A DNA stretch of 64,000 nt from an uncultured Pseudomonadales bacterium. GTDB taxonomy: Bacteria > Patescibacteriota > Microgenomatia > UBA1400 > PJMF01. The notes below the pieces were generated by a model. The model was not told the origin of the DNA. It did not search any database and saw only the letters and a list, made by a program, of their open reading frames with translations. The stretch lies in the NCBI GenBank assembly GCA_964406075.1, contig CAYOQI010000002.1, positions 96,565 to 160,564 on the forward strand, given 5' to 3'. Positions within the stretch are counted from its first letter, which is position 1, and every line of letters begins with the position of its first letter. Positions 1 through 64,000 of this stretch are shown here, piece after piece. The position numbers and the translations under genes were made by a program.

Positions 1-1
1 A

Positions 2-460
2 GAAGCTGGAACAGATAAAACTACGCAAATTCAATCTCAACTTGAACACCTAACTCCAGATGTACGAGTACTTCAGTTTACAAAAGTGTTGTCGCCAGAT
101 ATTTTCCTGAGTACTTCCTTTGCTACTTCTCGTCCTGCGGATGAAACGGGTGAACATCATCACGTTCATGAAGACTATCAAATGTATTGGTATGAGTCAG
201 AACAACCACATGATGTAAATAAAGTGATTCAAGTCATTCGAAACACTCCCAAAGAAATTGTTCGAATTAAAGGAGTAGTTTTTTCTTCAGATAGTACCAA
301 CTCAAAAGTACTCATCCAACGTGTTGGATCACGCACCACAACAGACTCAAGTGAGTGGGGAAGTGATGAGAAAAAACAAACAACTATTCTCTTCATCGGA
401 AAATCATTTGATGAGGATGAGCTAAAAAAACAGCTTGATACTACAAAAAGTACGATTTAA
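2..460 (+). CDS. CobW/G3E-family GTPase metallochaperone, C-terminal portion (5' end outside window)
   Basis: Frame is open from base 2. His-rich linker GEHHHVHEDY is followed by a CobW_C-like segment (EIVRIKGVV...TTILFIGKSFDEDELKKQL). The listed ORF 86..460 is only the internal-Met part. Confidence 0.6.
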   Translation, partial: EAGTDKTTQIQSQLEHLTPDVRVLQFTKVLSPDIFLSTSFATSRPADETGEHHHVHEDYQMYWYESEQPHDVNKVIQVIRNTPKEIVRIKGVVFSSDSTNSKVLIQRVGSRTTTDSSEWGSDEKKQTTILFIGKSFDEDELKKQLDTTKSTI

Positions 461-472
461 TTTCTAAAAATT

Positions 473-1801
473 TTAGTACCTGTATTGATCCGCTTTAAAT
501 GGTCCTTTATTTGGAACACCTAAATATTCAGATTGATCCTTCGAGAGTTTCGTTAATTTTGCTCCCACGTGTTCTAAATGCAAAGCTGCTACTTTTTCAT
601 CAAGATGTTTTGGTAAAACATAGACACCGACAATATACGGTTTGGTATACAGTTCAATTTGAGCAAGAACTTGATTGGTAAAAGAATTTGACATCACGAA
701 TGATGGATGACCCATCGCACATCCTAAATTAACTAATCGCCCTTCAGCTAAGAGAATAATTCGATGTTTGTCAGGCCTGCCCGCCGTGGCGGGGAAAGTA
801 TAGACATCGACCTGTGGTTTTAAGGTTTTCTTTTTAATTCCTTTAAACGCATTCAACTCAGCAACTTGGATCTCCACATCAAAATGGCCAATGTTACAAA
901 CAATCGCCGTGTCTTTCATTTTTTCCATGTGTTCAATGCGAATGACATCTTTGCATCCGGTCGCGGTCACAAAAATATCGACTTCTTTGATCACGTCTTC
1001 AATTCGTTTGACTTCATATCCTTCCATCGCGGCTTGCAACGCACAAATCGGATCGACTTCTGAAACAATCACTCGCGCTCCGTTATTTCGTAAAGACTGA
1101 GCACTTCCCTTACCGACATCTCCAAACCCAGCCACAAAAGCTACTTTTCCAGCCAACATCACATCAGTCGCTCGCCGAATGGCATCAACTAATGACTCAC
1201 GACAGCCGTATAAATTGTCAAACTTTGATTTCGTCACAGAATCGTTCACATTGATGGCTGGAATTTTTAATTTCCCGGTTTTCATCATTTTGTGAAGGTG
1301 ATGCACTCCCGTAGTGGTTTCTTCTGATACGCCTTTGATTTGATCAAGCAATTCAGGATGTTTTTCATGCACCAAACTTGTCAGATCTCCCCCATCATCT
1401 AATAACATATTTGGACCGATCATTTCACCCTTTTTATCAGTGAAAAGTAGCGTTTGTTCCGTACACCACCAGTACTCCTCTTCTGTTTCGCCTTTCCACG
1501 CAAAGACTGGAATTCCTGCTTTCGCAATTGCAGCAGCCGCATGATCTTGAGTCGAAAAAATATTGCAGGAGGCCCATCTGACTTCAGCTCCCAGCTGAAC
1601 CAAAGTTTCAATCAACACTGCGGTTTGAATGGTCATGTGAAGTGAACCGGCGATTCGAGCACCTTTGAGCGGTTTGGATGAAGCGTATTCTTTCCGAATG
1701 GCCATCAGTCCTGGCATCTCATTTTCTGCTAGTTCAATTTCTTGGCGTCCCCATTCTGCCAGTGAAATATCTTTTACCTTGTATGAGTCTGTTTTTTTCA
1801 T
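473..1801 (-). CDS. ahcY: S-adenosyl-L-homocysteine hydrolase
   Basis: 442 aa with full-length AhcY hallmarks: [29 protein letters not shown]-binding [45 protein letters not shown]. Confidence 0.97.
773..790 (-). other. 18-nt GC-rich palindromic in-frame micro-insertion within ahcY (encodes ATAGRP)
   Basis: Sense strand GCCACGGCGGGCAGGCCT is 15/18 G+C inside an AT-rich gene. With the flanking CCC it forms CCCGCC-AC-GGCGGG. These are six extra codons relative to the canonical PQVD-x9-IILLAEGRL spacing. Confidence 0.6.
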
Positions 1802-1808
1802 ATGTTCC

Positions 1809-2756
1809 TTATAGTGAGATATCTTGATGATACTGCTTTTTATAACGATCAGTAATTTGAGATTTTGTTAAAACATGTTCTTGAGTGCCGTGAATTTCTA
1901 CCACAAAAGCAGCTAAGGTTGAACCAAGCTGGGCTGAAGTTTTCAAATCCCAGCCTCGGGTATAACCATATAGAAATCCTGCTCGATAGGCGTCACCAGC
2001 TCCAGTCGGATCAACCACCTTTTTCACTTTGACGGCTTGAATCGATTGTTTTTCCCACTTATTTTGTTTTGAATAAATTTCTGAACCTCTTTCACCTAAA
2101 GTAATGATACAGACTTCGACTGACTGGATAATTTCTTCCGGTGTTAACTCTGTTCGTTCGGACAACATACCCATTTCATAATCATTGAGGATTAAAACTT
2201 CGGCAGCATGAATGCCTTTTCGTAAAGTTTCTTTTGATAACGCAATGACTTGCTGTCCTATATCAAAGTACATTCTTTTTTTTAATTCTAAACACTCATC
2301 AATTTGGACAGCCATTTGTTCTGGATCATGAGCCGAGAGAACAATCAGCACATCTTCGTCAGCAAATTTTTGAATTGTTAAAGACTTCGCATCACCCATT
2401 GCACCAGGATAAAATCCGCCAACTTGGCAATTATTACTATCGGTAATTACGCTAAAAGTAGCCGTTGGTAGGGAAGAGTAATGCACATGATCAATGTTCA
2501 CACCAAGTTTTTCTAACTCTTTCATATACACTCGTTGATCATCACCAATTGAAGAATATAACAGGGGAGTGTCGCCCAGCAAAGCTAGGGAATAAGCAAT
2601 ATTGCCCGCAATCCCGCCTCGACTTCGGATCAATTTTTGAATTAAAACAGAAATAGAAAGTACTCGAAGTTTATCTGGCTGGATCATGTCCGCGAATAAC
2701 CCATCGAAGTTCATGATCTGATCTACCGCCAGTGAGCCAATCAGCACAATTTGCAT
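1809..2756 (-). CDS. adoK: PfkB-family adenosine kinase (mycobacterial AdoK type)
   Basis: 315 aa. The N-terminus [49 protein letters not shown] is colinear with M. tuberculosis AdoK as I recall it. Also has FYPGAMG and the PfkB signature [16 protein letters not shown]. It lies 7 nt upstream of ahcY on the same strand. Confidence 0.75.
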
Positions 2757-2815
2757 ATTTGTGTCCCCTATATATTGAAAACCTATTCACGAGTAAAGCG
2801 TATAAAATATACACC

Positions 2816-4468
2816 ATGACTCAGTCCTCCGCTCTAGCAATTTTGAAAACCGGTGCCAATGTTTTTTTAACTGGGAAACCCGGCAGTGGCAAAACCCATA
2901 CGGTGAACCTCTACCGCGATTATCTGCGTGAACATGGAATCGAAACTGCTGTTACGGCTTCGACTGGGATCGCTGCTACACATTTAGGTGGTCAAACGAT
3001 TCATTCATGGAGTGGGATAGGTATTCGAAAAGATCTCACTTCATATGATTTCAATTTGATGCGAGAAAAAAAATATCTACTTCCCCGACTTCAATCAACC
3101 AAAGTGTTAATTATCGATGAGATTTCCATGCTGGATGCTCAGACGCTGGATCAAGTCGATCAAACCCTCCAAGCATTGCGAGAAAGTGATCGACCATTTG
3201 GTGGACTTCAAATTGTATTTGTGGGAGATTTTTTCCAGTTACCACCAGTAGAGAAATTATCGAAATTTGCGTTCGAATCTTCAGCTTGGCAAGAAGCTCA
3301 ACCCGTCATTTGTTATTTATCAGAACAACACCGCCAGGAAGATACACATTTTTTGAGTGTGTTAGATTCGATTCGTACTGGAGAAAATATTTCTCAAGTT
3401 GAGAATGCGTTATCGATGAGAATTATTGAGTCTGATATCGAGACCACTGTCACCCGGCTCTATTCTCACAATGTCGATGTGGATCGAGTGAATGCTGAAT
3501 GGTTGGAACAACTGTCCGGCGAGGAATCTATATTTCAAATGAAATCAAAAGGACAGAAAAATCAGATTGCTTCGCTGATCAAAGGCTGTCTTTCTCCTGA
3601 AACATTGATATTAAAAAAAGGTGCTCGAGTCATGTTTACCAAAAACAATATTGATGAAGGCTTTGTAAATGGCACGATTGGAGAAGTCGTCAGCTTCACA
3701 AAAGAAAACTTTCCTTTGGTGCGAACAACTGAAGGAAGCATGATCGAAGTTCAACCAATGGAGTGGGTGATTGAGGAAAATGAAAAAAAAATAGCCAGTA
3801 TTTCTCAACTTCCCTTACGTTTGGCTTGGGCGATCACAGTGCACAAAAGCCAAGGGATGACGATTGATTCGGCACTGATTGATCTGTCTCGAACTTTTGA
3901 ATATGGCCAAGGATATGTTGCCATTTCACGAGTCCGGACATTATCAGGACTGTATTTAATTGGCTTTAATGAAATGGCATTAAAGGTCCATCCAAAAATT
4001 CAAGAAGTTGATACTCAGTTTAAAACGAAATCTCAAAACGCAGAAAAAAGACTCAGTCAGTATTCTGACAGCGACATCGCCACCAAGCACAAAAATTTCA
4101 TCATTGCTTCGGAAGGAAGTCTCAAAAAAATTGAAGTGAAAAAACCAAAACCAAAAACTGAATACGATGGTAGTACCTATGAAGCCACTCTCGCATTGTT
4201 TAAACAAGGAAAGGTACTCACTGAGATTGCCATAACCCGCGATTTAACCTTAGGAACTATCTTAGGACATATTGAAAAATTGCACCAAAATGCTCAAATT
4301 GAAAAAAAAGAACTCCAATCACATGTTCCTGATTATCTCCGTAAAGACTTGCCTAAAATTCGCAAAGTATTTAAAAAACTCGGTTCCGAAAAACTTTCAC
4401 CAGTATTTGAGTCATTCAAAGGAAAGTATTCGTACGAAGAATTAAAATTGGCAAGAATTATGATGTGA
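2816..4468 (+). CDS. PIF1/RecD-like SF1B DNA helicase with C-terminal HTH-like tail
   Basis: Walker A GKPGSGKTH, Walker B LIIDEISM, VGDFFQLPPV, AITVHKSQGMT. Start moved from GTG 2732 to ATG 2816 (MTQSSALAILK), which has a TAAAAT box 7 nt upstream. Confidence 0.8.
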   Translation: MTQSSALAILKTGANVFLTGKPGSGKTHTVNLYRDYLREHGIETAVTASTGIAATHLGGQTIHSWSGIGIRKDLTSYDFNLMREKKYLLPRLQSTKVLIIDEISMLDAQTLDQVDQTLQALRESDRPFGGLQIVFVGDFFQLPPVEKLSKFAFESSAWQEAQPVICYLSEQHRQEDTHFLSVLDSIRTGENISQVENALSMRIIESDIETTVTRLYSHNVDVDRVNAEWLEQLSGEESIFQMKSKGQKNQIASLIKGCLSPETLILKKGARVMFTKNNIDEGFVNGTIGEVVSFTKENFPLVRTTEGSMIEVQPMEWVIEENEKKIASISQLPLRLAWAITVHKSQGMTIDSALIDLSRTFEYGQGYVAISRVRTLSGLYLIGFNEMALKVHPKIQEVDTQFKTKSQNAEKRLSQYSDSDIATKHKNFIIASEGSLKKIEVKKPKPKTEYDGSTYEATLALFKQGKVLTEIAITRDLTLGTILGHIEKLHQNAQIEKKELQSHVPDYLRKDLPKIRKVFKKLGSEKLSPVFESFKGKYSYEELKLARIMM

Positions 4469-4476
4469 GCAAATTG

Positions 4477-4561
4477 CGGAAGGGGTGGGATTTGAACCCA
4501 CGAGGCCCGTAAGAGCCGCGGTTTTCGAAACCGGTCCGATAGACCACTCCGGCACCCTTCC
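4477..4561 (-). tRNA. tRNA-Ser (anticodon CGA), class II with long variable arm
   Basis: Manual fold: GGAAGGG/CCCTTCC acceptor, anticodon loop TTCGAAA, variable arm GGCTCTTACGGGCCTC, T-arm GTGGG-TTCAAAT-CCCAC. No encoded CCA. Confidence 0.9.
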
Positions 4562-4597
4562 AAGAGCGTTATTGTATCATTTTTCTTGTCTGAAGAA

Positions 4598-5257
4598 TTA
4601 AATTAACTGGGATTGTTTAAACGAGAACTGCTTTTGTTTGGCCAGAATGACATGATCAAGCAGTTCAACTCCCAGAATGTTTCCAGCTTGTTGAATCGTA
4701 TCTGTAAACTTTTTATCATCACTTGATGGCGTTGGATCGCCAGAAGGGTGATTGTGAGCAATAATAAGGTATAGAATAGGATGAGTTTTAATCGGACGAA
4801 AAACTTCCCGAGGAGTTAAGATCGATTGATTCAATCCTCCGATTGCTAGAGTTTCCCGATGGATTAGTTTCATTCTGGCGTTAAGGTAAAGACCGACAAT
4901 GGTTTCTTTTTCTGTAAACCGTAAAAAATCGAGGTGTGACAACACTTTATCGAGTGAATCCAGTGCCGACTCAGAATCACGAGGTCGTAGTCGTTCAACT
5001 AATTCTAAGCTGGCTAAAATCTGAGACGCTTTGGCTAATCCCACACCAGGGATATTGGTTAAATCTGTTAATCCAACTTTGGGTTGAGAATGAAATAATT
5101 TATCAATTTTTTTAGCAAGTTGAGTAACGGGTGTTTGTTTTGACCCACTGCCGAGTAATATCATGAAGAGTTCAGTCGTACTGAGACTTTCCGCACCAAA
5201 CTGAGCCAAGCGTTCTCGGGGACGCTCAGACTTTGGCGTATTTTTGACAGATTGCAT
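4598..5257 (-). CDS. radC: RadC-family JAB-domain protein (UPF0758)
   Basis: 219 aa with an N-terminal HhH-like region and the JAMM motif HNHPSGDPTPSSDD. Confidence 0.9.
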   Translation of the reverse strand: MQSVKNTPKSERPRERLAQFGAESLSTTELFMILLGSGSKQTPVTQLAKKIDKLFHSQPKVGLTDLTNIPGVGLAKASQILASLELVERLRPRDSESALDSLDKVLSHLDFLRFTEKETIVGLYLNARMKLIHRETLAIGGLNQSILTPREVFRPIKTHPILYLIIAHNHPSGDPTPSSDDKKFTDTIQQAGNILGVELLDHVILAKQKQFSFKQSQLI

Positions 5258-5330
5258 GCTAAGTTTTTATTGTAGCGGATTTTTTGTGAAATTTTGAGGA
5301 AATTAATGGTAAGATATGATCCTGTCGCAA

Positions 5331-5414
5331 GGAGGTGTCGCCTAGTGGTCTATGGCAATCGCCTGGAAAGCGATGACCCTAAAGGTCTCGTGGGTTCGAA
5401 TCCCTCCACCTCCG
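5331..5414 (+). tRNA. tRNA-Ser (anticodon GGA), class II
   Basis: Manual fold: GGAGGTG/CACCTCC acceptor, anticodon arm ATCGC-CTGGAAA-GCGAT, long variable arm, T-loop TTCGAAT (one T-T mismatch in the T-stem). No encoded CCA. A TGGTAAGAT box lies at 5307..5315 upstream. Confidence 0.8.
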
Positions 5415-5454
5415 CAAAATAAAACATTTAAATGTTCATTTAAAAAGAAACAAA

Positions 5455-5733
5455 ATGTCATTTCAAGCTTATTTAGACAACATTGAAGAAAAAACTGGGA
5501 AAACACCAAATGATTTCATTGCTATAGCAAAAGAAAAAGGTTACGGAAGTGCTACTAAGGCTGGTGAAATTATAAATTGGCTTAAAGAAGATTATGAATT
5601 AGGACGAGGTCATGCAATGGCAATCGTCCATATCATTAAGAACGGTGATCAAATTAAAGATAAACATGTTCAAAGTGATGGAGTGCACAGTGATCCTTCC
5701 ACAACCTTGAATCTCGCGGGGAAAAAGAAATAA
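5455..5733 (+). CDS. DUF4287-domain protein
   Basis: 92 aa. The N-terminus MSFQAYLDNIEEKTGKTPNDFIAIAKEKGY resembles the DUF4287 family. Confidence 0.6.
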   Translation: MSFQAYLDNIEEKTGKTPNDFIAIAKEKGYGSATKAGEIINWLKEDYELGRGHAMAIVHIIKNGDQIKDKHVQSDGVHSDPSTTLNLAGKKK

Positions 5734-5774
5734 GTGGAAACTTATTTAACACTTCAACATTCCCGCCAATAAAT

Positions 5775-6002
5775 ATGTCTGAAACCCAAGAATATAAAGT
5801 GCTCAAATACTTTCAGTGGGGTCAGCTGAAGTTAGAACCCAGCCAAATCATTGTTGTTGATTTTAATGCATTCCCAGATGCGAACGATACGCGCATTTTG
5901 GTGTACCTCAAACACTATCGTCATATTGCCGAAAAAACACAACCAATTGGAAGTATGCCACTCGATTCATTTATAAAAGCTGGGTACATTGAAAAAAAAT
6001 AA
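5775..6002 (+). CDS. hypothetical protein
   Basis: 75-aa ORF with no recognisable motif. Confidence 0.4.
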   Translation: MSETQEYKVLKYFQWGQLKLEPSQIIVVDFNAFPDANDTRILVYLKHYRHIAEKTQPIGSMPLDSFIKAGYIEKK

Positions 6003-6162
6003 TTTATCCTCTTTACCAATTTCAATTCAAACAGCCTTACATTCCTAATTAACTTCAGAAAACTATATCCCCTTTAACACCCTTCAGCACTCTCCAGACA
6101 AACCTGCTATACTGAATACAGATTATTGTGATTAGACAAGAAAAACAGAATGGCTGGATGAC

Positions 6163-6579
6163 ATGACACGACTCAATCGATTTGGCTACTCAGGCAAACC
6201 TCTTTACCAAAAACTTGGGATTAACCACGCTTCATTAGTGACTTTAATGAATGAACCCGAAGAATATTTTGATTTGCTGCAACTTTCCCCTTCAGATTTA
6301 AATAAACCGAGTGATGGTCAAAAACCAAACATCGTGCATATTTTTGTAAAAACTCAAAAAGAATTAGAAAAAAAACTTCCTACCCTGAAAACATCGATTG
6401 ATCCTGCTGGAATGATCTGGGTCTCCTGGCCGAAGAAAAGCTCGACCAAAGCCGGTGATATCACCGAAGACACGATTCGAACTTTTGCCTTGAAAACTGG
6501 ATTGGTTGATGTCAAAGTCTGTTCTTTGAGTGACATGTGGTCAGGGCTGAAACTCGTCATTCGAGTCAAAGATCGCTAA
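6163..6579 (+). CDS. DUF3052-like protein
   Basis: 138 aa. The N-terminus GYSGKPLYQKLGI resembles DUF3052. A TGCTATACT box lies at 6105..6113. Confidence 0.5.
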   Translation: MTRLNRFGYSGKPLYQKLGINHASLVTLMNEPEEYFDLLQLSPSDLNKPSDGQKPNIVHIFVKTQKELEKKLPTLKTSIDPAGMIWVSWPKKSSTKAGDITEDTIRTFALKTGLVDVKVCSLSDMWSGLKLVIRVKDR

Positions 6580-6622
6580 AGCAAGCATTCCTGTACACAA
6601 CACATTCTTCTATACTTGAAAC

Positions 6623-7852
6623 GTGCTTCCATACAAAAAACTTCATCTCCAGCCAAAAAAAGTGACATTTATTGTCACTGCATTTTTACTCATCACAGTT
6701 GTTACGGTGTTTGCTTCCTATGTGATGATCAAAAACAAAACCAACTTAGATAGCTATGCCCAACAAGTGACTACTCTTCAATCAAATTCGACTCAGTTGC
6801 AAGATGAACTCACTCAACTTCAAACCAATATTGCCAGCACAGAGGCTGAACTTCAGCAGGTCTTAGCGGAGGATCAACGAGTACGGAATGATGAACTCGA
6901 AAAAGAAATTGCTGACATCCAAAAGACGTATAAAGAAACGGTCAAAATGTATGACCAACTGTTAGATGTCAAAGAAGCCACTACCAAAACTCAAGAACTT
7001 GACGCCACATTTGCAAAAATTCTTACACTTTTAGGTAATCGGAATTACGCCAGTGCCTCTGCCAGTTTAACCACACTCAGAACAGACATTCAGAAAAAAC
7101 AAGCTGAACTCGCAACTTTAACCGCCACAATCACAGCTCCAGTCAATAATTCCGCTCCCTCATCTGGTTCTAGTCGCCAAACAGTAGAAAGTGATGCAGG
7201 CGCATTTGTCGTGGATCTGATAGCCGCTGACTTGAATTCAACTCGTGTACTCGCGGTGACTGCATCAGACGGTAATTGCGGTGATAATTGCCCCGTCAGT
7301 TCCCTTGCCGACTTTGTCGGAAAAGGTGGTGGATACGCTGGAATCAACGGCCCCTACTTTTGTCCAGCTGAGTATCCAAGCTGTGCTGGAAAAACCAACT
7401 CGTTTGACACTTTACTCATGAATAATAAAAAAACCTATTTCAATTCAGATAACAATGTCTATAGCACTGTCCCTGCCGTAATTTTTTCTGGTAACTCTGC
7501 TCGCTTCGTTGGACAGTCACTTGAATGGGGAAGAGATACAGGAGTTGACTCAGTCATTGCGAGCCAACCACTTTTGCTTTCAAATGGGGAAGTGCGATTT
7601 GGCGGAGATGGTGATCCTAAAAAAGGCAGTCGCGGTTCTCGCAGTTTTATTGGTACGAAAGGGAATACTGTATATATCGGTGTTGTGAGAAATGCGACAG
7701 TGGCCGAAGTTGCCCGTGTACTGAAAGCGCTTGGTCTCGATCATGCTCTGAATTTAGACAGTGGCGGCTCTACTGCCCTGATGTTGAATGGAAAATACCT
7801 GGCCGGACCAGGTAGAAATACACCATTTGGAATTGTGTTGGCAAGAAAGTAG
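6623..7852 (+). CDS. Membrane-anchored phosphodiester glycosidase (NAGPA/DUF2233) family protein with coiled-coil
   Basis: 409 aa with an N-terminal TM, a Q/L-rich coiled coil, and a C-terminal domain carrying FIGTKGNTVYIGVV and NLDSGGSTAL. GTG start has TATACT 6 nt upstream. Confidence 0.75.
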   Translation: MLPYKKLHLQPKKVTFIVTAFLLITVVTVFASYVMIKNKTNLDSYAQQVTTLQSNSTQLQDELTQLQTNIASTEAELQQVLAEDQRVRNDELEKEIADIQKTYKETVKMYDQLLDVKEATTKTQELDATFAKILTLLGNRNYASASASLTTLRTDIQKKQAELATLTATITAPVNNSAPSSGSSRQTVESDAGAFVVDLIAADLNSTRVLAVTASDGNCGDNCPVSSLADFVGKGGGYAGINGPYFCPAEYPSCAGKTNSFDTLLMNNKKTYFNSDNNVYSTVPAVIFSGNSARFVGQSLEWGRDTGVDSVIASQPLLLSNGEVRFGGDGDPKKGSRGSRSFIGTKGNTVYIGVVRNATVAEVARVLKALGLDHALNLDSGGSTALMLNGKYLAGPGRNTPFGIVLARK

Positions 7853-7871
7853 TCTCATGTCATTCAGAACA

Positions 7872-7891
7872 TTCTGGTGTATTCACCAGAA
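7872..7891 (+). terminator. Perfect 8-bp hairpin downstream of 6623..7852 (no U-tract)
   Basis: TTCTGGTG-TATT-CACCAGAA, 20 nt after the stop codon. Confidence 0.35.
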
Positions 7892-8050
7892 GTGAAGAAT
7901 CCCGTTGTGATCATCAATGCTTCTCAAAAGACCTCCAAACATTTAACCTGATCCGCTATTTCTCTTTTCAACATGTGTATTACACTGCCTACTGACTTAT
8001 ATCACCTTAATACGCTACAATTCCCACAGTTATTTCTCATTTTTCCATTT

Positions 8051-8599
8051 ATGACCACTTCTCCTCTTTCCCTTTTGCCAGAATATAGTGAAAAAGCCTA
8101 CCGTCAAGATTATTCAAGTCAACCTGAGATTGAGGGTGTAAAACACCTCGACATTCGAAATTTTTTAAATGAAGAAGGCGATTTTTCTGAACTTTTCCGC
8201 TTCGATGAATCTGGACATTTGGAAATCATGCCCGACTTCCAACTTCGTCAAGTCAATCGAACAACAATTTTTCCTCAAGCAATCAAAGCTTGGCATTTTC
8301 ACCATAAACAAGATGAAATCTGGTACGTTCCCCCATGTTATCAACTCACCCTTGGTTTATGGGATTTGCGTGAAGATTCTCCAACTAAAAATATGAAGAA
8401 AAAAATCCAACTCGGTGGAGGTGCTTCCAAAGCAGTCTTTATCCCACGTGGTGTTGGTCATGGTGTGGCAAATTTTTCCGCTCACAACGGTCAGCTGTTT
8501 TACTTCGTCAGTCAACAGTTCAATGCGAACGAACCTGATGAGATGAGGCTTCACTGGAACGAGGCTGGAGCTGAGTTCTGGACTCCTGAGCGTGACTGA
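8051..8599 (+). CDS. RmlC-like cupin sugar epimerase (dTDP-4-dehydrorhamnose 3,5-epimerase-like)
   Basis: Cupin motifs GDFSELFR, AWHFHHKQDEIWYV, RGVGHGVANFS. Start is uncertain (ATG 7973 or ATG 8051); 8051 is preferred because the first 26 aa look non-native. Confidence 0.55.
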   Translation: MTTSPLSLLPEYSEKAYRQDYSSQPEIEGVKHLDIRNFLNEEGDFSELFRFDESGHLEIMPDFQLRQVNRTTIFPQAIKAWHFHHKQDEIWYVPPCYQLTLGLWDLREDSPTKNMKKKIQLGGGASKAVFIPRGVGHGVANFSAHNGQLFYFVSQQFNANEPDEMRLHWNEAGAEFWTPERD

Positions 8600-8620
8600 T
8601 CTCATTTTTTCCGGGTCAAT

Positions 8621-9019
8621 ATGAACAAATCCGCCATCAATTCATTTATTCAGAACATGAAAAAAGCTGGAAGTATTACCAAAGCTTCTGAGTGGATGAT
8701 CGAGGGTCGAGGTGACAAAAAAGCTGAGATTAAGTATGTCGGTGTCCTACTGGGAAATGAATGGGAAGAAATTTTTTCTCGAAAAAATAACCTGCTTTTT
8801 CAATTTACGTTAATTGATAAGATTGCCTACCTCGATATTTTACTGGCCAATACTCCCCCTTTTACTAAACTTACTTCTCAAAAATTAACTGAGAGTGACA
8901 AATGGGAAACCATCCTTGGTCAGCTCAGAAATACACTGAAAAAGGATAAACAGGACTTCCTTCATCATCGGGACGCGATCGGGAATCTATATAGCAAAAT
9001 TACAAAACTCCTAAAATAG
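8621..9019 (+). CDS. hypothetical protein
   Basis: 132-aa ORF with no motif recognised. Confidence 0.5.
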   Translation: MNKSAINSFIQNMKKAGSITKASEWMIEGRGDKKAEIKYVGVLLGNEWEEIFSRKNNLLFQFTLIDKIAYLDILLANTPPFTKLTSQKLTESDKWETILGQLRNTLKKDKQDFLHHRDAIGNLYSKITKLLK

Positions 9020-9020
9020 C

Positions 9021-9048
9021 ATCTTCCTGCCATAAAGATCTTTTTTTT
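9021..9048 (+). terminator. Weak intrinsic terminator candidate
   Basis: ATCTT-cctgccata-AAGAT followed by C-T8, immediately after the stop of 8621..9019. Confidence 0.45.
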
Positions 9049-9074
9049 ACACAGGAAATAGGTATACTGAGTAC

Positions 9075-9659
9075 ATGTCAGATACTCCTCCAACTCCAGT
9101 TAAAAAGGAAACGAAAAAAGATGAGCGTATTTCTTGGGATCAGATTGAAGAAGACCGCATGAAGACCGAGGAGACGTTATACGAATGGGAAGCTCCCAAC
9201 CGACCCTTTAAGAAGAGGGATCGAGAATTCTATTCCACGATTGCGGTAATTGTTTTCCTCGTGAGTTTAATTCTACTTTTTGCAGGCCAATTTTTATTGA
9301 TTGCTGTCGTTGTTTCTTTAGCATTCGTCAGCTATGTCCTTGCTTCCGTCCCGCCAGAACAGGTGAAACACAGCATTACTACCCACGGATTACATACGGG
9401 TAATCAATTTTATTTTTGGGAAGAAATGGGACGCTTTTGGTTCACGACCAAATTCAAGCACGACCTACTTCAGATCGAGGTTGCTAAGTTTCCCGGACGA
9501 ATTATTCTCCTTGTTGAGCCGGATGAAAAAATGAAAGTGCGAACAATTTTGACCAAATACCTGGTTCAACAAACTCCACTTCCCACTTTCTTGGATAAAT
9601 CAGCCGACTGGCTACAAGAAAAAGTCCCCTTAGAGAAAATGATCGAGAAGAAACAATAA
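9075..9659 (+). CDS. Two-TM membrane protein with C-terminal PH-like domain (hypothetical)
   Basis: 194 aa. Charged N-terminus, hydrophobic hairpin STIAVIVFLVSLILLFAGQFLLIAVVVSLAFVSYVLA, then a soluble tail. TATACT lies 6 nt upstream of the ATG. Confidence 0.6.
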   Translation: MSDTPPTPVKKETKKDERISWDQIEEDRMKTEETLYEWEAPNRPFKKRDREFYSTIAVIVFLVSLILLFAGQFLLIAVVVSLAFVSYVLASVPPEQVKHSITTHGLHTGNQFYFWEEMGRFWFTTKFKHDLLQIEVAKFPGRIILLVEPDEKMKVRTILTKYLVQQTPLPTFLDKSADWLQEKVPLEKMIEKKQ

Positions 9660-9672
9660 CTTTCCAATTTTC

Positions 9673-9981
9673 ATGTCAACTTCTGAAAAATTAAGTTGCT
9701 CTAATCCTGTTGAGAGATTGAATAAAACAAAAACTGCCTTTATTTTTTGGTGCCCCATTTTGAATATACGATTGGATTACTTAACTAAAAAACACTGTTC
9801 AGCTGAAGAACAATTAGCTTGTCAGCATCTTTTAGCAGGAACAACTTTAAGTGGAATCAATTTTCACGACGTATCAAAAAGTGGCAAATCAAAAGATCAT
9901 GGCGAAGATCTGGAACAGGGGCATTCAGGATCAGATGAAACAAGAACTTATGAAATAAACCGTTTCCGTGATGAAGAATAA
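9673..9981 (+). CDS. hypothetical protein (weak call)
   Basis: 102-aa ORF with no RBS or -10 box nearby and atypical composition. Confidence 0.25.
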   Translation: MSTSEKLSCSNPVERLNKTKTAFIFWCPILNIRLDYLTKKHCSAEEQLACQHLLAGTTLSGINFHDVSKSGKSKDHGEDLEQGHSGSDETRTYEINRFRDEE

Positions 9982-10049
9982 ATTCTGACTGAAATTTTTT
10001 TCTTAACTAACCAGTCAACTGCCAACTATCCAACCAGTTAACTTACATG

Positions 10050-10133
10050 TGCACCTACCAAGAACTTGCCTACCGGCAGGCAGGTCGAACTTGGATCAAC
10101 GGTTCCATCCACCCGCTTGTTTGCCATTCCCAA
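10050..10133 (-). pseudogene. Decayed tRNA-Arg copy / att-like 3'-half remnant with a 20-nt insertion in the T-loop
   Basis: The 3' half GGAACCGTTGATCCAAGTTCGA[20 nt]TTCTTGGTAGGTGCA matches the adjacent tRNA at 36/37 positions. There is no complementary 5' acceptor strand and no foldable D or anticodon arm. Confidence 0.7.
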
Positions 10134-10150
10134 GTCCTGACGAAGAAGAG

Positions 10151-10222
10151 TGCACCCACCAAGAATCGAACTTGGATCAACGGTTCCGCAAACCGCTATT
10201 CTATCCATTAAACTATGGGTGC
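10151..10222 (-). tRNA. tRNA-Arg (anticodon GCG)
   Basis: Manual fold, 72 nt: GCACCCA/TGGGTGC acceptor, anticodon arm GCGGT-TTGCGGA-ACCGT, T-arm CCAAG-TTCGATT-CTTGG. No encoded CCA. Confidence 0.85.
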
Positions 10223-10280
10223 TTACAGGTATTTTACCAAATTTCCCTGAAATTAACCGATGAACTATTCAACCAATGAA

Positions 10281-13200
10281 CTACTTTTCTGGTTTCATCC
10301 ATGTGTAATACAACACGGGGATGAAAAGTAACATGATTGTACTGGAAACTAACAATCCTGAGATAATAGCTCCACCGAGACCTCTCCACAATGGATCAGC
10401 AATAGTGATCGGAAGTAGCCCAAATATAGTACAGACTTTGGTGAGAATGATTGGTTCCAAACGACTGGCCCCTGCATCCGCAATCGAATCTTCAAAATTC
10501 ATACCTTCTTTTTGATTCAAATTAATTTTGTCTACGATAAACATTGAGTTGGTCACCACAATTCCGAATAAGGAAAGAACACCAATCATGGCTGGGAAAG
10601 ATAAGGCTGTACCAGTCAACGCAAAAGCTAAGAACACTGATGAAACTGCTAAAGGAATGACGATTAATACAATCGCAGCCTGACGGAATGAGCCAAACTG
10701 TACGACCATCGTGATCATAATGAGAACCGCAGACAACACCATGGCTTGTAAAATCGACTGAATCGATTTTGCATTTTCATCATTCACTCCTCCTGTTTTC
10801 CATTCATATCCATTTGGAAGTTCAATTGACTGGGTGAATTCTTGAAGCTTGGTATTTTCTTCTGAGATGGAAGAACCTGGACGCACTGCCGCAGTCACAG
10901 TGAGTGAACGTTGGAAATCTTCGCGAGTAATACTAGTTGGATTGACTTCTGTTTCTAATCTGCCGAGTGACATCAATGGAACGCTTTGACCTTGAGGATT
11001 TGTTACCGACAATTGAGATAATCCCTCAATATCAGCTGAACCATCATGTAAGCGCAGAACAACTTCCGTTTCCTGATCAGCATTTTCTGATAGTTTTAAT
11101 TCGTCCAATGTGAAGCCACTAGCATAGAGTCGAAGAGCAAATCCAAGAGTATCAGCACTAATCCCATTTTCCGTTAACTTGGTTGTATCTGGAATAAAGA
11201 CGACTTTACTGGTTCCTTCTTTGACCGATTTATTGACGTTCGTTAAGCCTTCTTGTTGGGATAAGAACTCTACTACCCGATCAGCTTGATGATTCAGCTC
11301 TGACAAATCTTCTCCGAGTAATCCAATTTGAATATCGGCTCCTGCTGGAGGTCCACCAGATTGTTCGATGATCGAAACTGTACCATTTGGATAATTCTCA
11401 AATTCTTTTCTGAGTTCCTCAGCAATATCATAGGAAGCGATTGATCGCTCTTCCAAATCACTCAATCGCAGAGTAAAGGTTGCCAAATTACTGCCATCTC
11501 CTCCACCACCAAATCCATCCCCAGCGCCTCTTCCAACATCAGCAGTCACATAGTGAAGTTCTGTGGTATTTCGTAATTGATTCAACACATTCATTGCTTC
11601 AGCTTGAGTACGTTCTTGAGTAGTGCCTGCTGGCAATTCAAGTTGGACAAATAATTGTTCTACATCAGTTTTAGGAAAAAATTCATTTTTGACAAAACCT
11701 AAAGGAAGCAAGGAAAAACTAAAGATGGAATAGCCGACCACAGCAATCAATACATTTCTTCGTGCTGATTTACTCTTTAAAATTCTTGCAATGAATCGTC
11801 GATAACGATCTGCAAAAGCTTCAACATCAATGACTCCATTATTAATAAGACGATTTAAAAATGAGCCTGTTCGTTTTGCTCTCGAACTTGAACGACGAGC
11901 TAGAGCTTGTTGAATAACTGCTTGAGTTCTATTTTTGAATGCTGGAAATACTCGAAGCAGAACCAAAGTAGAAATGACGTACACAAACAAAGCGATTGGG
12001 AAGATCGGACTCTTGAATGTCAAAAATCCGACTACAGCTAAGACACTTACAAACAGGACAATCTTAAAAAAGGTCGCAAGCCTCGATGGAATGACTGGTT
12101 TGAGCAACACAATCATTAAAGGTAACGTGATTAAAACAGCTATTGCAGTTGAAGAAATCATTGTCACGGTCACAACAATTGGAATCGGTTTGATAAACTC
12201 ACCAATAATTCCTGAAGTAATAAGCAAAGGAACAAAGGACCAAATAGTTGTCAACGTCGTTGACCAAATCGGAACAATCGTATCTTTCCAAACTAAAATC
12301 CCAGTCTCAAGCGGAGTAAATCGTCCAGAACGATAATAAGTTGTCATTGCTGATACCACCACAATCGTGTCATCAACGAGTAAACCTAGTGCTAAAAGAA
12401 ATGCAAACAAAGATAAGAAATTAATTGACATCCCAAAGACTTGCATCAAGAAAAAGGCTGACAAAAAGGTAAGTGGAACAGTTAAAGATGAAATTAAGGC
12501 CTGACGTAAACCCAAGAAAAGAAGCAACGTTCCCATGACCAATAAAATAGTTGTTCGGAACTCCCCAACTAAGTGAGTAAACTGCTCCACAATTTCTTCA
12601 CTGGCATTTGAGAGAGTGATGATTTCATACCCTTCTCCGTTTTCTGCCATAAATTCCTCAACTGCCACTTTGACATCTTCCCCGGCGGCATCAATATCAG
12701 TACCGACTGTTTTAAAGATAGAAAAAGTAACACCTTGGCGAGCTTCTTGATCGGGTGTTGCCACATATGATAATGCTTGTCCTGGCTTTGATCGTAACGC
12801 CACACTAGCAATGTCAGACAACGCGAGTGTTTTTCCTTGTACAGTTATTTGCAAACTGCGAATGTCATCTACTGTTTCAATCTCAGGATCTATTGTTAAT
12901 GCAAATGTATTTGCACCTGTTTCAACTGTTCCAGCTGGCAATGAGGCACGTGCTCTCTTAAGTTGTTGAGAGAGTTGGAAAGGATTGAGTCCATACTGAG
13001 CCAATTTGTTCGAATCGACTTCTACAATGACTTCTTGCACATCAAATCCAGAGGTACTCACTCGATCTATTGAACCCACATCTTCGATGTGATCTCTGAG
13101 ATCATGTACGGTATTCATGAGATCAGGGAAACTTTTTTCAGTTACTAAGGCAAATTGCCAAATTGGCTGATCTTCAAAATCAAGTGCTGTTACTGAAGGA

Positions 13201-13652
13201 TCTTGAGCGTCTTCTGGCAAATCACGTACCGAATCAACTTTTGATTGCACATCATCGCGAGCTTTATCTCGACTTACAGTTGAAAGGAACTGAAGTGTGA
13301 CAATTGAGACGTTATCTCTGGAATTAGAAGTAATGGTATCAATGTCTTTGAGTGAACGCAGTGCATCTTCAATTGGAATCGTAATCAAACTTTCTACGTC
13401 GGTAGGCCCTGCTCCGGGAAGAACTGTCACGACTGTTACGATAGGAATTTCAACTTCTGGGTTTAATCTTTTGGGCAACTGTGTATAGGCAACTGTTCCA
13501 AGTAAAGCAATTGTAATAATCAGAAGAATCACAAGTCGAATATTTTGGATAAAACGTCCAACAAGACTATCCTTCAATTTAGGATCAAAAGTTAATCGAT
13601 CCAAATAGGATTTAGACTCAGTTGGTAATTTCGTTCGTTTTTCTGCTGCCAT
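10281..13652 (-). CDS. RND-superfamily efflux transporter (AcrB/AcrD/AcrF family)
   Basis: 1123 aa with 12-TM RND topology, two large extracytoplasmic loops and the typical N-terminus FIQNIRLVILLIITIALLG. It follows an MFP gene. Confidence 0.9.
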   Translation of the reverse strand: MAAEKRTKLPTESKSYLDRLTFDPKLKDSLVGRFIQNIRLVILLIITIALLGTVAYTQLPKRLNPEVEIPIVTVVTVLPGAGPTDVESLITIPIEDALRSLKDIDTITSNSRDNVSIVTLQFLSTVSRDKARDDVQSKVDSVRDLPEDAQDPSVTALDFEDQPIWQFALVTEKSFPDLMNTVHDLRDHIEDVGSIDRVSTSGFDVQEVIVEVDSNKLAQYGLNPFQLSQQLKRARASLPAGTVETGANTFALTIDPEIETVDDIRSLQITVQGKTLALSDIASVALRSKPGQALSYVATPDQEARQGVTFSIFKTVGTDIDAAGEDVKVAVEEFMAENGEGYEIITLSNASEEIVEQFTHLVGEFRTTILLVMGTLLLFLGLRQALISSLTVPLTFLSAFFLMQVFGMSINFLSLFAFLLALGLLVDDTIVVVSAMTTYYRSGRFTPLETGILVWKDTIVPIWSTTLTTIWSFVPLLITSGIIGEFIKPIPIVVTVTMISSTAIAVLITLPLMIVLLKPVIPSRLATFFKIVLFVSVLAVVGFLTFKSPIFPIALFVYVISTLVLLRVFPAFKNRTQAVIQQALARRSSSRAKRTGSFLNRLINNGVIDVEAFADRYRRFIARILKSKSARRNVLIAVVGYSIFSFSLLPLGFVKNEFFPKTDVEQLFVQLELPAGTTQERTQAEAMNVLNQLRNTTELHYVTADVGRGAGDGFGGGGDGSNLATFTLRLSDLEERSIASYDIAEELRKEFENYPNGTVSIIEQSGGPPAGADIQIGLLGEDLSELNHQADRVVEFLSQQEGLTNVNKSVKEGTSKVVFIPDTTKLTENGISADTLGFALRLYASGFTLDELKLSENADQETEVVLRLHDGSADIEGLSQLSVTNPQGQSVPLMSLGRLETEVNPTSITREDFQRSLTVTAAVRPGSSISEENTKLQEFTQSIELPNGYEWKTGGVNDENAKSIQSILQAMVLSAVLIMITMVVQFGSFRQAAIVLIVIPLAVSSVFLAFALTGTALSFPAMIGVLSLFGIVVTNSMFIVDKINLNQKEGMNFEDSIADAGASRLEPIILTKVCTIFGLLPITIADPLWRGLGGAIISGLLVSSTIMLLFIPVLYYTWMKPEK

Positions 13653-13722
13653 AGGTTTGGTCTCTCTTCCTTTGGGGAGAGATTAAGAGAGGGGTATATG
13701 CCCTCAATTATCCTGAAAAAAT
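13653..13722 (-). repeat. Intercistronic two-hairpin element, copy A
   Basis: Transcribed strand: GAGGG-CATATAC-CCCTC TCTTAATC TCTCTC-CCCAAAGGAA-GAGAGA CCAAACCT ATG. Block ATATACCCCTCTCTTnATC and block TCTCTCCC(C)AAAGGrrGAGAGA recur at 30943..31018. Confidence 0.7.
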
Positions 13723-15174
13723 CTACTCCATCCTCACTTCTTCTCCCTCTTGGACTGATCTGGAAACAATTACACTATCGCTGGAAGTAATTCCTGAATT
13801 GACTCGCACAAATCGACCTTGCACTTCTCCCAACCCAACATCCACTGAATCAGCTAAAGTTTTTTCTCCATCTTTTTTGACAATATAGACGTAGGCTTTG
13901 TCTTGAGTTTGATACACGCTATCGAGAGGAATGAATAAATTATCATCAACCACTTTTGATGAACCTATCGAAACACTCACCGGAATTGAAGTTCCATTCG
14001 TGAGGTTTAAACCATACTGAGCAGGAATCGAGTAGAGAATACTATAGAGTGTGCCATCGGTCGCTTCAGTGGAAATGTATCGTGGATACACCATCACTCG
14101 TCGCTGACCAACTTGAAACTCACTAGGTTCACTCAGAGTAATTTGTTTTGCGGTATCTCTAGGTACAAGTACAATCGCTGTATTCTCACCAGCTTCGGCT
14201 TTAATGGTGGCAATCAAAGTTCCAGGAGCAACGGATTGTCCTACTTTTACATGGACTCGTTCCACAACTCCAGGACATGGAGATGAAGGATACATCATGC
14301 TTTCTGACACTCGTGCTAATTTATAATTCAGTTCAGAAATGTCTCGGGTTAAAACCATAGATTTTTCTTGTAGTTCTAATTGTTTAATCGTTAAATCTCG
14401 AGAAGTTCGTCCCATCTCAGCGGGCTCTTGATCTTCAGAAGTTTGATACTCAGCGGTTCGAAGTCCCGAACGAAGTTGACTGAGTGAAGCCAAAGCTCCA
14501 GCTTTACCTTGCTTGGCTCCTAAAATCGCAGCGTCATTGGATCCATTCACATTGGTGCTTTCTAAAAATTCAATTTGATCCTCTAAGGTATTAAAAATTT
14601 CTTCAGTCATGGAAATTAAAGTTCGAGTCTCGTCGAGAGATTTACGTCCAATTTCTCGAAGCTCTGCGCCTTGAGTCTCACCTTTGTTCGCCAAATCACG
14701 TTGTTTGCCAATCATGTCTTTTTGCAAATCAAAGTTATCTCGATTAAATTCAAAGCTTTTCTGTGCAATTTGTCGTGAAAGACTGGAAACATTCCCTCCA
14801 GCTGGAGTAGTAGAAAGAGAGACTACACTTTGACCTCGTCCTACTTCTTTTCCTTCAGTCACATTTATTTTCTGGACAATTCCAGCAGATTGGGCATACA
14901 CATTAATGACTCCTGACTTCTCCACTTTCGCAGTCATTGTCATTTTTGGACTTTCACCAAAGGTATATGTTTCTATTAAAGTCGGCTCAGGTGCTGGCTT
15001 TGCAGCTTCTTGAGTTGGACGTTGAATAAATTGGGACAACAAAACAAGGAGAAATAAAAGTCCAAACAATCCAAACACACTAATAAGTGGTTTATCTTGG
15101 ATAAATCGGTTCGCTCGTTGAGTTCGAGGGGTAATATATGTTTTTCTGATTCGGGTTATATCTGGAAGTTTCAT
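13723..15174 (-). CDS. Efflux RND periplasmic adaptor / membrane fusion protein (HlyD family), N-terminally anchored
   Basis: 483 aa with an N-terminal TM, a coiled-coil hairpin, and lipoyl/beta-barrel-like motifs (VEKSGVINVYAQSAGIVQKINVTEGKEV..; VERVHVKVGQSVAPGTLIATI). Confidence 0.85.
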   Translation of the reverse strand: MKLPDITRIRKTYITPRTQRANRFIQDKPLISVFGLFGLLFLLVLLSQFIQRPTQEAAKPAPEPTLIETYTFGESPKMTMTAKVEKSGVINVYAQSAGIVQKINVTEGKEVGRGQSVVSLSTTPAGGNVSSLSRQIAQKSFEFNRDNFDLQKDMIGKQRDLANKGETQGAELREIGRKSLDETRTLISMTEEIFNTLEDQIEFLESTNVNGSNDAAILGAKQGKAGALASLSQLRSGLRTAEYQTSEDQEPAEMGRTSRDLTIKQLELQEKSMVLTRDISELNYKLARVSESMMYPSSPCPGVVERVHVKVGQSVAPGTLIATIKAEAGENTAIVLVPRDTAKQITLSEPSEFQVGQRRVMVYPRYISTEATDGTLYSILYSIPAQYGLNLTNGTSIPVSVSIGSSKVVDDNLFIPLDSVYQTQDKAYVYIVKKDGEKTLADSVDVGLGEVQGRFVRVNSGITSSDSVIVSRSVQEGEEVRME

Positions 15175-15182
15175 AGCCCGAG

Positions 15183-15191
15183 ATTATACCA
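15183..15191 (-). promoter_or_regulatory. Extended -10 box TGGTATAAT, 8 nt upstream of the MFP start codon (leaderless candidate)
   Basis: Minus strand reads TGGTATAAT-CTCGGGCT-ATG. No SD is possible in an 8-nt spacer. Confidence 0.55.
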
Positions 15192-15238
15192 GGAAAAACG
15201 AAAAAAAACACGCTATGATAAACTTTTTTCGTCGATCT

Positions 15239-16090
15239 TTACGGTCGACTTTCGCACGCCACTCCATCTCCCACACCTACATTATCCAAATTCATCGGGT
15301 CATTGGTTGAGGTGAACCCACACCCATCGAAAAACGCTTGTGCCTCAACGTGGGTTTTAAAATCCGAACAATCCAAATCAGGACCAACACAATTTCCTGG
15401 TTGACCAGGAACAGGAGCGGGTTTTGGACTAGAACTAACTGGCACTGAAACCGGACACGCATTTTCTGCCCACAATCCTTTTTTAGATTCTTGGGCTTCT
15501 TTTTGTGCTTGAAGATAAAGCACTCTATATTTATGAGGTGTTGAAGAATACAAAGATTCAACGGCAAATCCTTCTCTCAGCATTTTCAATCCAACATCTT
15601 CACTCTCAAGAAATATAAATCTCAACAATCGCCCATAACGATCTCGATCTGATTGAGTGATATCAGTTTGCAAACTAACCTTTTTTCCTATCAACAATTC
15701 TCTCAACTTCTGAGAAGCTTGCGCACCAAAACATTCAATCGGTCTACGAGGATCCACAGTTTCCGGCGTATTAATTCCTACTATGCGAACTGTTTCTATC
15801 TTGCCATTAATTTCTACTTTAATCGTATCCCCATCCACAACTGTGGTAACAGGATATGTTGTACTGTTTACATCAATGGGTTCAGAAGTTTGTTCAACTG
15901 TGACTCCTTCGACCGAAGCTTCTTGAATTGTTGAGTCAGGAATTTTTTCAGTCGCAGTACTGGGTGAAGCCGAAACCTCAGGATAAGTTTCAGTTTTTTT
16001 TAACGCTGACGATACCATCACAAACAGTACTATTATTAGTAGTCCATGTGTCCAACGAATATTGGGAATTATTTTAGGGAAAACTTTCAT
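15239..16090 (-). CDS. Secreted thermonuclease (SNase) with C-terminal Excalibur Ca-binding domain
   Basis: N-terminal TM/signal. SNase motifs VDGDTIKV..VRIVGINTPE and RYGRLLRFI. C-terminus DCSDFKTHVEAQAFF...GDGVACE. ATG 16090 is preferred over TTG 16093. Confidence 0.85.
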   Translation of the reverse strand: MKVFPKIIPNIRWTHGLLIIVLFVMVSSALKKTETYPEVSASPSTATEKIPDSTIQEASVEGVTVEQTSEPIDVNSTTYPVTTVVDGDTIKVEINGKIETVRIVGINTPETVDPRRPIECFGAQASQKLRELLIGKKVSLQTDITQSDRDRYGRLLRFIFLESEDVGLKMLREGFAVESLYSSTPHKYRVLYLQAQKEAQESKKGLWAENACPVSVPVSSSPKPAPVPGQPGNCVGPDLDCSDFKTHVEAQAFFDGCGFTSTNDPMNLDNVGVGDGVACESRP

Positions 16091-16098
16091 CAATATAC

Positions 16099-16584
16099 TT
16101 AAATTTTCTTAAAAAAATCAATTCGTCCTTCACCTTCAACATAGTAATCTGGAATGTGGGAGACTTCTTTGTACCCTACACTTTTATACATTTCTCTGGC
16201 TGGACCGTATGATTCAATATCACATGATAATACGTGAATATATCGTCCACCTTGACTTTTAACGTATTTTTCAATTTGTTGCAAAATTTCTTTGCCAAGC
16301 CCTTTTCGTCGATAATTTTTATGAACTGCAATGTAGTCAGCATCCATTTCATATCCACCACTTCCATATTTATTTTCTCTTACTCCTCCCGTCGCAATGA
16401 TTTCTCCATCTTTTTCAATAAACCAATATTTGTGATGCCAGTTCTTTAAACTATCTACTGGTGCCTTTTGAACTAATGTTTTCTCTTCAGGTGCCCATGT
16501 CTGATCAAACGTATTTTCCGAAGTGAGAAACTCTCCAACTTTTTTGGCTTGCTCCTCAGTTGTAACTTCTTGCATCTTATCCAT
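16099..16584 (-). CDS. GNAT-family N-acetyltransferase
   Basis: 161 aa with acetyl-CoA motif YRRKGLGKEILQQIEKYVKSQG. Confidence 0.8.
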   Translation of the reverse strand: MDKMQEVTTEEQAKKVGEFLTSENTFDQTWAPEEKTLVQKAPVDSLKNWHHKYWFIEKDGEIIATGGVRENKYGSGGYEMDADYIAVHKNYRRKGLGKEILQQIEKYVKSQGGRYIHVLSCDIESYGPAREMYKSVGYKEVSHIPDYYVEGEGRIDFFKKI

Positions 16585-16590
16585 ATTTTT

Positions 16591-17541
16591 TTAAACAATA
16601 AAATCTACTTCGGATTTTTTCCCTCGTAATATTGTTAAAGCTCGATTTAGGTAATTTTCTACAGTTCTCTTTTCTGCATCAACAGTACACCAAGCTATAT
16701 GTGGCGTAGCTATTAAGTTCTTTTCACTTTCAAGTTTTAGTAAAGCTGGGTCAAATATTTCCACTGCATAACCTTTAATTTTATCTTGATTTAGAAGATC
16801 CACTACACTTTTTTTATCATATAACTCATCAGCAGCTGATATATCAATTAAGTAATTATGTGGTTGAAGAAGTGAAGGAAAGTTTGACAGTAACTTAATC
16901 GTATCTGCATTCGTTGCAATTGTGATAAATATGATATCTTGTTTGACTACTTCTTCTAAAGAAACTTTTTTAGCTTCAACATTTTCAACCGAACGATTGT
17001 AATAAACTGTTGGAATTCCCAAAGCCTTCAAAGTCTCAAGTAACTCTTTTCCAACATTTCCCATTCCAATAATTCCTGCTGTTTTTCCATATCTCTCTTC
17101 TCCCAAAATTAATCCTTCTGGCATATTCATTGACTGAGTGAAAACTGGAAATTTGCTGAGTAACATAAACATTGCCGTGATTGCATATTGAGCAACGGAC
17201 TTTGCATTCGCACCTCCATTGTTGCGATATTTTATTCCCATTTTCTTCAAAAGTTCCAAATCTAATCCTTCATATGATGAATAGGGAGAAAGCAAATATT
17301 TAACATTTTTAAATTTTGAAAGATGTTGAGAAAAAGCTGAAAATCCATCAGACAAAGCAAAGTTATTGAACAGAACAATCTTCTCAGTTTCATCAAATAA
17401 TTCAGGAATATTGGAAAAATCTGGTTTTATTTCATCGTAGGCAACTGCCTTATATTCTGAAGTAATTTGGTCAAAAAGATTTTTACCATATGTCAATAAA
17501 TCTTGATGACTGCTTTTTGCAGAGAGGATAATTGGTTTCAT
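16591..17541 (-). CDS. D-isomer-specific 2-hydroxyacid dehydrogenase family protein
   Basis: NAD-binding GIIGMGNVGKELLETLKALG and the C-terminal catalytic region ATPHIAWCT. Confidence 0.8.
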   Translation of the reverse strand: MKPIILSAKSSHQDLLTYGKNLFDQITSEYKAVAYDEIKPDFSNIPELFDETEKIVLFNNFALSDGFSAFSQHLSKFKNVKYLLSPYSSYEGLDLELLKKMGIKYRNNGGANAKSVAQYAITAMFMLLSKFPVFTQSMNMPEGLILGEERYGKTAGIIGMGNVGKELLETLKALGIPTVYYNRSVENVEAKKVSLEEVVKQDIIFITIATNADTIKLLSNFPSLLQPHNYLIDISAADELYDKKSVVDLLNQDKIKGYAVEIFDPALLKLESEKNLIATPHIAWCTVDAEKRTVENYLNRALTILRGKKSEVDFIV

Positions 17542-18026
17542 AAATATTTTAATAAAAATACAGCGGAGTTTTCTGTTCCATACTGATAATCACGAATCCA
17601 ACCAGCATCTTCATAACCATTTTTTTGATAGAAATGTACTACTCTTTCATCATCTTTATTTGTATACACAAACATTTTTATAGCACCATTTTCCTTTGCA
17701 TACTTTTCCATTTCTTTCAAAAGTGAGCTCCCAACTCCATTACCTTCAGCACCAGCTTTCACTGCAGCAATTACAATCACCCATTTTTCTAATCCTTCTC
17801 TACCATTGATAGGATTTTCTTGTTGAGCATAGATCATTCCGATAACTTCATTTTCATCAGAGATAGCTTTGAGGCATATTCCTCTTTTTTGTTCAATCAT
17901 TTTTTTCATCTCATCGAAAGAAAACCATTCATCCAATGAAAAATCAGAAGTAATTGAAAAGGAGGATTCAGCAACATTTCGCACTTCGAGAAGATCATCA
18001 GAAATTTTAAAGGGGATTATTTTCAT
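17538..18026 (-). CDS. GNAT-family N-acetyltransferase
   Basis: 162 aa with motif GNGVGSSLLKEMEKYAKENG. It has a 4-nt ATGA overlap with the downstream gene and TAGAAT 6 nt upstream of the ATG. Confidence 0.8.
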   Translation of the reverse strand: MKIIPFKISDDLLEVRNVAESSFSITSDFSLDEWFSFDEMKKMIEQKRGICLKAISDENEVIGMIYAQQENPINGREGLEKWVIVIAAVKAGAEGNGVGSSLLKEMEKYAKENGAIKMFVYTNKDDERVVHFYQKNGYEDAGWIRDYQYGTENSAVFLLKYL

Positions 18027-18062
18027 AAATGAATTCTATCACTTCTACGTTTTATAATTTTG

Positions 18063-18134
18063 TGCCCTCGGCGGGAATCGAACCCACATCTTAAATTTCG
18101 GAAACTCACATTCTATCCATTGAACTACGAGGGC
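18063..18134 (-). tRNA. tRNA-Arg (anticodon CCG)
   Basis: Manual fold, 72 nt: GCCCTCG/CGAGGGC acceptor, anticodon arm TGAGT-TTCCGAA-ATTTA, T-arm GTGGG-TTCGATT-CCCGC. No encoded CCA. Confidence 0.85.
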
Positions 18135-18212
18135 TATCTTCTCCTCATTTTAACAGACTTCTTTTCTTTGATTGTTTTTACCAAATAAAACCCGTATATT
18201 GTGTTTTACAGT

Positions 18213-19460
18213 ATGCTCCCTAAATCTATCCAACCTCTCTACTTTCACGTCGATATCAATTCGTACTTCGCAACCTTACTCCAACAAAAATATCCTGAGC
18301 TACGAGGCAAACCATTAGGTATTGTAAAAAACAAAGGACGAACCTGTCTAATCGCAACGAGCAAAGAAGCCAAAAAATATGGAATTAAAACTGGCTCGAT
18401 GCTTCGTGATGCAAAAAAACTCTACCCACAAATCATCATTCGTCCAGCTGAGTTTAATTACTATCTTGAAGCAACACGAAAATTAAAAGCTCTTTTTTTA
18501 GAACTTGTTCCAGATGTCTATATCTACTCACTAGATGAAGCTTTTTTAAATGTGGGTGAGTGCCTTCAATATGTCCATCCTGATCCTTATGCGTTTGCTC
18601 AAGAAATCCAACAGCAAATTTATAAAGTATTAGGGGAGTGGGTAACATGCAATATCGGCATCGCTCGGAATCGCTTCCTGGCAAAAATGGCTTCCGAAGT
18701 CGCACCTCCATCTGGCATCAATATCATCACTAAAGATAACCAAGATATCCTTTTAGCTACTACTCCGTTCAAAGATGTCTGCGGAGTTGGGTTTGCCTTG
18801 GAGCGAAAATTAACAAATCTCCACATTACCAACCTTTATCAGCTCCGACTTGTTCCATATGAAGAGCTACAAAAAACCTTTGGTGAAGTCTGGGCTACGG
18901 AACTGCATACGATGGCTTGGGGCGAAGAACCTGCTTTGTTAAAGTTATTAGATCGAGATCAACCACATATGAAAAGTGTCGGACGATCAATCACGGGCTA
19001 CAAACTCTGTGACAATGAAGATCACATCAAAGCCGTTTTATATAATTTAACTGCGGAAGTCACCAGTAAAGTTCGAAAAATGGATTTAGCCGGTCGAAAC
19101 ATTAGTATTTATTTGAGAGGGGATAATGATCAGCGATGGGGGAATCATGTGACGCTGAAATGGCCCATTCGCCATACCTCCGAAATGTTTCGAATTATTT
19201 ATTACGATATGTATAAAAAATGGCAGAGAAATTTTCGAGTTATTAAATTCGCCGTCACCCTCAGCCTTTTAACTCCATTACAACAATCCCCTTTACTTCC
19301 CGATTGGCAACGTCAGGATCGATTATGGTCCACCATTGATAAAGTAAATAAAAAATACGGTGATTACACGCTTCGGTCGGGATTGATGAAAAAAGAAGAA
19401 ATTATTTATCCTGAAGTGACTGGCTTCCTCGGTGATGCGAAGTATCTCGGCCTACGATAA
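18213..19460 (+). CDS. dinB: DNA polymerase IV (Y-family translesion polymerase)
   Basis: YFHVDINSYFATLLQ, SLDEAFLNV, and little-finger region. ATG 18213 is preferred over GTG 18201. Confidence 0.9.
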   Translation: MLPKSIQPLYFHVDINSYFATLLQQKYPELRGKPLGIVKNKGRTCLIATSKEAKKYGIKTGSMLRDAKKLYPQIIIRPAEFNYYLEATRKLKALFLELVPDVYIYSLDEAFLNVGECLQYVHPDPYAFAQEIQQQIYKVLGEWVTCNIGIARNRFLAKMASEVAPPSGINIITKDNQDILLATTPFKDVCGVGFALERKLTNLHITNLYQLRLVPYEELQKTFGEVWATELHTMAWGEEPALLKLLDRDQPHMKSVGRSITGYKLCDNEDHIKAVLYNLTAEVTSKVRKMDLAGRNISIYLRGDNDQRWGNHVTLKWPIRHTSEMFRIIYYDMYKKWQRNFRVIKFAVTLSLLTPLQQSPLLPDWQRQDRLWSTIDKVNKKYGDYTLRSGLMKKEEIIYPEVTGFLGDAKYLGLR

Positions 19461-19498
19461 ACACTTGACTAAAAAAGTGTTGTGCGGGACAATCCCGC
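19461..19498 (+). terminator. Two tandem hairpins after dinB (no U-tract)
   Basis: ACACTT-gactaaaa-AAGTGT, then GC-rich GCGGGA-CAA-TCCCGC. Confidence 0.4.
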
Positions 19499-19536
19499 CT
19501 TCACAATTCATCATCAACAATTCATAATGAAAAAGT

Positions 19537-21522
19537 ATGCACGCCGAAGAATTAATTTCTATCCTACTATTTATCAGTGCTTTTTTGGTTATTACGGCCA
19601 TCATTTCCGCAATCTCTAAGTTTATACGTTTTCCCTATACTGTTTTGCTTTTAATTATGGGTTTCTGGGTACAAGCATTTAGTCATTTATTTGGATACTC
19701 CACACATTTGACAATTTCAACTGATCTCATTTATTTTTTCCTTCTTCCTTTACTTTTATTTGAATCCTCATTTCATATCAATCTCCATCAGTTTCGTTTG
19801 CAGTTCAAAACGATTACTTTTTTATCAACATTTGGATTACTCATCTCAATCTTCGCTGTGGGAGCACTGCTAGCAGTTTTAATTGGTTTACCCTTCCCTA
19901 TAGCCTTACTTTTTGGCGCCATAATTTCCGCAACTGATCCGATTGCAGTATTGGCTATTTTCAAAGAATTAGGCGCACCAAAACGATTAGGTTTACTCGC
20001 CGATGGCGAAAGTATGTTCAATGATGCGACCGCTGTCATCATGTTCCGAATTGTCTCCGCAATCGTGATTGCTGAAGGAACATTTGGTATTACTAGTATT
20101 ACAGATGGAGTCATTACTTTTACCAGGATTTTTGTCGGGAGCATTGCCGTTGGGGCAATCTTAGGATATGCCATTTCACATTTCATCGCTCAAGTAAAAA
20201 ATGATCGTGCTGTTGAAACAACTCTCACAGTAGCATTAGCCCTTGGTTCATTTGTGATTGCGGAGCATTTTTTCCATGTCTCAGGAGTTATTAGTACTGT
20301 TATGGCCGGAATTGTGTTGGGAAATTACGGACGCACACGTATCTCAGCCGGAGTGATTGAATTCATGGAAGAACTGTGGGAGTACATTGGTTTTATTGCG
20401 TTGTCAGTTATTTTCTTCTTTGCGACCTATACATTAGACATCGGTCAATTACTCGGTAATCCAGTTGAAATTGGATTAGTCATTCTCAGTGTCCTGATCG
20501 CTCGAGCACTTTCTGTCTACATCAGTTGTTTTATTTCAAATAGATCACGTTTGTTTAAAGAAGAACCGAATGTGCCGTTCAATTGGCAACACGTGCTCGT
20601 TTGGGGTGGACTACGAGGGGTCATCCCTCTTGTTTTGGTCTACTCCCTTCCGGATGAGTTTATATATAAAGAACTAATGCTTCAATATACGTTGTCAGCA
20701 TTTTTGTTTAGTTTGTTTGTCAATGGAACAACAATTAAAAAATTATTATTTATGCTGAACTTACACTTACCTCGTAAAGAAGAACAAATCGCGGGGATAG
20801 AAGAAGAAATTTTTGCATTAGAAAAAGTAAAAGATAAACTGCACAACTTACCTCAAAATGAATTTGACACGCACGCCGTAAAAAACATGGATCAAAAAAT
20901 CATTGAGAGAGAAACACAATTACACACAGAACTAGATACACTAGCAACACCGACTCAGTTTGAACAAAGTGTGAAGCTACAAATTATTGAGATTGAACGT
21001 CAAATTGTAAATCGGTTATTTCATCAAAATCATATAAAAGAAAGTGTCGTGTATGAGTTTGAATCTGAGTTAGATCTTCAACAAGATATGCTTGAACATC
21101 CAGATATTTCCAAAGGAATTCGGGCAGTTAGAAGTGATGGAAAAATTGACAGTAGTCACAGATTCTATGCACAACTTCAAACAGTTCGAGAACAAATCAA
21201 AGATTTCCCAATTCTTGCTCGTTTCATTCGTAAAACCAAAGAAGATTTAATTAAAGACCGTTTATCAATACTTCAAGCACGGATTACCGCCAGTACAGAA
21301 GTCATTTCATATTTAGGAAAGATCCAGTCACTGTTAGAAAAAAATATTGTTTCAGTAAAAATCATTGATACAATTCGATCAGAGCACGAACACATGAGAC
21401 TTCGAAATAACTATCACATGCAAGAAATTGCACGAGAATATCCTCGGACTTTTGCTAAATTTGAAGAAGAACTTATTCATTCATACGTCTGGAATGATGG
21501 TGAAGCTATCACTACTCATTAG
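19537..21522 (+). CDS. CPA1-family Na+/H+ antiporter (NhaP type) with long coiled-coil cytoplasmic tail
   Basis: 661 aa with about 12 TM, motif SATDPIAVLAIFKELG, and a C-terminal hydrophilic region of about 250 aa. CATAAT lies 8 nt upstream of the ATG. Confidence 0.85.
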   Translation: MHAEELISILLFISAFLVITAIISAISKFIRFPYTVLLLIMGFWVQAFSHLFGYSTHLTISTDLIYFFLLPLLLFESSFHINLHQFRLQFKTITFLSTFGLLISIFAVGALLAVLIGLPFPIALLFGAIISATDPIAVLAIFKELGAPKRLGLLADGESMFNDATAVIMFRIVSAIVIAEGTFGITSITDGVITFTRIFVGSIAVGAILGYAISHFIAQVKNDRAVETTLTVALALGSFVIAEHFFHVSGVISTVMAGIVLGNYGRTRISAGVIEFMEELWEYIGFIALSVIFFFATYTLDIGQLLGNPVEIGLVILSVLIARALSVYISCFISNRSRLFKEEPNVPFNWQHVLVWGGLRGVIPLVLVYSLPDEFIYKELMLQYTLSAFLFSLFVNGTTIKKLLFMLNLHLPRKEEQIAGIEEEIFALEKVKDKLHNLPQNEFDTHAVKNMDQKIIERETQLHTELDTLATPTQFEQSVKLQIIEIERQIVNRLFHQNHIKESVVYEFESELDLQQDMLEHPDISKGIRAVRSDGKIDSSHRFYAQLQTVREQIKDFPILARFIRKTKEDLIKDRLSILQARITASTEVISYLGKIQSLLEKNIVSVKIIDTIRSEHEHMRLRNNYHMQEIAREYPRTFAKFEEELIHSYVWNDGEAITTH

Positions 21523-21540
21523 TTTGTGACATGAATAGTA

Positions 21541-22494
21541 TTACGCTTGCCCAATCAAACTGATTTCAATCCACACAAAAAAGATATAAATAGAAAGTAA
21601 TGCTAGAGCTTCAACTTTAGAGAGGGTCTTTTTGGATCGCGCGAAAAAGTAAAAAAGAATCAATCCCAAGCCGAGAATTAAAAATCGTTGCAAAAAATGA
21701 TTGGGTAAAATAACAGTCTTCCCATAAATTAAAGTAAACACTCCAAATAGCAAAGTGTTTGCACTAGCTGATCCTAGATAATCCGCAAATGCTACATCTT
21801 CTTTCTTTTGTAATACTGATCGAATAACCAAACTTATTTCCGGAATGTTCGTCCCGATTGAAATGACAACTAAACTCAAAATAAAAGAAGGGATCGATAA
21901 TACTTCAGCAAAGTAAAGTGTTGAGTTTACAATCTGACGACTTGCTACAAAAAGTAAAATTACTCCTACAACAATACGAACTAAATCTGACATGCCATGT
22001 TTATGTTTTCGATGGAAAGAAGATGTCATCTTTTCGAACAAAGAAGCTTTCTCAGAAAAAAGAAGGAATAATAGACAATAGAGAAGGATGAGTAAAATTC
22101 CATCGGAAGGCGAAAGATGCTGATCAGCGATTAATAACGCTGGAGCAAAACAGACTACCAAGGTAAATAAAGTCTGTTTTTTATCAAATGTATTGGGAAT
22201 TTTTATTCCTTTACCGGCTAATGCTAATAAAGGAATGATTAAGAAAAAGATAACAATAGTACCACCCAATAAATTCCCCGCATAAATAATAGGATCATCG
22301 GTCGAAATCGAAGTTAAGCCAATTGCAATTTCTGGAAGTGACGTTAAATTTCCAAGTAAGAAAAATGAAATGAGAAAAGCAGGTAAATGAAGTCTATGTG
22401 CAAATTTCACAACCGAATTCACTACTAATCCCGCACCAAACCACACTGCAACAAACGAAACGACATAGATAATAAAATGAATAGGCAGAGACAT
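21541..22494 (-). CDS. Ca2+/cation antiporter (CaCA, YrbG-like) family protein
   Basis: 317 aa with 10 TM and the two alpha-repeat signatures GNLTSLPE and GTNIPE. Confidence 0.8.
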   Translation of the reverse strand: MSLPIHFIIYVVSFVAVWFGAGLVVNSVVKFAHRLHLPAFLISFFLLGNLTSLPEIAIGLTSISTDDPIIYAGNLLGGTIVIFFLIIPLLALAGKGIKIPNTFDKKQTLFTLVVCFAPALLIADQHLSPSDGILLILLYCLLFLLFSEKASLFEKMTSSFHRKHKHGMSDLVRIVVGVILLFVASRQIVNSTLYFAEVLSIPSFILSLVVISIGTNIPEISLVIRSVLQKKEDVAFADYLGSASANTLLFGVFTLIYGKTVILPNHFLQRFLILGLGLILFYFFARSKKTLSKVEALALLSIYIFFVWIEISLIGQA

Positions 22495-22731
22495 GAATAA
22501 GGTGAATTTTTAAGTAACTTCCAGTATACCGTATTCAAAAAAAACATACCGAGCTTTCATGTTTACTCTAACACTATTCAAACTCTCTCGTCTTAAACTG
22601 TAAACTATTTTTCTTACATATAATTCTCACATTTCTCACGATTATTTAGACTGATAGATCAACTACTTCTACCACTTGTGGTGTGGTTGCCAAGTGCTTA
22701 AATAACGCCTGATAACATTCATCAGCTGCCC

Positions 22732-23823
22732 ATGCAACTTTCAAATAACGTATTAAAGATCCAACGCTTACCCAAACATCAAAGTCAACATTATGAGATC
22801 AAAGATCCCAGTATCCTGCAACGAAAAGATGGCTCTTACCTTATGTATGCTTCTGTTGGAAATTCTAACAATCAATCTTGGTTAGTTGGACGTTTTTCCG
22901 CGCAAAAGATAGATGGCATGTGGGAAGAACTTGAACCGGTAGAATTTTCTGAAATTTCCGGACCACAACTCTGTGCACCAGCCGTCTCCTATGAGGTCCA
23001 AGCTGATGAGAGTGAGCTTTGGACTATGTATATTCAAACTGCCTGTTTTGAAGAAAATGGAGTAATTGCTATTGCCACCTCAACAGATGGTCACCATTTC
23101 GTCGGTCAACCGCATCCCGTCATTACGAGAGAAAGTATTGGCGACGGCCCGGCTCCAGTGATCGGTGTATATGATGTCGGTATTTCTGAAGTTCATGCTT
23201 CAGATCAGGATTTAATGTGTATGGTCTATTCTGGTTATCGCCGAATTGGCTGTGGCGACATCTATGTTTCGTACAAAAACAAACATGACAAAAATGCAGA
23301 GTGGACAAAAGGTGAATGTTTATTAGCTCAAGAAAATTTGCCATTTCATAACCGACCTGATTTTGATCATTTCGAATGGGGATTAGAAGGTGCCAAAATT
23401 ATTCAACTTGCCGATGACTGTTTTGTGATGATTGGTGTTTGTTTCTTACCCAAACCGAATGAATTTTTAGGCTCGCGACAACGTGTCTTTTTAGCGGCTG
23501 CTCGTTCGATGAAAGGGCCGTACACACCACTTGGATTGCCCTTCTTACCTCAGACATCTACAACAACGACTGAAGTAAAAATTATTGTCGGTGAAAATGG
23601 TCATCCTGACACTTTGATTCATGAAGAGACACTGTGGGTCATGTACCAAGAACGAGCCGGTAACGGTCAGCCTTGGCATTTACGTATTGCGAGTTTTGAT
23701 TTACCTAAAATGGAAAAATTTGTTCGCAATAAATTAGGTGAACAAGAAATGGTAACGAATCAACAAATTGCGGAACAGCTTGATGTCGATCAGTATCACT
23801 TTCAGTATGCTTCATTAGCATAA
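22732..23823 (+). CDS. Beta-propeller glycoside-hydrolase-like protein (GH43/32/68 clan-like)
   Basis: 363 aa. N-terminus YEIKDPSILQRKDGSYLMYASVG is typical of 5-bladed propeller GH. Family assignment is uncertain. Confidence 0.4.
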   Translation: MQLSNNVLKIQRLPKHQSQHYEIKDPSILQRKDGSYLMYASVGNSNNQSWLVGRFSAQKIDGMWEELEPVEFSEISGPQLCAPAVSYEVQADESELWTMYIQTACFEENGVIAIATSTDGHHFVGQPHPVITRESIGDGPAPVIGVYDVGISEVHASDQDLMCMVYSGYRRIGCGDIYVSYKNKHDKNAEWTKGECLLAQENLPFHNRPDFDHFEWGLEGAKIIQLADDCFVMIGVCFLPKPNEFLGSRQRVFLAAARSMKGPYTPLGLPFLPQTSTTTTEVKIIVGENGHPDTLIHEETLWVMYQERAGNGQPWHLRIASFDLPKMEKFVRNKLGEQEMVTNQQIAEQLDVDQYHFQYASLA

Positions 23824-23833
23824 AGTATGTGAT

Positions 23834-24049
23834 TTAAACTTTCTTAAATCTCGGAACTTTTTCTCCGTTGATTATTACATTTTCTAGGAACATCTTTAAA
23901 GGCCGTACCCACATACTCGCCATCTCATTTTCGTACAGTGAAATATACACAACTAAGTCTTCCAATGTTTCTGAATGCTTTGCTACACCCAAAACTGTGT
24001 ATTTTTTTCCTTTATAATGTTGATAAGTGCCCAATTCAACTTTTTTCAT
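23834..24049 (-). CDS. DUF1653-domain protein
   Basis: YQHYKGKKYTVLGVAKHSETLEDLVVYISLYE..MWVRPLKMF. Start set at the internal ATG (MKKVELGTY). Confidence 0.7.
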   Translation of the reverse strand: MKKVELGTYQHYKGKKYTVLGVAKHSETLEDLVVYISLYENEMASMWVRPLKMFLENVIINGEKVPRFKKV

Positions 24050-25214
24050 AATTTGTCCTTTCCATCTTTCCATTAAACATTTTAATGATTTCTAATACTT
24101 TTTGGTGTGGAATTCTTTTACACGCTTCATCATCACACTCAAAATCCCACAAACCAGAATTTGGTAATAAGAATCCAGCCGATTCAGGTCGATCCAAAAT
24201 TGGATAAGCGCACACGCCACATACAGGCAAATCCATTGCCAACGCTTCTTCAATTTCGGGAAATAATCGACTCCACCATCGTTCACGATGCTCACCAAAA
24301 CTCCCACTTTCACTGATCAAAATTGGTCGTCCATATCTCAGATACACTTTTTTAATCATCTCAGCAAACGACACACGATCGTCACTTTCCCAATCCATCA
24401 GTTGATGATGAATCTTCCCTTCTTCCTGATCCGAAATAACCCATTCTTGATTATGAATATAATAATTCATCCCGATAATATCCAAGTACTTTGGGTCACC
24501 ACCGAGTTCAGGGCAAGTTTTTCCGGCAATCATATCCCAGGCTTGATATCGAATTATGCGGTTAAATTCACGCACCTGTTTTTTAGCCGTCTCACTTGCA
24601 GGATCTTTTGCTTTACGGCGCATGTATGGATCGACGTGAATAAAACGAACGGTTGGATCTACTTCCCATATTTCATCCATCGCTTTGAGTGACGCTTTCA
24701 CTAATTGTTTTTTAAATTTGAATCCATTCGCTCGTCCAGTTTTGTATGGAGCCCACCAACCCATATCCGCTCCAATCCACGCAAAAAAAGAAATTTCGTT
24801 CAACGGAGTAATGTAAATTGGAGCAGTCTGAAATTTTTTTATTTGTTTTAAGCACTCAACAGCATACCGACCAAAAGCAAAAACAAATTCTTCACTAAAC
24901 GGATCAACATATTCAGGATAGTCAAAATGATTGAGATCCCAAATTTGTTGGATACCTTGTTTTTTACCTTCTTCTAAAATGGGGAGATAACGACTGAAAT
25001 CATATTGGCCTGTTCCTGTATCAATCGCGTTCCACGAAAAACCTTCCCGGACTGTTTCGATACCAATTTCTTTTAACAGCGTGTAGTCAGTTGAAACTAA
25101 TACATCATGTTTTGTTGCACCGAGTAAATCCAAGCGTTTTTTATTTTCAGCTAACGCTGATGTGCACTCGAAACCTGCTTGAACAAAAGACTGAAATTGA
25201 GGAAAGTTTTTCAT
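24036..25214 (-). CDS. TIM-barrel glycoside-hydrolase-like protein (GH1/GH5-like)
   Basis: 392 aa. N-terminus GFECTS...DYTLLKEIGIETVREGFSWNAID is typical of (beta/alpha)8 glycosidases. Precise family not determined. Confidence 0.45.
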   Translation of the reverse strand: MKNFPQFQSFVQAGFECTSALAENKKRLDLLGATKHDVLVSTDYTLLKEIGIETVREGFSWNAIDTGTGQYDFSRYLPILEEGKKQGIQQIWDLNHFDYPEYVDPFSEEFVFAFGRYAVECLKQIKKFQTAPIYITPLNEISFFAWIGADMGWWAPYKTGRANGFKFKKQLVKASLKAMDEIWEVDPTVRFIHVDPYMRRKAKDPASETAKKQVREFNRIIRYQAWDMIAGKTCPELGGDPKYLDIIGMNYYIHNQEWVISDQEEGKIHHQLMDWESDDRVSFAEMIKKVYLRYGRPILISESGSFGEHRERWWSRLFPEIEEALAMDLPVCGVCAYPILDRPESAGFLLPNSGLWDFECDDEACKRIPHQKVLEIIKMFNGKMERTNYEKS

Positions 25215-25251
25215 TTTGTCTCTGTCATTCTTCCCTATCTACGGGTGTTGT

Positions 25252-25279
25252 GTCATCCCGACCGAAGCGGAGGGATCCC
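25252..25279. other. Isolated GC-rich hairpin in AT-rich intergenic spacer
   Basis: GTCATCCCGACCGAAGCGGAGGGATCCC. On the minus strand this is GGGATCCCTCCGC-TTCG-GTCGGGATGAC, with arms ATCCC/GGGAT and CCG/CGG. No U-tract. Confidence 0.5.
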
Positions 25280-25377
25280 TGTCTCTGGGAAAAATTTAAA
25301 AGATTTTTTTTTAATGTTAAAAGGTGATCCTAGATTCTGGAGATGTGTACTATTTTCTAATTCCTAACTTTTAAATC

Positions 25378-26493
25378 CTATCTTTGAACCTCTAACTCTT
25401 GAAACAGATCCAGAGCATTTTTAAATGCTTGATCCATATTGAAGTATTTGTAATTTGCCAATCGCCCAACAAAATAAATATTTTTCAATTTATCTGCTTC
25501 TTCTTTATACATATCATAAATAGCTTGATTTCGTGGATTTGGAACTGGGTAGTACGGCTCACCATCATCCACGGTATATTCTTTGACAATGGTCGTTTTC
25601 GGATTTTTTTGACCCGTGATATGTTTGTACTCCACAATCCGAGTATACGGAACTTCTGGTCCGGGATAATTCACCACAGAATTTTGTTGATAAAATTCTT
25701 TATCGTGTGTTTCATGAACAAAATTGATGGAACGATACTCTAAGTGTTCTTTCAAAGAATGTTTAAAATCAAAAAACTGATCAATCGGTCCAGTATAAAA
25801 AAGTTTCTCAAAATTTTTCAACTCATCTCGTACATCGAAATAATCAGTATTGAGTCGAACTTCAATATTCGGGTGATCAAAAATTTTCTCGAACATCTGT
25901 GTATATCCACCTTTGGGAAGTGCCTGATATTTGTCTGAAAAATAGCGGTCATCGAAGTTGTCACGCACAGGAATTCTTTGTAGCACTGAAGCGTCTAATT
26001 CTTCTGGAAATTTATCCCATTGTTTTTTGGTGTAATGTTTAAACATTTTTTCATATAATACTTCACCAACCAAAGCCATGGCTGCTTCTTTTCCATTCTT
26101 TGGATTATCATTTTTGACTTGAACTGATTCTAACCATGCCTTCATTTCTTTTTCATTTTTTATATTCAATCCAAACAACATATTCACTGTAGTAATGTTG
26201 ACAGGAATCGGAACCAACTTCCCATCCACCTGCGAAATGACTTTGTGTTCGTATGGATACCATTCTGAAAATTGCTGAACGTATTTCCACACATCTTCAT
26301 AATTCGTATGAAAAAGATGGGCTCCGTATTTTGAAACTAAAATGCCATCGTCATTCGTGTAATCGAAACAATTTCCAGCTACATGATTTCGTTTTTCAAT
26401 CACCAAAATCTCTTTTCCAATCGAGGCATATCGTTCAGCTAAAACAGCACCCGATATCCCCGCTCCAATAATGATGATTTGATGTGTATCCAT
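25378..26493 (-). CDS. glf: UDP-galactopyranose mutase
   Basis: 371 aa with FAD-binding N-terminus IIIIGAGISGAVLAERYA..VIEKRNHVAGNCFD and full-length Glf-like colinearity (YGAHLFHT, YTKKQW, GRLANYKYFNMDQA). Confidence 0.95.
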   Translation of the reverse strand: MDTHQIIIIGAGISGAVLAERYASIGKEILVIEKRNHVAGNCFDYTNDDGILVSKYGAHLFHTNYEDVWKYVQQFSEWYPYEHKVISQVDGKLVPIPVNITTVNMLFGLNIKNEKEMKAWLESVQVKNDNPKNGKEAAMALVGEVLYEKMFKHYTKKQWDKFPEELDASVLQRIPVRDNFDDRYFSDKYQALPKGGYTQMFEKIFDHPNIEVRLNTDYFDVRDELKNFEKLFYTGPIDQFFDFKHSLKEHLEYRSINFVHETHDKEFYQQNSVVNYPGPEVPYTRIVEYKHITGQKNPKTTIVKEYTVDDGEPYYPVPNPRNQAIYDMYKEEADKLKNIYFVGRLANYKYFNMDQAFKNALDLFQELEVQR

Positions 26494-26572
26494 ATTTTTT
26501 GATTGAACTCAAATCTCTACCTAAGTTGAAACTGATGATCAATCACATTCATACTATATAGTAATAAAAAAA

Positions 26573-27835
26573 TTATGAAGAGTAAGCGACATTGTATGCC
26601 AAATTACTTTCAAAACTTGTTGAAGAAGGTACAGTATCTAAAACTGAACTCTTTTCTTGTGATTGTAAAATGAGTTGTTTCATACTTGCGACAGTTTTTG
26701 ACCACGAAGTACGTTGAAGCACCGCTTTCTGTAACTCAACCCGTGCCAGCTTCTCCACATCACTTTCCTGAATTCCTGCAATTATCGCCTGACTAAATTC
26801 TTCTGCCGAATATGCAACAGACACCTCATCTTGATAATCTCTGACAACATCATAAATAGGAGTCGAGACAATAGGTTTTAAGGCAGCCATGAATTCAAGC
26901 GTTTTTGTGGGACTAATAAATTTTGTTGATTCATTTAATGCAAAGGGCATCATCGCAACGGTAAAATGTTGTAAATATTCTGGTAGTTCATCATATGATT
27001 TCGAACCCAGATAAAAAATATTTTTACGGACCGGTAAGTCTTTAGGATTAATTTTTACCACTGGCCCAATCATTACAAAAGAGACAGCCGGTGATTGTTT
27101 CGCAACTTCATCTAATAACTGCAAATCAATACGTTCATCAATGACTCCATAAAATCCCGCAATGGGTTTAGGAATTTCTACAAGATCTTTTGGGTAATAA
27201 AAAGTGTCTCCATCAATCGCTTTTTCAAAATGTTGACGATCCACTGAACTCGGAAAACAGTGAATAAAATCATGTCGATCTTTTTTTGCGTCATACAAAG
27301 ATTTTCCACCGGTAAAGACGACATCCGCGCGTGACATTAATAATGATTCCTGTTTCAACAATTCTGGAGAAGCACCTTTAAATGCTGACAGTTCATCCAT
27401 GCAATCAAATACAATAGATGAATGTTCAATACGGTCAATCATGTTGACAAAAGCGGGAGAATAAAACCATAGTAACGGCTTCTGAATATGTTCTTGATCC
27501 ATATAGCAATACACGATATCTTCTAATGTCTCCCAATCCGCATAATTCATACGAGGTTGGACAACCGTGACGTTTTCAGAAACTGAAATGGTATGTGAAG
27601 TACCGTAGCTATCATCTTCAAAACCAATTGGTTCTTCAATAAAAAGAACTTTGGCATCTTTTGCCATTCGACTCAAAATGTGTTGCGGACGTTGTTTCAC
27701 AAACTCCCAGCGAAGGTGAGAAAATACAACAATGTCAGGGAAAGTACTTATTCTTCTCACAAGTGACTGTATTTTTTTGAGTTGAAGAGCTTGTCGAAAT
27801 GTATCTTCTAAATACGGACTGAATGTTGCTGACAT
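26573..27835 (-). CDS. Glycosyltransferase (GT4/TuaH-like)
   Basis: 420 aa. N-terminal motif VVFSHLRWEFVKQRPQHILSRMA is typical of TuaH-like GT-B enzymes. SD GAGG lies upstream. Confidence 0.6.
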   Translation of the reverse strand: MSATFSPYLEDTFRQALQLKKIQSLVRRISTFPDIVVFSHLRWEFVKQRPQHILSRMAKDAKVLFIEEPIGFEDDSYGTSHTISVSENVTVVQPRMNYADWETLEDIVYCYMDQEHIQKPLLWFYSPAFVNMIDRIEHSSIVFDCMDELSAFKGASPELLKQESLLMSRADVVFTGGKSLYDAKKDRHDFIHCFPSSVDRQHFEKAIDGDTFYYPKDLVEIPKPIAGFYGVIDERIDLQLLDEVAKQSPAVSFVMIGPVVKINPKDLPVRKNIFYLGSKSYDELPEYLQHFTVAMMPFALNESTKFISPTKTLEFMAALKPIVSTPIYDVVRDYQDEVSVAYSAEEFSQAIIAGIQESDVEKLARVELQKAVLQRTSWSKTVASMKQLILQSQEKSSVLDTVPSSTSFESNLAYNVAYSS

Positions 27836-27883
27836 AATATACCTCAGGTGATATGTAATTTATAAAATCTTCCACCTACTCGT

Positions 27884-28057
27884 TTAATGAACCATATTTA
27901 GTGGAAAAACATTTTTCAAACTCATGACGGTGTAAACCGCATATTTCTGTTGAGTATTTTCTTGTGACTCATTTTTTCTGAGAAAAGAGAATTTGGGTTG
28001 AACGAATAATTTTGATTTAGATTGTTCAGGAATCCTGTGTTGTTTTGCAGTTTTCAT
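27884..28057 (-). CDS. Candidate 57-aa basic small protein (not in ORF track)
   Basis: ATG is preceded by AAGGAATAA (SD-like). Translation: MKTAKQHRIPEQSKSKLFVQPKFSFLRKNESQENTQQKYAVYTVMSLKNVFPLNMVH. Same strand as the GT gene and 48 nt upstream of it. Confidence 0.3.
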   Translation of the reverse strand: MKTAKQHRIPEQSKSKLFVQPKFSFLRKNESQENTQQKYAVYTVMSLKNVFPLNMVH

Positions 28058-28212
28058 TTATTCCTTAAATAATGACAAGTATTTGAATATAGATAGTATC
28101 TGCTAGATCAGTGAAGACCGAATATGGTTATAGTAAGAATGAAATAAGAACAAGTAACTGGTATATAAATAAATTACAGCAACAAACGATCAATTCCTGT
28201 ATACTTCCCTTC

Positions 28213-29379
28213 ATGCTGACGCACCGTACCAAAATAGCCATCTCGATCATTGGTGGAGTGATACTCGGATGTAGTTTCCTCGCTTGTGTGATCTTTTTTT
28301 TCGGCTATCGCAGTTACCAAAGCATGTTTGTCAGTACCACTCAACCTACACCTATTACTCAGAACGTTGAAATTTCTCCATCACCTACTCCAACTCCCGA
28401 TCCGCTTGCTCCTTTTGGTGTACTCGTTATGGGATTCGGAGGTGGAACACACGACGGTGGATATCTGACCGATACAATGATGGTGGCGTACATCGAACCA
28501 AGAGCAGAAAAAGTTACTTTAATTTCACTTCCTCGTGATTTATGGGTTCCTTTAAAAATCACTGAAGCTGAACAAAAACCGTTCAAAATTAATGCTGCGT
28601 ATGCCATCGGTCGTGATGATCGCCGCTATGCAAATAAACCAATCGAATTCACTGGTGAAGGCGGTGGTGGTTCAATGGCAAAAAAAATTGTGGCTGATGT
28701 CACCGGTCTTCCAGTAAAATACTTTGTTGCTTTAAGTTTTGATGGATTTGTCAAATCAATCGATGTGATCGGTGGCGTGCCCGTTCAAGTGCCTGTGACC
28801 TTTGATGATCCGCTGTACCCGATTGAAGAAAAAAAGAATGACACCTGTGGGATTTCCGAAGAAGAACTAGTTGCGCGAACAGCAACACTATCAGGACAAA
28901 AGCTTGAACAATCTTTCCCGTGCCGATATGAACAACTTCATTTTGATAAGGGTCTTCAAACTCTGGATGGTAGTACTGCGCTGAAGTACGTTCGCTCCCG
29001 TCACTCCAATCAATACGGTGGTGACTTTGCTCGTTCTGAACGTCAAAAAACCGTCATCTCTGGTGTCAAAAACCAGGTTTTCACTTTACAATTTTTACCG
29101 AAACTCATTCCGTTTATTTCAACATTAACTCGTGACATGCAAACTGATATTCCTTTGGATACGATACGTGAGTGGGTGACAAATTCTGAAGAATATAGAA
29201 GCTTTGAAATCAATTCAATCGCTATTACTGAACAAAACGTTTTGGAATATGGATACAGTAGCGATCGTCAATATATTCTCAAACCAAAAGCCGGAGAATT
29301 TGATTGGAGTGGTATACAAAATTTTATTCAAACTGAGTTAGGTCCAAACAACTCAATAAATCAAACACTTGAAATGTAA
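28213..29379 (+). CDS. LytR-CpsA-Psr (LCP) family cell-wall glycopolymer ligase
   Basis: N-terminal TM, LISLPRDLWVPL, ALKYVRSRH. Start set at ATG 28213 (TATACT 7 nt upstream) rather than GTG 28111. Confidence 0.85.
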   Translation: MLTHRTKIAISIIGGVILGCSFLACVIFFFGYRSYQSMFVSTTQPTPITQNVEISPSPTPTPDPLAPFGVLVMGFGGGTHDGGYLTDTMMVAYIEPRAEKVTLISLPRDLWVPLKITEAEQKPFKINAAYAIGRDDRRYANKPIEFTGEGGGGSMAKKIVADVTGLPVKYFVALSFDGFVKSIDVIGGVPVQVPVTFDDPLYPIEEKKNDTCGISEEELVARTATLSGQKLEQSFPCRYEQLHFDKGLQTLDGSTALKYVRSRHSNQYGGDFARSERQKTVISGVKNQVFTLQFLPKLIPFISTLTRDMQTDIPLDTIREWVTNSEEYRSFEINSIAITEQNVLEYGYSSDRQYILKPKAGEFDWSGIQNFIQTELGPNNSINQTLEM

Positions 29380-29417
29380 GAAGGCTCTAGTACACTGAAT
29401 ATGTAGCAAATATTCAT

Positions 29418-29990
29418 ATGCCGGCTAAAAGCATTCGCAGAAAAAAAATTCCTCAAAAATATTATTTGCTTTCTTCTTTTTTATTGCTTGTGTTTCTTGG
29501 TCTTGTTTTAACACTCTTTATGACGAGCGAACTATTTCGTTCAAGAGATGTTCGTAGCCAAGCCTCCGTCTATATATCAACACCCACACCACTACCAACC
29601 TGCCGAGATACCCAACACACCGCTTGTCCTGACAACACTTGTTACGGCACATCGAAAGATGGCATTAGCGGATGTTATCCGACGGGAACAGCCTTAAAAT
29701 TCCCAGATGGTTCATGTAAGGTTTGTAATAGAAATAATGCTGTTTGCCAATGGGGATATTCAGGTAATCCTGATTATTGTCTAGAAACAGAAGGAACTTA
29801 TTGTAAGGCCGCTAGTGGGCCTTGTGGCAAAAATTTATGCTATGGACTGAACTCCGAAGGAAAATATGTCTGTACTCGGTTGAGCGCTTCAATGAAAGGT
29901 TCCGATGGACAATGCTATAAATGCGTGGGTACGAACAATACTTGTGGTTACGAAAGCCAAGATGAAAAATTCTGTGCTGGGATGAAGTAA
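29418..29990 (+). CDS. Secreted/anchored Cys-rich protein with two tandem ~55-aa modules (hypothetical)
   Basis: N-terminal TM, then two copies of C-x4-C-Y-G-x6-C...DG-x-C-x2-C-x4-5-C...C. Confidence 0.65.
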   Translation: MPAKSIRRKKIPQKYYLLSSFLLLVFLGLVLTLFMTSELFRSRDVRSQASVYISTPTPLPTCRDTQHTACPDNTCYGTSKDGISGCYPTGTALKFPDGSCKVCNRNNAVCQWGYSGNPDYCLETEGTYCKAASGPCGKNLCYGLNSEGKYVCTRLSASMKGSDGQCYKCVGTNNTCGYESQDEKFCAGMK

Positions 29991-30010
29991 AAAAGGACTG
30001 GATTATTTCT

Positions 30011-30463
30011 TCAAAATTTCTCTCGGATTATTTTCTCCACAACTGTTGGTAATCGATATTCTTTTCCAATTTTTTTCAAATCAACAAAACTAACCCCTTC
30101 AATATCTTTCTCTGTCGGTTTTTCTAAATTACCTATTAAATCTGCTCGATAAAAAATCTGAAGTGTTTGATGAAAGCTTCCTTTCCTGTGATAGAAAAAT
30201 CCTATATGAGTTCCTAATAATTTTCCTATCTTAATCTTAGCCCCACCTTCTTCCATTGCTTCCCTGTAAAGGGCTTCTTCAATTGTTTCACCAAACTCAA
30301 TTCCTCCTCCAATAATGTCATGAAGTTTCTCTAGCATGTTTTTAATTATCAGTAATTGATTATCTCTCACAACTAAGGCATACACTGATACTCTCCAACT
30401 TATTCCTGATCCATCGTATTCCACGATTTCATTATCTGCATTTAAAAAAATTTTGTTTTCCAT
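30011..30463 (-). CDS. NUDIX hydrolase
   Basis: Nudix box GGGIEFGETIEEALYREAMEEGG. Confidence 0.85.
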   Translation of the reverse strand: MENKIFLNADNEIVEYDGSGISWRVSVYALVVRDNQLLIIKNMLEKLHDIIGGGIEFGETIEEALYREAMEEGGAKIKIGKLLGTHIGFFYHRKGSFHQTLQIFYRADLIGNLEKPTEKDIEGVSFVDLKKIGKEYRLPTVVEKIIREKF

Positions 30464-30465
30464 AA

Positions 30466-30942
30466 TTATTCCTTTAAAAATCCTGACTCTTTATGTTTTT
30501 CAATTGGTGTTCCTTGTAGGAATATCTTTTTACATTCATCGGCTAATACACCTCGCGTGATTTCAAAATGGAACTTAGGTTGTTTGAAAAAAGGTGGAAG
30601 ATGATTTTGTAAATCCAAGCAACCACTCTCATCTAAATCAATTCCTGTGACCACTTTTTTTATTTTACTTAAAACAATTGCACCAAAACACATTGGGCAT
30701 GGTTCATAAGTTGAATAGAGAATTGCTTCACCTCTATGACTTTCTAAAATATCTTTCACATCTGTAAGAGCTTTGATCTCAGCATGTGCTAGCCGGTTTT
30801 TATCTGAATATCCAGTATTATTTGCCCTCGCAATAACTTCACCATTTAGAACAATCACACATCCAATCGGCCAGTTACCTTCTTGTAAAGCTAACTCAGC
30901 TTCCTTCAATGCCTCTTGCATAAACAGTTCGTCTTTTGTCAT
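30466..30942 (-). CDS. Zinc-dependent nucleoside/nucleotide deaminase (TadA/guanine deaminase-like CDA fold)
   Basis: HAEIKAL and PCPMCFGAI motifs; 158 aa. Confidence 0.8.
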   Translation of the reverse strand: MTKDELFMQEALKEAELALQEGNWPIGCVIVLNGEVIARANNTGYSDKNRLAHAEIKALTDVKDILESHRGEAILYSTYEPCPMCFGAIVLSKIKKVVTGIDLDESGCLDLQNHLPPFFKQPKFHFEITRGVLADECKKIFLQGTPIEKHKESGFLKE

Positions 30943-31018
30943 GTCTTCCTTTTCTCTCCCCTTTGGGAGAGACCATCAAGATGATAGTCCTGATGAAGAG
31001 AGGGGTATATTTCCCTAA
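30943..31018 (-). repeat. Intercistronic two-hairpin element, copy B
   Basis: Transcribed strand: AGGG-AAATATAC-CCCT CTCTTCATC [19-nt extra CATCA..TGATG hairpin] TCTCTCCC-AAAG-GGGAGAGA AAAGGAAGAC ATG. It starts directly after the stop of 31019..32467. Confidence 0.7.
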
Positions 31019-32467
31019 CTAATTTTGCTTTTTAAATTGATACACTCTCATATTTTCACCACACAAAATTGTATCTTGAAGTTCTTTTTCACCAAATAAT
31101 GTTAGCTCATGATAAGCAGTAGTGGCTGGATCAAAATCAGCTTTATCGGCCACCACCAGCATCTTATCACTCATGCCAGGATTTGTTGAAATATCTCGAG
31201 TGAAACATCCATGTTTATTAAAAAAGAAACTGTAGTCATATCCCGAATGAAAATCATGCCAAGCCTGTGCTGACAGATACATTGGTTCTGTATATTGTGC
31301 GCAGACTTTTTCAGCACAAGTTTCCAAATCAGAGATAGTTCGATGTGGCGCACGAGTAAACTCAGTGGTGATAATTCCACTCCAATAAAATAGTAATACC
31401 ATTGCAATCAACACTTTCCATATTTCGGGTAGGTTCATAACAATAAAAAGAAACAGTACGATAAACCCTAAAACATAATGGGAATGAAATTCATCAATAA
31501 ATAATGTTGATGAAATATAGCTACATACAAAAATAAATATAAGTTTCAGTACATTTTTCTTTCTTTTTTCTGGCAGTTGAAATATTCCTACAACTAATAG
31601 AATTAAAATAATAAATACAGCTCGCATACTGACTGTACGAACTTCTTTAAACCCCACTAACTGCACAAGTCCACTATCAATCAGAGATAAAAACGGTACG
31701 GTTTGATTTGATCTTTCGAATTGTAAAACTTGTTTTGTTAATAAAAAGTCATAACGAAGCTCAAACAGAATATGTGGCAGAAAAACGATCAGAAATGAAC
31801 CTACAAGCGATGAAAGGAAGAAAAGTCTTTTTTCTTTTGGAAGGGAAAATAAAAACATCAGAATGACGAAAAAAAGTATTGGGATTACCGCATAGGTCAT
31901 CCCAACTGCAAAGCTAAAACAGAGTGCTGAAAGTACAATGAACTTTTTTGATATGTCACCTTCATCTAATAATTTCCAAAATATTCCAATTCCTACAATC
32001 AAAAAGGGTACCGCAAACGCCGGATTCCAAGTTGATCGTTGTTGTTCTAATACAAATGGATGAAACAAATACAAAAGACTGAAGAAAATGAATGGGACAA
32101 GCTTAGTAAAAACTTTTTGTGAAGATTGATCGTTTTTAATTTGCCGAAATAAAATGAATGACGCAATAATATTTAAACCAATACCAGTGAATGCTGTGGT
32201 CAATGGTGAATATGAAGTGAGAATAAATACTGGAAGATTGAGGTAAAAATACCAGGCCGATTGATTAAAGGGTAACTGACTATTTCCCGGACCAAGCAAA
32301 GTAGGCTTTCGCTCTTGCACCATCTCCATCAGCATCTCGTGATCACGACCAATATCTCCCCAAAAATACAATGTTTCGGGTAAACGATACAGTCGTAAAA
32401 AGATAAAACTGAATATAGTTATTCCAAATATCCAAAATGAAGATTGTCTGAGGATTTTTTTTTCCAT
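31019..32467 (-). CDS. Polytopic GT-C-like (ArnT/PMT-like) membrane protein
   Basis: 482 aa with more than 10 TM. First-loop motif GDIGRDHEMLMEM...LGP...YFYLNLP is shared with the paralog at 46999..48429. Confidence 0.5.
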   Translation of the reverse strand: MEKKILRQSSFWIFGITIFSFIFLRLYRLPETLYFWGDIGRDHEMLMEMVQERKPTLLGPGNSQLPFNQSAWYFYLNLPVFILTSYSPLTTAFTGIGLNIIASFILFRQIKNDQSSQKVFTKLVPFIFFSLLYLFHPFVLEQQRSTWNPAFAVPFLIVGIGIFWKLLDEGDISKKFIVLSALCFSFAVGMTYAVIPILFFVILMFLFSLPKEKRLFFLSSLVGSFLIVFLPHILFELRYDFLLTKQVLQFERSNQTVPFLSLIDSGLVQLVGFKEVRTVSMRAVFIILILLVVGIFQLPEKRKKNVLKLIFIFVCSYISSTLFIDEFHSHYVLGFIVLFLFIVMNLPEIWKVLIAMVLLFYWSGIITTEFTRAPHRTISDLETCAEKVCAQYTEPMYLSAQAWHDFHSGYDYSFFFNKHGCFTRDISTNPGMSDKMLVVADKADFDPATTAYHELTLFGEKELQDTILCGENMRVYQFKKQN

Positions 32468-32468
32468 C

Positions 32469-32939
32469 TCAATCAGATAACTCTAACATGTATTTCTTCA
32501 ACTCTTCAAAATTTGTGTACACGATCCCGTTTAATCCTGCTTCACGTGCTGCTTCTACATTTGATGGTGTGTCATCTATAAATAAAATTTCTGACGGTGG
32601 TTTTCCAATTTTCTGAGCTATTACTTCATACGCATAAAGATCTCTTTTATTTAATCCTAAATCTCCCGCTGAAAAAATTTCTTTAAATAAAGGTTGAAGT
32701 CTTTGCTGTAAATATGAATCATTTTGAATAAATCCACTCGTAAAAATGTATAACTCTTTTGAGTTTTTGATCGTTTCTAAATACGATAATAATTCTTCAT
32801 TCAATCGAAAATTTTCTTGGAATTTAAATTCCGGTAAGTCTTTAATCAATTTATACTTTTGATTTAATTCCCCAGAATATATTTGATCAGCTGGAAATAA
32901 TAAGACTCTAGAAAAATCAAAAAGGTAAGTTGTGATCAT
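32469..32939 (-). CDS. HAD-superfamily hydrolase
   Basis: Motif I FDFSRVL and motif IV LFIDDTPSNVEAAREAGLNG. Start set at the internal ATG (MITTYLFDF). Confidence 0.75.
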   Translation of the reverse strand: MITTYLFDFSRVLLFPADQIYSGELNQKYKLIKDLPEFKFQENFRLNEELLSYLETIKNSKELYIFTSGFIQNDSYLQQRLQPLFKEIFSAGDLGLNKRDLYAYEVIAQKIGKPPSEILFIDDTPSNVEAAREAGLNGIVYTNFEELKKYMLELSD

Positions 32940-32961
32940 ATAATTAATATTGAAATAAGTT

Positions 32962-33597
32962 TTATTTTTTAACTTCGATAATCTGATACCAATCATCCTT
33001 CACATGGACATACTGTGAATCTGTTAACAAAACTAACGGGACTTGATCGATTTTATACGCAGTTTCCATCCTACTTTCTAAATATTTTTTTCTGAAACCA
33101 ACTGATCCCCAATGAGGTAAAATCGTAAAATTTACAAAATTATAAGCATCAGCATCAATTGAATCCTTATCCATAGGTTCGTCTAACACGATCAAATATT
33201 CAGGAAGTTTGGGTCCGGCAATAATCGAGCCAGCACTCGTTCCGATATACACCTTTTCTTGATTATTCACTAAATCTTGAATTACTAAAATGAACCCACT
33301 CTTCTGGGATTGTTGAAGTAAATAGAAGGTATTTCCACCTTCGACATAAATAAATTGATATTGATCTAAATCTTTTCTCAATTCACTTTCAGTTTTATTG
33401 GTAATGGTGTAATCTGTCACCTCAAAACCAGCATCTATTAATGCCTGCCGATCATCCTTCACCCATTGCTTGTCACCATGTTCTACTTCCGCAGCAGTCA
33501 GAATGAAAACCAATTTATTTCCTTTCGAAAAATCTACGTGTTTAACCAAATCATGAACCACTTCATCTACACTGGAAGTTAAAAAAAGTTGTTTCAT
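32962..33597 (-). CDS. Peptidase E-like (S51) / class I glutamine amidotransferase-like protein
   Basis: MKQLFLTSS..., nucleophile motif GTSAGSIIAG, HWG. Start is at an ATGA overlap with the upstream gene. Confidence 0.7.
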   Translation of the reverse strand: MKQLFLTSSVDEVVHDLVKHVDFSKGNKLVFILTAAEVEHGDKQWVKDDRQALIDAGFEVTDYTITNKTESELRKDLDQYQFIYVEGGNTFYLLQQSQKSGFILVIQDLVNNQEKVYIGTSAGSIIAGPKLPEYLIVLDEPMDKDSIDADAYNFVNFTILPHWGSVGFRKKYLESRMETAYKIDQVPLVLLTDSQYVHVKDDWYQIIEVKK

Positions 33598-34049
33598 AAA
33601 ATTCCTTTCACCCACATCACTCCAAAATAAATTGAGGTAATGATTGAAATGACTGCAACACATTGCCACACAATTTGATATAGAAACCAAACTGAATCAT
33701 TTTTGACGATTGAATAACCTCTCAATTTCTGTGGTGGATTTCGTTCAATCGTAGAAAATTGTTGATTAAACCAATAAATACTTTCTCCAAAACTTCTCAC
33801 CACCCAAAAGACACTGAATGTTAAACAGAATAAAACAAAATCCGAAAGAAAAAGTGTAACAATTGAAGTTAGGAACCAAAACGGTCCGAAAATCAGCCCA
33901 TCTCCCCATACAAAAACACCTAACGGTGATAAGGCAGGGGTTTCTTCAAACACATTATTTTTTTTGCTTGATTCAAAAAAAGATTTTAAGGAGATAAAAA
34001 GAGAAAGTAATGCTAAAACGATGAGTGTTACCGATTGCCACATAAACAT
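33594..34049 (-). CDS. Four-TM membrane protein (hypothetical)
   Basis: Hydrophobic ORF. ATG 34049 has TGGTACAAT 8 nt upstream, so the TTG-extended track start was rejected. Confidence 0.6.
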   Translation of the reverse strand: MFMWQSVTLIVLALLSLFISLKSFFESSKKNNVFEETPALSPLGVFVWGDGLIFGPFWFLTSIVTLFLSDFVLFCLTFSVFWVVRSFGESIYWFNQQFSTIERNPPQKLRGYSIVKNDSVWFLYQIVWQCVAVISIITSIYFGVMWVKGIL

Positions 34050-34057
34050 ATTTTTGA

Positions 34058-34066
34058 ATTGTACCA
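34058..34066 (-). promoter_or_regulatory. Extended -10 box TGGTACAAT, 8 nt upstream of ATG 34049
   Basis: Minus strand reads TGGTACAAT-TCAAAAAT-ATG. Confidence 0.5.
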
Positions 34067-34141
34067 GACTATACAATGATATTGATCACTCTCATTTGTT
34101 CATACATATAGTATTGAGATTAATCCTGCTACCATAGCTTT

Positions 34142-34483
34142 ATGGAACAAACACTTCTCTGTCCTACCTGCCATACCACAATATTGCCCACCTACTACTT
34201 TTGCTACAACTGTGGCAAAAATCTCAAACCCGTTCCACCCCCTACTTCAGTTCCACGCATAATTCTGCTGTTTCTCGGAAGTATCATTTTGGCACCACTT
34301 GGAATCGTGTGGGGTGTTCGTTACTTGCGTCAACCTGATCGAAAAGCAAGGATAATTGGAATTATTGCCATCGTACTTACGCTTTTATCTTTTGTAATTG
34401 CTACGAAAGTTACAATCGATTACTTAAATAAAGTGAACGAAGAAGTGACCAAACAAATGAATAGCATGCAAGGGTTTTACTAA
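34142..34483 (+). CDS. Zinc-ribbon membrane protein (hypothetical)
   Basis: CPTC-x15-CYNC zinc ribbon followed by two TM helices. Confidence 0.6.
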   Translation: MEQTLLCPTCHTTILPTYYFCYNCGKNLKPVPPPTSVPRIILLFLGSIILAPLGIVWGVRYLRQPDRKARIIGIIAIVLTLLSFVIATKVTIDYLNKVNEEVTKQMNSMQGFY

Positions 34484-34600
34484 GATTTTCTCCTCCAAAC
34501 AGTTCTTTCAATTATTCATTTTCTTCTGATATAGAGTTGAAAAATCAATGACTATAGGATATAATTCCTGCTTCGCTTTTTTAAAGCTGGAGAAGAGAAA

Positions 34601-34978
34601 ATGGGTAGTCAAGCACTAGGAAATGAAATGGATCTTCCAATAAATATGATTGTAATGATTCTGGGTGAGGAATCTCCCAAAGATTCCAATCATGAAGCCC
34701 TAATTCGTCCAGAAATGCAAAAAGATTATGAAGAAAGGGGTTGGCGAAAAGCCAACGATCAAGAACGAGTCTTATATTTTGCTCGTAAAACAGATCAACG
34801 CCCACTCTACATTTTCTTGGAAACTGGAACAAAAAAAATGGTCTCCTCACAAAGTGCATCAAAATTCGCACATGATCCACAATGGAGAAAAGCCTCTCAC
34901 GAGGAGAGAGATTCATTTATGCGTACTAATCAGTACCAGCCTAAAAAGCGCAAAACAAAAAAGGACAAAAAAGACTAA
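34601..34978 (+). CDS. hypothetical charged protein
   Basis: SD GGAGAAG lies upstream of the ATG and a canonical terminator lies downstream. Preferred over the overlapping frames 34581..34916(-) and 34728..35120(+). Confidence 0.55.
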   Translation: MGSQALGNEMDLPINMIVMILGEESPKDSNHEALIRPEMQKDYEERGWRKANDQERVLYFARKTDQRPLYIFLETGTKKMVSSQSASKFAHDPQWRKASHEERDSFMRTNQYQPKKRKTKKDKKD

Positions 34979-35011
34979 ACGTCTAAATTTGTCCCAAAGG
35001 TTTCCTTATAT

Positions 35012-35044
35012 AAACCGGCGTTCAGCGAAGCGCCGGTTTTTTTT
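35012..35044. terminator. Rho-independent terminator between convergent genes (bidirectional candidate)
   Basis: AAA-CCGGCG-ttcagcgaag-CGCCGG-TTTTTTTT. Confidence 0.85.
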
Positions 35045-35063
35045 GCCTTTTTTATTCACTAAT

Positions 35064-35276
35064 TTATTCTGGCTGTCCTTGATTGACATTGACGTCAATT
35101 TGTTCTGGGACAGTAATTGACGGTGAACTACTTCTCATAGAATTACTAATAGCTGGTAGTCCATATACGAAAAATAAGACACCAAAAACAAGCAGTACTA
35201 CTGCAGTGAGTAAATAGCCCATCCCATTACTTGAATCCTGAGGTACAGCTGCAGGTGTGTTGACAATTGTTGCCAT
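35064..35276 (-). CDS. Small single-TM protein (hypothetical)
   Basis: 70 aa with SD AAAGGAAAG and central TM GYLLTAVVLLVFGVLFFVYGL. Confidence 0.6.
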   Translation of the reverse strand: MATIVNTPAAVPQDSSNGMGYLLTAVVLLVFGVLFFVYGLPAISNSMRSSSPSITVPEQIDVNVNQGQPE

Positions 35277-35383
35277 ACTTTCCTTTCAAAAAAATTAATA
35301 TCATAAGTGATTAACTATCTACTTTAGTACGGTGAAGTGTTAGTAAATGAAAAAATGAGTCAGAAAAATGTAAGAAATAATAT

Positions 35384-35527
35384 TTAACTAAGAATACCTA
35401 ATCCAAGCAGTCCGACGATAATAAGATAAATCGCAATTAAGTAATTTAGAAACTTTGGAAAAATTAAGATTAATATTCCAAAAAGGAGTGACGTTAAGGG
35501 GCTTAAGGTTGAAAATGATAATTCCAT
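35384..35527 (-). CDS. DUF3096-like small membrane protein (47 aa, not in ORF track)
   Basis: Own translation: MELSFSTLSPLTSLLFGILILIFPKFLNYLIAIYLIIVGLLGLGILS. The ILIFPK.LNY..AIYLI..G motif resembles DUF3096. Confidence 0.6.
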   Translation of the reverse strand: MELSFSTLSPLTSLLFGILILIFPKFLNYLIAIYLIIVGLLGLGILS

Positions 35528-35674
35528 ATGCATTCCTGTTATATATTTTAAGATCTAAACATGATTCTAGAAGTTAGGATATATAATTATCAAAATAATT
35601 GAGTAAGAGAAGTGTAAAGATTCATTACAAAAACAATAATTAATACAAACTTGTACCGTCAACTCATAACCTTT

Positions 35675-36211
35675 ATGAAAAAAATGTATCTTTTTTTTAT
35701 TATTGGAGGAATTTTCGTTTTTGGTCTAGCAGGAATTGCCGGAAAGCTTTTATTAGCAAAAGTGTCAGATGACCATTCAGTTCATCACCATGCCGGATTC
35801 CAAATTTATCTCGATGGGGAAAAACAAAATTTCACTTCTATTCGTTATATGTCGATTGTCCCATGTGGAGACAATGACCACGATCTAACTCCAGAAGAAA
35901 AACAATTAGCAAAAGCACATTTACATGAAGGTGTTGAAGACGTTGTACATGTTCACGCAGCAGGAGCAACCTGGGGTGACTTACTGAAAAACCTTAAGTT
36001 TAACTGGGATCAATCCAAAGAAATTTCAGCATATGATCCTGATAATAAAATTGAGGATATTTTAAACCGACCAATTGAAGCTGATCAAAGCATTATCATT
36101 GTCATAGGCGACCAAGCAAGTGCCTCTGCATATTTGCAAGATAAGGTGACGATTGAAAAAATTAAAGAGGTTGAACAACAGAGTGAGTTATGTGGTGATA
36201 CAAAAAAATAA
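35675..36211 (+). CDS. Membrane-anchored His-rich protein (hypothetical, putative metal-binding)
   Basis: N-terminal TM, then HSVHHHAGFQIYLDGE and HLHEGVEDVVHVHAAG motifs. Start set at ATG 35675. Confidence 0.55.
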   Translation: MKKMYLFFIIGGIFVFGLAGIAGKLLLAKVSDDHSVHHHAGFQIYLDGEKQNFTSIRYMSIVPCGDNDHDLTPEEKQLAKAHLHEGVEDVVHVHAAGATWGDLLKNLKFNWDQSKEISAYDPDNKIEDILNRPIEADQSIIIVIGDQASASAYLQDKVTIEKIKEVEQQSELCGDTKK

Positions 36212-36277
36212 TTACTGGATACATGAGTCATATAAATAACTCCCCCTTGCAATTCAGTTCATGAAAGTATAATTTTA

Positions 36278-38149
36278 ATGTTTAGAATGAAAAAACAATC
36301 AAACAACACCCTTCTCTTCATAATTAGCGCTTTTACCTTTCTTTCAATTTCCTCTTTTTTCATTTACTCAAACTTGAAACATTTTATTGTGAATGCGCAA
36401 ACTGGGCCACGATTAGCGATCATGAGTGATAGTACTTCGGATGAATACAGAGCAAATGATAATAGAGCCGGCGGAACGCAATACGCAGCCACGACCCTCT
36501 CTTGGGGTGAATTACTGGTCAATGAGAGGAATTTCTCACTGGGTTCATGGGGAACAAGAACTGAACCACGCCGAACTGGCTATGAGTACAACTGGGCAAG
36601 AAGTGGAGCAACTGCTCGCAGTGTCATCACAACGAACGCTCACACCGGCATCGCAGGACAAATACAAACAGGATTAATTGATGTCGTATATTTCCAGATT
36701 GGGAATAATGACTTTGCATATTACAACGAAGGCCATAACATCTATCACGGTACTATTGCCGGACAAGCACTTCAAACAAAAATCGATAATGTGATCGCTG
36801 ATATTACTTTAGCACTCGATACGGTACTCGTTGCCAATGGTGAAACCAAAGTTGTTCTCGGAACAATTCCCGACATGGGGAATGCAGCCCATTGGAGAGC
36901 ACTCTATCCTGATCCCGTAAAACGTCAGCGCGTTACAGATGCAGTCACACAAGTGAATACTGCAATTATGGGCTTGGCTAATTCTAGAGAAAATGTCGTA
37001 CTATTTGACATGGATGCATTTGGACTCTCTCTTCTATCGAGACTGGATGCCCAAGGCAACCTCGTTGTCGGTGGCGAACTAATTTCCATGGTGGTAAATG
37101 GGCATGAACCACATCATGGAATTCTTGGCGATAATATCCATGGTGGTACAGTTATTAATGGCTTAATAGCTAACGAAGTAATTCTCAAAATAAATCAAGC
37201 ATTAGGAACCACAGTACCAATTTTCAGTGATCAAGAGCTATTAACTAATTCAGGTATCATTGTTCCCACTTCTACACCAACTCCTACACCAACAAGAACA
37301 CCTACACCTATTCCTTCTCCAACAAATACACCGGACCCCACTCCTACATTAACTCCAACACCAACCCCTGGTATTGGCGGTGAACCTACACCCACTCCTT
37401 CAGAAATTCCTACTCCTACTCCGACATTAACCCCATCACCATCACCGACGAATACTCCAAGCCCATCTCCTACTAATACACCTACACCGACTCCATCACC
37501 AACTCCAAGTCCTACACCGAGCCCAACGCCTTCACCAACTAATACCCCAACTCCAACACCTTCAAACACGCCAGTACCTACTCCAACTCACACACCGGTT
37601 CCAACTCCGACTTCAACACCATTGCCAACCAATACACCCACTCCAGCACCTACGAGCACTCCAACACCAGTTCCAACTAGTACACCTGCTCCTGCTGTGA
37701 CATCCCACACACCTATGGCCTACCAGATTTCTGGTGGATCATACATTTCAGGAGCTTTTTCATCCCTGTTTACAAATGATAATGTCTACTTAAGAACTCG
37801 AAGTACAAGAGCTGGATCTCCCAGAGTAGCTCAGACAGAGTTTGGATTTAATACTTTAGGAGATAGAAATACAATTACCCAAATGACAATTAATGTCATT
37901 GTAAAATCTAGTGCATCGTCCACAAGTACACGTCTATATTTGTATAACTTTGTCTCAAATGTTTGGGAGCAAAAAGATTCCTATACTATAGGTACGGCTG
38001 AAGTCAGTAGAGCAATAACTTTAAGTGGAAATTCAAATATTAGTAAATATGTCGATCCAAATGGTCAATTTGGTATTCGGGTAAGTACCAGTCGTTCATC
38101 GAATTATGAAATGTATCATGAGCTAGCCACAGTTCAGATCACTCGATAA
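36278..38149 (+). CDS. Secreted SGNH/GDSL-family hydrolase with Pro/Thr-rich linker and uncharacterised C-terminal beta domain
   Basis: N-terminal TM/signal, SGNH-like blocks ([29 protein letters not shown]), about 145 aa of PT repeats, then a C-terminal domain of about 150 aa. Start could be ATG 36287. Confidence 0.7.
37265..37700 (+). repeat. Coding low-complexity Pro/Thr ([10 protein letters not shown]...) tandem repeat region
   Basis: Degenerate ACN-CCN repeats inside the SGNH gene. The GV-rich antisense ORF 37231..37569 mirrors it. Confidence 0.9.
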
Positions 38150-38167
38150 AACACTTTTCTTTTTAAT

Positions 38168-39268
38168 TTAAATATGTCGAATTACTTGCTTAAGTTCTTC
38201 TGTACCGTCTGAATTTTTAGCAGACACAAAGTATGTTTTCTCTTCAGAGTATTTTGATTTCAATTCAGCAATCTTCTCTTGTGAAGTCATGTCAATTTTA
38301 TTGAAAACGAGTGAAATCGGTTGTGTTACCTGTAAATCTTTTAGAATATTTTCTACTGTTTCCTTTTTTTCTTGAATTCTAGCATCAGCCGCATCTAGCA
38401 CATGGAGAATTAAATCTGCTTCCAACGATTCCATCAATGTTGAATGAAACGAATCAATCAAGATCGGAGGTAAATTATCAATAAACCCAATGGTATCTGA
38501 AATAAGGACGGGTACATCTCCCTGAAGCGGTTTCATTTTCCCCAAAACACTATCCAACGTTGTAAAAAGACCTTTATAAGTAACTTTACTTTTTTTAGTA
38601 AGGGTATTAAAGAGTGTCGTTTTCCCAGCACTGGTATAACCTACTAATGCTACCGTTTTAATTCCTAACCGTTTCCTTTCTCGAATTCTGCCCTCTCTCA
38701 TTTTTATTTGTTGAGATAATCGTTTTTTTACTTCTTGAGTACGTTTTTTCATTAATCTTCGTTCCCGCTCACTGTTTGTCTCTCCTAGACCACGAGTACC
38801 AATTCCTGCACCCTGACGAGATAGTACAGTGCCCCCTAGACCGTAAATTCTTGGTCCTAAGTGTTGTATGCGAGCAAGTTCTATTTGGAGTTTTGCTTCA
38901 GTCGTCTCTGCATGTTGATCAAAAATGTGGAGAATCAAGTCAACTCGGTCCCAAACTTGTATCCGTGTATTTACCTTCCATAATGCTTGTTCAATACGAA
39001 AAAGTTGACCCGATTTAGCAATATTATTTATCACTACCACATCAATCTTTTTTTCTTGAACCGTTTCCTGCAACCATTCTAGTTTTCCTTTTCCGATAAA
39101 TGTTGCCGGATGAGGATGGACACGATGTTGAAGTGATTTTTCAATCACATCTCCTCCAAAAGTATCCACAAGATGTTGAAGCTCTTGCATATTCTCCAAT
39201 GCCTCATCATGTTGGTACTGAGGATTAACAACTTGCAAAAGCAGAAAACGGAAATTGGAATGTTTCAT
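38168..39268 (-). CDS. hflX: GTPase HflX
   Basis: HflX N-terminal domain plus G-domain GYTSAGKTTLFNTLT, DTIGF, NKID. ATG 39268 has TATCAT 7 nt upstream. Confidence 0.9.
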   Translation of the reverse strand: MKHSNFRFLLLQVVNPQYQHDEALENMQELQHLVDTFGGDVIEKSLQHRVHPHPATFIGKGKLEWLQETVQEKKIDVVVINNIAKSGQLFRIEQALWKVNTRIQVWDRVDLILHIFDQHAETTEAKLQIELARIQHLGPRIYGLGGTVLSRQGAGIGTRGLGETNSERERRLMKKRTQEVKKRLSQQIKMREGRIRERKRLGIKTVALVGYTSAGKTTLFNTLTKKSKVTYKGLFTTLDSVLGKMKPLQGDVPVLISDTIGFIDNLPPILIDSFHSTLMESLEADLILHVLDAADARIQEKKETVENILKDLQVTQPISLVFNKIDMTSQEKIAELKSKYSEEKTYFVSAKNSDGTEELKQVIRHI

Positions 39269-39327
39269 CAAATGTATGATAACAGGAAAATCTTACCTCA
39301 ATGAAGATAAGGTCGCAAATCAATCAT

Positions 39328-39408
39328 CTAGAAAAGTTGACTGATTACCCACAGTGCTACTAATAAGCTGGCCGGGACTCCTAGAATCCATAAAACAAGG
39401 TATTTCAT
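39328..39408 (-). CDS. Candidate 26-aa hydrophobic peptide (not in ORF track)
   Basis: Own translation: MKYLVLWILGVPASLLVALWVISQLF, a single TM. It sits between hxlR and hflX on the same strand. Confidence 0.35.
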   Translation of the reverse strand: MKYLVLWILGVPASLLVALWVISQLF

Positions 39409-39482
39409 ATATATAAATTATCGTTATATGTTGAAAAAAAAACTTCAAGTGTGAATAAGAATACGGTAAGACTCACGATTCG

Positions 39483-39806
39483 TTATGAACTGTCTGGATA
39501 GTACTTCTCTCCCCACTCTGCCATTTGTTCTAAAATCCCTGCAAAATCTTTTCCTTTGCGAGTTAAAAAATACTCAGAATGAGTATCAGCTTCCGTAACT
39601 TGTTTTTTTTCTACGACAGAACAATCTTCTAATTTTGAAAGTCGTTGAGACAATGTCCGAGGACTGATTCCCACTAAAGAATGTTGAAGCTCATTGAACC
39701 GCTTACTTTCAGTATATAAATCACGAATAATCAAAGCGGTCCATTTATCGCCAATGATTTCAAGCGCAGCTTGAATACATCCTGGTTTTTTTTCAATTTC
39801 TTTCAT
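39483..39806 (-). CDS. HxlR (DUF24/YodB-like) family redox-sensing transcriptional regulator
   Basis: N-terminal Cys in KPGCIQAALEIIGDKWTALIIRDL and wHTH FNELQHSLVGISPRTLSQRLSKLE. ATG 39806 is preferred over TTG 39815. Confidence 0.85.
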   Translation of the reverse strand: MKEIEKKPGCIQAALEIIGDKWTALIIRDLYTESKRFNELQHSLVGISPRTLSQRLSKLEDCSVVEKKQVTEADTHSEYFLTRKGKDFAGILEQMAEWGEKYYPDSS

Positions 39807-39832
39807 AGTTCTCAAACTATACTTTTAATAGT

Positions 39833-39849
39833 ACTTTACATTGTAAAGT
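39833..39849. promoter_or_regulatory. Perfect 8-1-8 palindrome, candidate HxlR operator
   Basis: ACTTTACA-T-TGTAAAGT in the 102-nt divergent hxlR / FMN-reductase spacer. Confidence 0.55.
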
Positions 39850-39866
39850 TAGTGAAGTAGTATCAA

Positions 39867-39881
39867 CTATACAAAGTATAG
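39867..39881. promoter_or_regulatory. 6-3-6 palindrome, second candidate operator
   Basis: CTATAC-AAA-GTATAG. The half-site AACTATAC also occurs at 39815..39822. Confidence 0.4.
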
Positions 39882-39908
39882 CATATTTATAAAAACTTAG
39901 GAGAGAGT

Positions 39909-40475
39909 ATGTCACTTAATATCGGAATTATCTTAGGAAGTACCCGCCCCAAACGCGCAGGAGAAGCCGTTGCTAAATGGTTCATGGAGCAAACAAAGGA
40001 ATTAAAAGAGGTGAACTTTCAATTTATAGATCTTCAAGAACTTAACTTACCGTTCTTGGACGAACCTGTTCCACCACTTGTTCACCAATACTCAAAAGAT
40101 CATACACATAGTTGGGCAAAAACAGTCGAAAAACTTGATGGTTTCATTGTCATCACACCTGAATACAATCACAGTTTTTCTGCAGTATTAAAGAATGCTT
40201 TAGATTTTCTTAATGCAGAGTGGAATAAAAAACCAATTGCATTTGTGTCTTACGGTGCGGTCAGTGGTGGTATACGTGCTGTTGAACAACTCAGACTCGT
40301 CGCAATTGAACTTAAGATGGTTCCTATTCAACCTCAAATCTCAATCACTTCTATTTGGGCAGCAATTGATGATAAAGGAAATATAAAACCTGAAAACCTG
40401 AATGGTGATCCACTGAAGCTCACAGAAGAATTATTGTGGTGGGCAAAAGTATTGAAAGATGCTCGATCAAAGTAA
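39909..40475 (+). CDS. NADPH-dependent FMN reductase
   Basis: 188 aa with the flavodoxin-like N-terminus IGIILGSTRPKRAGEAVAKW and ITPEYNHSFSAVLKNALD. SD GGAGAG. Confidence 0.85.
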   Translation: MSLNIGIILGSTRPKRAGEAVAKWFMEQTKELKEVNFQFIDLQELNLPFLDEPVPPLVHQYSKDHTHSWAKTVEKLDGFIVITPEYNHSFSAVLKNALDFLNAEWNKKPIAFVSYGAVSGGIRAVEQLRLVAIELKMVPIQPQISITSIWAAIDDKGNIKPENLNGDPLKLTEELLWWAKVLKDARSK

Positions 40476-40498
40476 AGTAGTAAAAGTTGTGTAAAATG

Positions 40499-40530
40499 AA
40501 AAACCAGGATGAAATATTCTTGGTTTTTTT
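40499..40530. terminator. Bidirectional intrinsic terminator between convergent genes
   Basis: AAAAA-CCAGGA-tgaaatat-TCTTGG-TTTTTTT (one G-T wobble). Confidence 0.7.
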
Positions 40531-41146
40531 ATAAAGAAATTCCCAAGTATTTAATAACATCGTTTAGTTCTTGCGGTGATATTTCATGTCCAGTTGAATA
40601 CTCTTTGATCGACAACTGAGCTTTTGATTCAATAAGAACATCAATTAAATCTAAACTCTGCTCTTCGGAAATCATTTGATCATCGAATGAATAACTCATG
40701 AATATTGCGTGTTGTTTCAGAACCATATCAGTTGGCAAAAAAGGCAACATTGGATGAAGGAGTACTAAATTTTGAATCGCTTCTGGATACTTAAATACCG
40801 TAGCAAGCAACATATTTGCGCCATTGGAGTATCCTAATCCAAATACTTTTGTTGATGAAAGTGAATGTTCTTTTTTCCATGCTGAAATAAATGCATGGAA
40901 TTTTTCACTTTCAATTTTTATACTAGTCTGATCAAAAACACCTAAAGACAGACGTTTAAAAAATCTCGTCATTCCTTGCTCAACCACATTACCTTTTAAA
41001 CTCACTAAGTTATACTTTTTCTCCAGCAAGTCATCGAAAAAAAGCATGTCTTGTTTACTTCCACCAGTGCCATGCAAAAGGAATAAAGTGTTGTCGGCTT
41101 TATTATCAACAAAGGTGTAATCAAAAAGTGTTAGTGCATCGTTCAT
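40529..41146 (-). CDS. Alpha/beta hydrolase, phospholipase/carboxylesterase family (MhqD-like)
   Basis: LFLLHGTGGSKQDM and nucleophile elbow GLGYSNGAN. ATGA overlap with the upstream dioxygenase gene. Confidence 0.8.
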   Translation of the reverse strand: MNDALTLFDYTFVDNKADNTLFLLHGTGGSKQDMLFFDDLLEKKYNLVSLKGNVVEQGMTRFFKRLSLGVFDQTSIKIESEKFHAFISAWKKEHSLSSTKVFGLGYSNGANMLLATVFKYPEAIQNLVLLHPMLPFLPTDMVLKQHAIFMSYSFDDQMISEEQSLDLIDVLIESKAQLSIKEYSTGHEISPQELNDVIKYLGISL

Positions 41147-42081
41147 ATGTTTAATGATGGTAAATTTAATTCAATATCTTTTCTTTGGTTTTCTAAAAAT
41201 GGAGGTAACGCTAATTTTTTTCCTAACTCTGACTCTTTTTCATCCGCAGTAAATCCTGGACCATCGGTTGCTATCTCAAACAATATCCCAGCTGGAGTTC
41301 GAAAGTACACAGATTTGAAATAAAATCTATTAATTACTTCAGTTGGGTAAAGTCCCAACTCTAAAACTTTATCTCGCATAACTAACTGTTCTTTTTCATC
41401 TTTCGCTCGAAATGCAATGTGATGCACAGTCCCAGCCGCGTTAAATCCTTGCGAAGCTGATGGATCTTCTTTAATTTCTAAATGCGATGCTCTATTTGAA
41501 TTTTTAATTTCATATAGGAAAGTATTGTCTTCTTTTTCTATAAACGTGTATCCAAAAACATAGAGTAAAATTGACGAAATCATGGTTTGACTCGTAACAG
41601 AAAGGGTCGTTGAGTAGAAATTTCGAATAGCTTGTTCTTTGGTTACTTCTTTAGTTGTCCATATATCACTTGCATTATCTAAGTCAGCTGGTGAAATTCC
41701 CACCAACTCTAATTGCTGACCATCACTATCAAAAAAAACTATTCTTTTCTTTCCAAACTGGGTAATAATTTCTTTTTGTTTAATTTTGAGCGTCTCAAAT
41801 CTTTTTTTCCAAAATGGTAATGAATCTTCAGGAACAGCCAACGAAATTTTTGTCACTAAACCATTGCCATTCTTTCCTTGCATTGGTGGTCTAAATATGA
41901 AGAAAGTTAAATCCATTCCTGGATGTCCCAGTTTATCACCAAAAAAAAGATGATATGTTTCCACATCATCTTGATTGACTGTCTTTTTTACTAGGCGTAG
42001 TCCTAAATGCTGAGAATAAAATTCTACATTTTTTACAGCATCAGAAGCAATTGCAGTGATGTGATGAATACCAGTTGTCAT
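41143..42081 (-). CDS. Ring-cleaving (hydroquinone/catechol) dioxygenase, two-domain VOC family (MhqO/MhqA-like)
   Basis: 312 aa with GIHHITAIASDAVKNVEFY and a second VOC module GTVHHIAFRA. Confidence 0.8.
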   Translation of the reverse strand: MTTGIHHITAIASDAVKNVEFYSQHLGLRLVKKTVNQDDVETYHLFFGDKLGHPGMDLTFFIFRPPMQGKNGNGLVTKISLAVPEDSLPFWKKRFETLKIKQKEIITQFGKKRIVFFDSDGQQLELVGISPADLDNASDIWTTKEVTKEQAIRNFYSTTLSVTSQTMISSILLYVFGYTFIEKEDNTFLYEIKNSNRASHLEIKEDPSASQGFNAAGTVHHIAFRAKDEKEQLVMRDKVLELGLYPTEVINRFYFKSVYFRTPAGILFEIATDGPGFTADEKESELGKKLALPPFLENQRKDIELNLPSLNI

Positions 42082-42091
42082 ATGTTGTGAA

Positions 42092-42126
42092 TAAAAAAAT
42101 ACTACCCATTTGGTAATGAGTAGTAT
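42092..42126 (-). terminator. Rho-independent terminator of the DEAD-box helicase gene
   Basis: Minus strand ATACTACTCATT-ACCA-AATGGGTAGTAT forms 12 bp with one G-U, followed by TTTTTTTAT. Confidence 0.8.
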
Positions 42127-42147
42127 ATCAATTTTTTTTATTTAAAT

Positions 42148-43323
42148 TTATGAAATAAAGGTTAAGGCTGTTCCACCTTTTCCTGCTCGACCAGTTCTTC
42201 CAATTCGATGTACGTAATCTTCGTAGTTTTCTGGTTCATCAAAATTGATGACATGAGTAACACCATCAACGTCGATTCCACGAGCTGCGATATCTGTTGC
42301 GAGTAATGCTTTGACATGACCACGTTTGAAATCATCAAGGGATCGTTTTCGAGCGCCTTGGGACTTATTACTATGGAGTGCGGTCACTTTAACGCCATAT
42401 CGAGTTAAGTGTTCTTCGAGTTTGTTGATGCCATGTTTGGTTCGCCCAAACACAATAACACGTTCAAACTCTTCTTTTATTAACATTTGATAGAGAACTT
42501 CTGTTTTATTTTCACCAGGTTTGATTCGCACAATATCTTGAGTGATATGTTGATTTGTTTCATGTGTTTTCACACTCACCCGTGCTGGATCACGTAAGAA
42601 AGATTTCATGATTTGCTCAACTTCTTGATTTAAAGTTGCACTAAAGAAAGCAGATAAGCGCTCTTTTGGTAACTTAGAAATTAAGAATGAAATATCTTTT
42701 CGAAATCCAATATCTAACATGCGATCAACTTCGTCTAAGACAATGTTGGTGAACATATTGATATCAAATTTTCCACGTTGCATAAGATCTTTGATTCTTC
42801 CTGGAGTTCCAATCACAAAATGTGGATTATCTTTCAAATCAAAAATTTGTCGACTAATGTTCGCTCCACCAATACACAAACAAACACCAATTGGAAGTTT
42901 GTACGAAAACATTTTGAACTCTTCGTAAATTTGATATGCAAGTTCACGAGTTGGAGCCAAAATTAATGCACCTTGTGTTTGGTCTTGAAGAATTTTATGA
43001 ATTAAAGGTAAAAGAAAAGCGGCGGTTTTACCTGTACCAGTGTTGGCAATACCAACAATATCTTTATTCTGCATCAATACTGGAATAGCCTGATCTTGAA
43101 TAGGTGTTGGGGTGGTATACCCATGTCGGGTAATATTTTCAACAATCTGCGCATCAAGTCCAAAGTCAGAAAATTGATTTGTACTTTGATACTCTTCTTG
43201 TTTTTCTGGCAAGACAGCCGCGTTGATATAGCGCTCACGTCTAATGTTTGAACGCTTAAATGTATAATTTGATTGAGGACGTGCACGAAATGATCGAGGA
43301 CGACCCGAGAATGATCTGTTCAT
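42148..43323 (-). CDS. DEAD-box ATP-dependent RNA helicase
   Basis: Q-motif, AxTGTGKT (ANTGTGKTAAF), PTRELA, DEVD, SAT, HRIGRTGRAG. Confidence 0.93.
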   Translation of the reverse strand: MNRSFSGRPRSFRARPQSNYTFKRSNIRRERYINAAVLPEKQEEYQSTNQFSDFGLDAQIVENITRHGYTTPTPIQDQAIPVLMQNKDIVGIANTGTGKTAAFLLPLIHKILQDQTQGALILAPTRELAYQIYEEFKMFSYKLPIGVCLCIGGANISRQIFDLKDNPHFVIGTPGRIKDLMQRGKFDINMFTNIVLDEVDRMLDIGFRKDISFLISKLPKERLSAFFSATLNQEVEQIMKSFLRDPARVSVKTHETNQHITQDIVRIKPGENKTEVLYQMLIKEEFERVIVFGRTKHGINKLEEHLTRYGVKVTALHSNKSQGARKRSLDDFKRGHVKALLATDIAARGIDVDGVTHVINFDEPENYEDYVHRIGRTGRAGKGGTALTFIS

Positions 43324-43396
43324 ATTTGGATATTACTAACTGCGGAGAGAATCACATTATTCGTGATCTGCACGAATTTCAAACCGAAGAACATGT

Positions 43397-43405
43397 AGTA
43401 TAGCA
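43397..43405 (-). promoter_or_regulatory. Extended -10 box TGCTATACT for the DEAD-box helicase (predicts a ~65-nt leader)
   Basis: Minus strand reads CTGCTATACT, about 74 nt upstream of the ATG. Confidence 0.45.
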
Positions 43406-43467
43406 GGAGTGTCCGTATAAGTCAAAGAAAAGGCTATATGTGGCTCTATCAATCTTAAAAAGAGTTT

Positions 43468-44004
43468 TCACCGTTTCTTTTTCTTTTTCCCTTCTTCTAT
43501 TAAACCTTCAATATCAAGTTGCCCACCTCCAAAAGCAAGATATCCATCTTTATCAAGTGGCCACTCTGATTCCGGCCGATCCCAGTACAGCTCTAGCCCA
43601 TTGTCATCTGGATCTCGTAGATACAGTGCTTCATGGGTTCCATGATCATTGACACCTTCAAGTGGCCATTTGGCAGTCGATAATCGGATAAGTGCATCTC
43701 CGAGTGAAGTTCTGTCAGGATACAGAATAGCGATGTGGTACAAACCAGTTGTGCCTTGAGGAGATGGAGTCCCTTTTTCAGATTCCCAAGTGTTAAAAGC
43801 TAAATCGTGATGATATCCGCCAGCAGAAAGAAATAAAGCATTGGACAAACGCATCACCACATCAAATCCCAAAACACCGACGTAAAAGTCATACATTTTT
43901 TGAATATTCGAAGCCTTCATATGAACATGTCCTATTTGGACTTGTGGATCAATGGGATTCGAATTTTTCTCTCTGGGTTTCAATTGCGAGTACGGTTTAT
44001 TCAT
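43468..44004 (-). CDS. VOC-family protein, catechol 2,3-dioxygenase-like (CatE/COG2514-like)
   Basis: IGHVHMKASNIQKMYDFYVGVLGF, GGYHHDLAFNTW, LYHIAI, EALYLRDPDDNGLELYWD. Confidence 0.8.
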   Translation of the reverse strand: MNKPYSQLKPREKNSNPIDPQVQIGHVHMKASNIQKMYDFYVGVLGFDVVMRLSNALFLSAGGYHHDLAFNTWESEKGTPSPQGTTGLYHIAILYPDRTSLGDALIRLSTAKWPLEGVNDHGTHEALYLRDPDDNGLELYWDRPESEWPLDKDGYLAFGGGQLDIEGLIEEGKKKKKR

Positions 44005-44031
44005 AAAAAAATTTACAGTAAAAAGAACAAT

Positions 44032-44856
44032 CTACTTGAAAGTATCACAACTCGAAAGTTCTCCACTTTCATACCCAGTATTAAACCAGGTGACGCGCTG
44101 TTCTGAAGAACCGTGCGTCCACGTTTCTGGATTCACTTGTCCGGTCACCGATTCTTGAATTCGATCATCTCCAACCGCAGATGCTGCATCAATCGCTTCC
44201 TGGATCTCTCCGGCTTCAAACACTTGTTGGTCTTTAATGGAATTTGCCCACATACCTGCATAACAATCTGCTTGAAGTTCCAGCTGAATTGACAACTCAT
44301 TTGTGTTTCCTTGTCGACGAACTTGATCCATCGTTCCAAGCAAGTGTTGAACATGGTGACCAACTTCGTGTGCAATCACATAGGCTTCCGCTACGTCTCC
44401 ACCTTGAGCTCCAAACCGCGTTTCTAACTCATCAAAAAATGTTTCATCAATATAAATAGTTTCGTCCAATGGACAATAATGTGGTCCAACGTCTGAAGTT
44501 GCAGATCCACATCCAGATTGTGTAGCAGTTCTGAATAATACTAAAGTCGGTGGTGAATACGTCCGATTATTTTGATTAAAGACAGAGGTCCATACGTCAT
44601 TATTTGACCCAAGTACGGTGGAAGCAAAAACCTCATACTCATCTTCACCATCAAATTCTTGAGTGTTCACAACCTGGTTCTGTTGAATCGGTAAACTTTC
44701 TAATTGGGTCAGCACGTCTAAAGGATTGCCTCCCAATAAATAATTAGCGACCAACAGAAGAGCAACTCCACCAATACTTAAACCACCCATGACAGGAGCA
44801 AACCCACGTCGGTCATCAACTTCCCCTCTGCTAGAAATTCTTCCCCAATTAGCCAT
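44032..44856 (-). CDS. Neutral zinc metallopeptidase (YpfJ family)
   Basis: N-terminus MANWGRISSRGEVDDRRG, one TM, HEVGHHVQ. ATG 44856 has TACAAT 6 nt upstream. Confidence 0.85.
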   Translation of the reverse strand: MANWGRISSRGEVDDRRGFAPVMGGLSIGGVALLLVANYLLGGNPLDVLTQLESLPIQQNQVVNTQEFDGEDEYEVFASTVLGSNNDVWTSVFNQNNRTYSPPTLVLFRTATQSGCGSATSDVGPHYCPLDETIYIDETFFDELETRFGAQGGDVAEAYVIAHEVGHHVQHLLGTMDQVRRQGNTNELSIQLELQADCYAGMWANSIKDQQVFEAGEIQEAIDAASAVGDDRIQESVTGQVNPETWTHGSSEQRVTWFNTGYESGELSSCDTFK

Positions 44857-45022
44857 AAGAGTATTGTAACTAAACTCACCAGTAACCAATATATGATTCT
44901 AAAAAGATTTAACCAGTTCTAAAAGATAAATAGGTAACGACTGAGTAAGCGATTTTTCCGAAGCTGATTTAGTACTCAACTTTTTTATGTTACTCTATAT
45001 GTAGTATAAAAAAAGGAGTGTT

Positions 45023-45463
45023 ATGGCAAAAGACGTAAAAACAATCACCGATCGAAATCCTGGAATGATGTTCGTCCTTTCATTTTTTCTGGTTTCTGCA
45101 GTAAATGCAGTTGTTTTTTATCTGGCAAACATGTGGTTTCCCCAACAAATTGTAGTTGGCACATATAGTTTATCTTTTGCTTGGGCGATTCTATTGAGCT
45201 CAGGTGCACTTTCATTATTTACTATCCTCATTTTACCTTTCTTAAAAGAATGGGAAATAACTCAAAAAAGAGACATGAAACCTGCTGAAATGATGGGTGT
45301 CTATTTGGTTATTAATTTTGTTGGACTATGGTTACTTACTCGATTCTCAGAAGTGTTTGGGATTGGAGTTCGTTCGTGGCTAGTTGTACTCACCTTAGCG
45401 GTAGTCTTGGATTTCCTTCAAGGCATGGTCATGATGCAAGTTGAACAAATGAGAAAGAAGTAA
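45023..45463 (+). CDS. Four-TM membrane protein (hypothetical)
   Basis: 146 aa with strong SD AAAGGAG. Confidence 0.6.
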   Translation: MAKDVKTITDRNPGMMFVLSFFLVSAVNAVVFYLANMWFPQQIVVGTYSLSFAWAILLSSGALSLFTILILPFLKEWEITQKRDMKPAEMMGVYLVINFVGLWLLTRFSEVFGIGVRSWLVVLTLAVVLDFLQGMVMMQVEQMRKK

Positions 45464-45568
45464 AAGTCGTTCCACGCGCTAACCGTTCATTTTTGCAATC
45501 TTCGCTTGTTACTTTTAATATCTTGAGGAGATAGAATTTTATTCTAACTTTAACTGAATAAATGATTA

Positions 45569-46864
45569 TTACTTTTCAGTATATTGCTTAGAAAGTAATG
45601 CGTAATACTTTGAATTTCTTGCAACAGTCGTCATAAGAAAACCAATAATACCTGTCGCAGTAAATACCAACGCAATTCCACGATCAGAACCTACCCCAAA
45701 CCACGGGCCAAGTAATTCAACCCCAGCCCCAGTCGTCATAAATGGGATGAAGATAAATTGAGTAAGCGGTCCAATAGCAAAGGCGGTCACCGGTGAAGCT
45801 GCTTGTTCCACGCTCTGAGCGAATCCGAATACTCGTCCTTGTCGTTCCGGTGGAACAACTTTTTGAATAATAGTATGTTCGGCTGCTTCAATATATGGAA
45901 CGACACAAAGATAAATAAACATACCTACAACAAGTAAAATAATTGAAGGATACGCAGTGAAGAAAATACAGATTCCCCAAATCACAAAGTTCGCTCCAAA
46001 AAGTGCGCGCAAAGGATTTTCACCTAATCCAAACTTGGCAATGACAAGTCCACCGATGATGAATGCGGTACTCAAGAATCCCCACAATAGTCCCCAAACT
46101 TCTACTGAAACGAGAGATAACCCATACGCATCCATGAGAGACATGAATACACCACCTAAAAAATTATTGAACATTGTAAAAAGTATCAATGCAGATAATC
46201 CGGGAACTTTCCCAATCGCTGCTATTGTTCCTTTAATGTCAATATTTTTAGGTTTATCTTCTCCGATATGCATTATCTTTTTTTCTGGAATATCTGAAAA
46301 CCAGAGATGAATGATAGTAATGGCTGTACAGAGAATCGCGAGAATTAAGACTAAAAACATTCCTGAATGCCCGACTAATATTCCACTAATTACTGAAGTA
46401 ACCAAAAAACCAATTCCCGAAACTGTTCCCACTAACCCATTCGCTTTGTCTCTTTTATCTTCATCGACCATAATAGTAACGAGTGTGGGAAGTGCAATTG
46501 TTCGTATATTTCCGGCAATCACACCAAATAAAAGAAGCGGAATAAAAATCCAAAGAATCACACTAGAAATAGATGTAAAGGACTCTGGCGGAGCAAACTG
46601 ATAAATAGCAAATCCAATAATATAAATGACAAGGGAAATAATACTGGAGGCCAGCATCACATCTTTTTTCTTGTTGTGGTCGACCAAACTACCAAACCAA
46701 AATCCAGTCAGTGCCGTTGTCACTAGGAAAATCCCTGACATCATCGATGTTGCAAACACAGATTCAGTTTGGAGATATACAAAAAAAACAATTGCAAACC
46801 AAACAGTGAAGTTGGTAATTGAAGAAATAAGAGTATTCGCAAGAAGTTGATAAAACGTTTTCAC
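45569..46864 (-). CDS. MFS transporter
   Basis: 431 aa with 12 TM and a GTG start. Confidence 0.85.
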   Translation of the reverse strand: MKTFYQLLANTLISSITNFTVWFAIVFFVYLQTESVFATSMMSGIFLVTTALTGFWFGSLVDHNKKKDVMLASSIISLVIYIIGFAIYQFAPPESFTSISSVILWIFIPLLLFGVIAGNIRTIALPTLVTIMVDEDKRDKANGLVGTVSGIGFLVTSVISGILVGHSGMFLVLILAILCTAITIIHLWFSDIPEKKIMHIGEDKPKNIDIKGTIAAIGKVPGLSALILFTMFNNFLGGVFMSLMDAYGLSLVSVEVWGLLWGFLSTAFIIGGLVIAKFGLGENPLRALFGANFVIWGICIFFTAYPSIILLVVGMFIYLCVVPYIEAAEHTIIQKVVPPERQGRVFGFAQSVEQAASPVTAFAIGPLTQFIFIPFMTTGAGVELLGPWFGVGSDRGIALVFTATGIIGFLMTTVARNSKYYALLSKQYTEK

Positions 46865-46870
46865 TTGGAG

Positions 46871-46879
46871 ATTATACCA
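46871..46879 (-). promoter_or_regulatory. Extended -10 box TGGTATAAT, 6 nt upstream of the MFS GTG start
   Basis: Minus strand reads TGGTATAAT-CTCCAA-GTG. Confidence 0.5.
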
Positions 46880-46998
46880 GATGATAAAATCATATTTAGT
46901 AAGAAAGCCGTATACCTAGACCATATGATAAATATAGTAACGAAGGAAATTACGTTACTGATATACTGCTATCATCCAGAGAAATTATCTCACTATTT

Positions 46999-48429
46999 GT
47001 GTCCAATAATTCAGAACAAAACTACGTACTCAAAAAGTATCTCCCAAAAATAACGGACTTCCTGGAGATAGTTTTCACGTCACAGTTATTCAAACTGTTT
47101 TTTATTACATTACTACTCCTCTTTTTCTTCCTTTTTTTATCACAAAAAGGACTCACTGAAGTCGGTATCCATGCCGATCTTGCTCGAGACTTGAATGAAA
47201 TGTCAAACCTGTGGTTGTGGCGAGTCGTATGGCTCGGGCCACAACTGAGTGCAGGCTTCCCCATTAGCCCTTTGTACTTCTATCTACACTTTCCTGGTTT
47301 ATTGATATCAGCGGGTAACGCAAACTCACTTATTTTTTCTCATGTTTTTTTTGCGATCTCAGCAATAGCTTTTTGGGCGTGGTCGGTACGAAAAAAATCA
47401 TTACTCACCATTGTTTTAACCGTATTTCCGATCACGTTGTTCCCATGGTGGCTCGAATCTTCGACAGAAGTGTGGAATGGACATATGTATGTCTCATTTA
47501 TTTTAATAACTTGTGTTTCGTTGTGGTATTCCAAATCATTTTTGATTTCTAGTTTTGCGTTTGGCATTGCATTGGCACTCCATCCTGCCTCAATTTTACT
47601 CGCTCCAATCATTGGATATGAATTTTTTACCCAAAAGAAAAAGATACGAAATATTCTTTTTCTGCTTTCTGGGATACTCATTCCATGGGTTCCCATCTTC
47701 GTATTCGAATGGATTACGAAAGGTTTACTGACTAGAAACTGGCTTGAACATCACGAAAACACTTTGACCTTTTTCGTGTATAGCCAAAACTATGACTCAA
47801 TATTTGGACACATTGGTATACCAAAATGGATCTCATTCTTTACATGGATAGGAGTATATTTTTGGACGGACAAGAAAGGAAAGGCATGGTGGCGGTTTTT
47901 TTCATCTACAGTTTTGCTTTTACTTTTTATTCGTGGCATCCATGAATATTACTTACTCGGACTTGTATGCGGAATGACTTTTCTTGCTATACAAACTCTT
48001 GCTTCGAAAAAATTTGGGAAACTTGTACTTCTTGCATTGTTATGCTTTTTTGGCTTTAAAGTATTTTCCACTCCATTTATCCCATCATCTCGTTCTATCC
48101 AATATATCGATGAAATTGTAAAAACAAGTATTACAGAGTTTGAACTTTCAACGGAAAATAGTTATGCCATAGTGAACATGCGCGATGAACTAAACTCCAC
48201 TCCACAAGCTGACGATTATCGTTTTTTTCTTCGCACCAAAGGGTTTGATGTGGTCAATACAACTGAACATCAAAGCGCAGATCGTCTACTTTTATTTATT
48301 GAGGTAGCTGAGTTTGATGGGAAGAACTGGAATGACAGCTGGCATGTGAACCAATTTGGTGAAAAGGAATTTGTGCAGGCAAAAACAATTGAAGGGATTC
48401 AAGTCGTTGAGTACAAGCGAAAAGAATAA
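46999..48429 (+). CDS. Polytopic GT-C-like membrane protein, paralog of 31019..32467
   Basis: 476 aa with more than 10 TM and shared loop motif HADLARDLNEMSNLW...LGPQLS...LYFYLHFP. GTG start is uncertain. Confidence 0.5.
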   Translation: MSNNSEQNYVLKKYLPKITDFLEIVFTSQLFKLFFITLLLLFFFLFLSQKGLTEVGIHADLARDLNEMSNLWLWRVVWLGPQLSAGFPISPLYFYLHFPGLLISAGNANSLIFSHVFFAISAIAFWAWSVRKKSLLTIVLTVFPITLFPWWLESSTEVWNGHMYVSFILITCVSLWYSKSFLISSFAFGIALALHPASILLAPIIGYEFFTQKKKIRNILFLLSGILIPWVPIFVFEWITKGLLTRNWLEHHENTLTFFVYSQNYDSIFGHIGIPKWISFFTWIGVYFWTDKKGKAWWRFFSSTVLLLLFIRGIHEYYLLGLVCGMTFLAIQTLASKKFGKLVLLALLCFFGFKVFSTPFIPSSRSIQYIDEIVKTSITEFELSTENSYAIVNMRDELNSTPQADDYRFFLRTKGFDVVNTTEHQSADRLLLFIEVAEFDGKNWNDSWHVNQFGEKEFVQAKTIEGIQVVEYKRKE

Positions 48430-48462
48430 ATTTTTATTTTTTTATCACGCTGATTTAATCAT

Positions 48463-49131
48463 TTATTTTAGTCTTCTTTGCTTTTTTAAAGAAAACCACA
48501 GTCCAATACGCATGAGCACAACAATTACAATAAAGCTGGAGACCAGCAAACTCGATGATGGACTTGTCTTCATACCACCTTCATACCACGTTACCCAACG
48601 AGCTCCTTTGAGGAGTACGACATGAAGAAAGACTAAAACCAGAGCAAAGTAACCCGTTCTCAAAATAAGTTTCCAATTATTACCGCCTAATTTGAGAGCC
48701 GAAAATCGGTTTGAGATCAATGACATTATAGTGAAGATAAGCAAGGCAACTGTCCCTGTTAATGGAGCCCATACGGCATTTTCTTTCCAAGTTTCAACTT
48801 GAATGAAGTCCATCATTGCCGACCACGAAAGTATAAGATGTACGACAGCAAATGCAAATCCAATCAATCCCAAATGTTTTCTATAAATAATTTTTGAGTC
48901 AAAAAAATTCCAGAAATAACAGAGGGCGCTTAACAACATCGAAAGACCAATTAAAATAGTAGCGGTATCAGCAACTGACTTATTGAGAACACCTGGTATC
49001 TTCAGCCATGAGGTGTATGTAAATAACCCTAGAAATATTGCTAATCCCAAAATTGTGACTCGTACATACAATTTCATTTCAGAATTGGAAGATACTTTTT
49101 TGAGTGGTTTTGAGGAAAATTTGTTCGGCAT
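48463..49131 (-). CDS. Six-TM ferric-reductase-like/MsrQ-like heme-b membrane protein (tentative)
   Basis: 222 aa with conserved His in TM helices (FAFAVVHLIL, LVFLHVVLL). Confidence 0.45.
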   Translation of the reverse strand: MPNKFSSKPLKKVSSNSEMKLYVRVTILGLAIFLGLFTYTSWLKIPGVLNKSVADTATILIGLSMLLSALCYFWNFFDSKIIYRKHLGLIGFAFAVVHLILSWSAMMDFIQVETWKENAVWAPLTGTVALLIFTIMSLISNRFSALKLGGNNWKLILRTGYFALVLVFLHVVLLKGARWVTWYEGGMKTSPSSSLLVSSFIVIVVLMRIGLWFSLKKQRRLK

Positions 49132-49201
49132 ACTTTTAATATGCTCTCCTCACACATTCCATTTCAAGTAGGAGTTTACGCATGAAAATAATCGAGTTCG
49201 A

Positions 49202-49564
49202 TTATTTTTTATTTATATTGAACTGGACAGCTTCTTTAATCAAATCCTTAACAGCATTTTCATCAATTGGGTCATTTTCAAAAAACTTTACCATTCGAGT
49301 TTTTTTTGCTTCTAGCCCTGCATTAAAAAGTTTGGACGTATCTTGTAAAGATGCCCCTTGAAAGAAATTTAATCCCACGCTGTCTTTAAATCCAGCTAAA
49401 GCACATACCATCCCATCATGTGACCATACACCTGTATCCCATTTCCATTCTTCAGTGATCGTAGGATCAGCTTCATGAATGAGTTTCCGTAATTTGGCAA
49501 AAACTGGTCCACGCCAATCATTGAGTTCCTTAATCCTGTTATCAATTTGTTGTGAAACTGTCAT
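49202..49564 (-). CDS. DUF1801 (YdhG-like) domain protein
   Basis: NDWRGPVFAKLRKLIHEADPTITEEWKWDTGVWSHDG. Confidence 0.75.
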   Translation of the reverse strand: MTVSQQIDNRIKELNDWRGPVFAKLRKLIHEADPTITEEWKWDTGVWSHDGMVCALAGFKDSVGLNFFQGASLQDTSKLFNAGLEAKKTRMVKFFENDPIDENAVKDLIKEAVQFNINKK

Positions 49565-50895
49565 ACATTTTTTGGTTGAATATTAAAATTATTTTTAAAT
49601 ACATTTTCCGGATCGTATTGCTTTTTTATTTTTGCTAACCGGGAATACGTTTCTTGTGGATATGCGCTGCGAATATCCTCGGTTGTATTCGTCGACAATA
49701 AATTCGCATATGTACCATCACCAAAAGTCGCAAGTGACTCCCAGGGCTTCATGGATTGAGTAATGACATCTTCCGTCGCATCTAACGGAGCAAAAGTTGG
49801 GCTAACAAGAAGTACTTCACTACTTCGATGAGGGAAAGCAGTTGCATCACTGGCTACCCTATTCATAGCTCCACCTAAACTTCGAATTTGTAAAATTGGA
49901 ATTGCAGTTTTACACAGTGTTTGAATTTGATCAATTAGTTCATCACTAAATTCTTTTACAAATATATTCTTCGCAATGATGTGTACACCTGCTGGTGGAT
50001 GAGCATCTTCTAGTACATCAGCGTATGCTTTTTCTTTAATATCTTCATGTACTACAGCACCCAACTTTCGAAGTGGTTCAATCGCTTTCATTGCCACAGC
50101 TTCATCTTCACCAGCATAACAACACATGATCATAATTCCTGGTGGATTCCCACCAAAAGATGGCATGACTAAGGCCGTACTATTCAATTCTTCGGGAGCT
50201 ACTCGCATCACTTCTCGCCAACCTTTTAAGATATTTGGTAACTCATCCAAACTATATGCCACCATTCCAGCAAAAACTTTTGATAACGGAGTTGCTGTAA
50301 ACTCAAAATACGTTACAATGCCAAAATTTCCGCCTCCTCCACGAATTGCCCAAAATAAATCTTGATTTTCAGCGGCGCTTGCTTTCAACACGTCACCATT
50401 TACTGTCACAACTTCAGCTGAAATTAAACAATCAATAGTCAGCCCAACTTTACGAACCAGCCACCCAATTCCACCACCTAAAGTTAACCCACCCACTCCC
50501 ACTGTTTTGGTATCACCGGATGACAGTGCTAAACCATGTTCTTTTAACTTCATTACCACATCTATCCATTTGGCTCCCGAACCCACACGAACAATATGTC
50601 TTTCAGTATCAATAATTTCAACAGAATTAATAGCAGACAAATCAATCACCATTCCGTCAGTATTCGTTCCAAATCCTGGACCACTATGTCCGCCACTTCG
50701 AACAGATAAATCAAGTTTTGAATCACGAGCAAATTGAATTGCGGAAATAACATCCTCACTCGTAGTAGGTTTCACAACCAATGCCGGAGCACCAGTATGC
50801 ATAAATACACCACTAGTATTTGCATATGCTGCATCAGCAGGTAAAATTATTTGTCCTGAAAATTTTTGTTTGAATGCATCAAAATTGAGCAACAT
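49561..50895 (-). CDS. FAD-linked oxidase (FAD_binding_4 + BBE-like C-terminus)
   Basis: RSGGHSGPG and C-terminal YDPENVFKNNFNI. ATG 50895 has SD AAGGGGAAA and is preferred over TTG 50916. Confidence 0.85.
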   Translation of the reverse strand: MLLNFDAFKQKFSGQIILPADAAYANTSGVFMHTGAPALVVKPTTSEDVISAIQFARDSKLDLSVRSGGHSGPGFGTNTDGMVIDLSAINSVEIIDTERHIVRVGSGAKWIDVVMKLKEHGLALSSGDTKTVGVGGLTLGGGIGWLVRKVGLTIDCLISAEVVTVNGDVLKASAAENQDLFWAIRGGGGNFGIVTYFEFTATPLSKVFAGMVAYSLDELPNILKGWREVMRVAPEELNSTALVMPSFGGNPPGIMIMCCYAGEDEAVAMKAIEPLRKLGAVVHEDIKEKAYADVLEDAHPPAGVHIIAKNIFVKEFSDELIDQIQTLCKTAIPILQIRSLGGAMNRVASDATAFPHRSSEVLLVSPTFAPLDATEDVITQSMKPWESLATFGDGTYANLLSTNTTEDIRSAYPQETYSRLAKIKKQYDPENVFKNNFNIQPKNV

Positions 50896-50961
50896 AATAT
50901 TTCCCCTTTTTATCAAAGTTGATAATTTTTACTGAATTCCCTTCAGAACAAATTCTGAGTA

Positions 50962-51372
50962 TTATTGTTTAGCTGAAAACTCCAACATCCAATTGAATCC
51001 ATATTTATCTGTCAGATCACCCATCGTTCCAAAAAACTCTTCACTCAGCGGGTGATTCACTTTCCCATCTTCAGAAAGTTTGGCAAAAAGCGAATCAATT
51101 TCTTCTTTGCTTTCACATTCAAAACACAAACTGACCGTTCCACCGTGATCAACTTTTCCCATCATTGAATCAGAGGCAAATATGCAAAAATCTTCTTTGA
51201 TAAATAAAGCTGCATGCAAAACATTCTTATGTGTCTCAGGAGGCATGGATGTTGCCATGGGCGACTCTCCAACTGTCTGCAATTCTAATTTTCCACCAAA
51301 TGTACTATGGTAAAACTCTATTGCTTCACGACAATTTCCATTAAAAAATAAATATGGACGTAGTCTTGCCAT
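50962..51372 (-). CDS. VOC-family PhnB-like protein
   Basis: RPYLFFNGNCREAIEFYHSTFGG and KYGFNWML. Confidence 0.75.
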   Translation of the reverse strand: MARLRPYLFFNGNCREAIEFYHSTFGGKLELQTVGESPMATSMPPETHKNVLHAALFIKEDFCIFASDSMMGKVDHGGTVSLCFECESKEEIDSLFAKLSEDGKVNHPLSEEFFGTMGDLTDKYGFNWMLEFSAKQ

Positions 51373-51398
51373 AGATTGCTCCTTTAATATAAAAACGA

Positions 51399-51872
51399 TT
51401 AAGCTTTACGAATATCTTTAAACAGTTCCAACGCTTCCTCTTTTGATACACCATGAACAATCTCAACTTCATACCCAATATCTGTAGCTAAATCTTCAAT
51501 TCTCAATTTTCGCTTACGCAATAAATGTGGTAAATCAGATCGCGAAATAGCAATCACAACTCTTGGAATTTTGGCTTGAAAAATTGCAGATGAACACATG
51601 AGACACGGCTCATTGGAGCAGTAAATCATACAATCACTTAACTCGTTTGTTTTCAGAAACTTACAAGCATCATCAATGACGTTGAGTTCAGCATGTCCTA
51701 AAACATTTTGTTCTTCTGCTTCAGTTCTTCGATTTTGTGCAATAACTTTTTCACCTTGGACAATCACTGCACCAAACGGCCACTCTCCTGCTTCTTTTGC
51801 TAATCTTGCTTGTTCAATTGCCAACTCCATGAAGTGATTATCATTCATATGATTTATTGTGCTATTAATCAC
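51399..51872 (-). CDS. Zinc-dependent nucleoside/nucleotide deaminase (CDA fold)
   Basis: HAELNVI and PCLMCSSAI. GTG start; alternative ATG at 51848. Confidence 0.8.
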   Translation of the reverse strand: MINSTINHMNDNHFMELAIEQARLAKEAGEWPFGAVIVQGEKVIAQNRRTEAEEQNVLGHAELNVIDDACKFLKTNELSDCMIYCSNEPCLMCSSAIFQAKIPRVVIAISRSDLPHLLRKRKLRIEDLATDIGYEVEIVHGVSKEEALELFKDIRKA

Positions 51873-51926
51873 CTCATTTTATGACATCTTTGTCTATTCG
51901 CGAATACAAGGTTTATTTACCCTATT

Positions 51927-52328
51927 TTATTTTACGTAACTTGGTTCCATCCACAGAATTTCCCAAATGTGACCATCAAGATCTTCAAAAGTTCGCGTAT
52001 ACATGAAACCATAATCTTTCGCTTCATGTGGTTCTTCGGCTCCAGCTGCTACAGCTTTATCAACTAATGAATTGACTTCATCCTTACTTTCACAAGATAA
52101 AGCGATCAAGACTTCGGTAGCCTTGTGCGCATCGACCAAATCTTTTTTAGTGAACTCTTTCATCTTGGGTTCGGTCAACAACATTGCATAAATATTCTCA
52201 CTGATAATCATGCTGGTAGCAGTTTCATCAGTAAATTGCTGATTAAAGGTATAACCAAGTTTAGTAAAAAACTCAGTTGATTTTTTTAAATCTTTCACTG
52301 CCATGTTCACAAAAATGTTTTTATTCAT
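51927..52328 (-). CDS. VOC/glyoxalase-family protein
   Basis: 133 aa with the N-terminus FVNMAVKDLKKSTEFFTKLGY and C-terminus FEDLDGHIWEILWM. Confidence 0.75.
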   Translation of the reverse strand: MNKNIFVNMAVKDLKKSTEFFTKLGYTFNQQFTDETATSMIISENIYAMLLTEPKMKEFTKKDLVDAHKATEVLIALSCESKDEVNSLVDKAVAAGAEEPHEAKDYGFMYTRTFEDLDGHIWEILWMEPSYVK

Positions 52329-52356
52329 ATCTTCCTTTATTCAATTTAATTATGAT

Positions 52357-52854
52357 TTATTTTAAACAGGCTTCTAATTTATTCAAAGAACTTTGCCATC
52401 CTTCAGTCATTCCACTTTTCAATAACGCTTCCATTTGAGCTTCTGTCGCAGGAGCTGGATAGATAATAGTTAATTTTGTTTTAACATTTTCTACGACTTC
52501 AAAAAGCACTGTCACCGTCGATTCTTCTGGAAAGTTTACATCTTGTCCTTGTTCAGAAGGTGCCATCATATTTCCTTCGGCATCAGAAAAATAATCCGTC
52601 ACAATAAGTTTTTCATTCGGGACAATTTCCTTGTAAACACCTGCACTATACATAACATTTTCCCATTGTGATCCTGGCTCTCCTTGCATAGCAAAAACAT
52701 ACTTTCCACCAACACGTAGGTCAACTTTAATTGAAGGTGCAGTAAACCCTTCTGGTCCCCACCACTTTTTTATAGTTTCTTCATCAGTCCAAGCTTTCCA
52801 AACCATTTCACGAGGGGCGTCAAATACCCGACTAATTATGATTGGTTGTAACAT
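52357..52854 (-). CDS. SRPBCC (AHSA1/Aha1-like) domain protein
   Basis: ISRVFDAPREMVWKAWTDEETIKKWWGPEGF. ATG 52854 has SD AAGGGG. Confidence 0.8.
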   Translation of the reverse strand: MLQPIIISRVFDAPREMVWKAWTDEETIKKWWGPEGFTAPSIKVDLRVGGKYVFAMQGEPGSQWENVMYSAGVYKEIVPNEKLIVTDYFSDAEGNMMAPSEQGQDVNFPEESTVTVLFEVVENVKTKLTIIYPAPATEAQMEALLKSGMTEGWQSSLNKLEACLK

Positions 52855-52878
52855 ACGCACCCCTTTGTCTTATTAAAT

Positions 52879-53220
52879 TTATAATTTAGCTTTTAGTTTT
52901 TTTTTACTTATGACCAATTTTTCCTTTTGTAAAAAAACATCTAAACGATCAAATCGTTCGTTCCATAGTTTTGACATTTTATGTGCCCAGCTTTCAAGTT
53001 CTAATATTTTTCTCGGATTAATGGTATACAAACGTAGCTGTGCTCTTTTCTCTACCTCCACTAAATGAGCTTCCCTCAATATTTTGAGGTGTTGGGAAAT
53101 GGCAGGAGCACTCATGGAAAACTGATTTGAAATCGAAGACGCTGATAATTGACCATGGCTCGCTAAGATCTCAATGATTTCGCGACGGGTAGGTTCAGCT
53201 AATGCATGAAAAACATCCAT
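52879..53220 (-). CDS. ArsR/SmtB-family transcriptional regulator
   Basis: FHALAEPTRREIIEILA...SAPAISQHLKILREAHLV. Forms the typical ArsR-SRPBCC pair. Confidence 0.85.
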   Translation of the reverse strand: MDVFHALAEPTRREIIEILASHGQLSASSISNQFSMSAPAISQHLKILREAHLVEVEKRAQLRLYTINPRKILELESWAHKMSKLWNERFDRLDVFLQKEKLVISKKKLKAKL

Positions 53221-53285
53221 GCGTAGATACTAAGCAAAGTGATTAATTAAGTCAACTCTTAAATAAAGAGTGGTTGAAAGAAAAT

Positions 53286-53744
53286 TTATGATCGCTGCTG
53301 TAGAGCTTCGTCTATCAGAAATATTTGATTTTTTCTCAGCAGTGGAAGTTTATCTTGAGCAAAAAACCCGTATTGGGATACTTCATGGGTCGGTGCAAAC
53401 TCCCCACCAATAAAAATCCCGGTGTAACACATATCCAACCGTGCACTGTCACGATCTGTACGTGTCTGCAAACGGTCATCAATACTCACAACTAACCCGG
53501 ATTCTTCTTTAATCTCTCTTTCAAGTGCTTCCCGAGGATGTTCACCAGCTTTCAAGTACCCACCAGGCAAACTCCACGCATGGGATCGGTAGACATGTTT
53601 GAAAAGTAGGACTTCTTTTTTATCATTAAAAATGATCCCGGTGATACCGACTAAAAATTGGTCTTGAAAAAACCGCATGAAAAAAAGTTGTACACCTTTT
53701 GGAAGATGAAGAATTTTCCAGATTTTTGCTAAAAAAGTTTTCAC
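53286..53744 (-). CDS. NUDIX hydrolase
   Basis: Nudix box GGYLKAGEHPREALEREIKEESGL. Confidence 0.85.
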   Translation of the reverse strand: MKTFLAKIWKILHLPKGVQLFFMRFFQDQFLVGITGIIFNDKKEVLLFKHVYRSHAWSLPGGYLKAGEHPREALEREIKEESGLVVSIDDRLQTRTDRDSARLDMCYTGIFIGGEFAPTHEVSQYGFFAQDKLPLLRKNQIFLIDEALQQRS

Positions 53745-54082
53745 AGTGCGTTACGATCTTTGGGTTCGTTATGAGAGTGTTTTAACTTTTCATTTTCTAA
53801 TTCAAGTTGATGCACTCTCTTCGTTAATTCCGCAACTTCATCTTTCTTTTTTTTGATCTTATTATCCTTCCCTCGAAGAACAAATGAGTTCGAGATGGCA
53901 TGAACAAGATACACAAGATACGACAAAACTAAACCAGTAAGCAATGAACCAATAATGACGTAAAAGAGTGGAATATTAGCAAGCACATAGGGTCCGATAT
54001 TCACCGAAACCAACGTTAGATTATTTTGTGCTAAATATGCCAGAACCGACCCTACAATCAAAAACAGTATTAAAATCAACAT
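53741..54082 (-). CDS. LapA-domain (DUF1049) membrane protein with coiled-coil tail
   Basis: Two TM followed by ELTKRVHQLELENEKLK. ATGA overlap with the downstream gene. Confidence 0.65.
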   Translation of the reverse strand: MLILILFLIVGSVLAYLAQNNLTLVSVNIGPYVLANIPLFYVIIGSLLTGLVLSYLVYLVHAISNSFVLRGKDNKIKKKKDEVAELTKRVHQLELENEKLKHSHNEPKDRNAL

Positions 54083-54145
54083 AAACTACCTTTTTTACTC
54101 ACCCTCTTATTTAATAAATGACTTACTATTTTCTACTGTTTCTAG

Positions 54146-54541
54146 TTATGCAACGGTTTGCTCTCGAGATAAAATCCTCACCAATTGAACAATTCCCCAT
54201 GCTAAAACTGCATACACGATTAAAGCGACTACGGTAGAAGGTTCAAAAACTGACGTCGTTTCAATCCCTTCTGTAAATCCCCTGCTAAATATACCTTCAA
54301 ACGGCATAGTGAAAAAACCACTTACACCATAGATAGCTCGTACAAATCCACTCGCAGTACTGGCTCCCATCAATTTAAGAACCAAACGAAAAGCTAAGAG
54401 AATATCTATGACACCAAGAATAAAGTAAATGATGTATTCAATAGTCTGTGTGTTTGTTGCCTTCACTGTAACTGGAGTCAGCACAACAGGATCAGTAGTA
54501 CCTTGTTGGGTATTAATTGTTTCTTTGATAATCTCTGCCAT
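54146..54541 (-). CDS. YggT-like membrane protein
   Basis: IEYIIYFILGVIDILLAFRLVLKLMGAS...FFTMPFEGIF. Confidence 0.55.
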   Translation of the reverse strand: MAEIIKETINTQQGTTDPVVLTPVTVKATNTQTIEYIIYFILGVIDILLAFRLVLKLMGASTASGFVRAIYGVSGFFTMPFEGIFSRGFTEGIETTSVFEPSTVVALIVYAVLAWGIVQLVRILSREQTVA

Positions 54542-54772
54542 ATCTTTCCTTTATATTAAATATTTACTTCTAAAGTTGTTATATCAACACTTCGGTATTC
54601 ACATCACTATACTCTTAAATACTCTCAAATATACCTACCATATGATTAGATACCACGATCTATCAAATAGATGTGAGAGTATTGTAAGGAAATGTTCACT
54701 AACAACGAAGTTATTCAGGAAAAATTAAAAAGTTGAAAATCAACAAAACAAGTACGTTCATTCAAAAAGATC

Positions 54773-55141
54773 TTATTTTTTCTTCTCTAAGTTTTTTTTC
54801 ACTCGAAACTTCACAATTTTTGCCACTAAATCATAAGGAATCGGTTTGTCTAAAGGAAAGGCAATTGTGCCTTTGCCAGTTTGGTAGATTGCCAATTCTT
54901 TTTTAAATTCTTCAATTCCTGAAGGAGCCGGATAAAACCCAATATGATTTTTATAACCTCCAAAATGAACCAAATTGCCGTATAACTTAAACGTGGGAAT
55001 ACCATATGCAATCGCTTCTTTTGCATCGGGTGCAGCTTTTTGAATTGTTTGGCGCATTTTTTCTAAAATGACTTGAATATTTTTAGGAAAAGTCGAGATA
55101 TACTCTTCAATACTACTGACATTTTTCATGACTGGAGTCAT
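54773..55141 (-). CDS. DUF1801 (YdhG-like) domain protein
   Basis: IEEYISTFPKNIQVILEKMRQTIQKAAPDAKEAIAYGIPTF. Confidence 0.75.
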   Translation of the reverse strand: MTPVMKNVSSIEEYISTFPKNIQVILEKMRQTIQKAAPDAKEAIAYGIPTFKLYGNLVHFGGYKNHIGFYPAPSGIEEFKKELAIYQTGKGTIAFPLDKPIPYDLVAKIVKFRVKKNLEKKK

Positions 55142-55238
55142 AGGTGGTGTAACTTAAGAAGTAAGTGAAATTAGTATAACAAAAAAAAAGAAAGCTGATT
55201 TTAGATAAACAAGTTTTTTTCAATTTCTCAATAAATAT

Positions 55239-56516
55239 ATGAAAGTTCTTCTCTTCGCCAATGTTGGGACTGATTATCATGGATACTATCATGTCGGCGA
55301 CGAAGCAATGTTTTTAGAAATCTCCCATTTTTATGCTTCAAACTTTCCGAAAGCCACAGTATCAGCACTCGTAAGCTTACCAATTCATCGGAATCAAAAG
55401 CTTATTCAACGTAGAGGGTCAGGATGGCCTGATAAAAAACTTCCAGCACTCAAATACTTTTTGACCTTTAACTTTAAAACATTAATTTGGAGAAAATTTG
55501 GCATTTCTTTTTTTACTGAAGAACAACAATCATATATTCAATTTATTCAAACTCAAGATTTCATTCATTTCACGGGAGGTGGGAATTTATCAAGCGAATG
55601 TGAACACTGGTTTTACTATGCGTTGTTTGTTATTAGCACCGCAAAAATGTTGGTCAAACCTGTCATTCTAACAAGTCAAACAATTGGTCCATTCTCAAGT
55701 TGGATTGATGTTTTTATCGCAACTCGTGTTTTAAATACTGTTGATTCAATTACTTTACGCGAACACTCAGATATTCAAGAAAAAAATTTAAAAAGATTAG
55801 GGATACGCCATCCACGTTTTTTACGATCACTTGATGCGGCGTATTTTTTGCCTGTATCACCAGAAATTTCCGAAACATCTTTCAGACTAAAAAAGAAAGT
55901 GCTTCGAATTGGATTATCACTTCATGAGAGAGAAAATAATGCGAAAGTTTTAGAAAAAATATTAAATTCTGCGTTGCTTCCAATTACAAAAAAAAATACA
56001 CCTGTCGAAATTTTGCTCTTGCCCCACATGCTCAATCAACATGATGAATGGGATACAGCTTTTATGCAGAAACTGATAAAAGGACTTCCAGCAACGTTTT
56101 CAATTATTATCCCGACGTATACTTCACTGGTAAACAACAAACTTGAATTCGCAACTCAGATCAAAGCTTTAACAAATACTTGTAATTTAGTAATCAGTAG
56201 TAGGTATCATGGGGTAGTTTTTTCACTTTCTCAGAATGTTCCTTGTATCAGTATTGTGGATGGTGAATATCAGCATATAAAAAATCTTGAAGCTCTGAGA
56301 TTTCTTTTTGATGAAGATGCAGAATCGTTTATCATTGATGCCCATGACCCTGAAGCAAAAAGAAAAGTGCAGACACTCATACGAACTACTTTGAAGACGT
56401 TACCTCAAATTCGAAAAAAATTGAGATCTCGGAATGCTATTCTTCAAAAAGAATATCAAATGTATCTTAACAATCTCGTTCAAGAGATTCGAAAGATTCA
56501 CACGTCACAAGTGTAG
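55239..56516 (+). CDS. Polysaccharide pyruvyl transferase family protein
   Basis: 425 aa with GYYHVGDEAM at the N-terminus and SSRYHGVVFSL near the C-terminus. Confidence 0.7.
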   Translation: MKVLLFANVGTDYHGYYHVGDEAMFLEISHFYASNFPKATVSALVSLPIHRNQKLIQRRGSGWPDKKLPALKYFLTFNFKTLIWRKFGISFFTEEQQSYIQFIQTQDFIHFTGGGNLSSECEHWFYYALFVISTAKMLVKPVILTSQTIGPFSSWIDVFIATRVLNTVDSITLREHSDIQEKNLKRLGIRHPRFLRSLDAAYFLPVSPEISETSFRLKKKVLRIGLSLHERENNAKVLEKILNSALLPITKKNTPVEILLLPHMLNQHDEWDTAFMQKLIKGLPATFSIIIPTYTSLVNNKLEFATQIKALTNTCNLVISSRYHGVVFSLSQNVPCISIVDGEYQHIKNLEALRFLFDEDAESFIIDAHDPEAKRKVQTLIRTTLKTLPQIRKKLRSRNAILQKEYQMYLNNLVQEIRKIHTSQV

Positions 56517-56531
56517 TATCATGTCACACCA

Positions 56532-57737
56532 ATGAAAGTAAATAATTTTCTCATTCAACAGATCAAAAAAGAGACAATTCTTTCAGCAGATTTTATTTTT
56601 GATAAACCTTTTGGTACCGGGAAAGACCGATACCTTTCCCATTTCCTCAATCTGAAACGCATTTTTATTGAACCAAAAAAATTTCTTAAAAAAACACGTG
56701 CATTCAAAAAAACTATTTGGTTTAAGATTCCGACCAAGCATGTTCATGCACGTACAGGCGAAGATGCATTTTTTACACTTTCCTTAGGTTTAGCTTTTTT
56801 CTTAAATGAAGATCTATATTTTGATGGTGTCGTATCACAAGATTTAATTGAGAAAACGTCACAAATCAGAGAGTACTTTGACTATGGGAATTTCAAGAAA
56901 AAAATCCGTATTACGTATCAAGTTGGTAAAAGTAAAACGGAAAAACGAAAAGGTGAAGCACAGTTTTTTTCTTTAGGTATTGACTCTTTTCATACATTAC
57001 TTTGTTATCAGAATGCCCATAAGAAAACTTCCCGGTATCTAGTATACGTTGATGGGTATGATGTGCCACTTAAGGAACAATCTTTTTTAAAAGATATACA
57101 CAGTAGAATTTCCGAAGTCGCTTCAACAACAGCTAATCATCCTCTTTTCATTCAGACTAATCTCAGAGAGATATCAGATAACATCATTGGTTGGGGGCAG
57201 TACCATGTCTCCGCACTTGCAGCCGTCGCCATGCTTTTACCATTTCAAAAAATGTATATTGCCGGTGAATCATTTGATGCTCCCGATTGGGGTTTAAGAA
57301 CCGGGGTCGATACACTTTTTTCAATTGATGACTTATCCTTAAAACTCATAGGACATAACATTCCTCGAAATTTAATATTAACAAAACTAAAGAAATCGCG
57401 TTTTTTTGATCTTTTTTTAAATCACGTTCGGGTTTGCTGGATAAATGTTGAGTCATCACCAATTTTATACAACTGTTCAATCTGTCAAAAATGTTTGAGA
57501 ACGCAATTAACCCTTATAGCCTTAGGTTATGAAAACATTCCAACTTTTAATGAATTTGATATTCAGGCACTTAAAAATATCCAATTAAATAGTCATGTGT
57601 ATTCTGAATGGCAAACTCTCTATAAACTGCTTAAAAAAAATTCCCGAACGAGTTCAGAGCTACTAACAGTTTTAGAAGAACTCCTGAATAAACCGTTTGT
57701 ATTAATCCCTCATTCCTACAAAACGTATACTGTTTGA
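56532..57737 (+). CDS. QueC/ExsB-like PP-loop-superfamily protein with degenerate P-loop (uncharacterised)
   Basis: FFSLGIDSFHTLL (compare SGGxDS) at aa 145-157, and C-x12-C-x2-C-x2-C-LR (VCWINVESSPILYNCSICQKCLR) resembling the QueC zinc knuckle. Confidence 0.45.
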   Translation: MKVNNFLIQQIKKETILSADFIFDKPFGTGKDRYLSHFLNLKRIFIEPKKFLKKTRAFKKTIWFKIPTKHVHARTGEDAFFTLSLGLAFFLNEDLYFDGVVSQDLIEKTSQIREYFDYGNFKKKIRITYQVGKSKTEKRKGEAQFFSLGIDSFHTLLCYQNAHKKTSRYLVYVDGYDVPLKEQSFLKDIHSRISEVASTTANHPLFIQTNLREISDNIIGWGQYHVSALAAVAMLLPFQKMYIAGESFDAPDWGLRTGVDTLFSIDDLSLKLIGHNIPRNLILTKLKKSRFFDLFLNHVRVCWINVESSPILYNCSICQKCLRTQLTLIALGYENIPTFNEFDIQALKNIQLNSHVYSEWQTLYKLLKKNSRTSSELLTVLEELLNKPFVLIPHSYKTYTV

Positions 57738-57744
57738 GTTCATT

Positions 57745-58248
57745 TTAACTGGAAAATTTTTTAAATCTCTGCAAAGAAAGATATTCTTTTATCTTCCGTA
57801 TCATTAGCTGTAACCTACTCATATTTGAGGAGGTTGGAACGTACATAATCTGATATTGATGACCTAGCAGACGATTAAAAATATACCGTGTTCTCGGAAG
57901 ATGAAAATCTGAAGTTACAACAATAATTTTTTTCCAATTATTAGGTGTAAGAAAGTGTTCTAAACAATTCAGTGCATTGCTCTCTGTATTGTGGGAATAT
58001 TCTTCTTTGAAGATAACTTTTTGTGGAATTCCAAGTATCTGGGCATGTTTTTTCATTGCCTCAGCTTCTGTAGTCGGAGGCTGATGCTTTTCTCGATATG
58101 TACTCCACTTACCCGACATCAACACACGCGGAGCATATTTTGCTTCAAATAACTCTTTTGCTTTTTCAATTCGTTTTTGGACACCATCGGGTAAATACCC
58201 CTCATCAGTTATTCCACCCGCCAAAACAATAATTACATCGTATTTCAT
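57745..58248 (-). CDS. DUF218 (YdcF/ElyC-like) domain protein
   Basis: MKYDVIIVLAGG and VVTSDFHLPR. Confidence 0.75.
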   Translation of the reverse strand: MKYDVIIVLAGGITDEGYLPDGVQKRIEKAKELFEAKYAPRVLMSGKWSTYREKHQPPTTEAEAMKKHAQILGIPQKVIFKEEYSHNTESNALNCLEHFLTPNNWKKIIVVTSDFHLPRTRYIFNRLLGHQYQIMYVPTSSNMSRLQLMIRKIKEYLSLQRFKKFSS

Positions 58249-58310
58249 GTATCACGAATTATAGCCACTTGAAAATAAAAAGAAGAAAACAGTTTAAAAG
58301 ATGGAATCGT

Positions 58311-58727
58311 TTACTCTTTTTTCCCTGTGATATTTACCATCCAAGCAATTCCAAACTTATCATTCACCATACCAAAAGTATCTCCCCAAGGTGCTTTTTC
58401 TAACGGTAAAGTAACAGTGCCACCAACAGCGAGTTTATCCCAATACCCTCTCAGTTCTTCTTCATTGTCTCCACTCAAGGACATGTTGATACTAGAACCG
58501 GAGTGATGTTCCATGCCAGGAGGAGTATCGGAAGCCATAAAAACGATGCCATTATCAGCGATCAACATGGCATGCATAATCTTATTTTCATCACTCGGAT
58601 TATTTGTCATCCCACCCTCTTTAAAAGTCGTTTGATCTAATTTTCCGCCAAATACAGTTTTATAAAATTCCATTGCCTCACGCGTATTATCTTTGAAACT
58701 AATGTATGGATTGAGTCTACTTTGCAT
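58311..58727 (-). CDS. VOC-family PhnB-like protein
   Basis: NPYISFKDNTREAMEFYKTVFGG and KFGIAWMV. SD AAGGAG. Confidence 0.75.
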   Translation of the reverse strand: MQSRLNPYISFKDNTREAMEFYKTVFGGKLDQTTFKEGGMTNNPSDENKIMHAMLIADNGIVFMASDTPPGMEHHSGSSINMSLSGDNEEELRGYWDKLAVGGTVTLPLEKAPWGDTFGMVNDKFGIAWMVNITGKKE

Positions 58728-58827
58728 AATTTCTCCTTACTTTTTTATTTTAAAAATATTTGCTTGTGAAAATAATTATATCCTAATGATTGACTTTACA
58801 CCCTCGCTCTATTCATAATTCTATTTA

Positions 58828-59958
58828 ATGCCTGAATCTGAAAATAATCTTATCAATAAAGCTGATATTACAAAAGAAAAAATCTTGAGTAATGATGAGT
58901 CTATGTGGAATGCTTTTCAAAAGATTTTAATGTTTATTTCCTTAGGTTTATACTCTGTTTCTCTTCATTCACTATGGAGTTCATTCATTCAATATTGGTT
59001 TCCTAGCTACAGAAGTTACGGAAGTGTAATAGATGCTTCCTATTATGGAAGAGCTATTGAAACAATTGACCCTAATGACCTAAATTATGCAATTGCTGGT
59101 TTGTTGGTATCAGCTCCTTTTTTTATTTCGCTTTTCATCCTGACGAATAAAAAATATACACAGCAACCTAACTTAAAAAATAACACCATTAAAAAAGTTT
59201 TAACTTATAATACCCTGATCGCGACATTTTTGATTTTACTTTTCAGGACGATATCAGCAATTACTACCGCATTAAATGATCAATTCACCCTTAACTTCGG
59301 ACTGAATTTAATACTTACTTTCTCAATCACGGGAGCAATTTTTCTCTACTACTTATATGAAGTACGATTTGAAAAAAAAGTGGCACCTTTTTTGGCATAC
59401 TTGAGTGCTGGAATATGCATTGCATTTATTACACTTGTCACTTTAGGTATCGGACTATTTATTCGATATGAACTGAAACAAGATTTGAGACCTATGCCCG
59501 TTTCTCCCTTTGCGACACCATACACAAATTATGCAACTCCTACTCCTATTAAGCCTGTTGCCCTAGCTACTGATACAAATCTTCCTTCAGAAATTCAGAC
59601 CGTACAAGGAATTGATTTTACAATTGAGAAAGCGGAAATTTATAATAGGGGAGAACAAAAAATTCTCGAGATGTCATTCTTATTTGAATCAAATATGCCC
59701 TGCCCTCTAGAAGGTGGAGCTGTATGCGGTATCAATAGTCGAGGTATTCAAGCTACTGACCAAAATGGATTCATACTAGATCGTGTCACAACAAATGATT
59801 CTGAGGAAATTAAAGACCGTATTTTAAAACCAGGACAAAAAGGTAAAGGACTCATTCTTTTTAAGATAACAGATTTAACTGATACAGTTACTGTTACTTA
59901 CAGTGCACCTTCAGGAGAAACCTCACAGGTCATAGTCCAATTTGCTTACGAAAATTAA
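58828..59958 (+). CDS. Polytopic membrane protein with C-terminal extracytoplasmic beta-sandwich-like (DUF4352-like) domain
   Basis: 376 aa with about 5 TM, then a soluble domain (FTIEKAEIYN...GKGLILFKI). CATAAT lies 8 nt upstream of the ATG. Confidence 0.5.
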   Translation: MPESENNLINKADITKEKILSNDESMWNAFQKILMFISLGLYSVSLHSLWSSFIQYWFPSYRSYGSVIDASYYGRAIETIDPNDLNYAIAGLLVSAPFFISLFILTNKKYTQQPNLKNNTIKKVLTYNTLIATFLILLFRTISAITTALNDQFTLNFGLNLILTFSITGAIFLYYLYEVRFEKKVAPFLAYLSAGICIAFITLVTLGIGLFIRYELKQDLRPMPVSPFATPYTNYATPTPIKPVALATDTNLPSEIQTVQGIDFTIEKAEIYNRGEQKILEMSFLFESNMPCPLEGGAVCGINSRGIQATDQNGFILDRVTTNDSEEIKDRILKPGQKGKGLILFKITDLTDTVTVTYSAPSGETSQVIVQFAYEN

Positions 59959-59975
59959 GTAAACAGGAAACGCTA

Positions 59976-60395
59976 TCATTCATACGTCTTCTTCACATGA
60001 AGAAATGATTTTTCTATTAAAGTGGTAAGAATAGTTTTATCCACATCTGACAATCGTTTAATGTATAGACAGGCTTTGCTAGCCGAATGTTTTCCCAATT
60101 TTTCTAATAATTCTTGACTATCTTCATTCCCCGGCATGACATAGAGTGTTAAGTTTTGTTTCCTTGGTGAAAATCCAGCTAACGGCCAAACCACTTCCTG
60201 TTTACTTTTTTCCGATTTGACATGGTACGAGCCAAAACCCACGATACTTGTTCCCCACATCACGGCTTTTTCACCCGTGATACGTTCGAACAATTCAAGG
60301 AGAATAAAACTGTCACGTCGTTTTTGTTCATCTTCTATTGTGTTCAAAAACTCAGCAACACTTTTGGTCGTTGGTTTCGTTTTAGGTTCTGACAT
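59976..60395 (-). CDS. DUF1801 (YdhG-like) domain protein
   Basis: SVAEFLNTIEDEQKRRDSFILLELFERITGEKAVMWGTSIVGFGSYH. Confidence 0.75.
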   Translation of the reverse strand: MSEPKTKPTTKSVAEFLNTIEDEQKRRDSFILLELFERITGEKAVMWGTSIVGFGSYHVKSEKSKQEVVWPLAGFSPRKQNLTLYVMPGNEDSQELLEKLGKHSASKACLYIKRLSDVDKTILTTLIEKSFLHVKKTYE

Positions 60396-60463
60396 ATGGA
60401 AATTATAACAAACCCATTTACTTTTAAATTTTGAAACTCACTAAAAATTATTTCTTTGAAAAT

Positions 60464-60925
60464 TTACATCCCTACTTCAATATCAAAATTATACGTTTCA
60501 ATTTCGGTACTATTGAGGCTTCGATAAAAAGAAAGCGCCTCTTTATCTTTTTTATCTGCTTGGACAAAAATAGTATAAGCACCACGTTCTCGAGCAATAC
60601 GTTTGAGATTCATCAAAAGTGTTGTACCAATACCTTTACGTTGATGACTTGCTAACACTGCCAGATCATATATATAAATTTCACTTCGAGCTTGCTCAAA
60701 CTTTTTTAATTCATACGCTACTAAACCACCAAGTACTACATCATTTTTATCAATGGCAACAAGAATAATATGTGAACTATCACTTAAAAATTTTTTAATA
60801 TAATTTTCATCAGGAATAGCACCTTGATAACTTGAATTATCTTCAAACACCTTAGCAAATAACCTCATTAAATCTCTGTAGTGAGAAATATCCGTCACGA
60901 GCAACTGTTTATAGGTAGGCGTCAT
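60464..60925 (-). CDS. AAC(3)-I-like aminoglycoside N3-acetyltransferase (GNAT)
   Basis: Colinear with AAC(3)-Ia as I recall it: [30 protein letters not shown] here versus [30 protein letters not shown], and [10 protein letters not shown] versus GAYVIYVQAD. Confidence 0.75.
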   Translation of the reverse strand: [153 protein letters not shown]

Positions 60926-61016
60926 ATATCCGAGAATTATATCAATTTATCATTTTTCTAGACAATGAGCGCAATTGTGATAACGTGAATCTTTATCAAA
61001 ATACTTCTTTCTCAGG

Positions 61017-61022
61017 TATAAT
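61017..61022 (+). promoter_or_regulatory. -10 box TATAAT, 8 nt upstream of the ABC-F start codon (leaderless candidate)
   Basis: GGTATAAT-CACTCTTC-ATG. Confidence 0.5.
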
Positions 61023-61030
61023 CACTCTTC

Positions 61031-62653
61031 ATGTTAATCGAAGCAAAGAACCTATCAAAATCAATTGGAGCGAAACATCTCTTTCGAGATATCTCGTTTT
61101 CTATTGTGGCAGGAGAAAAAATCGCGTTGATCGGTAGAAACGGTCATGGCAAAACCACACTCTTAAAAATGTTGACGGGTGAAGATCATGACTTTGAAGG
61201 ACAAATTATCACACGAAAAGGTATTCGCATTACGTTAACTCAACAAGAACACATTCATGATAATAAGCAATCACCGTTAGAGTATATTTTAAAAACTGTT
61301 CCCCGCTACTTGGAATATAAAAAGACCTTAGATGAGTATGAGCAAGGACTTAGTTCCAACATCAATCATTATTTGGAAACACTAGAACATTTTAGTGAAA
61401 AAAAATACTTCAGTCTTGAAGATGCTGTGTTGAGTACGCTCGCTGATTTCAATATTTCTAATGACTTAGCCAAACAACCGTTAGCTAATTTATCAGGTGG
61501 TGAAAAACGTTATGTAGAGATGACTCGCATGATGTTCTCTCGTTCTGATTTGTTGCTCGTTGATGAACCAACTAATCACATGGATTATCAAGGTAAAGAT
61601 AGATTCATTACCTGGATGAAAGGACTTTCTCAAGCCATCGTCGTCGTCACTCACGACCGTGATGTGCTAAAACACGTAACAAAAATCATTGAACTCAAAG
61701 ATCAAAAGATTGAAATCTTCAAAGGTAATTACGATAACTACATTGCTCAAAATGCTAATAAAACCCTGACCTCAGTCAAGCTTTATTCTGATCAACTGAA
61801 CCGACTGAAAGAAGCCAAGAAGAAAGTCGAGTGGGGTTTGCAGATGAGAGTCAAAAGCAAAGAATGGAAAATTCGATACGACCATTGGTTACGAGATTAT
61901 GAAAAACTGAAAGCTGAAACTGTCAAGCCATCTTTTTGGATTGATCAAAGTTCCGTTGAAGCATTGGACAAAAAAGTGGTGGATTCGTACGAAAAGTTTA
62001 AACAGAAAAATATCAATATCACAGTCAGTAACAAAAGTACTGGTTCAGCAGAACTCGTTCGTGTCAGAGATTTAGCATTGGGCTATGGTGATCCAGTTTT
62101 TTCAAATTTGAACTTTACTGTCAACGGGAATGATCGAATTTTTATTAAAGGAAAAAATGGTGCTGGTAAAAGTACCTTAGTTCGAACCATCCTCAGTATG
62201 TCCAAAGAAGAAAAACCAAAAGCGAGTCATCTTGACGGAGAAATCGTCTTAGGAAATAACATTCGTATTGGTGAGTATGAACAAGAAATTAGTGAGAGAT
62301 ATTTATCACTGCCGTTGGAGCAAGCGATTCGAATTAGTTATGAGGAGAAAAAAGTGAGTATCGAAGAGAGACAAATCAAAAGTATTATGGCTCAGTACTT
62401 GTTCCATCCAATTAACGATGGAAACCAAAAAATCATGAATTTATCAGGTGGACAAAAGGCTCGTTTTCAATTGATCAAAATGTTTATCGGTGAACCAAAT
62501 CTTTTGATTCTGGATGAGCCAACTAACCATTTGGACTTACCGTCTATTGAAGAACTTGAAAATGCCTTAGCTCAGTTTGAAGGTGGCATTCTCTTCATTT
62601 CTCACGACACCTATTTCATTAACACCATGGGTGACAAAGTGGTGGAAATTTAA
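61031..62653 (+). CDS. ABC-F family ATPase (two NBDs, no TMD)
   Basis: NBD1: GRNGHGKTT, LSGGEKRY, LLLVDEPTNHMD. Interdomain linker of about 90 aa. NBD2: GKNGAGKST, LSGGQKARF, LLILDEPTNHLD. Confidence 0.9.
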   Translation: MLIEAKNLSKSIGAKHLFRDISFSIVAGEKIALIGRNGHGKTTLLKMLTGEDHDFEGQIITRKGIRITLTQQEHIHDNKQSPLEYILKTVPRYLEYKKTLDEYEQGLSSNINHYLETLEHFSEKKYFSLEDAVLSTLADFNISNDLAKQPLANLSGGEKRYVEMTRMMFSRSDLLLVDEPTNHMDYQGKDRFITWMKGLSQAIVVVTHDRDVLKHVTKIIELKDQKIEIFKGNYDNYIAQNANKTLTSVKLYSDQLNRLKEAKKKVEWGLQMRVKSKEWKIRYDHWLRDYEKLKAETVKPSFWIDQSSVEALDKKVVDSYEKFKQKNINITVSNKSTGSAELVRVRDLALGYGDPVFSNLNFTVNGNDRIFIKGKNGAGKSTLVRTILSMSKEEKPKASHLDGEIVLGNNIRIGEYEQEISERYLSLPLEQAIRISYEEKKVSIEERQIKSIMAQYLFHPINDGNQKIMNLSGGQKARFQLIKMFIGEPNLLILDEPTNHLDLPSIEELENALAQFEGGILFISHDTYFINTMGDKVVEI

Positions 62654-62682
62654 AATTTCTTTTTCAAAATTGTAACAAAAAG

Positions 62683-63894
62683 TTATTTTTTTAAAATTCT
62701 ACTCAGATCATCTTCAATTGAATCATTACTAGAGTTGTGAATACTCAGATCATGATATTGAAAGACTTCAGAATCTTTGAGACCTGAACCAGTCAACATT
62801 AACACGACGCTTTCATTGTCTTTAATTTTTCCTGCTTGTCTCAGTTTTTTCACTGCTGCTAAAGAAGTTGCTGACGCTGGTTCAACAAAGAACCCTGCTT
62901 TTGCTAACAATCGCTGGGAATCCAAAATTTCTTCTTCGCTAGCAACCTCCGCTAACCAATCGTACTTATATGCTTTATCTAAAATCTCATCACCACCCAT
63001 TGGATTTCCTGTAGTAATTGCTTCAGCCACAGTTGTAAAGTTTGTAAAAGGAATTGGCTGTTTTTCTCCTTTTTTCCAAGCTGATACAAGCGGACTATTA
63101 TTTTCAGCTTGTACTATGATCATTCTTGGAAGTTTATTTATCAGACCGACTTCTTGAAGCTCTCGATAACCCTTAAAAATTCCTCTTATATGTCCACAAG
63201 CAGAAGTAGGTACAGCAATAAAATCAGGGACTTCACCATTTAACTGTTCATACATTTCAAAAGCTGTTAACTTGTATCCTTCCACTCGAATCGGACCATT
63301 CCCTGAAACAATTCTTAGATTCATTTTAGACGCCAAACTGAGAACTTTCTTTTTCATTTCACCGTAATCAGAAGACTCAACTTTAATAACAGTTGCTCCA
63401 TGAATAGTCATTGATCGAATTTTTTCTTCAGGACAAAAAGTTGGAATGAAAATAATTGGTCTTACTCCAGCTCTTGCACCATACGCAGCAATGGATGCGC
63501 CCATATTTCCCGTAGAAATAGTTGCGGTGATTTCTTCACCCATTTCCTTCGCCATGAAAATACATGCTAAAGATCCACGATCTTTAAAACTCCAAGTGGG
63601 ATTCATCGTTTCATTTTTGAGAAGTAATTTTTCAATACCGGTGTACTCGGAAAGTTGTGGTGAATGAAGAAGTGGCGTATCACCTTCGCCTAAACTCCAA
63701 CTTTCTTCCATAACAGTGAAAGGTAAAAATTTTGAAAATCTTTGCCAAAGATAACGACCTTCTTGAATCTGAGCATTTTCTATATCGTCAACTTTCACTT
63801 CTAAGGACTCACCATTCTCGGCAAATTCTTCCAAACGGTCGAAAGGATATTCAGTTCCCGTAATCGTAGAAATTAACTTATGTTCGATGCTCAT
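62683..63894 (-). CDS. thrC: Threonine synthase
   Basis: 403 aa with PLP-lysine motif NPTWSFKDRGS and the GNMGASIAAY glycine loop. SD AAGGAAAC. Confidence 0.85.
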   Translation of the reverse strand: MSIEHKLISTITGTEYPFDRLEEFAENGESLEVKVDDIENAQIQEGRYLWQRFSKFLPFTVMEESWSLGEGDTPLLHSPQLSEYTGIEKLLLKNETMNPTWSFKDRGSLACIFMAKEMGEEITATISTGNMGASIAAYGARAGVRPIIFIPTFCPEEKIRSMTIHGATVIKVESSDYGEMKKKVLSLASKMNLRIVSGNGPIRVEGYKLTAFEMYEQLNGEVPDFIAVPTSACGHIRGIFKGYRELQEVGLINKLPRMIIVQAENNSPLVSAWKKGEKQPIPFTNFTTVAEAITTGNPMGGDEILDKAYKYDWLAEVASEEEILDSQRLLAKAGFFVEPASATSLAAVKKLRQAGKIKDNESVVLMLTGSGLKDSEVFQYHDLSIHNSSNDSIEDDLSRILKK

Positions 63895-64000
63895 ATGTTT
63901 CCTTTGCTTTTAAATAGCTATAAATAGTTGGCCTACTTACTCCTAGTAAGTTGGACAAACTGGAAATTGCATTACGAAGTTGAAGTAATCCTTTACTTTC
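63878..64000 (-). CDS. C-terminal 40 aa of an HTH-containing protein (5' end outside window)
   Basis: Own translation: ESKGLLQLRNAISSLSNLLGVSRPTIYSYLKAKETYEHRT*. LGVSRPTIYSYL is a classic HTH recognition segment. The stop overlaps the thrC start by 17 nt. Confidence 0.35.
   Translation of the reverse strand, partial: ESKGLLQLRNAISSLSNLLGVSRPTIYSYLKAKETYEHRT

Follow-up and report, generated by a model that had tools for sequence, protein, structure and literature searches.

The window analysed here is a stretch of DNA of 64,000 nucleotides. On its minus strand, at 473..1801, it contains a gene for adenosylhomocysteinase (AhcY), and further along the same strand lie an intact tRNA-Arg(GCG) gene (10150..10222) and a degenerate tandem copy of it (10049..10128). 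The AhcY protein, of 442 aa, is homologous over its full length to solved SAH hydrolases and keeps the NAD domain intact, with PDB matches reaching E = 1e-199 for rat SAHH (PDB 1b3r) across residues 6-442. The domains PF05221 and PF00670 are on record for a database protein identical to it, and its database homologues are annotated as adenosylhomocysteinase and come from Patescibacteria. A sequence-only reading of the window had proposed that this AhcY carries six extra residues, ATAGRP, and comparison with homologues bears this out. The coding strand from 796 to 770 reads TTC CCC GCC ACG GCG GGC AGG CCT GAC (FPATAGRPD), an end-to-end alignment opens a six-residue gap in rat SAHH (1b3r) precisely at ATAGRP, and in 101 of the 120 closest homologues PQVD is separated from IILL by the canonical nine residues. 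The other 19 carry a diverged loop of 5-12 residues at this site, in which both the peptides and the codons have diverged. In the AF2 model of AhcY, strands 331-336 and 346-351 flank the insert (pLDDT about 88), which adds residues 338-343 and is predicted to lengthen a beta-hairpin turn, the kind of loop position that had been expected from the sequence.

The inserted codons are 15/18 G+C, as first read, and the segment 772..796 holds the 18-mer with the highest G+C in the entire 64 kb (16/18, against a window average of 37%); 15/18 is reached at just one other place. The hairpin CCCGCC-AC-GGCGGG described earlier is likewise present, with a 5-bp stem of -5.3 kcal/mol when folded as DNA. When synonymous codons for FPATAGRPD were resampled, a stem of at least six pairs arose with P = 0.16, four of the six pairs being forced by P-A-x-A-G, so that the hairpin alone is not unusual, because the peptide dictates most of its pairs. 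The GC content given the same peptide is unusual (P = 0.0013).

An ordinary lineage-specific loop was at first favoured as the explanation, that is, an ancestral in-frame beta-turn indel in AhcY that was inherited vertically, the GC content and palindrome being by-products of the peptide and the likeness to the tRNA insert described below being due to chance. The diverged loops in 19 of the 120 close homologues, the peptide-forced hairpin and the location in a beta-hairpin turn, which is a typical place for indels, all fit this explanation. So does the AhcY of L001, whose peptide at the insert is identical to that of the window with three synonymous differences in the DNA. The GC content given the peptide argues against it, and it was dropped after the metagenome scan reported below.

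The second insert lies in the tRNA-Arg region. The intact gene at 10150..10222 is called by ARAGORN and by the Rfam tRNA model (64.9 bits) and provides the reference for an empty T-loop, GTTCGA|TTCTTGG. Its neighbour at 10049..10128 (minus strand), recognised by alignment to the intact copy, is a 5'-truncated pseudogene that neither ARAGORN nor Rfam called, Rfam on this region returning the intact tRNA only. The 20-nt insert reported for this remnant is real: it occupies 10065..10084 in the T-loop, and its flanks match the intact tRNA-Arg at 22/22 and 15/16 nt. On the plus strand it reads CTTGCCTACCGGCAGGCAGG, two mismatches from the perfect palindrome CCTGCCTGCCGGCAGGCAGG. We refer to it as type B; folded as DNA, type B forms an 8-bp stem of -8.0 kcal/mol. 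The claimed core match to the AhcY insert also stands, the 11-mers CCTGCCCGCCG (776..786, plus strand) and CCTGCCTGCCG (10074..10084, minus strand) agreeing at 10/11 positions, with P about 0.009 in a composition-matched shuffle.

Type B recurs widely, with 57 copies of the CCTGCCTGCCGGCAGGCAGG family in 48 IMG/VR viral contigs compared with 0 for a composition-matched control palindrome. Some of these copies lie within tRNA genes, and in one case ARAGORN takes the copy for a long variable arm. Among type-B variants, GGTAGG occurs at internal positions only. Type B and the AhcY insert, hereafter E18, both start with CCTGCCYGCCG, and type B is a 20-nt sister palindrome to the 18-nt E18. The assignment of the tRNA insert to the same family as the AhcY insert is thus upheld, whereas the suggestion that the two are matched in length fails, since they belong to sister families of 18 and 20 nt. 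The further suggestion that such elements can land in frame survives for the 18-nt type only; 20 nt is no multiple of three, and type B is therefore confined to RNA genes and spacers.

Further copies of the core motif, for which a search had been suggested, were found in metagenome as well as viral contigs. The exact 21-mer of E18 plus CCT is present in 95 metagenome contigs, of which about 14 are AT-rich (GC 0.34-0.47), with AT-rich DNA at both ends of the element and contexts that differ from contig to contig. According to our own composition estimate, about 0.001 matches would be expected by chance in DNA of 35-40% GC and about 5 in GC-rich DNA. In the AT-rich contigs E18 lies in frame within at least ten other gene families, in agreement with the earlier idea of a miniature GC-rich family that lands in frame; the host genes encode MiaA, TrxB, Pth, TrmD, AtpC, Fe/Mn-SOD, L9, PurE, a GT2 and an SDR. 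Between them, these hosts show E18 in each of the three phases, and AhcY itself has the element in the opposite orientation relative to the coding strand. Solved homologues of Pth, TrmD, MiaA, TrxB and AhcY all show a six-residue gap exactly at E18. Exact copies also occur in spacers, most of the AT-rich copies retrieved being intragenic, and the carriers include Patescibacteria, a Bacteroidota contig and REP-rich soil contigs. One contig (L152) holds at least five variant copies within 14.5 kb, another (L106) a tandem pair and one further copy, and a third (L097) both E18 and type B, about 30 nt apart. Among IMG/VR viral contigs E18 is at chance level, with 13 matches that all fall in DNA of GC 0.56-0.71 and show no CCT preference. 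Within the 64-kb window E18 and type B each occur once, and a search for decayed copies (DNA with up to 5-6 mismatches, six-frame peptides with up to 2 mismatches) found none in it, so copy number in the source genome may be low.

Given this recurrence, it is probable that positions 776..793 of the window represent a copy of a GC-rich hairpin insertion element of 18 nt, E18, with the plus-strand sequence CCTGCCCGCCGTGGCGGG. In E18 the hairpin CCCGCC-GT-GGCGGG is preceded by CCTG on its 5' side, and on the coding (minus) strand of AhcY it reads CCCGCCACGGCGGGCAGG, which encodes PATAGR. The extra codons had previously been equated with the element itself; the locus is the same, and the unit proves to be these 18 nt, placed beside the native trinucleotide AGG at 773..775 (plus strand), which corresponds to the gene's own Pro codon, CCT, on the coding strand. 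Its limits are defined by pairs of filled and empty sites in Pth and AhcY, and by REP hairpins that are restored upon its removal. In Pth, the filled allele reads AGG GTA GG[C CTG CCC GCC GTG GCG GG]G GAT and the empty one, in two relatives, AGG GTA GGG GA(G/T), which gives an empty site of GTAGG^GGAT. Empty AhcY sites read TTC CCN GAY, for example TTC CCT GAT in L090. In soil contigs the targets are REPs at CAGG^, and deletion of the 18-mer regains perfect REP stems, CTCAGGTC-TGAA-GACCTGAG-CTAC. Filled and empty alleles differ by the element with a GG junction ambiguity only and without clear target duplication, and the junctions form the palindrome CAGG|CCTG. E18 is a single hairpin and does not have the terminal inverted repeats and target-site duplication of a MITE. 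The preference for AGG is partly built in by the 21-mer query, which consists of E18 plus CCT, and it is drawn solely from three empty-site reconstructions. E18 is 18 nt long and has no stop codon in any of the six frames; its insertion into a surface loop therefore merely adds six residues of Gly/Pro/Ala/Arg type and is tolerated.

The dispersed copies bear directly on the ordinary-loop explanation, under which the sequence would be unique to the orthologous site. Exact copies lie in other genes and in spacers, identity is 21/21 inside at least ten unrelated genes of AT-rich contigs where about 0.001 matches are expected, the same 18 nt distinguishes filled from empty Pth alleles, and both insert types sit together on L097. 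Moreover, the window and L001 differ at 66% of fourfold sites, which amounts to saturation, and the window copy is still equal to the E18 consensus at every position, wobble positions included. We regard an ordinary loop as quite improbable, and as a complete explanation it is, in our view, already refuted by the exact copies elsewhere, the gaps in solved homologues and the filled and empty Pth pairs.

The diverged loops at shared sites in relatives of AhcY, Pth and TrmD are explained by old E18 copies, which evolve as ordinary coding sequence. At the AhcY site the DNA forms a decay gradient of 0, 3, 7 and 10 differences out of 21, and in TrmD 43 of the 120 homologues have an extension at the E18 site, many of the inserts being (K/R)PARRGG or variants of it. 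Since decayed copies evolve as codons, E18 is evidently translated. The question raised earlier, whether the six residues are lineage- or strain-specific, can be answered in that they are not strain-specific, related AhcY proteins carrying loops at the same site. Taken literally, this corresponds to the first of the two outcomes that were to count against the element family, but the loops proved to be decayed old E18 copies. In Pth the carriers P0121, P0124 and P0128 were monophyletic in 0/300 bootstraps, and a clade that mixes empty and filled sites (P0123+P0124+P0125) had 100% support, indicating that the site was hit repeatedly or that the element was lost precisely. More generally, close relatives show the same permissive sites with a pristine copy, with a decayed one or cleanly empty, which indicates that E18 was inserted repeatedly or removed precisely. 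The neighbour-joining tree of 120 AhcY sequences is star-like and does not separate one insertion from many; carriers cluster only partially by column association, and for AhcY alone a single ancient insertion followed by decay under vertical inheritance would also be compatible with this tree. A protein scan with AhcY across a genome collection returned mainly distant phyla, and the two Patescibacteria loci among the matches listed were both empty.

Since one 21-mer recurs in many unrelated assemblies and 21 is a common assembler k-mer size, a sequencing or assembly artefact was also considered, in which a technical sequence or an error in the k-mer graph would have ended up within contigs. 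Contig L144 is chimeric at E18, where it differs on one side from L117, and L112 terminates at the element. Such breaks and chimeras are, nevertheless, expected of a genuine repeat, every insertion keeps the reading frame exactly and falls at a loop position of an essential protein, and diverged copies evolve like coding DNA in orthologues that were assembled independently (NCBI, JGI, ENA and Logan). This explanation is therefore extremely improbable. Several other identities were discarded as well: an intrinsic terminator (there is no T-run), a CRISPR repeat (copies are single), a BHB or group I intron (copies are translated, and their decay follows the codons) and an adaptor or linker (no match to known adaptors, and in-frame placement at loops). 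A fragment of a universal RNA was set aside, as E18 is not known to match one.

With regard to how E18 moves, it inserts at the DNA level directly 3' of AGG and could be mobilised by an enzyme that acts in trans and binds hairpins of single-stranded DNA, like REP/RAYT or the Y1 (HUH) transposases of IS200/IS605, with the 5' CCTG beside the hairpin as a putative counterpart of the REP tetranucleotide tag. By analogy with these systems, a Y1/HUH transposase is the candidate mobiliser. On L112 an IS200-like Y1 transposase (PF01797) ends 95 nt from AGG+E18, a single instance, and a second Y1_Tnp/RAYT (L141/L129) lies 2 kb from E18 and is flanked by different REPs; these are the two loci found by tblastn with IS200 and RAYT queries, which is a weak test. 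Pfam searches found no transposase among the 68 ORFs of 90 aa or more in the window or among the neighbours of the element on L097, L106, L124 and L127, and no relatives of the L112 TnpA were found in IMG/VR.

Alternatively, E18 could be real and recurrent and yet involve no transposase, the same sequence being written in repeatedly through templated insertion or repair instead of by cut and paste. A short hairpin template, cellular or phage-borne, might for example be reverse-transcribed or copied at breaks beside AGG/GG, or alleles might recombine over short patches. Consistent with this are the missing target-site duplication, the junction palindromes CAGG|CCTG, the lack of a transposase in the 64 kb and beside most copies, and the abundance of type B in phage contigs. 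Identity across phyla would also be easier to obtain if there were a common template or an agent that spreads horizontally. However, a template source was not found, E18 is not enriched among viral contigs, clean empty sites in sister lineages fit precise Y1-type excision equally well, and one E18 copy does lie beside an IS200-like transposase. We consider templated insertion unlikely, though less so than an ordinary loop, and retain mobilisation in trans by a Y1/HUH-like enzyme as the working model. REP families are usually species-specific, so that a 21/21 match across phyla is hard to account for in a REP-like family.

The closest known kinds of E18 are intragenic REPs and Rickettsia palindromic elements (RPEs), the defining REP tags being absent. 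REPs (repetitive extragenic palindromes; GTAG/CGTC superfamilies, mobilised by RAYT Y1 transposases) are, like E18 and type B, short hairpins that are rich in G+C and have a conserved tetranucleotide at their 5' foot; they are dispersed in multiple copies, several types may share one genome, and they show no signature of terminal inverted repeats plus duplication (PMC3733652). REP copies, of 20-40 bp, sometimes lie inside ORFs and are read through (PMC3733652). E18, with a stem of 5-6 bp, and type B form the same kind of palindromic stem-loop, and their 18-20 nt are at or below that size range. Both types, however, begin with CCTG, and there is no conserved GTAG or CGTC at either end of the aligned copies. 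E18 further differs from REPs in that the identical sequence occurs in different phyla and AT-rich copies are mostly intragenic, in that it is itself inserted into GTAG-type REPs in soil contigs, and in that the E18 neighbourhoods examined (the window, L097, L106, L124 and L127) have no RAYT.

RPEs, reportedly the subject of a study by Ogata et al. in 2000, are known from Rickettsia, and RPE-1 is roughly 100-150 bp long and adds 30-50 residues. RPEs and E18 are alike in being palindromic, in frame in conserved genes, translated, tolerated at the surface and patchy among orthologues (PMC3733652). E18 displays both the in-frame insertion in conserved ORFs and the patchy distribution; it is set apart from RPEs by description, namely by its 18 nt instead of about 100-150 bp with a Rickettsia-type consensus, by six added residues instead of 30-50, and by hosts among Patescibacteria, Bacteroidota and soil bacteria instead of Rickettsia. 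The ends of IS200/IS605 elements and PATEs resemble E18 in their hairpin, a short adjacent target sequence and the lack of target duplication; hairpin recognition, a short specific target, no duplication and precise excision are said to have been described for them by Barabas et al. in 2008. IS200/IS605 elements have two different ends and at least 100 nt, whereas E18 is a single hairpin with a transposase link on one contig. Ribosomes bypass the byp elements, reportedly described by Lang et al. in 2014, in contrast to E18, which is evidently translated. The GC clusters of yeast mitochondria share with E18 a GC-rich, palindromic and mobile nature, AT-rich host genomes and occasional positions in coding regions, but they are organellar and 30-50 nt or longer (PMC4478555). 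A literature search of limited coverage found no match to the element sequences or their peptides and nothing on REP-like elements in Patescibacteria.

Taken further, E18 and its 20-nt sister might be smaller than any other mobile DNA element so far known from bacteria, forming a cross-phylum family (Patescibacteria, Bacteroidota, soil bacteria and phage contigs) that is defined by CCTGCCYGCCG plus a partial inverted complement and repeatedly hits the same permissive sites. They might then be widely responsible for lineage-specific six-residue loops in CPR housekeeping proteins and for extra arms or pseudogenes of tRNA genes, and would spread by a mechanism so far undescribed for units this short, either as an unrecognised substrate class of Y1/HUH enzymes or by templated write-in. 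We offer this wider proposal tentatively, as a possibility with somewhat less than even prospects.

Our results suggest that a defined 18-nt element, and not replication slippage, would be the origin of some of the lineage-specific inserts that conserved Patescibacteria proteins contain, and that the decay of E18 can be traced from pristine to unrecognisable. The element also accounts for contig breaks and chimeras at a 21-mer. Since type B interrupts tRNA genes and one copy is read as a long variable arm, the elements may create or destroy tRNA function. They raise the question of how an identical sequence of 18-21 nt reaches different phyla, and they offer a molecular clock and a marker system for very small genomes that are poor in mobile DNA.

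On its coding strand, the adenosylhomocysteinase gene ahcY (473..1801, minus strand; product of 442 aa) reads TTC CCC GCC ACG GCG GGC AGG CCT GAC at the insert, translated as F-P-A-T-A-G-R-P-D, and whole-protein alignment with rat S-adenosylhomocysteine hydrolase (1b3r; E = 1e-199) leaves a six-residue gap there. The top 18-nt GC window of the 64 kb falls at 772..796 (16/18 vs an average of 37%), and 15/18 G+C is reached at just one further region. What the sequence-only reading described, including the six extra residues, their GC-rich codons and an insert in a tRNA remnant, is all correct. In the AF2 model, residues 338-343 of AhcY form a turn between strands 331-336 and 346-351. Directly upstream lies a PfkB-family kinase gene (1809..2756, minus strand), a pair that probably forms an operon and recurs at seven relatives' loci (L002-L005 and L086-L088); three other loci (L001, L089, L090) have no annotated PfkB gene.

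Among the closest 120 AhcY homologues (80-87% identity; named as Patescibacteria, Pacebacteria or Woesebacteria), the canonical nine residues are found in 101, and in the other 19 the loop is longer (by 5, 6 or 12 residues), with diverged peptides (e.g., ATAGRP, PSAGRP, PTKDRP, AKKGQP, KTKERP, and QKGKSG). The codons differ as well in the DNA of the eight relatives examined: one encodes ATAGRP as CCT GCC ACT GCA GGC AGG CCT, others read CCT CCC TCT GCC GGT AGG CCA or CCA CCA ACC AAA GAC AGA CCA, and the remainder follow the same pattern. The peptide P-A-x-A-G dictates 4/6 hairpin pairs, and a stem this long occurred in 16% of synonymous-codon resamplings of the insert; a GC content this high occurred in just 0.13%. 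In the neighbour-joining tree, which is star-like, the carriers are scattered. On these results the insert first looked like an ordinary inherited surface-loop indel, a reading overturned by an exact-match scan of metagenome contigs in which the 21-mer CCCGCCACGGCGGGCAGGCCT matched 95 contigs.

About 14 of these 95 contigs have 34-47% G+C, and in them both ends of the 21-mer abut AT-rich sequence in differing contexts; by our estimate, base composition alone would give about 0.001 matches in the AT-rich DNA of the collection and a handful in its GC-rich DNA. Within AT-rich contigs the 21-mer falls in ORFs for conserved proteins, whose translation runs through it, as RPARRGG in MiaA, TrxB, TrmD and a GT2 glycosyltransferase, as GLPAVAG in Pth, AtpC, Fe/Mn-SOD, ribosomal protein L9 and PurE, and as ACPPWR in an SDR. 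All three phases are used across these host genes, and all six frames of the 18-nt element (E18) lack stop codons. When Pth, TrmD, MiaA and TrxB are aligned with solved homologues, the homologue has a gap of six residues where the element lies, equal to the net length in AhcY. The coding strand carries CCTG...GGG in ten genes and the reverse only in AhcY (two-sided binomial P ~0.01). Exact copies within unrelated genes support the earlier proposal of a family of small GC-rich elements able to land in frame, and positions 776..793 likely belong to a dispersed insertion element as one of its copies. Fourfold sites are saturated between the window and L001 (66% different), yet the copy in the window has the consensus base throughout; this suggests that the AhcY copy is younger than the split from L001 or under constraint, a statement that the star-like tree keeps from being firm.

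The extent of the inserted unit comes from Pth, in which filled AGG GTA GG[C CTG CCC GCC GTG GCG GG]G GAT, compared with empty AGG GTA GGG GAG and AGG GTA GGG GAT in two relatives, gives 18 nt, CCTGCCCGCCGTGGCGGG (E18). The junction is ambiguous by GG and lacks a duplication; a third Pth carrier has three substitutions and a fourth a 21-nt variant. Empty AhcY sites read TTC CCN GAY, on the other strand ..CAGG^GAA.., which places E18 immediately 3' to a native AGG. Soil contigs (GC 0.52-0.60) carry the 21-mer embedded in REP-like hairpins, and perfect stems, e.g., CTCAGGTC-TGAA-GACCTGAG-CTAC, are restored when exactly 18 nt are removed; E18 is again 3' to CAGG, read on the opposite strand. Since the 21-mer query itself contained CCT, the AGG preference is drawn from these three reconstructions only (Pth, AhcY, soil REPs).

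Three Pth carriers were monophyletic in 0/300 bootstraps, one of them grouping inside a clade with two empty alleles at 100% support, which implies either that the nucleotide position was hit several times or that copies were lost precisely. Multiple copies per genome are suggested by several contigs: L152 has five or more variant copies and L106 has three, two of them in tandem; L112 stops right after E18, and L117 and L144 agree in one flank and differ in the other. The common flank of the latter pair is atpC (L144 122..142; L117 334..354); across E18, L117 continues atpC and L144 passes into ribosomal protein S17-like sequence, as judged from translation, a difference due either to chimeric assembly or to recombination at the repeat. 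Contig L152 has genes for type IX secretion (PorP/SprF, CHU_C), which is known only from Bacteroidota, and we take it to be a Bacteroidota contig. At 3271..3385 and 5219..5429 of L152, several variant hairpins (GCCTGCCCGCCGCGGCGGGTA; a composite with CCTACCTACCGTAGGCAGG) together with direct repeats of ~40 nt lie on either side of a block of two genes (301 and 257 aa). The identical element sequence is present in different phyla. Three contigs (L124, L127, L097) carry the exact 21-mer apparently at the same intergenic spacer, as the immediate flanks are similar; over 150 nt the flanks are just 60-82% identical in a sample biased by exact-match retrieval, which suggests that the spacer element is conserved or renewed relative to its surroundings.

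A 20-nt sister palindrome, type B, has some of its copies inside tRNA genes. The window copy (10065..10084) splits the T-loop of a tRNA-Arg(GCG) remnant (10049..10128, minus strand), a 5'-truncated tandem copy with a degenerate anticodon loop, 21 nt downstream of the intact gene (10150..10222, minus strand). The plus strand of the insert (CTTGCCTACCGGCAGGCAGG) differs at two positions from CCTGCCTGCCGGCAGGCAGG, which is perfectly palindromic, a pattern found in 57 copies on 48 IMG/VR contigs of G+C 0.33 to 0.70; a composition-matched control palindrome had 0 copies in IMG/VR contigs. Copies lie in the D-loop, variable region and T-arm of tRNA genes, and the copy on L234 (2284..2303) is part of a tRNA-Met of 92 nt in the ARAGORN prediction, where it forms a long extra arm. 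Four putative phage contigs (L245 ~515, L220 ~339, L234 2284..2303, and L205 ~8616) have it inside tRNA genes, with placements including the D-loop, a position immediately ahead of TTCGAATC, and a tRNA-Met variable region. The 11-nt core noted as common to the AhcY and tRNA-remnant inserts is real. E18 and type B both start with CCTGCCYGCCG, after which comes an inverted complement, partial or full, and on L097 they lie ~30 nt apart, together with a second B. Type B is absent from the coding copies seen, as fits a 20-nt unit that cannot be in frame. Second in GC content among the short islands of the window is 23139..23158 (GGCGACGGCCCGGCTCCAGTG), within an ORF with no Pfam match (22732..23823); it is unlike both types.

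E18 is inserted at the DNA level as a fixed 18-nt hairpin, is translated by read-through, decays codon-wise and recurs in filled/empty patterns. Its hairpin with a fixed 5' tetranucleotide, its insertion next to a short sequence with no duplication, and its apparently precise empty sites are our arguments that it may be mobilised in trans by a Y1/HUH-type enzyme acting on single-strand hairpins, a tentative mechanism that we hold with less than even confidence. The only direct lead to such an enzyme, and a thin one, is an IS200-like Y1 transposase ORF (PF01797) that, within L112 1..585, ends 95 nt from AGG+E18; in another case (L141/L129) a Y1_Tnp flanked by its own REPs lies at a distance of 2 kb. 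No Y1 transposase was found in the 64-kb window or near the element copies on L097, L106, L124 and L127, nor were relatives of the L112 transposase found in IMG/VR. That the copies were written in by a templated process is a live alternative.

Intragenic REPs and RPE-4/-6 have been described by Di Nocera et al. (PMC3733652), and the defining mark of REP families is a GTAG or CGTC tag (PMC3733652). Both tags are absent from E18 and type B, and RPE-1 is several-fold longer than E18. Among the papers searched, we found neither E18 or type B sequences or peptides nor a description of REP-like repeats in Patescibacteria, which is absence of evidence only. E18 works like an intragenic REP or RPE, yet without the REP tag.

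By the names of their relatives, the Pth and TrmD carriers are among Patescibacteria. TrmD repeats the Pth pattern more widely: an extension at the E18 site occurs in 43/120 TrmD homologues (P0241-P0360) of Parcubacteria and Paceibacteria, many reading (K/R)PARRGG, PTRRGG or PARGRG, and a Shapirobacteria Pth (P0152) has the peptide EPARRDG at a neighbouring position. These TrmD extensions and the Pth peptide suggest that Patescibacteria proteins contain many old element-derived loops.

Follow-up and report, generated by a model that had tools for sequence, protein, structure and literature searches.

A hairpin-split 3' half of tRNA-Arg(GCG) behind the intact gene in Microgenomatia, and the 20-bp palindrome inside it

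A second copy of the 3' half of the tRNA-Arg(GCG) gene lies 44 nt behind the intact gene in the 64,000-nt stretch of DNA that was analyzed here (the window), and a 20-bp palindrome splits its T-loop. The same layout was found in two more distant Microgenomatia contigs (L005 and L077). With somewhat better than even confidence, we interpreted the second copy as a relic without function: a short duplicative rearrangement at the anticodon loop would have produced it, and a small, hairpin-preferring palindromic element would later have invaded it.

The DNA of the window comes from a bacterium of the candidate phyla radiation (CPR). The tRNA 22-mer was found in Patescibacteria-type MAGs only, the closest named AcrB homologue is that of Candidatus Woesebacteria, and one related contig is labelled Microgenomatia UBA1400. 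The GCG anticodon had prompted us to consider an archaeal origin with a bulge-helix-bulge intron or a split tRNA. This was rejected, as AcrB, LytR and the CPR relatives are bacterial.

The features of the locus are listed in Table 1. The sequence of the first remnant block, GGAACCGTTGATCCAAGTTCGA, occurred exactly twice in the 64 kb (10187..10166 and 10106..10085), with 0 occurrences expected by chance. The second block, TTCTTGGTRGGTGCA, was present at 10165..10151 and 10064..10050, the copies differing at one base, G vs A. The remnant version of it, TTCTTGGTAGGTGCA (10064..10050), carries the one G-to-A change. This block spans the T-loop, the 3' strand of the T-stem, the 3' strand of the acceptor and the discriminator. 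From G36 to the discriminator base, the remnant is identical to the live gene at 36 of 37 positions. The preliminary description had reported such a second 3' half behind the intact gene with this match, and it was correct to the base, the spacer being 44 nt.

Table 1. Features of the tRNA-Arg(GCG) locus in the window
Feature	Position	Strand	Remarks
Two copies of motif AACCAGTNAACT	10004..10043		Just past remnant; repeat families D3, D4
Remnant part 2 = tRNA positions 59-73	10050..10064	-	14/15 identical (G67 to A); repeat family D2
20-bp imperfect palindrome 'P', plus strand CTTGCCTACCGGCAGGCAGG	10065..10084		Inside remnant T-loop
Remnant part 1 = tRNA positions 36-58 (anticodon base 3 to T-loop A58)	10085..10106	-	22/22 identical; repeat family D1
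Spacer, 44 nt, tRNA to remnant	10107..10150	-	No detectable tRNA ancestry
Intact tRNA-Arg(GCG), no CCA encoded	10151..10222	-	ARAGORN; Rfam RF00005
Extended -10-like TGGTAAAAT	10231..10239	-	8 nt upstream of tRNA 5' end; read from sequence
Two similar copies, AACCRATGAACT	10255..10283		Upstream of tRNA; repeat families D3, D4

The insert reads CCTGCCTGCCGGTAGGCAAG in the tRNA sense (10084..10065) and sits between T-loop positions 58 and 59, just as the earlier reading of a T-loop split by a 20-nt hairpin had it. A repeat search recovered the same two blocks, at start-to-start spacings of 81 and 101 nt. No third copy of either block was found in the 64 kb. A third att copy or a tandem accretion of islands was therefore rejected, since neither block recurs further. 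The whole region was identical in an independent Logan assembly of SRR12762304 (L001).

ARAGORN called a single tRNA-Arg(GCG) at 10150..10222 (minus strand), and the Rfam tRNA model RF00005 matched the intact gene at 10151..10222 with 64.9 bits (E = 3e-13). The 72-nt gene is identical in L002, L004/L007 and L006. The extended -10-like TGGTAAAAT ahead of it is a putative promoter element, and a simple promoter scan made no call on it at 10231..10239. The same motif also precedes tRNA-Arg(GCG) in L003, and L006 has TGTTAAAAT at the corresponding position. In L005, a -10-like motif lies ahead of a 13-nt 5' fragment of the tRNA (see below), not of the intact gene. The AACCAGTNAACT and AACCRATGAACT motifs on the two sides of the locus are a possible protein-binding site. 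Motifs like TGGTAGTTAG likewise follow the tRNA in L010.

An acrB-like gene (10281..13652, minus strand) precedes the tRNA by 60 nt. Four plus-strand ORFs (7973..9981) are convergent with the tRNA. The 194-aa ORF (9075..9659) proved to be a good synteny anchor. Its homologues lie directly upstream of, and co-directional with, tRNA-Arg(GCG) or tRNA-Arg(CCG) in L002, L003, L004/L007 and L005, and upstream of tRNA-Arg(GCG) in L016-L023 and L075-L078. In the window and L010, unlike these co-directional relatives, the 194-aa gene and the tRNA are convergent. This places an inversion breakpoint within that interval. AcrB was uninformative as an anchor; its Woesebacteria-like homologues (67% identity) are followed by enolase and not by the tRNA. 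Pfam scans of the ORFs within about 10 kb of the tRNA detected no recombinase or integrase, in agreement with the preliminary description, which had seen no integrase nearby.

The remnant was not recognizable as a tRNA. At E<=10, Rfam matched the intact gene only. ARAGORN made no call on the remnant at the default or the 80% threshold, whether the 20-nt insert was kept or removed. The 80% run was made without the intron option; with introns allowed, there was no call at the default threshold, and spurious calls only at 70%. The D-arm, the 5' strand of the anticodon stem and the acceptor complement of a canonical tRNA were all absent from the remnant. The 44-nt spacer contains no GCACCTA-like strand that could serve as the 5' acceptor strand complementary to TAGGTGC, and its alignment to tRNA positions 1-35 was no better than those of shuffled sequences (local p = 0.68, anchored p = 0.18). 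The similarities at AATGG and AGCGG, noticed in the spacer by eye, were not significant against shuffles, and a decayed full-length tRNA duplicate was rejected. Neither the remnant nor the whole transcript was predicted to fold more stably than shuffles (z = 0.19 to -1.07).

The preliminary description had taken the locus to hold one functional tRNA and a dead 3' half with no acceptor complement, and had named a tRNA-finder run and a covariance-model scan as checks. Both came out on its side. ARAGORN left a single functional tRNA, and Rfam found no tRNA in the remnant at E<=10, so that the copy is a dead 3' half and not an intron-bearing gene; the spacer, with no GCACCTA-like strand and no relation to positions 1-35, supplies no acceptor complement.

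Group I introns deserved separate attention. Patescibacteria tRNA genes often hold them in the anticodon loop, position 35/36 included, and standard finders miss them (PMC13011429). The remnant shares with these tRNAs the phylum and the anticodon-loop breakpoint at 35/36. On the other hand, the spacers at the remnant loci are 14-44 nt as opposed to about 250 nt, there is no U before the junction, and the 5' exon is not shared, the intact gene being complete alone. No match to the Rfam model Intron_gpI was obtained in the window region, L005, L002, L006, L077, L075 or L010. Because the spacers are far too short and Rfam gave no match, group I intron remnants were rejected as the source.

The two contigs with the same layout were compared with the window. 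In L005, the order in the tRNA sense is the tRNA (1838..1764), an 18-nt spacer, GGAACCATTGATCCAAGTTC (1745..1726), a 33-nt T-loop hairpin (TCCTCCTACGC...CGGAGGACTGTAG) at position 56/57, and then GATTCTTGGTGGGCGCACCAGA (1692..1671). In L077, the tRNA (3274..3346) is followed by a 14-nt spacer, GCGGAACCGTTGATCCAAGTTC (3361..3382), a 75-nt T-loop hairpin of the same CCTCC.../...GGAGGAC family as in L005, also at position 56/57, and GATTCTTGGTGGGCGCAC (3458..3475). The distal 3' halves in these two contigs begin at position 34 or 36. Both contigs also contain a 13-nt 5' fragment, GCGCCCATAGTTT, located 76-118 nt upstream of the intact gene, with a promoter-like -10 element ahead of it and a hairpin directly after it. 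The fragments end at the boundary between the D-stem and the D-loop (13/14), where the hairpin sits. Neither an island nor an integrase was found at the window, L005 or L077 loci.

The acceptor base of each remnant is that of its own lineage, namely T70 in the window and C70 in L005 and L077. Identity between remnant and live gene is 97-100%, which argues that the remnants are young, or that gene conversion or selection has homogenized them.

In a neighbor-protein tree, the window, L005 and L077 did not form a clade. L005 grouped with L075 and L076, whereas L010 and L015, the latter with an 89% identical neighbor protein, were the companions of the window. Those tree companions that reach the downstream flank of the tRNA (L010, L075 and L076) have no remnant. 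The L005 tRNA is near-identical to those of L077 and the window, and has many differences from those of the tree-closer L075 and L076. The scatter of the positives on the tree suggested that the layout is recurrent, or old with many losses; the positive lineages number three only, and a search that favored identical tRNA sequence had supplied two of the loci.

L010 is the closest relative retrieved. Its neighbor protein is 79% identical to that of the window, and four upstream genes are colinear with the window. Directly after the tRNA 3' end it has non-tRNA sequence, and no second tRNA copy was found anywhere in its 4.1 kb. The synteny comparison that had been proposed at the outset thus gave a result: the remnant is missing from the closest relative. 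The interval of about 400 nt that separates the tRNA from the 194-aa gene is non-homologous between the window and L010. An alignment of the flank of the remnant with the flank of the L010 tRNA, from which we might have told the copy holding the original position, was too weak to be used.

No remnant of tRNA-Arg(GCG) was found in L002, L003, L004/L007, L006, L016-L023, L075, L076 or L078. These remnant-free loci are those that were fetched via tRNA-Arg(GCG) or the neighbor gene and that contain the tRNA and its downstream flank. Far matches of 11-13 nt to the tRNA in L003 and L004/L007 lay within coding genes and were dismissed as chance.

The palindrome is GC-rich and imperfect, 20 bp long, with the consensus C[T/C]TGCCTACCGGCAGGCAGG. 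It is absent from the matching position of the intact tRNA gene. With the live gene taken as the empty site (TTCGA/TTCTTGG), the filled site has gained 20 nt exactly between A58 and T59. There is no target duplication at the palindrome and no duplicated flank at the filled site compared with the live gene. Apart from this pair of live gene and remnant, no empty-versus-filled pair at an orthologous site was found. No transposase for the palindrome was noticed among the scanned ORFs of the window, and the window holds a single copy in 64 kb, even at 3 mismatches.

The preliminary description had pointed to a regenerated CAAGTTC at the end of the insert as a possible 7-nt target duplication. The repeat is present, but the duplication was not supported. 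Four unrelated viral copies of the palindrome start with CTTGCC (GGCAAG on the other strand), like the window copy. This indicated that CAAG belongs to the element. Moreover, the T-loop bases GATTC are missing after the second CAAGTTC, which a target duplication would not give.

The insert is not peculiar to this locus but a 20-bp palindrome of dispersed occurrence. L077 has its 18-nt core unchanged beside the tRNA-Arg gene, at 3173..3190, and the identity with the window extends over the two following bases (3173..3192). The L077 palindrome lies upstream of the tRNA, in the opposite orientation relative to it, just after the small hairpin that trails the 5' fragment. ATCCACC was noticed 20-22 nt beyond the palindrome in both the window and L077. 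Read on the tRNA strand, GGTGGAT forms the 3' end of the window spacer, and L077 has GGTGGAT equally far from its palindrome.

Among the IMG/VR viral contigs, 26 stretches contained the exact 18-mer, and their flanks are unrelated; a reversed control 18-mer of the same composition and symmetry was found in 2 stretches. The GC content of the viral loci ranged from 0.33 to 0.70, with eight at 0.40 or less. Some viral contigs carry 2-12 copies, and one contains a perfect tandem array of 11 copies of a 21-nt unit with the 18-mer. In L083, the palindrome is within the loop of a terminator-like hairpin, and strong hairpins lie directly beside it in L081, L086/L099, L092/L093 and L077. In cultured phage and plasmid records, exact matches to the 18-mer were at chance level only, and a literature search did not find the 20-mer sequence in print.

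Further motifs were searched for in the viral contigs. The CCTCCT...TTCGGAGGAC hairpin was found in 93 stretches, which is at or below chance by a rough estimate (17 bases, variable gap). A T-arm with an insert (GATCCAAGTTC N10-40 GATTCTTGGT) gave 40 matches, all of them chance: 39 were copies of one conserved phage coding gene, and the remaining one was an unrelated match with a 10-nt gap.

Small palindromic dispersed repeats are known as REP/BIME, MITEs, Rickettsia palindromic elements and yeast mitochondrial GC clusters, and measure about 35-150 bp. By analogy, the palindrome would resemble them as a GC-rich palindrome in an AT-rich genome at non-homologous sites, situated in or beside hairpins and inserted in an RNA gene remnant. 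On the other hand, at 20 bp it is much shorter than these repeats, the window has one copy per 64 kb as opposed to many per genome, the identical palindrome occurs across contigs of very different GC, and no target duplication or associated transposase was seen. Of the marks of MITE/REP-like elements, the same sequence at non-homologous sites in different genomes was found, and many copies per genome were not. The palindrome may be a very small mobile element. We infer its mobility, the order of duplication and insertion, and the lack of function of the remnant.

The preliminary description had also matched the core of the insert with an insert in ahcY (473..1801, minus strand). Compared with the L004 orthologue, ahcY has 18 extra nt (776..793), which read CCCGCCACGGCGGGCAGG in the gene sense and encode PATAGR. 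The likeness at the letter level is real. The ahcY and tRNA inserts match at 10 of 11 positions in CCTGCC[T/C]GCCG, and aligned by hand over its whole length, the ahcY insert agrees with the palindrome at 16 of 18 positions when two gaps are allowed, the changes in the arms keeping the pairing. However, many CPR AhcY proteins have an insertion of 5-6 residues at that site, with varied sequences (PATAGR, PPTKDR, PPSAGR, PAKKGQ and others), and an L010-type genome has AT-rich codons there (CCACCAACCAAAGACAGA, encoding PPTKDR). Both observations weakened the idea that the ahcY insert is a recent copy of the palindrome. On these sequences, it is an old, clade-wide loop insertion, whose kinship with the palindrome is putative.

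How the second copy arose was considered against what is known of tRNA genes as integration sites. The preliminary description had offered two origins, a scar of a lost island and a tandem duplication. A simple tandem duplication did not hold, because the unit of 3' half and flank is not repeated head to tail: the 44-nt spacer does not recur after the remnant. In the case of an integrase scar, a crossover in the anticodon loop would have supplied the proximal 3' half from attP and left the distal copy as the displaced original (attR), and the element would since have been deleted down to 44 nt. Partial tRNA genes made in this way are common in prokaryotes, and they are well documented as attR sites of integrative elements (PMC9897764). 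The remnant looks like one of them in being a non-functional direct repeat of the 3' part, located downstream of the intact gene and variably present among lineages, and it matches known attL/attR pairs in that the identity sets in at the anticodon loop and continues up to the gene's 3' end. As would be seen at an integration hot spot, the window and L010 have wholly different DNA past the tRNA. Short repeated motifs flank the unit, and L010, with its tRNA and no second copy, would be the unoccupied site in a close relative. On the other hand, known pairs are 9-23 kb or more apart and come with an integrase (PMC9897764). Here the copies are 14-44 nt apart, no integrase was found within about 10 kb and no third copy of the repeat was present. 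An island was found in none of the three remnant lineages, whose spacers measure 14, 18 and 44 nt. The 3'-half 22-mer had 0 matches in 2.9 million viral contigs, and thus no candidate attP was found. The T-arm 21-mer revealed no attP for tRNA-Arg(GCG) in the viral contigs either: its matches were 51 phage tRNA genes, all complete and of other identities, and a single partial tRNA-Arg(TCT) copy where a contig ends. An integrase scar also leaves unexplained the interruption of every distal copy by a T-loop hairpin, as well as the 13-nt 5' fragment and hairpin of L005 and L077. Since independent near-complete deletions are not expected to look so uniform, the lost-island origin was disfavored, and we consider it rather unlikely. 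The constant T-loop hairpin would find a place if disruption and duplication were a single coupled event, in which a hairpin element destroys the tRNA at the D- or T-loop and the survivors are those that gain a replacement. The remnant would then be the disrupted original and the working gene the patch, which could derive from tRNA DNA that was inserted illegitimately or with the help of homology, or else from a small cassette with its own tRNA-Arg. In tRNA-dependent lysogeny, as outlined in PMC10865867, the inserted DNA disrupts a host tRNA gene while carrying a working replacement, which is a precedent; the elements outlined there are whole temperate phages with integrases, unlike a cassette of about 100-250 nt. 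Every remnant has its hairpin at a tRNA loop (58/59 in the window, 56/57 in L005 and L077, and 13/14 for the 5' fragments), the -10 element of L005 and L077 precedes the 5' fragment and not the intact gene, and near-identical tRNA-Arg genes are patchily distributed, that of L005 being like those of L077 and the window and unlike those of L075 and L076. Against such an event, it is the present intact gene that the fragments match, rather than the tRNA of their nearest relatives; a 5' fragment is lacking in the window; and the cases are three only, with two of the loci selected for identical tRNA sequence. We know of no donor cassette or enzyme. We regard a coupled event as quite unlikely.

The remnant and its hairpin might instead serve the tRNA unit as a functional RNA or cis-element, either a terminator or a structure for processing or stabilizing the 3' end. 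The palindrome is predicted to fold as a 6-bp hairpin inside the retained T-stem, and the T-stem can close around the inserted hairpin in models of both the window and L005. A simple scan flagged the palindrome and the UUCUU after it, a 6-bp stem plus AGTTCTTGGT, as terminator-like on the tRNA strand, though the run of U is weak and chance alone would give 0.7 such sites in the region. Between the tRNA and the convergent 102-aa and 194-aa ORFs, such a stop signal would be of use. Several viral contigs have the palindrome at or within terminator-like hairpins, and the layout recurs in three lineages. Nevertheless, the window folds no better than shuffles (the z scores given above), no Rfam family was matched, the hairpin sequences differ between lineages, and the remnant is absent from most relatives, the closest included, all of which make such a function very improbable. 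An artefact, in which the 20-mer would be a synthetic adapter or linker oligonucleotide, or a product of faulty assembly, and the remnant a mis-join, is suggested by the occurrence of the exact 18-mer in very diverse metagenome-derived contigs, including the perfect 11-copy array of the 21-nt unit, and by the chance-level matches in cultured phage and plasmid records. However, the contiguous tRNA positions 58 and 59 flank the insert, which a chimeric join would not give, and the two assemblies of SRR12762304 agree. The 20-mer was also present beside the same gene in L077, a contig from an independent study (sample ERZ24842345), and was not found in print in the literature search; to our knowledge, it matches none of the common adapters. 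An artefact can hardly be the explanation.

We therefore return to a short duplicative rearrangement followed by invasion of the palindrome as the favored reading. A duplicative rearrangement with its junction between positions 35 and 36 would have placed a second copy of positions 36-73 at 44 nt behind the gene. In the dead copy, the T-arm would be the sole remaining hairpin, and the palindrome would then have landed in its loop. The same insertion in the working gene would be lethal, and the palindrome would thus be seen in the dead copy only. The abrupt start of identity at G36 speaks for this reading. Against it, all three loci have a T-loop hairpin and a very short spacer, so that function or a single coupled mechanism is possible. 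A neutral relic should decay, yet the identity is 97-100%, and one palindrome copy per 64 kb is few for an active mobile element.

A broader scheme can be drawn, in which the CCTCC...GGAGGAC hairpins of L005 and L077 are perhaps part of the same new class of ultra-small mobile elements as the palindrome. Such elements would insert into single-stranded DNA or RNA hairpin loops in CPR bacteria and in phages of many hosts; the tRNA-Arg with its hairpin-split 3' half would be their footprint, an insertion into an essential single-copy tRNA gene, persisting only together with a replacement piece of the gene beside it. We offer this as a speculation that is unlikely to hold.

On its own, the dead tRNA half is ordinary debris of a kind that is routine in genomes, and tRNA gene sets should simply exclude it. 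The recurrent layout and the 20-bp palindrome go beyond that. Should the palindrome be a protein-binding site or an artefact, it would still matter, being in public assemblies. Were it mobile, no smaller element of this kind would have been described, and it could be a source of disruption for structured RNA genes. At least three Microgenomatia lineages, which together make no clade, have the layout, and none of them has an island. We take this as a sign of a specific process that affects a single-copy, presumably essential tRNA in very small genomes.

The 20-bp palindrome that splits the T-loop of the tRNA-Arg(GCG) remnant had a look-alike in ahcY. This was the 18-nt GC-rich palindromic stretch CCCGCCACGGCGGGCAGG (gene sense), alike at 16 of 18 positions with two gaps. 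It codes for PATAGR, a six-residue loop insertion, and many CPR AhcY proteins carry an insertion at the same site, with other sequences.

On the flank of the palindrome, GGTGGAT (plus strand ATCCACC) was found in both the window and L077, a related CPR locus with the same layout of a tRNA gene plus a split 3' half. It lay 20–22 nt from the palindrome in both, and the intervening sequence was without clear homology. The two may share a block of more than 20 bp; alternatively, an inverted remnant that has decayed may be present in L077.

The tRNA-plus-remnant unit was bracketed by four copies of a AACCRRTNAACT-like motif, two per side. Related motifs, TGGTAGTTAG, came after the tRNA in L010, the closest relative fetched. 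The AACCRRTNAACT-like motif may be a protein-binding site.

Further tRNA fragments and hairpins were present in the relatives. A 24-nt 5' fragment of tRNA-Arg(CCG) was seen in L005, the other locus with the split layout. About 590 nt separate it from the intact gene, which lies downstream, and the interval contains a small ORF (~100 aa). Four hairpins of the CCTCC...GGAGGAC family occurred within 1.4 kb of L005, every one at a tRNA gene or fragment; one was just past tRNA-Ser(CGA), and another 14 nt past tRNA-Arg(CCG). In L002, a 15-nt copy of the 3' end of tRNA-Ser, CCCACCCTCTCCGCT, was located about 130 nt downstream of that gene, with a perfect 7-bp hairpin, CCCAGGT-GCGATAGCA-ACCTGGG, immediately in front of it. 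Here too, a hairpin occupies the T-loop position of a tRNA 3' fragment. Directly downstream of the tRNA-Arg(GCG) and tRNA-Ser(CGA) pair of L075 was a small ORF of the GIY-YIG / T5orf172 type, which looks like a homing endonuclease.

Coordinates of the features in the window, in related CPR loci and in viral contigs
Feature	Sequence	Positions	Strand
ahcY	window	473..1801	minus
Palindromic stretch in ahcY	window	776..793	
AACCRRTNAACT-like motifs, one side	window	10004..10043	
AACCRRTNAACT-like motifs, other side	window	10255..10283	
GGTGGAT	window	10107..10113	
GGTGGAT	L077	3211..3217	
tRNA-Arg(GCG)	window	10151..10222	
tRNA-Arg(CCG)	window	18062..18134	
tRNA-Arg(CCG) 5' fragment	L005	1343..1320	
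tRNA-Arg(CCG), intact	L005	726..653	
tRNA-Ser	L002	6259..6174	
tRNA 3'-end copy	L002	6041..6025	minus
tmRNA	L075	68..495	
GIY-YIG / T5orf172-type ORF	L075	2006..2269	
21-nt tandem array	L102	3911..4142	
tRNA-Arg(TCT) partial 3' copy	L036	42..62	

Two other structures were seen in the viral contigs. Perfect tandem arrays of the 21-nt unit CCATGCCTACCGGCAGGCAGG were present in L102 (IMGVR_UViG_3300025106_000007), L101 and L085; that of L102 comprised 11 copies and reached the end of the stored locus. The appearance of the array suggests either a centromere-like site or a concatemer. At the start of the viral contig IMGVR_UViG_3300042691_048764 (L036), 42 nt from the contig end, was a partial 3' copy of tRNA-Arg(TCT) lacking the 5' half. 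The copy appears to be an ordinary att site marking a prophage boundary; it is unrelated to the CPR remnant.

The 194-aa gene adjoins tRNA-Arg(GCG) in the same direction in most relatives (window 9660..10283 compared with L005, L077, L004 and L016), whereas the two are convergent in the window and L010. In other genomes, AcrB homologues are followed by enolase, not by tRNA-Arg(GCG). The tRNA gene is thus flanked by two synteny breaks.

The arrangement in most bacteria is an ACG gene, edited to inosine by TadA (PMC3711424). No ACG tRNA-Arg gene was seen among the sequences fetched for these CPR loci. In the window, L002–L007, L016–L023 and L075–L078, CGN codons are decoded by tRNA-Arg(GCG) together with tRNA-Arg(CCG).

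The tRNA-Arg(GCG) genes of L005, L077 and the window were near-identical, despite a neighbour protein only 42–56% identical, and differed at many positions from those of closer relatives (L075, L076, L016 and L078), in a sample biased by the exact 22-mer required in two scans. The D-arm of the L078 gene was of a different type. This patchy similarity hinted at replacement or transfer of the tRNA-Arg(GCG) gene.

Follow-up and report, generated by a model that had tools for sequence, protein, structure and literature searches.

The window analysed here, a stretch of 64 kb in all, carries two copies of a short element, each of them located in the spacer between two genes of an operon. Copy A lies in the 70-nt intercistronic spacer at 13653..13722 on the minus strand (TAG-ATTTTTTCAGGATAATTGAGGGCATATACCCCTCTCTTAATCTCTCCCCAAAGGAAGAGAGACCAAACCT-ATG), which adjoins the stop codon of a membrane-fusion protein gene (MFP, 13723-15174, minus strand) and the ATG of an AcrB-type RND gene (10281-13652, minus strand). 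Copy B lies in a 76-nt spacer at 30943..31018, also on the minus strand (TAG-TTAGGGAAATATACCCCTCTCTTCATCAGGACTATCATCTTGATGGTCTCTCCCAAAGGGGAGAGAAAAGGAAGAC-ATG), with a 482-aa membrane-type gene that has no Pfam match upstream (31019-32467, minus strand) and a cytidine/dCMP-type deaminase gene downstream (30466-30942, minus strand). The elements themselves cover positions 13661-13705 and 30953-31012, that is about 45-65 nt, and for both copies the minus strand is the transcribed strand. Both copies are sense-oriented in their operons and their 3′ ends are found 8-10 nt before the ATG, an arrangement that a cis-regulatory reading also predicts. The homologues of the window proteins carry names such as Woesebacteria and Shapirobacteria, which points to a host of the Microgenomates type from the candidate phyla radiation.

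A first-pass annotation of this DNA had proposed that the two spacers share a repeated element, and our counts confirm that the repeat is genuine, with both copies at these places and in this orientation. Block 1 (ATATACCCCTCTCTTMATC) has two matches in the 64-kb window vs 0.03 expected, block 2 (TCTCTCCCAAAGGGGAGAGA, up to 3 mismatches) has two matches vs 0.00 expected, and for either block two copies were reached in 0 of 100 shuffles. According to the block scans and a profile search, copies A and B are the only copies in the 64 kb. The near-identity of block 1 holds, but amounts to 18/19 positions and not to 18/20 as first given; the sequence string of the element was likewise described in the right way but with two bases too many, TCTCTC overlapping the last TC of 'TCTTAATC'. 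Also the two recurring blocks had been recognized correctly, but the description lacked the 24-nt hairpin insert between the blocks of copy B. As had been observed, the element is GC-richer than its surroundings (41% and 45% in the two spacers and 50% in the core of copy A, compared to 37% in the window). The proteins flanking copy A and those flanking copy B are unrelated, and thus the copies do not stem from a segmental duplication. Paralogy of the upstream genes of 483 and 482 aa was considered and rejected, as the proteins are unrelated.

The unit is made up of a pyrimidine (Y) arm, followed by its Watson-Crick purine (R) partner and by a third block which repeats R in reverse order. The plus-strand unit is TCTCTCCCC-TTT-GGGGAGAGA-TTA-AGAGAGGGG and the unit on the transcribed minus strand CCCCTCTCT-TAA-TCTCTCCCC-AAA-GGGGAGAGA. 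In copy A the third-strand block lies at 13686..13694, with CCCCTCTCT on the minus and AGAGAGGGG on the plus strand, and mirrors the Y block at all 9 nt. The loop from the third strand to the hairpin at 13683..13685 (TAA minus, TTA plus) is identical to the loop of the E. coli repeat TMECO type A, which is discussed below. One hairpin arm, at 13674..13682, is TCTCTCCCC on the minus strand and corresponds on the plus strand to the intact R block, GGGGAGAGA; the second, SD-like arm is located at 13661..13670 (GGAAGAGAGA minus, TCTCTCTTCC plus). Taken together, the plus strand of copy A reads TCTCTCTTC-CTTT-GGGGAGAGA-TTA-AGAGAGGGG. In copy B the third-strand block at 30997..31005 (CCCCTCTCT on the minus strand) is followed by a 24-nt insert in the linking loop at 30973..30996 that contains a hairpin of its own (CATCA...TGATG region) and then by the main hairpin at 30953..30972 (TCTCTCCC-AAAG-GGGAGAGA). 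All these features are given for the minus strand, and in both copies CCCCTCTCT is the exact mirror of the pyrimidine (left) arm of the TCTCTCCC(C)/GGGGAGAGA hairpin.

The first-pass annotation had described the element as consisting of two hairpins. The second hairpin is real, with 8 perfect pairs in copy B and, when TCTCTCTTCC is paired with R on the plus strand of copy A, 7 Watson-Crick pairs and two G.T wobbles. The two-hairpin anatomy as such does not hold. The 5′ arm of hairpin 1, GAGGG at 13701..13705 on the minus strand, pairs with CCCTC at 13689-13693 inside the third-strand block, so that this hairpin borrows part of the third block; it is down to 4 bp in copy B, is not seen in the relatives and is not a feature of the family. 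What is conserved instead is the mirror third block.

When the third block is read against the R block, the plus strand of copy A yields 9/9 triads with a 3-nt loop, and copy B yields 8/8 perfect triads, being the sole motif of such quality in the window; dinucleotide shuffles contained on average 0.65 motifs even when as few as 6 triads were required. Both copies have the Y block, the Watson-Crick R partner and the Hoogsteen or reverse-Hoogsteen third block by which the intrastrand triplex class is defined. Motifs of this class were described by Holder et al. 2015, and the best studied example is the E. coli repeat known as BoxC, PIT or TMECO (PMC4666352), for which these authors cite Hoyne/Maher 2000 (PMC4666352). 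The class was thus already in the literature (PMC4666352), although the element had at first not been recognized as a known motif. In terms of the ITxF classes, the transcribed strand places the element in class IV (Hoogsteen-Y-R), and the opposite strand places it in class II (Y-R-reverse Hoogsteen). The numeric ITxF thresholds, namely stems of 6-15 nt with at most one mismatch and both loops of 1-6 nt, are passed by neither window copy. In copy A a stem of 9 nt includes two positions that are not canonical (G.T or C.A), and a stem restricted to its perfect 6 nt leaves a loop of 10 nt; copy B has a 24-nt loop.

The TMECO pattern is CCCTCNCCC N3-6 GGGNGAGGG N3 GGGNGAGGG and occurs 23 times in E. 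coli K-12. All copies are intergenic, they show no preference for one orientation and frequently form inverted pairs of two types; close relatives, Salmonella among them, lack the repeat (PMC4666352). The repeat forms a stable triplex in vitro as single-stranded DNA, and TMECO is the only case in which this fold has been demonstrated; in vivo footprinting gave no stable triplex. It has no promoter or terminator activity and is tied to local genome variability and small deletions (PMC4666352). Intrastrand triplex motifs in general were also counted in large numbers in cyanobacteria and other bacteria (PMC4666352). The most frequent unit in E. coli, with which copy A is compared below, is CCCTCGCCCC-TTT-GGGGAGAGGG-TTA-GGGTGAGGGG (PMC4666352, Table 1).

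The plus strand of copy A shares with TMECO type A the loops TTT and TTA, the R core GGGGAGAG and about 26/36 positions, and the score of this alignment was reached by 0 of 2000 shuffles. At the level of the family the likeness extends to the whole unit of about 36 nt (Y-loop-R-loop-third strand), which is strictly intergenic and multi-copy, shows no orientation bias, occurs in inverted pairs, is patchily present, undergoes small deletions and has T opposite A in the third block. Nevertheless, there are clear differences. The arms are of the (CT)n type (TCTCTCCCC / AGAGAGGGG) and not CCCTCNCCC / GGGNGAGGG, and therefore the published TMECO pattern is not matched; when applied strictly to the plus strand of copy A (TCTCTCTTCC-TTT-GGGGAGAGA-TTA-AGAGAGGGG) it fails in the Y block, at the R end and in the third block. 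Moreover, the host belongs to the candidate phyla radiation, with a low GC content, and not to the proteobacteria, the linking loop of copy B holds a 24-nt hairpin, and the window copies are situated within operons right before start codons. The canonical metagenome relatives of the element (see below) pass ITxF with 9/9 triads and loops of 5 and 3 nt. As the window element itself fails both the TMECO pattern and the ITxF thresholds and these relatives pass the latter, we regard it as a sequence variant of the class and not as BoxC itself.

A scan of metagenomes yielded 39 loci. On low-GC contigs, for example from 0.2-um groundwater filtrates, the unit reads ATACCCCTCTCTT-TA-TCTCTCCCC-TAAAA-GGGGAGAGA and is almost identical to copy A. 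This groundwater unit is usually the right half of a composite of about 115 nt in which two diverged units are inverted to each other, AATCGTTCCTCCCCC-ATTTA-GGGGGAGGG-CA-GGGTGGGGGTAT-(about 18 nt)-ATACCCCTCTCTT-TA-TCTCTCCCC-TAAAA-GGGGAGAGA-GCGATT. An nhmmer profile built from six composites detects copy A with an E-value of 1.9e-7, copy B with an E-value of 1.9e-3 and nothing else in the window, in both cases with the right half only. On a contig assigned by binning to Dehalococcoidia (L004), the same profile detects a complete composite with an E-value of 1e-10. The left unit of this composite is one position short of the E. coli TMECO pattern. Searching E. coli genomes with the composite by blastn gave no match, the query being short and of low complexity.

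The likeness of the two copies might also be a chance match of low-complexity polypyrimidine/polypurine sequence. The blocks are indeed of low complexity, and most matches of two public pattern scans are due to chance: the scan of genome contigs yielded 25 matches vs about 34 expected by our own estimate, with related loci only in the Dehalococcoidia contig and two others (L010, L015). For the window copies, however, this explanation is refuted by the shuffles given above, by the profile E-value of copy A and by the block order, the spacing and the flanking ATA/ATC, all of which the window copies have in common with many metagenome copies.

The relationship of the third block to the hairpin was also followed in viral contigs, from which 130 TCTCTCCC-loop-GGGAGAGA hairpins were fetched irrespective of their flanks. 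In 30 of these hairpins a mirror block is present on the triplex-competent side, compared to 4 in the swapped control (Fisher p 3e-6). CCCTCTC is found within 50 nt upstream in 16 cases and GAGAGGG within 50 nt downstream in 14 cases, the swapped counts being 1 and 3. For those viral loci that are rich in GC, the ORF context contained too much noise to be of use.

A check for covariation had been suggested in the first-pass annotation, and the three blocks do co-vary. Among the metagenome units, 17 reach 9/9 triads with loops of 2-3 nt, and they fall into four sequence types: type 1 with Y TCTCTCCCC, R GGGGAGAGA and third block AGAGAGGGG; type 2 with TCCTCCCCC, GGGGGAGGG and GGGTGGGGG; type 3 with TCCTTCCCC, GGGGAAGGA and AGGATGGGG; and type 4 with CCCCTCCTT, AAGGAGGGG and GGGGTGGTT, in the same order. 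On the wrong side of these hairpins the best match is 4-8/9 even with 30 offsets allowed. Given four types at 9/9 and a wrong side at 4-8/9, all three blocks change together. In addition, 18.5% of the variant hairpins match their own mirror at 7/8 or better, whereas 4.9% match the mirror of another unit. The four co-varying types show that conservation concerns the symmetry of the three blocks as such.

The third blocks also give a hint in which nucleic acid this symmetry matters. In three of the four unit types a T stands opposite A. Such a T is allowed in the purine (reverse-Hoogsteen) motif and not in the pyrimidine motif, and the purine motif forms in DNA and not in RNA (PMC4666352). As these third blocks fit the purine (DNA) motif only, we infer that the constraint on the three blocks acts on single-stranded DNA.

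These findings have to be weighed against a cis-acting mRNA element. According to this reading the hairpin sequesters SD-like purines and tunes the translation of the downstream gene, or it stabilizes the upstream cistron as REP hairpins do, perhaps with a pH-sensitive RNA triple helix that involves the upstream CCCCUCUCU (U.A-U and C+.G-C triads). The sense orientation of both window copies shortly before an ATG agrees with such a role, as do the fold of the copy B sense RNA, which is better than that of shuffles (z -2.7), the ability of pyrimidine-type intrastrand triplexes to form in RNA (PMC4666352) and the position of the composite in the polA 5′ leader at three metagenome loci (L162, L165, L185). 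On the contrary, the sense RNA of copy A folds no better than shuffles (z -0.6), and on this strand the two wobble positions become C.A mismatches in the hairpin stem. Copy B has an SD-like AAGGAAG of its own between the element and the ATG, outside the hairpin. In copy A no SD-like sequence is present other than the purine arm GGAAGAGAGA, the end of which lies 8 nt from the RND ATG. The proposed sequestration of the SD is not supported. Furthermore, the T-for-A variants of the third block misfit the motif that RNA is capable of, and by established triplex chemistry a run of four C+ triads is not favoured at neutral pH. Promoter-like or terminator-like sites were not found on the sense strand of either element, and a promoter or terminator role was rejected on this ground.

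The comparison with related genomes also bears on this question. In four relatives with an MFP identity of 55-60% (L191, L193, L194, L195) the MFP-RND spacers are 8, 5, 12, and 5 nt long, and the element is absent at all four junctions. In view of these tight and element-free junctions, copy A is a lineage-specific insertion of about 60 nt. There was no family match in 140 kb from eight related Microgenomates loci, and with the relatives of the 482-aa protein (46-50% identity) neither synteny nor the element was found. Single units between co-directional genes occur in both orientations: the order on the transcript is third strand-Y-R in the window copies and at one further locus (L170), and Y-R-third strand at two other loci (twice in L189, once in L156). 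Hence neither the conservation at orthologous spacers by which the first-pass annotation wished to judge the element, here those between MFP and RND, nor a fixed orientation, both hallmarks of gene-specific cis-regulation, is observed, and the idea of a dedicated regulator of the pump is not supported. The mixed orientation, the missing orthologous elements and the lack of a promoter or terminator argue against a function that is specific for a gene or an mRNA strand, although incidental effects on expression may occur. Taken together, we consider a cis-acting mRNA element unlikely.

An inserted element could also be a MITE or a REP-type element that is moved by a transposase, be it a RAYT, an IS200/IS605-like or another enzyme, and the triplex symmetry would then be incidental to the recognition of the ends. 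The full composites of about 115 nt consist of two inverted units and have inverted ends (AATCG...CGATT), copy A is an insertion relative to the orthologous junctions, and several copies per contig are found at two loci (L189, L156). The former of these is a contig of 2.3 kb encoding hrcA, grpE, DUF559 and DUF6998 (Pfam) which carries units in every intergenic spacer. Related units are also present in phage contigs, at times in tandem (L136). The window copies, however, are without such inverted ends, and a mirror symmetry that co-varies over four types is not predicted by the recognition of inverted repeats. Furthermore, BoxC is reportedly not linked to mobile elements (PMC4666352). With REP and BIME elements the window element has in common that these are short palindromic repeats in intergenic or intra-operon spacers which are co-transcribed with the flanking genes and are able to form mosaics. 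Among the three roles first offered, a REP-like intergenic repeat comes closest. The window element nevertheless lacks the GTAG-type 5′ tetranucleotide, and REPs in turn lack the mirror-repeat third block. A transposase-moved element therefore appears decidedly unlikely to us.

The alternative that we favour, with a probability of roughly 0.7, is that each spacer holds one unit of a BoxC-like dispersed intergenic repeat of the intrastrand triplex (PIT/BoxC/TMECO) class, the purine end of which happens to give an SD-like sequence. As parts of this same reading, the two spacers would be true copies of a small dispersed DNA repeat and not a dedicated efflux-pump control element, and any effect on the expression of the pump would be a side effect and not the reason for the presence of the element. 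When the DNA becomes single-stranded during replication, repair or transcription, the hairpin would take the third block into its major groove. The predicted fold of the plus strand would be held by G.G-C and A/T.A-T triads (purine motif) and that of the minus strand by C+.G-C and T.A-T triads (pyrimidine motif). The units would spread or persist as DNA-level repeats and decay by small deletions.

At the RND gene, as the comparison with the relatives shows, copy A was inserted into a junction that is tight elsewhere, and its SD-like 3′ block would replace the displaced ribosome-binding site. As either orientation leaves a purine-rich 3′ block on the transcript, insertions before start codons are probably tolerated. 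The mRNA hairpin of copy A, which would otherwise bury the SD-like block, would be weakened by two G-to-A changes in the sense strand.

Another idea was that copies A and B arose from the 115-nt composite by deletion. The apparent deletion junctions, GAGGGCA/TATACCCC and TTAGGG/AAATATACCCC, fit this idea, but the similarity of the left remnants is not significant, as the observed score was reached in 42-92 of 500 shuffles for copy A and in about 18 of 500 for copy B, and such a derivation is at most a weak candidate. The GAGGG at 13701..13705 may at most be a remnant of a lost left-half unit, with the same limit on its similarity.

To our knowledge no function is accepted for the BoxC/PIT/TMECO repeats, which have been characterized mainly in E. 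coli. A close sequence relative in a streamlined genome of the candidate phyla radiation as well as in groundwater and phage contigs widens the range of this class. It also sharpens the question as to why a nearly identical 36-nt module with the same loops is found in distant phyla, be it by horizontal spread, by convergence on a stable fold or by a shared cellular target. Judged by the sequences, the likeness across phyla could be a convergence of low-complexity sequence rather than homology. A much bolder alternative is that a BoxC-type three-block module was kept as a functional structure from E. coli to the bacteria of the candidate phyla radiation and the phages, in a superfamily that includes the Rfam family whalefall-1, and that next to the start codon the sense RNA forms a pyrimidine-motif triple helix of C+.G-C and U.A-U triads, which acts as a proton-sensitive switch on the translation of the RND pump and the deaminase. 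We regard this as very improbable. For annotation practice it follows that spacers of this kind should not be taken as pump-specific regulators.

Whalefall-1 (RF01762) deserves a closer look in its own right. It is listed as a non-coding RNA, and whale-fall metagenomes are its only known source (Weinberg et al. 2010, PMC2864571). Its CU-rich hairpin UCUCUCC/GGAGAGA, its second hairpin and its GGuGAGG tail correspond to the plus-strand layout of copy B. This raises the possibility that the plus strand encodes, in antisense to the operons, a small non-coding RNA related to whalefall-1. Copy B scores 15.8 bits on the plus strand (E 0.04 on 86 nt), other family units reach 18-25 bits, and copy A, with 10.7 bits, folds better on the plus strand (z -1.9) than on the sense strand. 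Yet all these scores, which range from 10.7 to 24.6 bits, are far below the gathering threshold of 37 bits. Copy A is moreover devoid of promoter-like or terminator-like sites on the plus strand, and copy B has a single weak terminator-like site of 5 pairs. Should whalefall-1 itself be a DNA motif of the BoxC type, this would account for the resemblance just as well. An antisense RNA gene appears extremely improbable. At the gathering score of any Rfam family the window yields four tRNAs only, and 14 viral loci with related elements yield none; sub-threshold matches to Rfam miRNA, snoRNA and CRISPR-repeat families were discarded as noise. The consensus of whalefall-1 resembles a BoxC-type motif whose loop contains a hairpin, and it may be necessary to re-evaluate this family as a motif at the level of DNA. 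In one family from phage contigs a G+C-rich hairpin is located between the third block and the main hairpin, which is the layout of copy B.

The Rfam family whalefall-1 (RF01762), which is filed as a non-coding RNA, has a consensus in which a UCUCUCC/GGAGAGA hairpin is followed by another hairpin and then by the tail GGuGAGG. Six of the seven tail positions are compatible with reverse-Hoogsteen pairing to the purine arm. Judged from its consensus, whalefall-1 is possibly not a non-coding RNA but a DNA repeat of the BoxC (intrastrand triplex) type. Sub-threshold matches to the family are found in L073 (1718-1763), in the viral contig L081 (2615-2656) and in L189 (1028-1102), a groundwater contig of 2.3 kb.

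In L189 triplex-motif units, each made up of a pyrimidine arm, its purine partner and a third block mirroring the latter, are present in all intergenic spacers of hrcA-grpE-DUF559-DUF6998 (420-1682). Every spacer has at least one unit, several sequence types occur across this unusually dense cluster, and the units are without exception antisense to the genes.

The version in the viral contigs L081 (2672-2736), L091 (2019-2083), L094 (1561-1625) and L125 (592-656) is conserved as CCCCTCTCAAC-[GC hairpin]-TA-TCTCTCCCC-TGAA-GGGGAGAGA, and 20-50 nt downstream a gene beginning MNWFGRKA follows. The same phage element is found in other contexts in L100, L103, L117 and L131. The arrangement CCCCCTCTCTCC-AACC-TCTCTCCC-GCAAG-GGGAGAGAGG is repeated three times in tandem with a 50-nt period in L136 (272-406), and L141 carries two copies of it dispersed over two sites; in these copies a CC/GG extension lengthens the hairpin and the third block together.

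The 115-nt composite, a pair of diverged units in inverted orientation, occupies one common site in the related contigs L162, L165 and L185. It is followed by the start of the DNA polymerase I gene, and about 100 nt upstream of the composite lie a terminator-like hairpin and a promoter-like site (TTGCTC-N17-TAAAAT). As the composite is placed between the promoter-like site and the gene start, it is located within the polA leader. The left unit of the composite is found in L158 (1505-1540), L162 (648-683), L164 (417-452) and L169, and its purine half, GGGGGAGGGCAGGGTGGGGG, has four G-runs in all of them. By its sequence, this half could alternatively fold into a G-quadruplex, an alternative which has also been raised for the E. 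coli BoxC/PIT motif TMECO (Holder et al., PMC4666352).

Two further groups of metagenome contigs (L155, L161, L174, L181, L182, L186 and L188; L152, L172, L173, L180 and L184) match the scan pattern in a context that is conserved yet different, for example, ATACCCCTCTCTTATTTGGCGCCCTCTCTCCCTAT. Both are unrelated conserved loci distinct from the window element; these contigs lack the purine arm.

The window also contains a long imperfect periodic repeat (37261-37701; 6/12-nt period, ACnCCn units), which presumably encodes a Pro/Thr-rich linker, and four tRNA genes at 4477-4561 (minus strand), 5331-5414 (plus), 10151-10222 (minus) and 18063-18134 (minus), one of which follows the RND gene at a distance of 59 nt.
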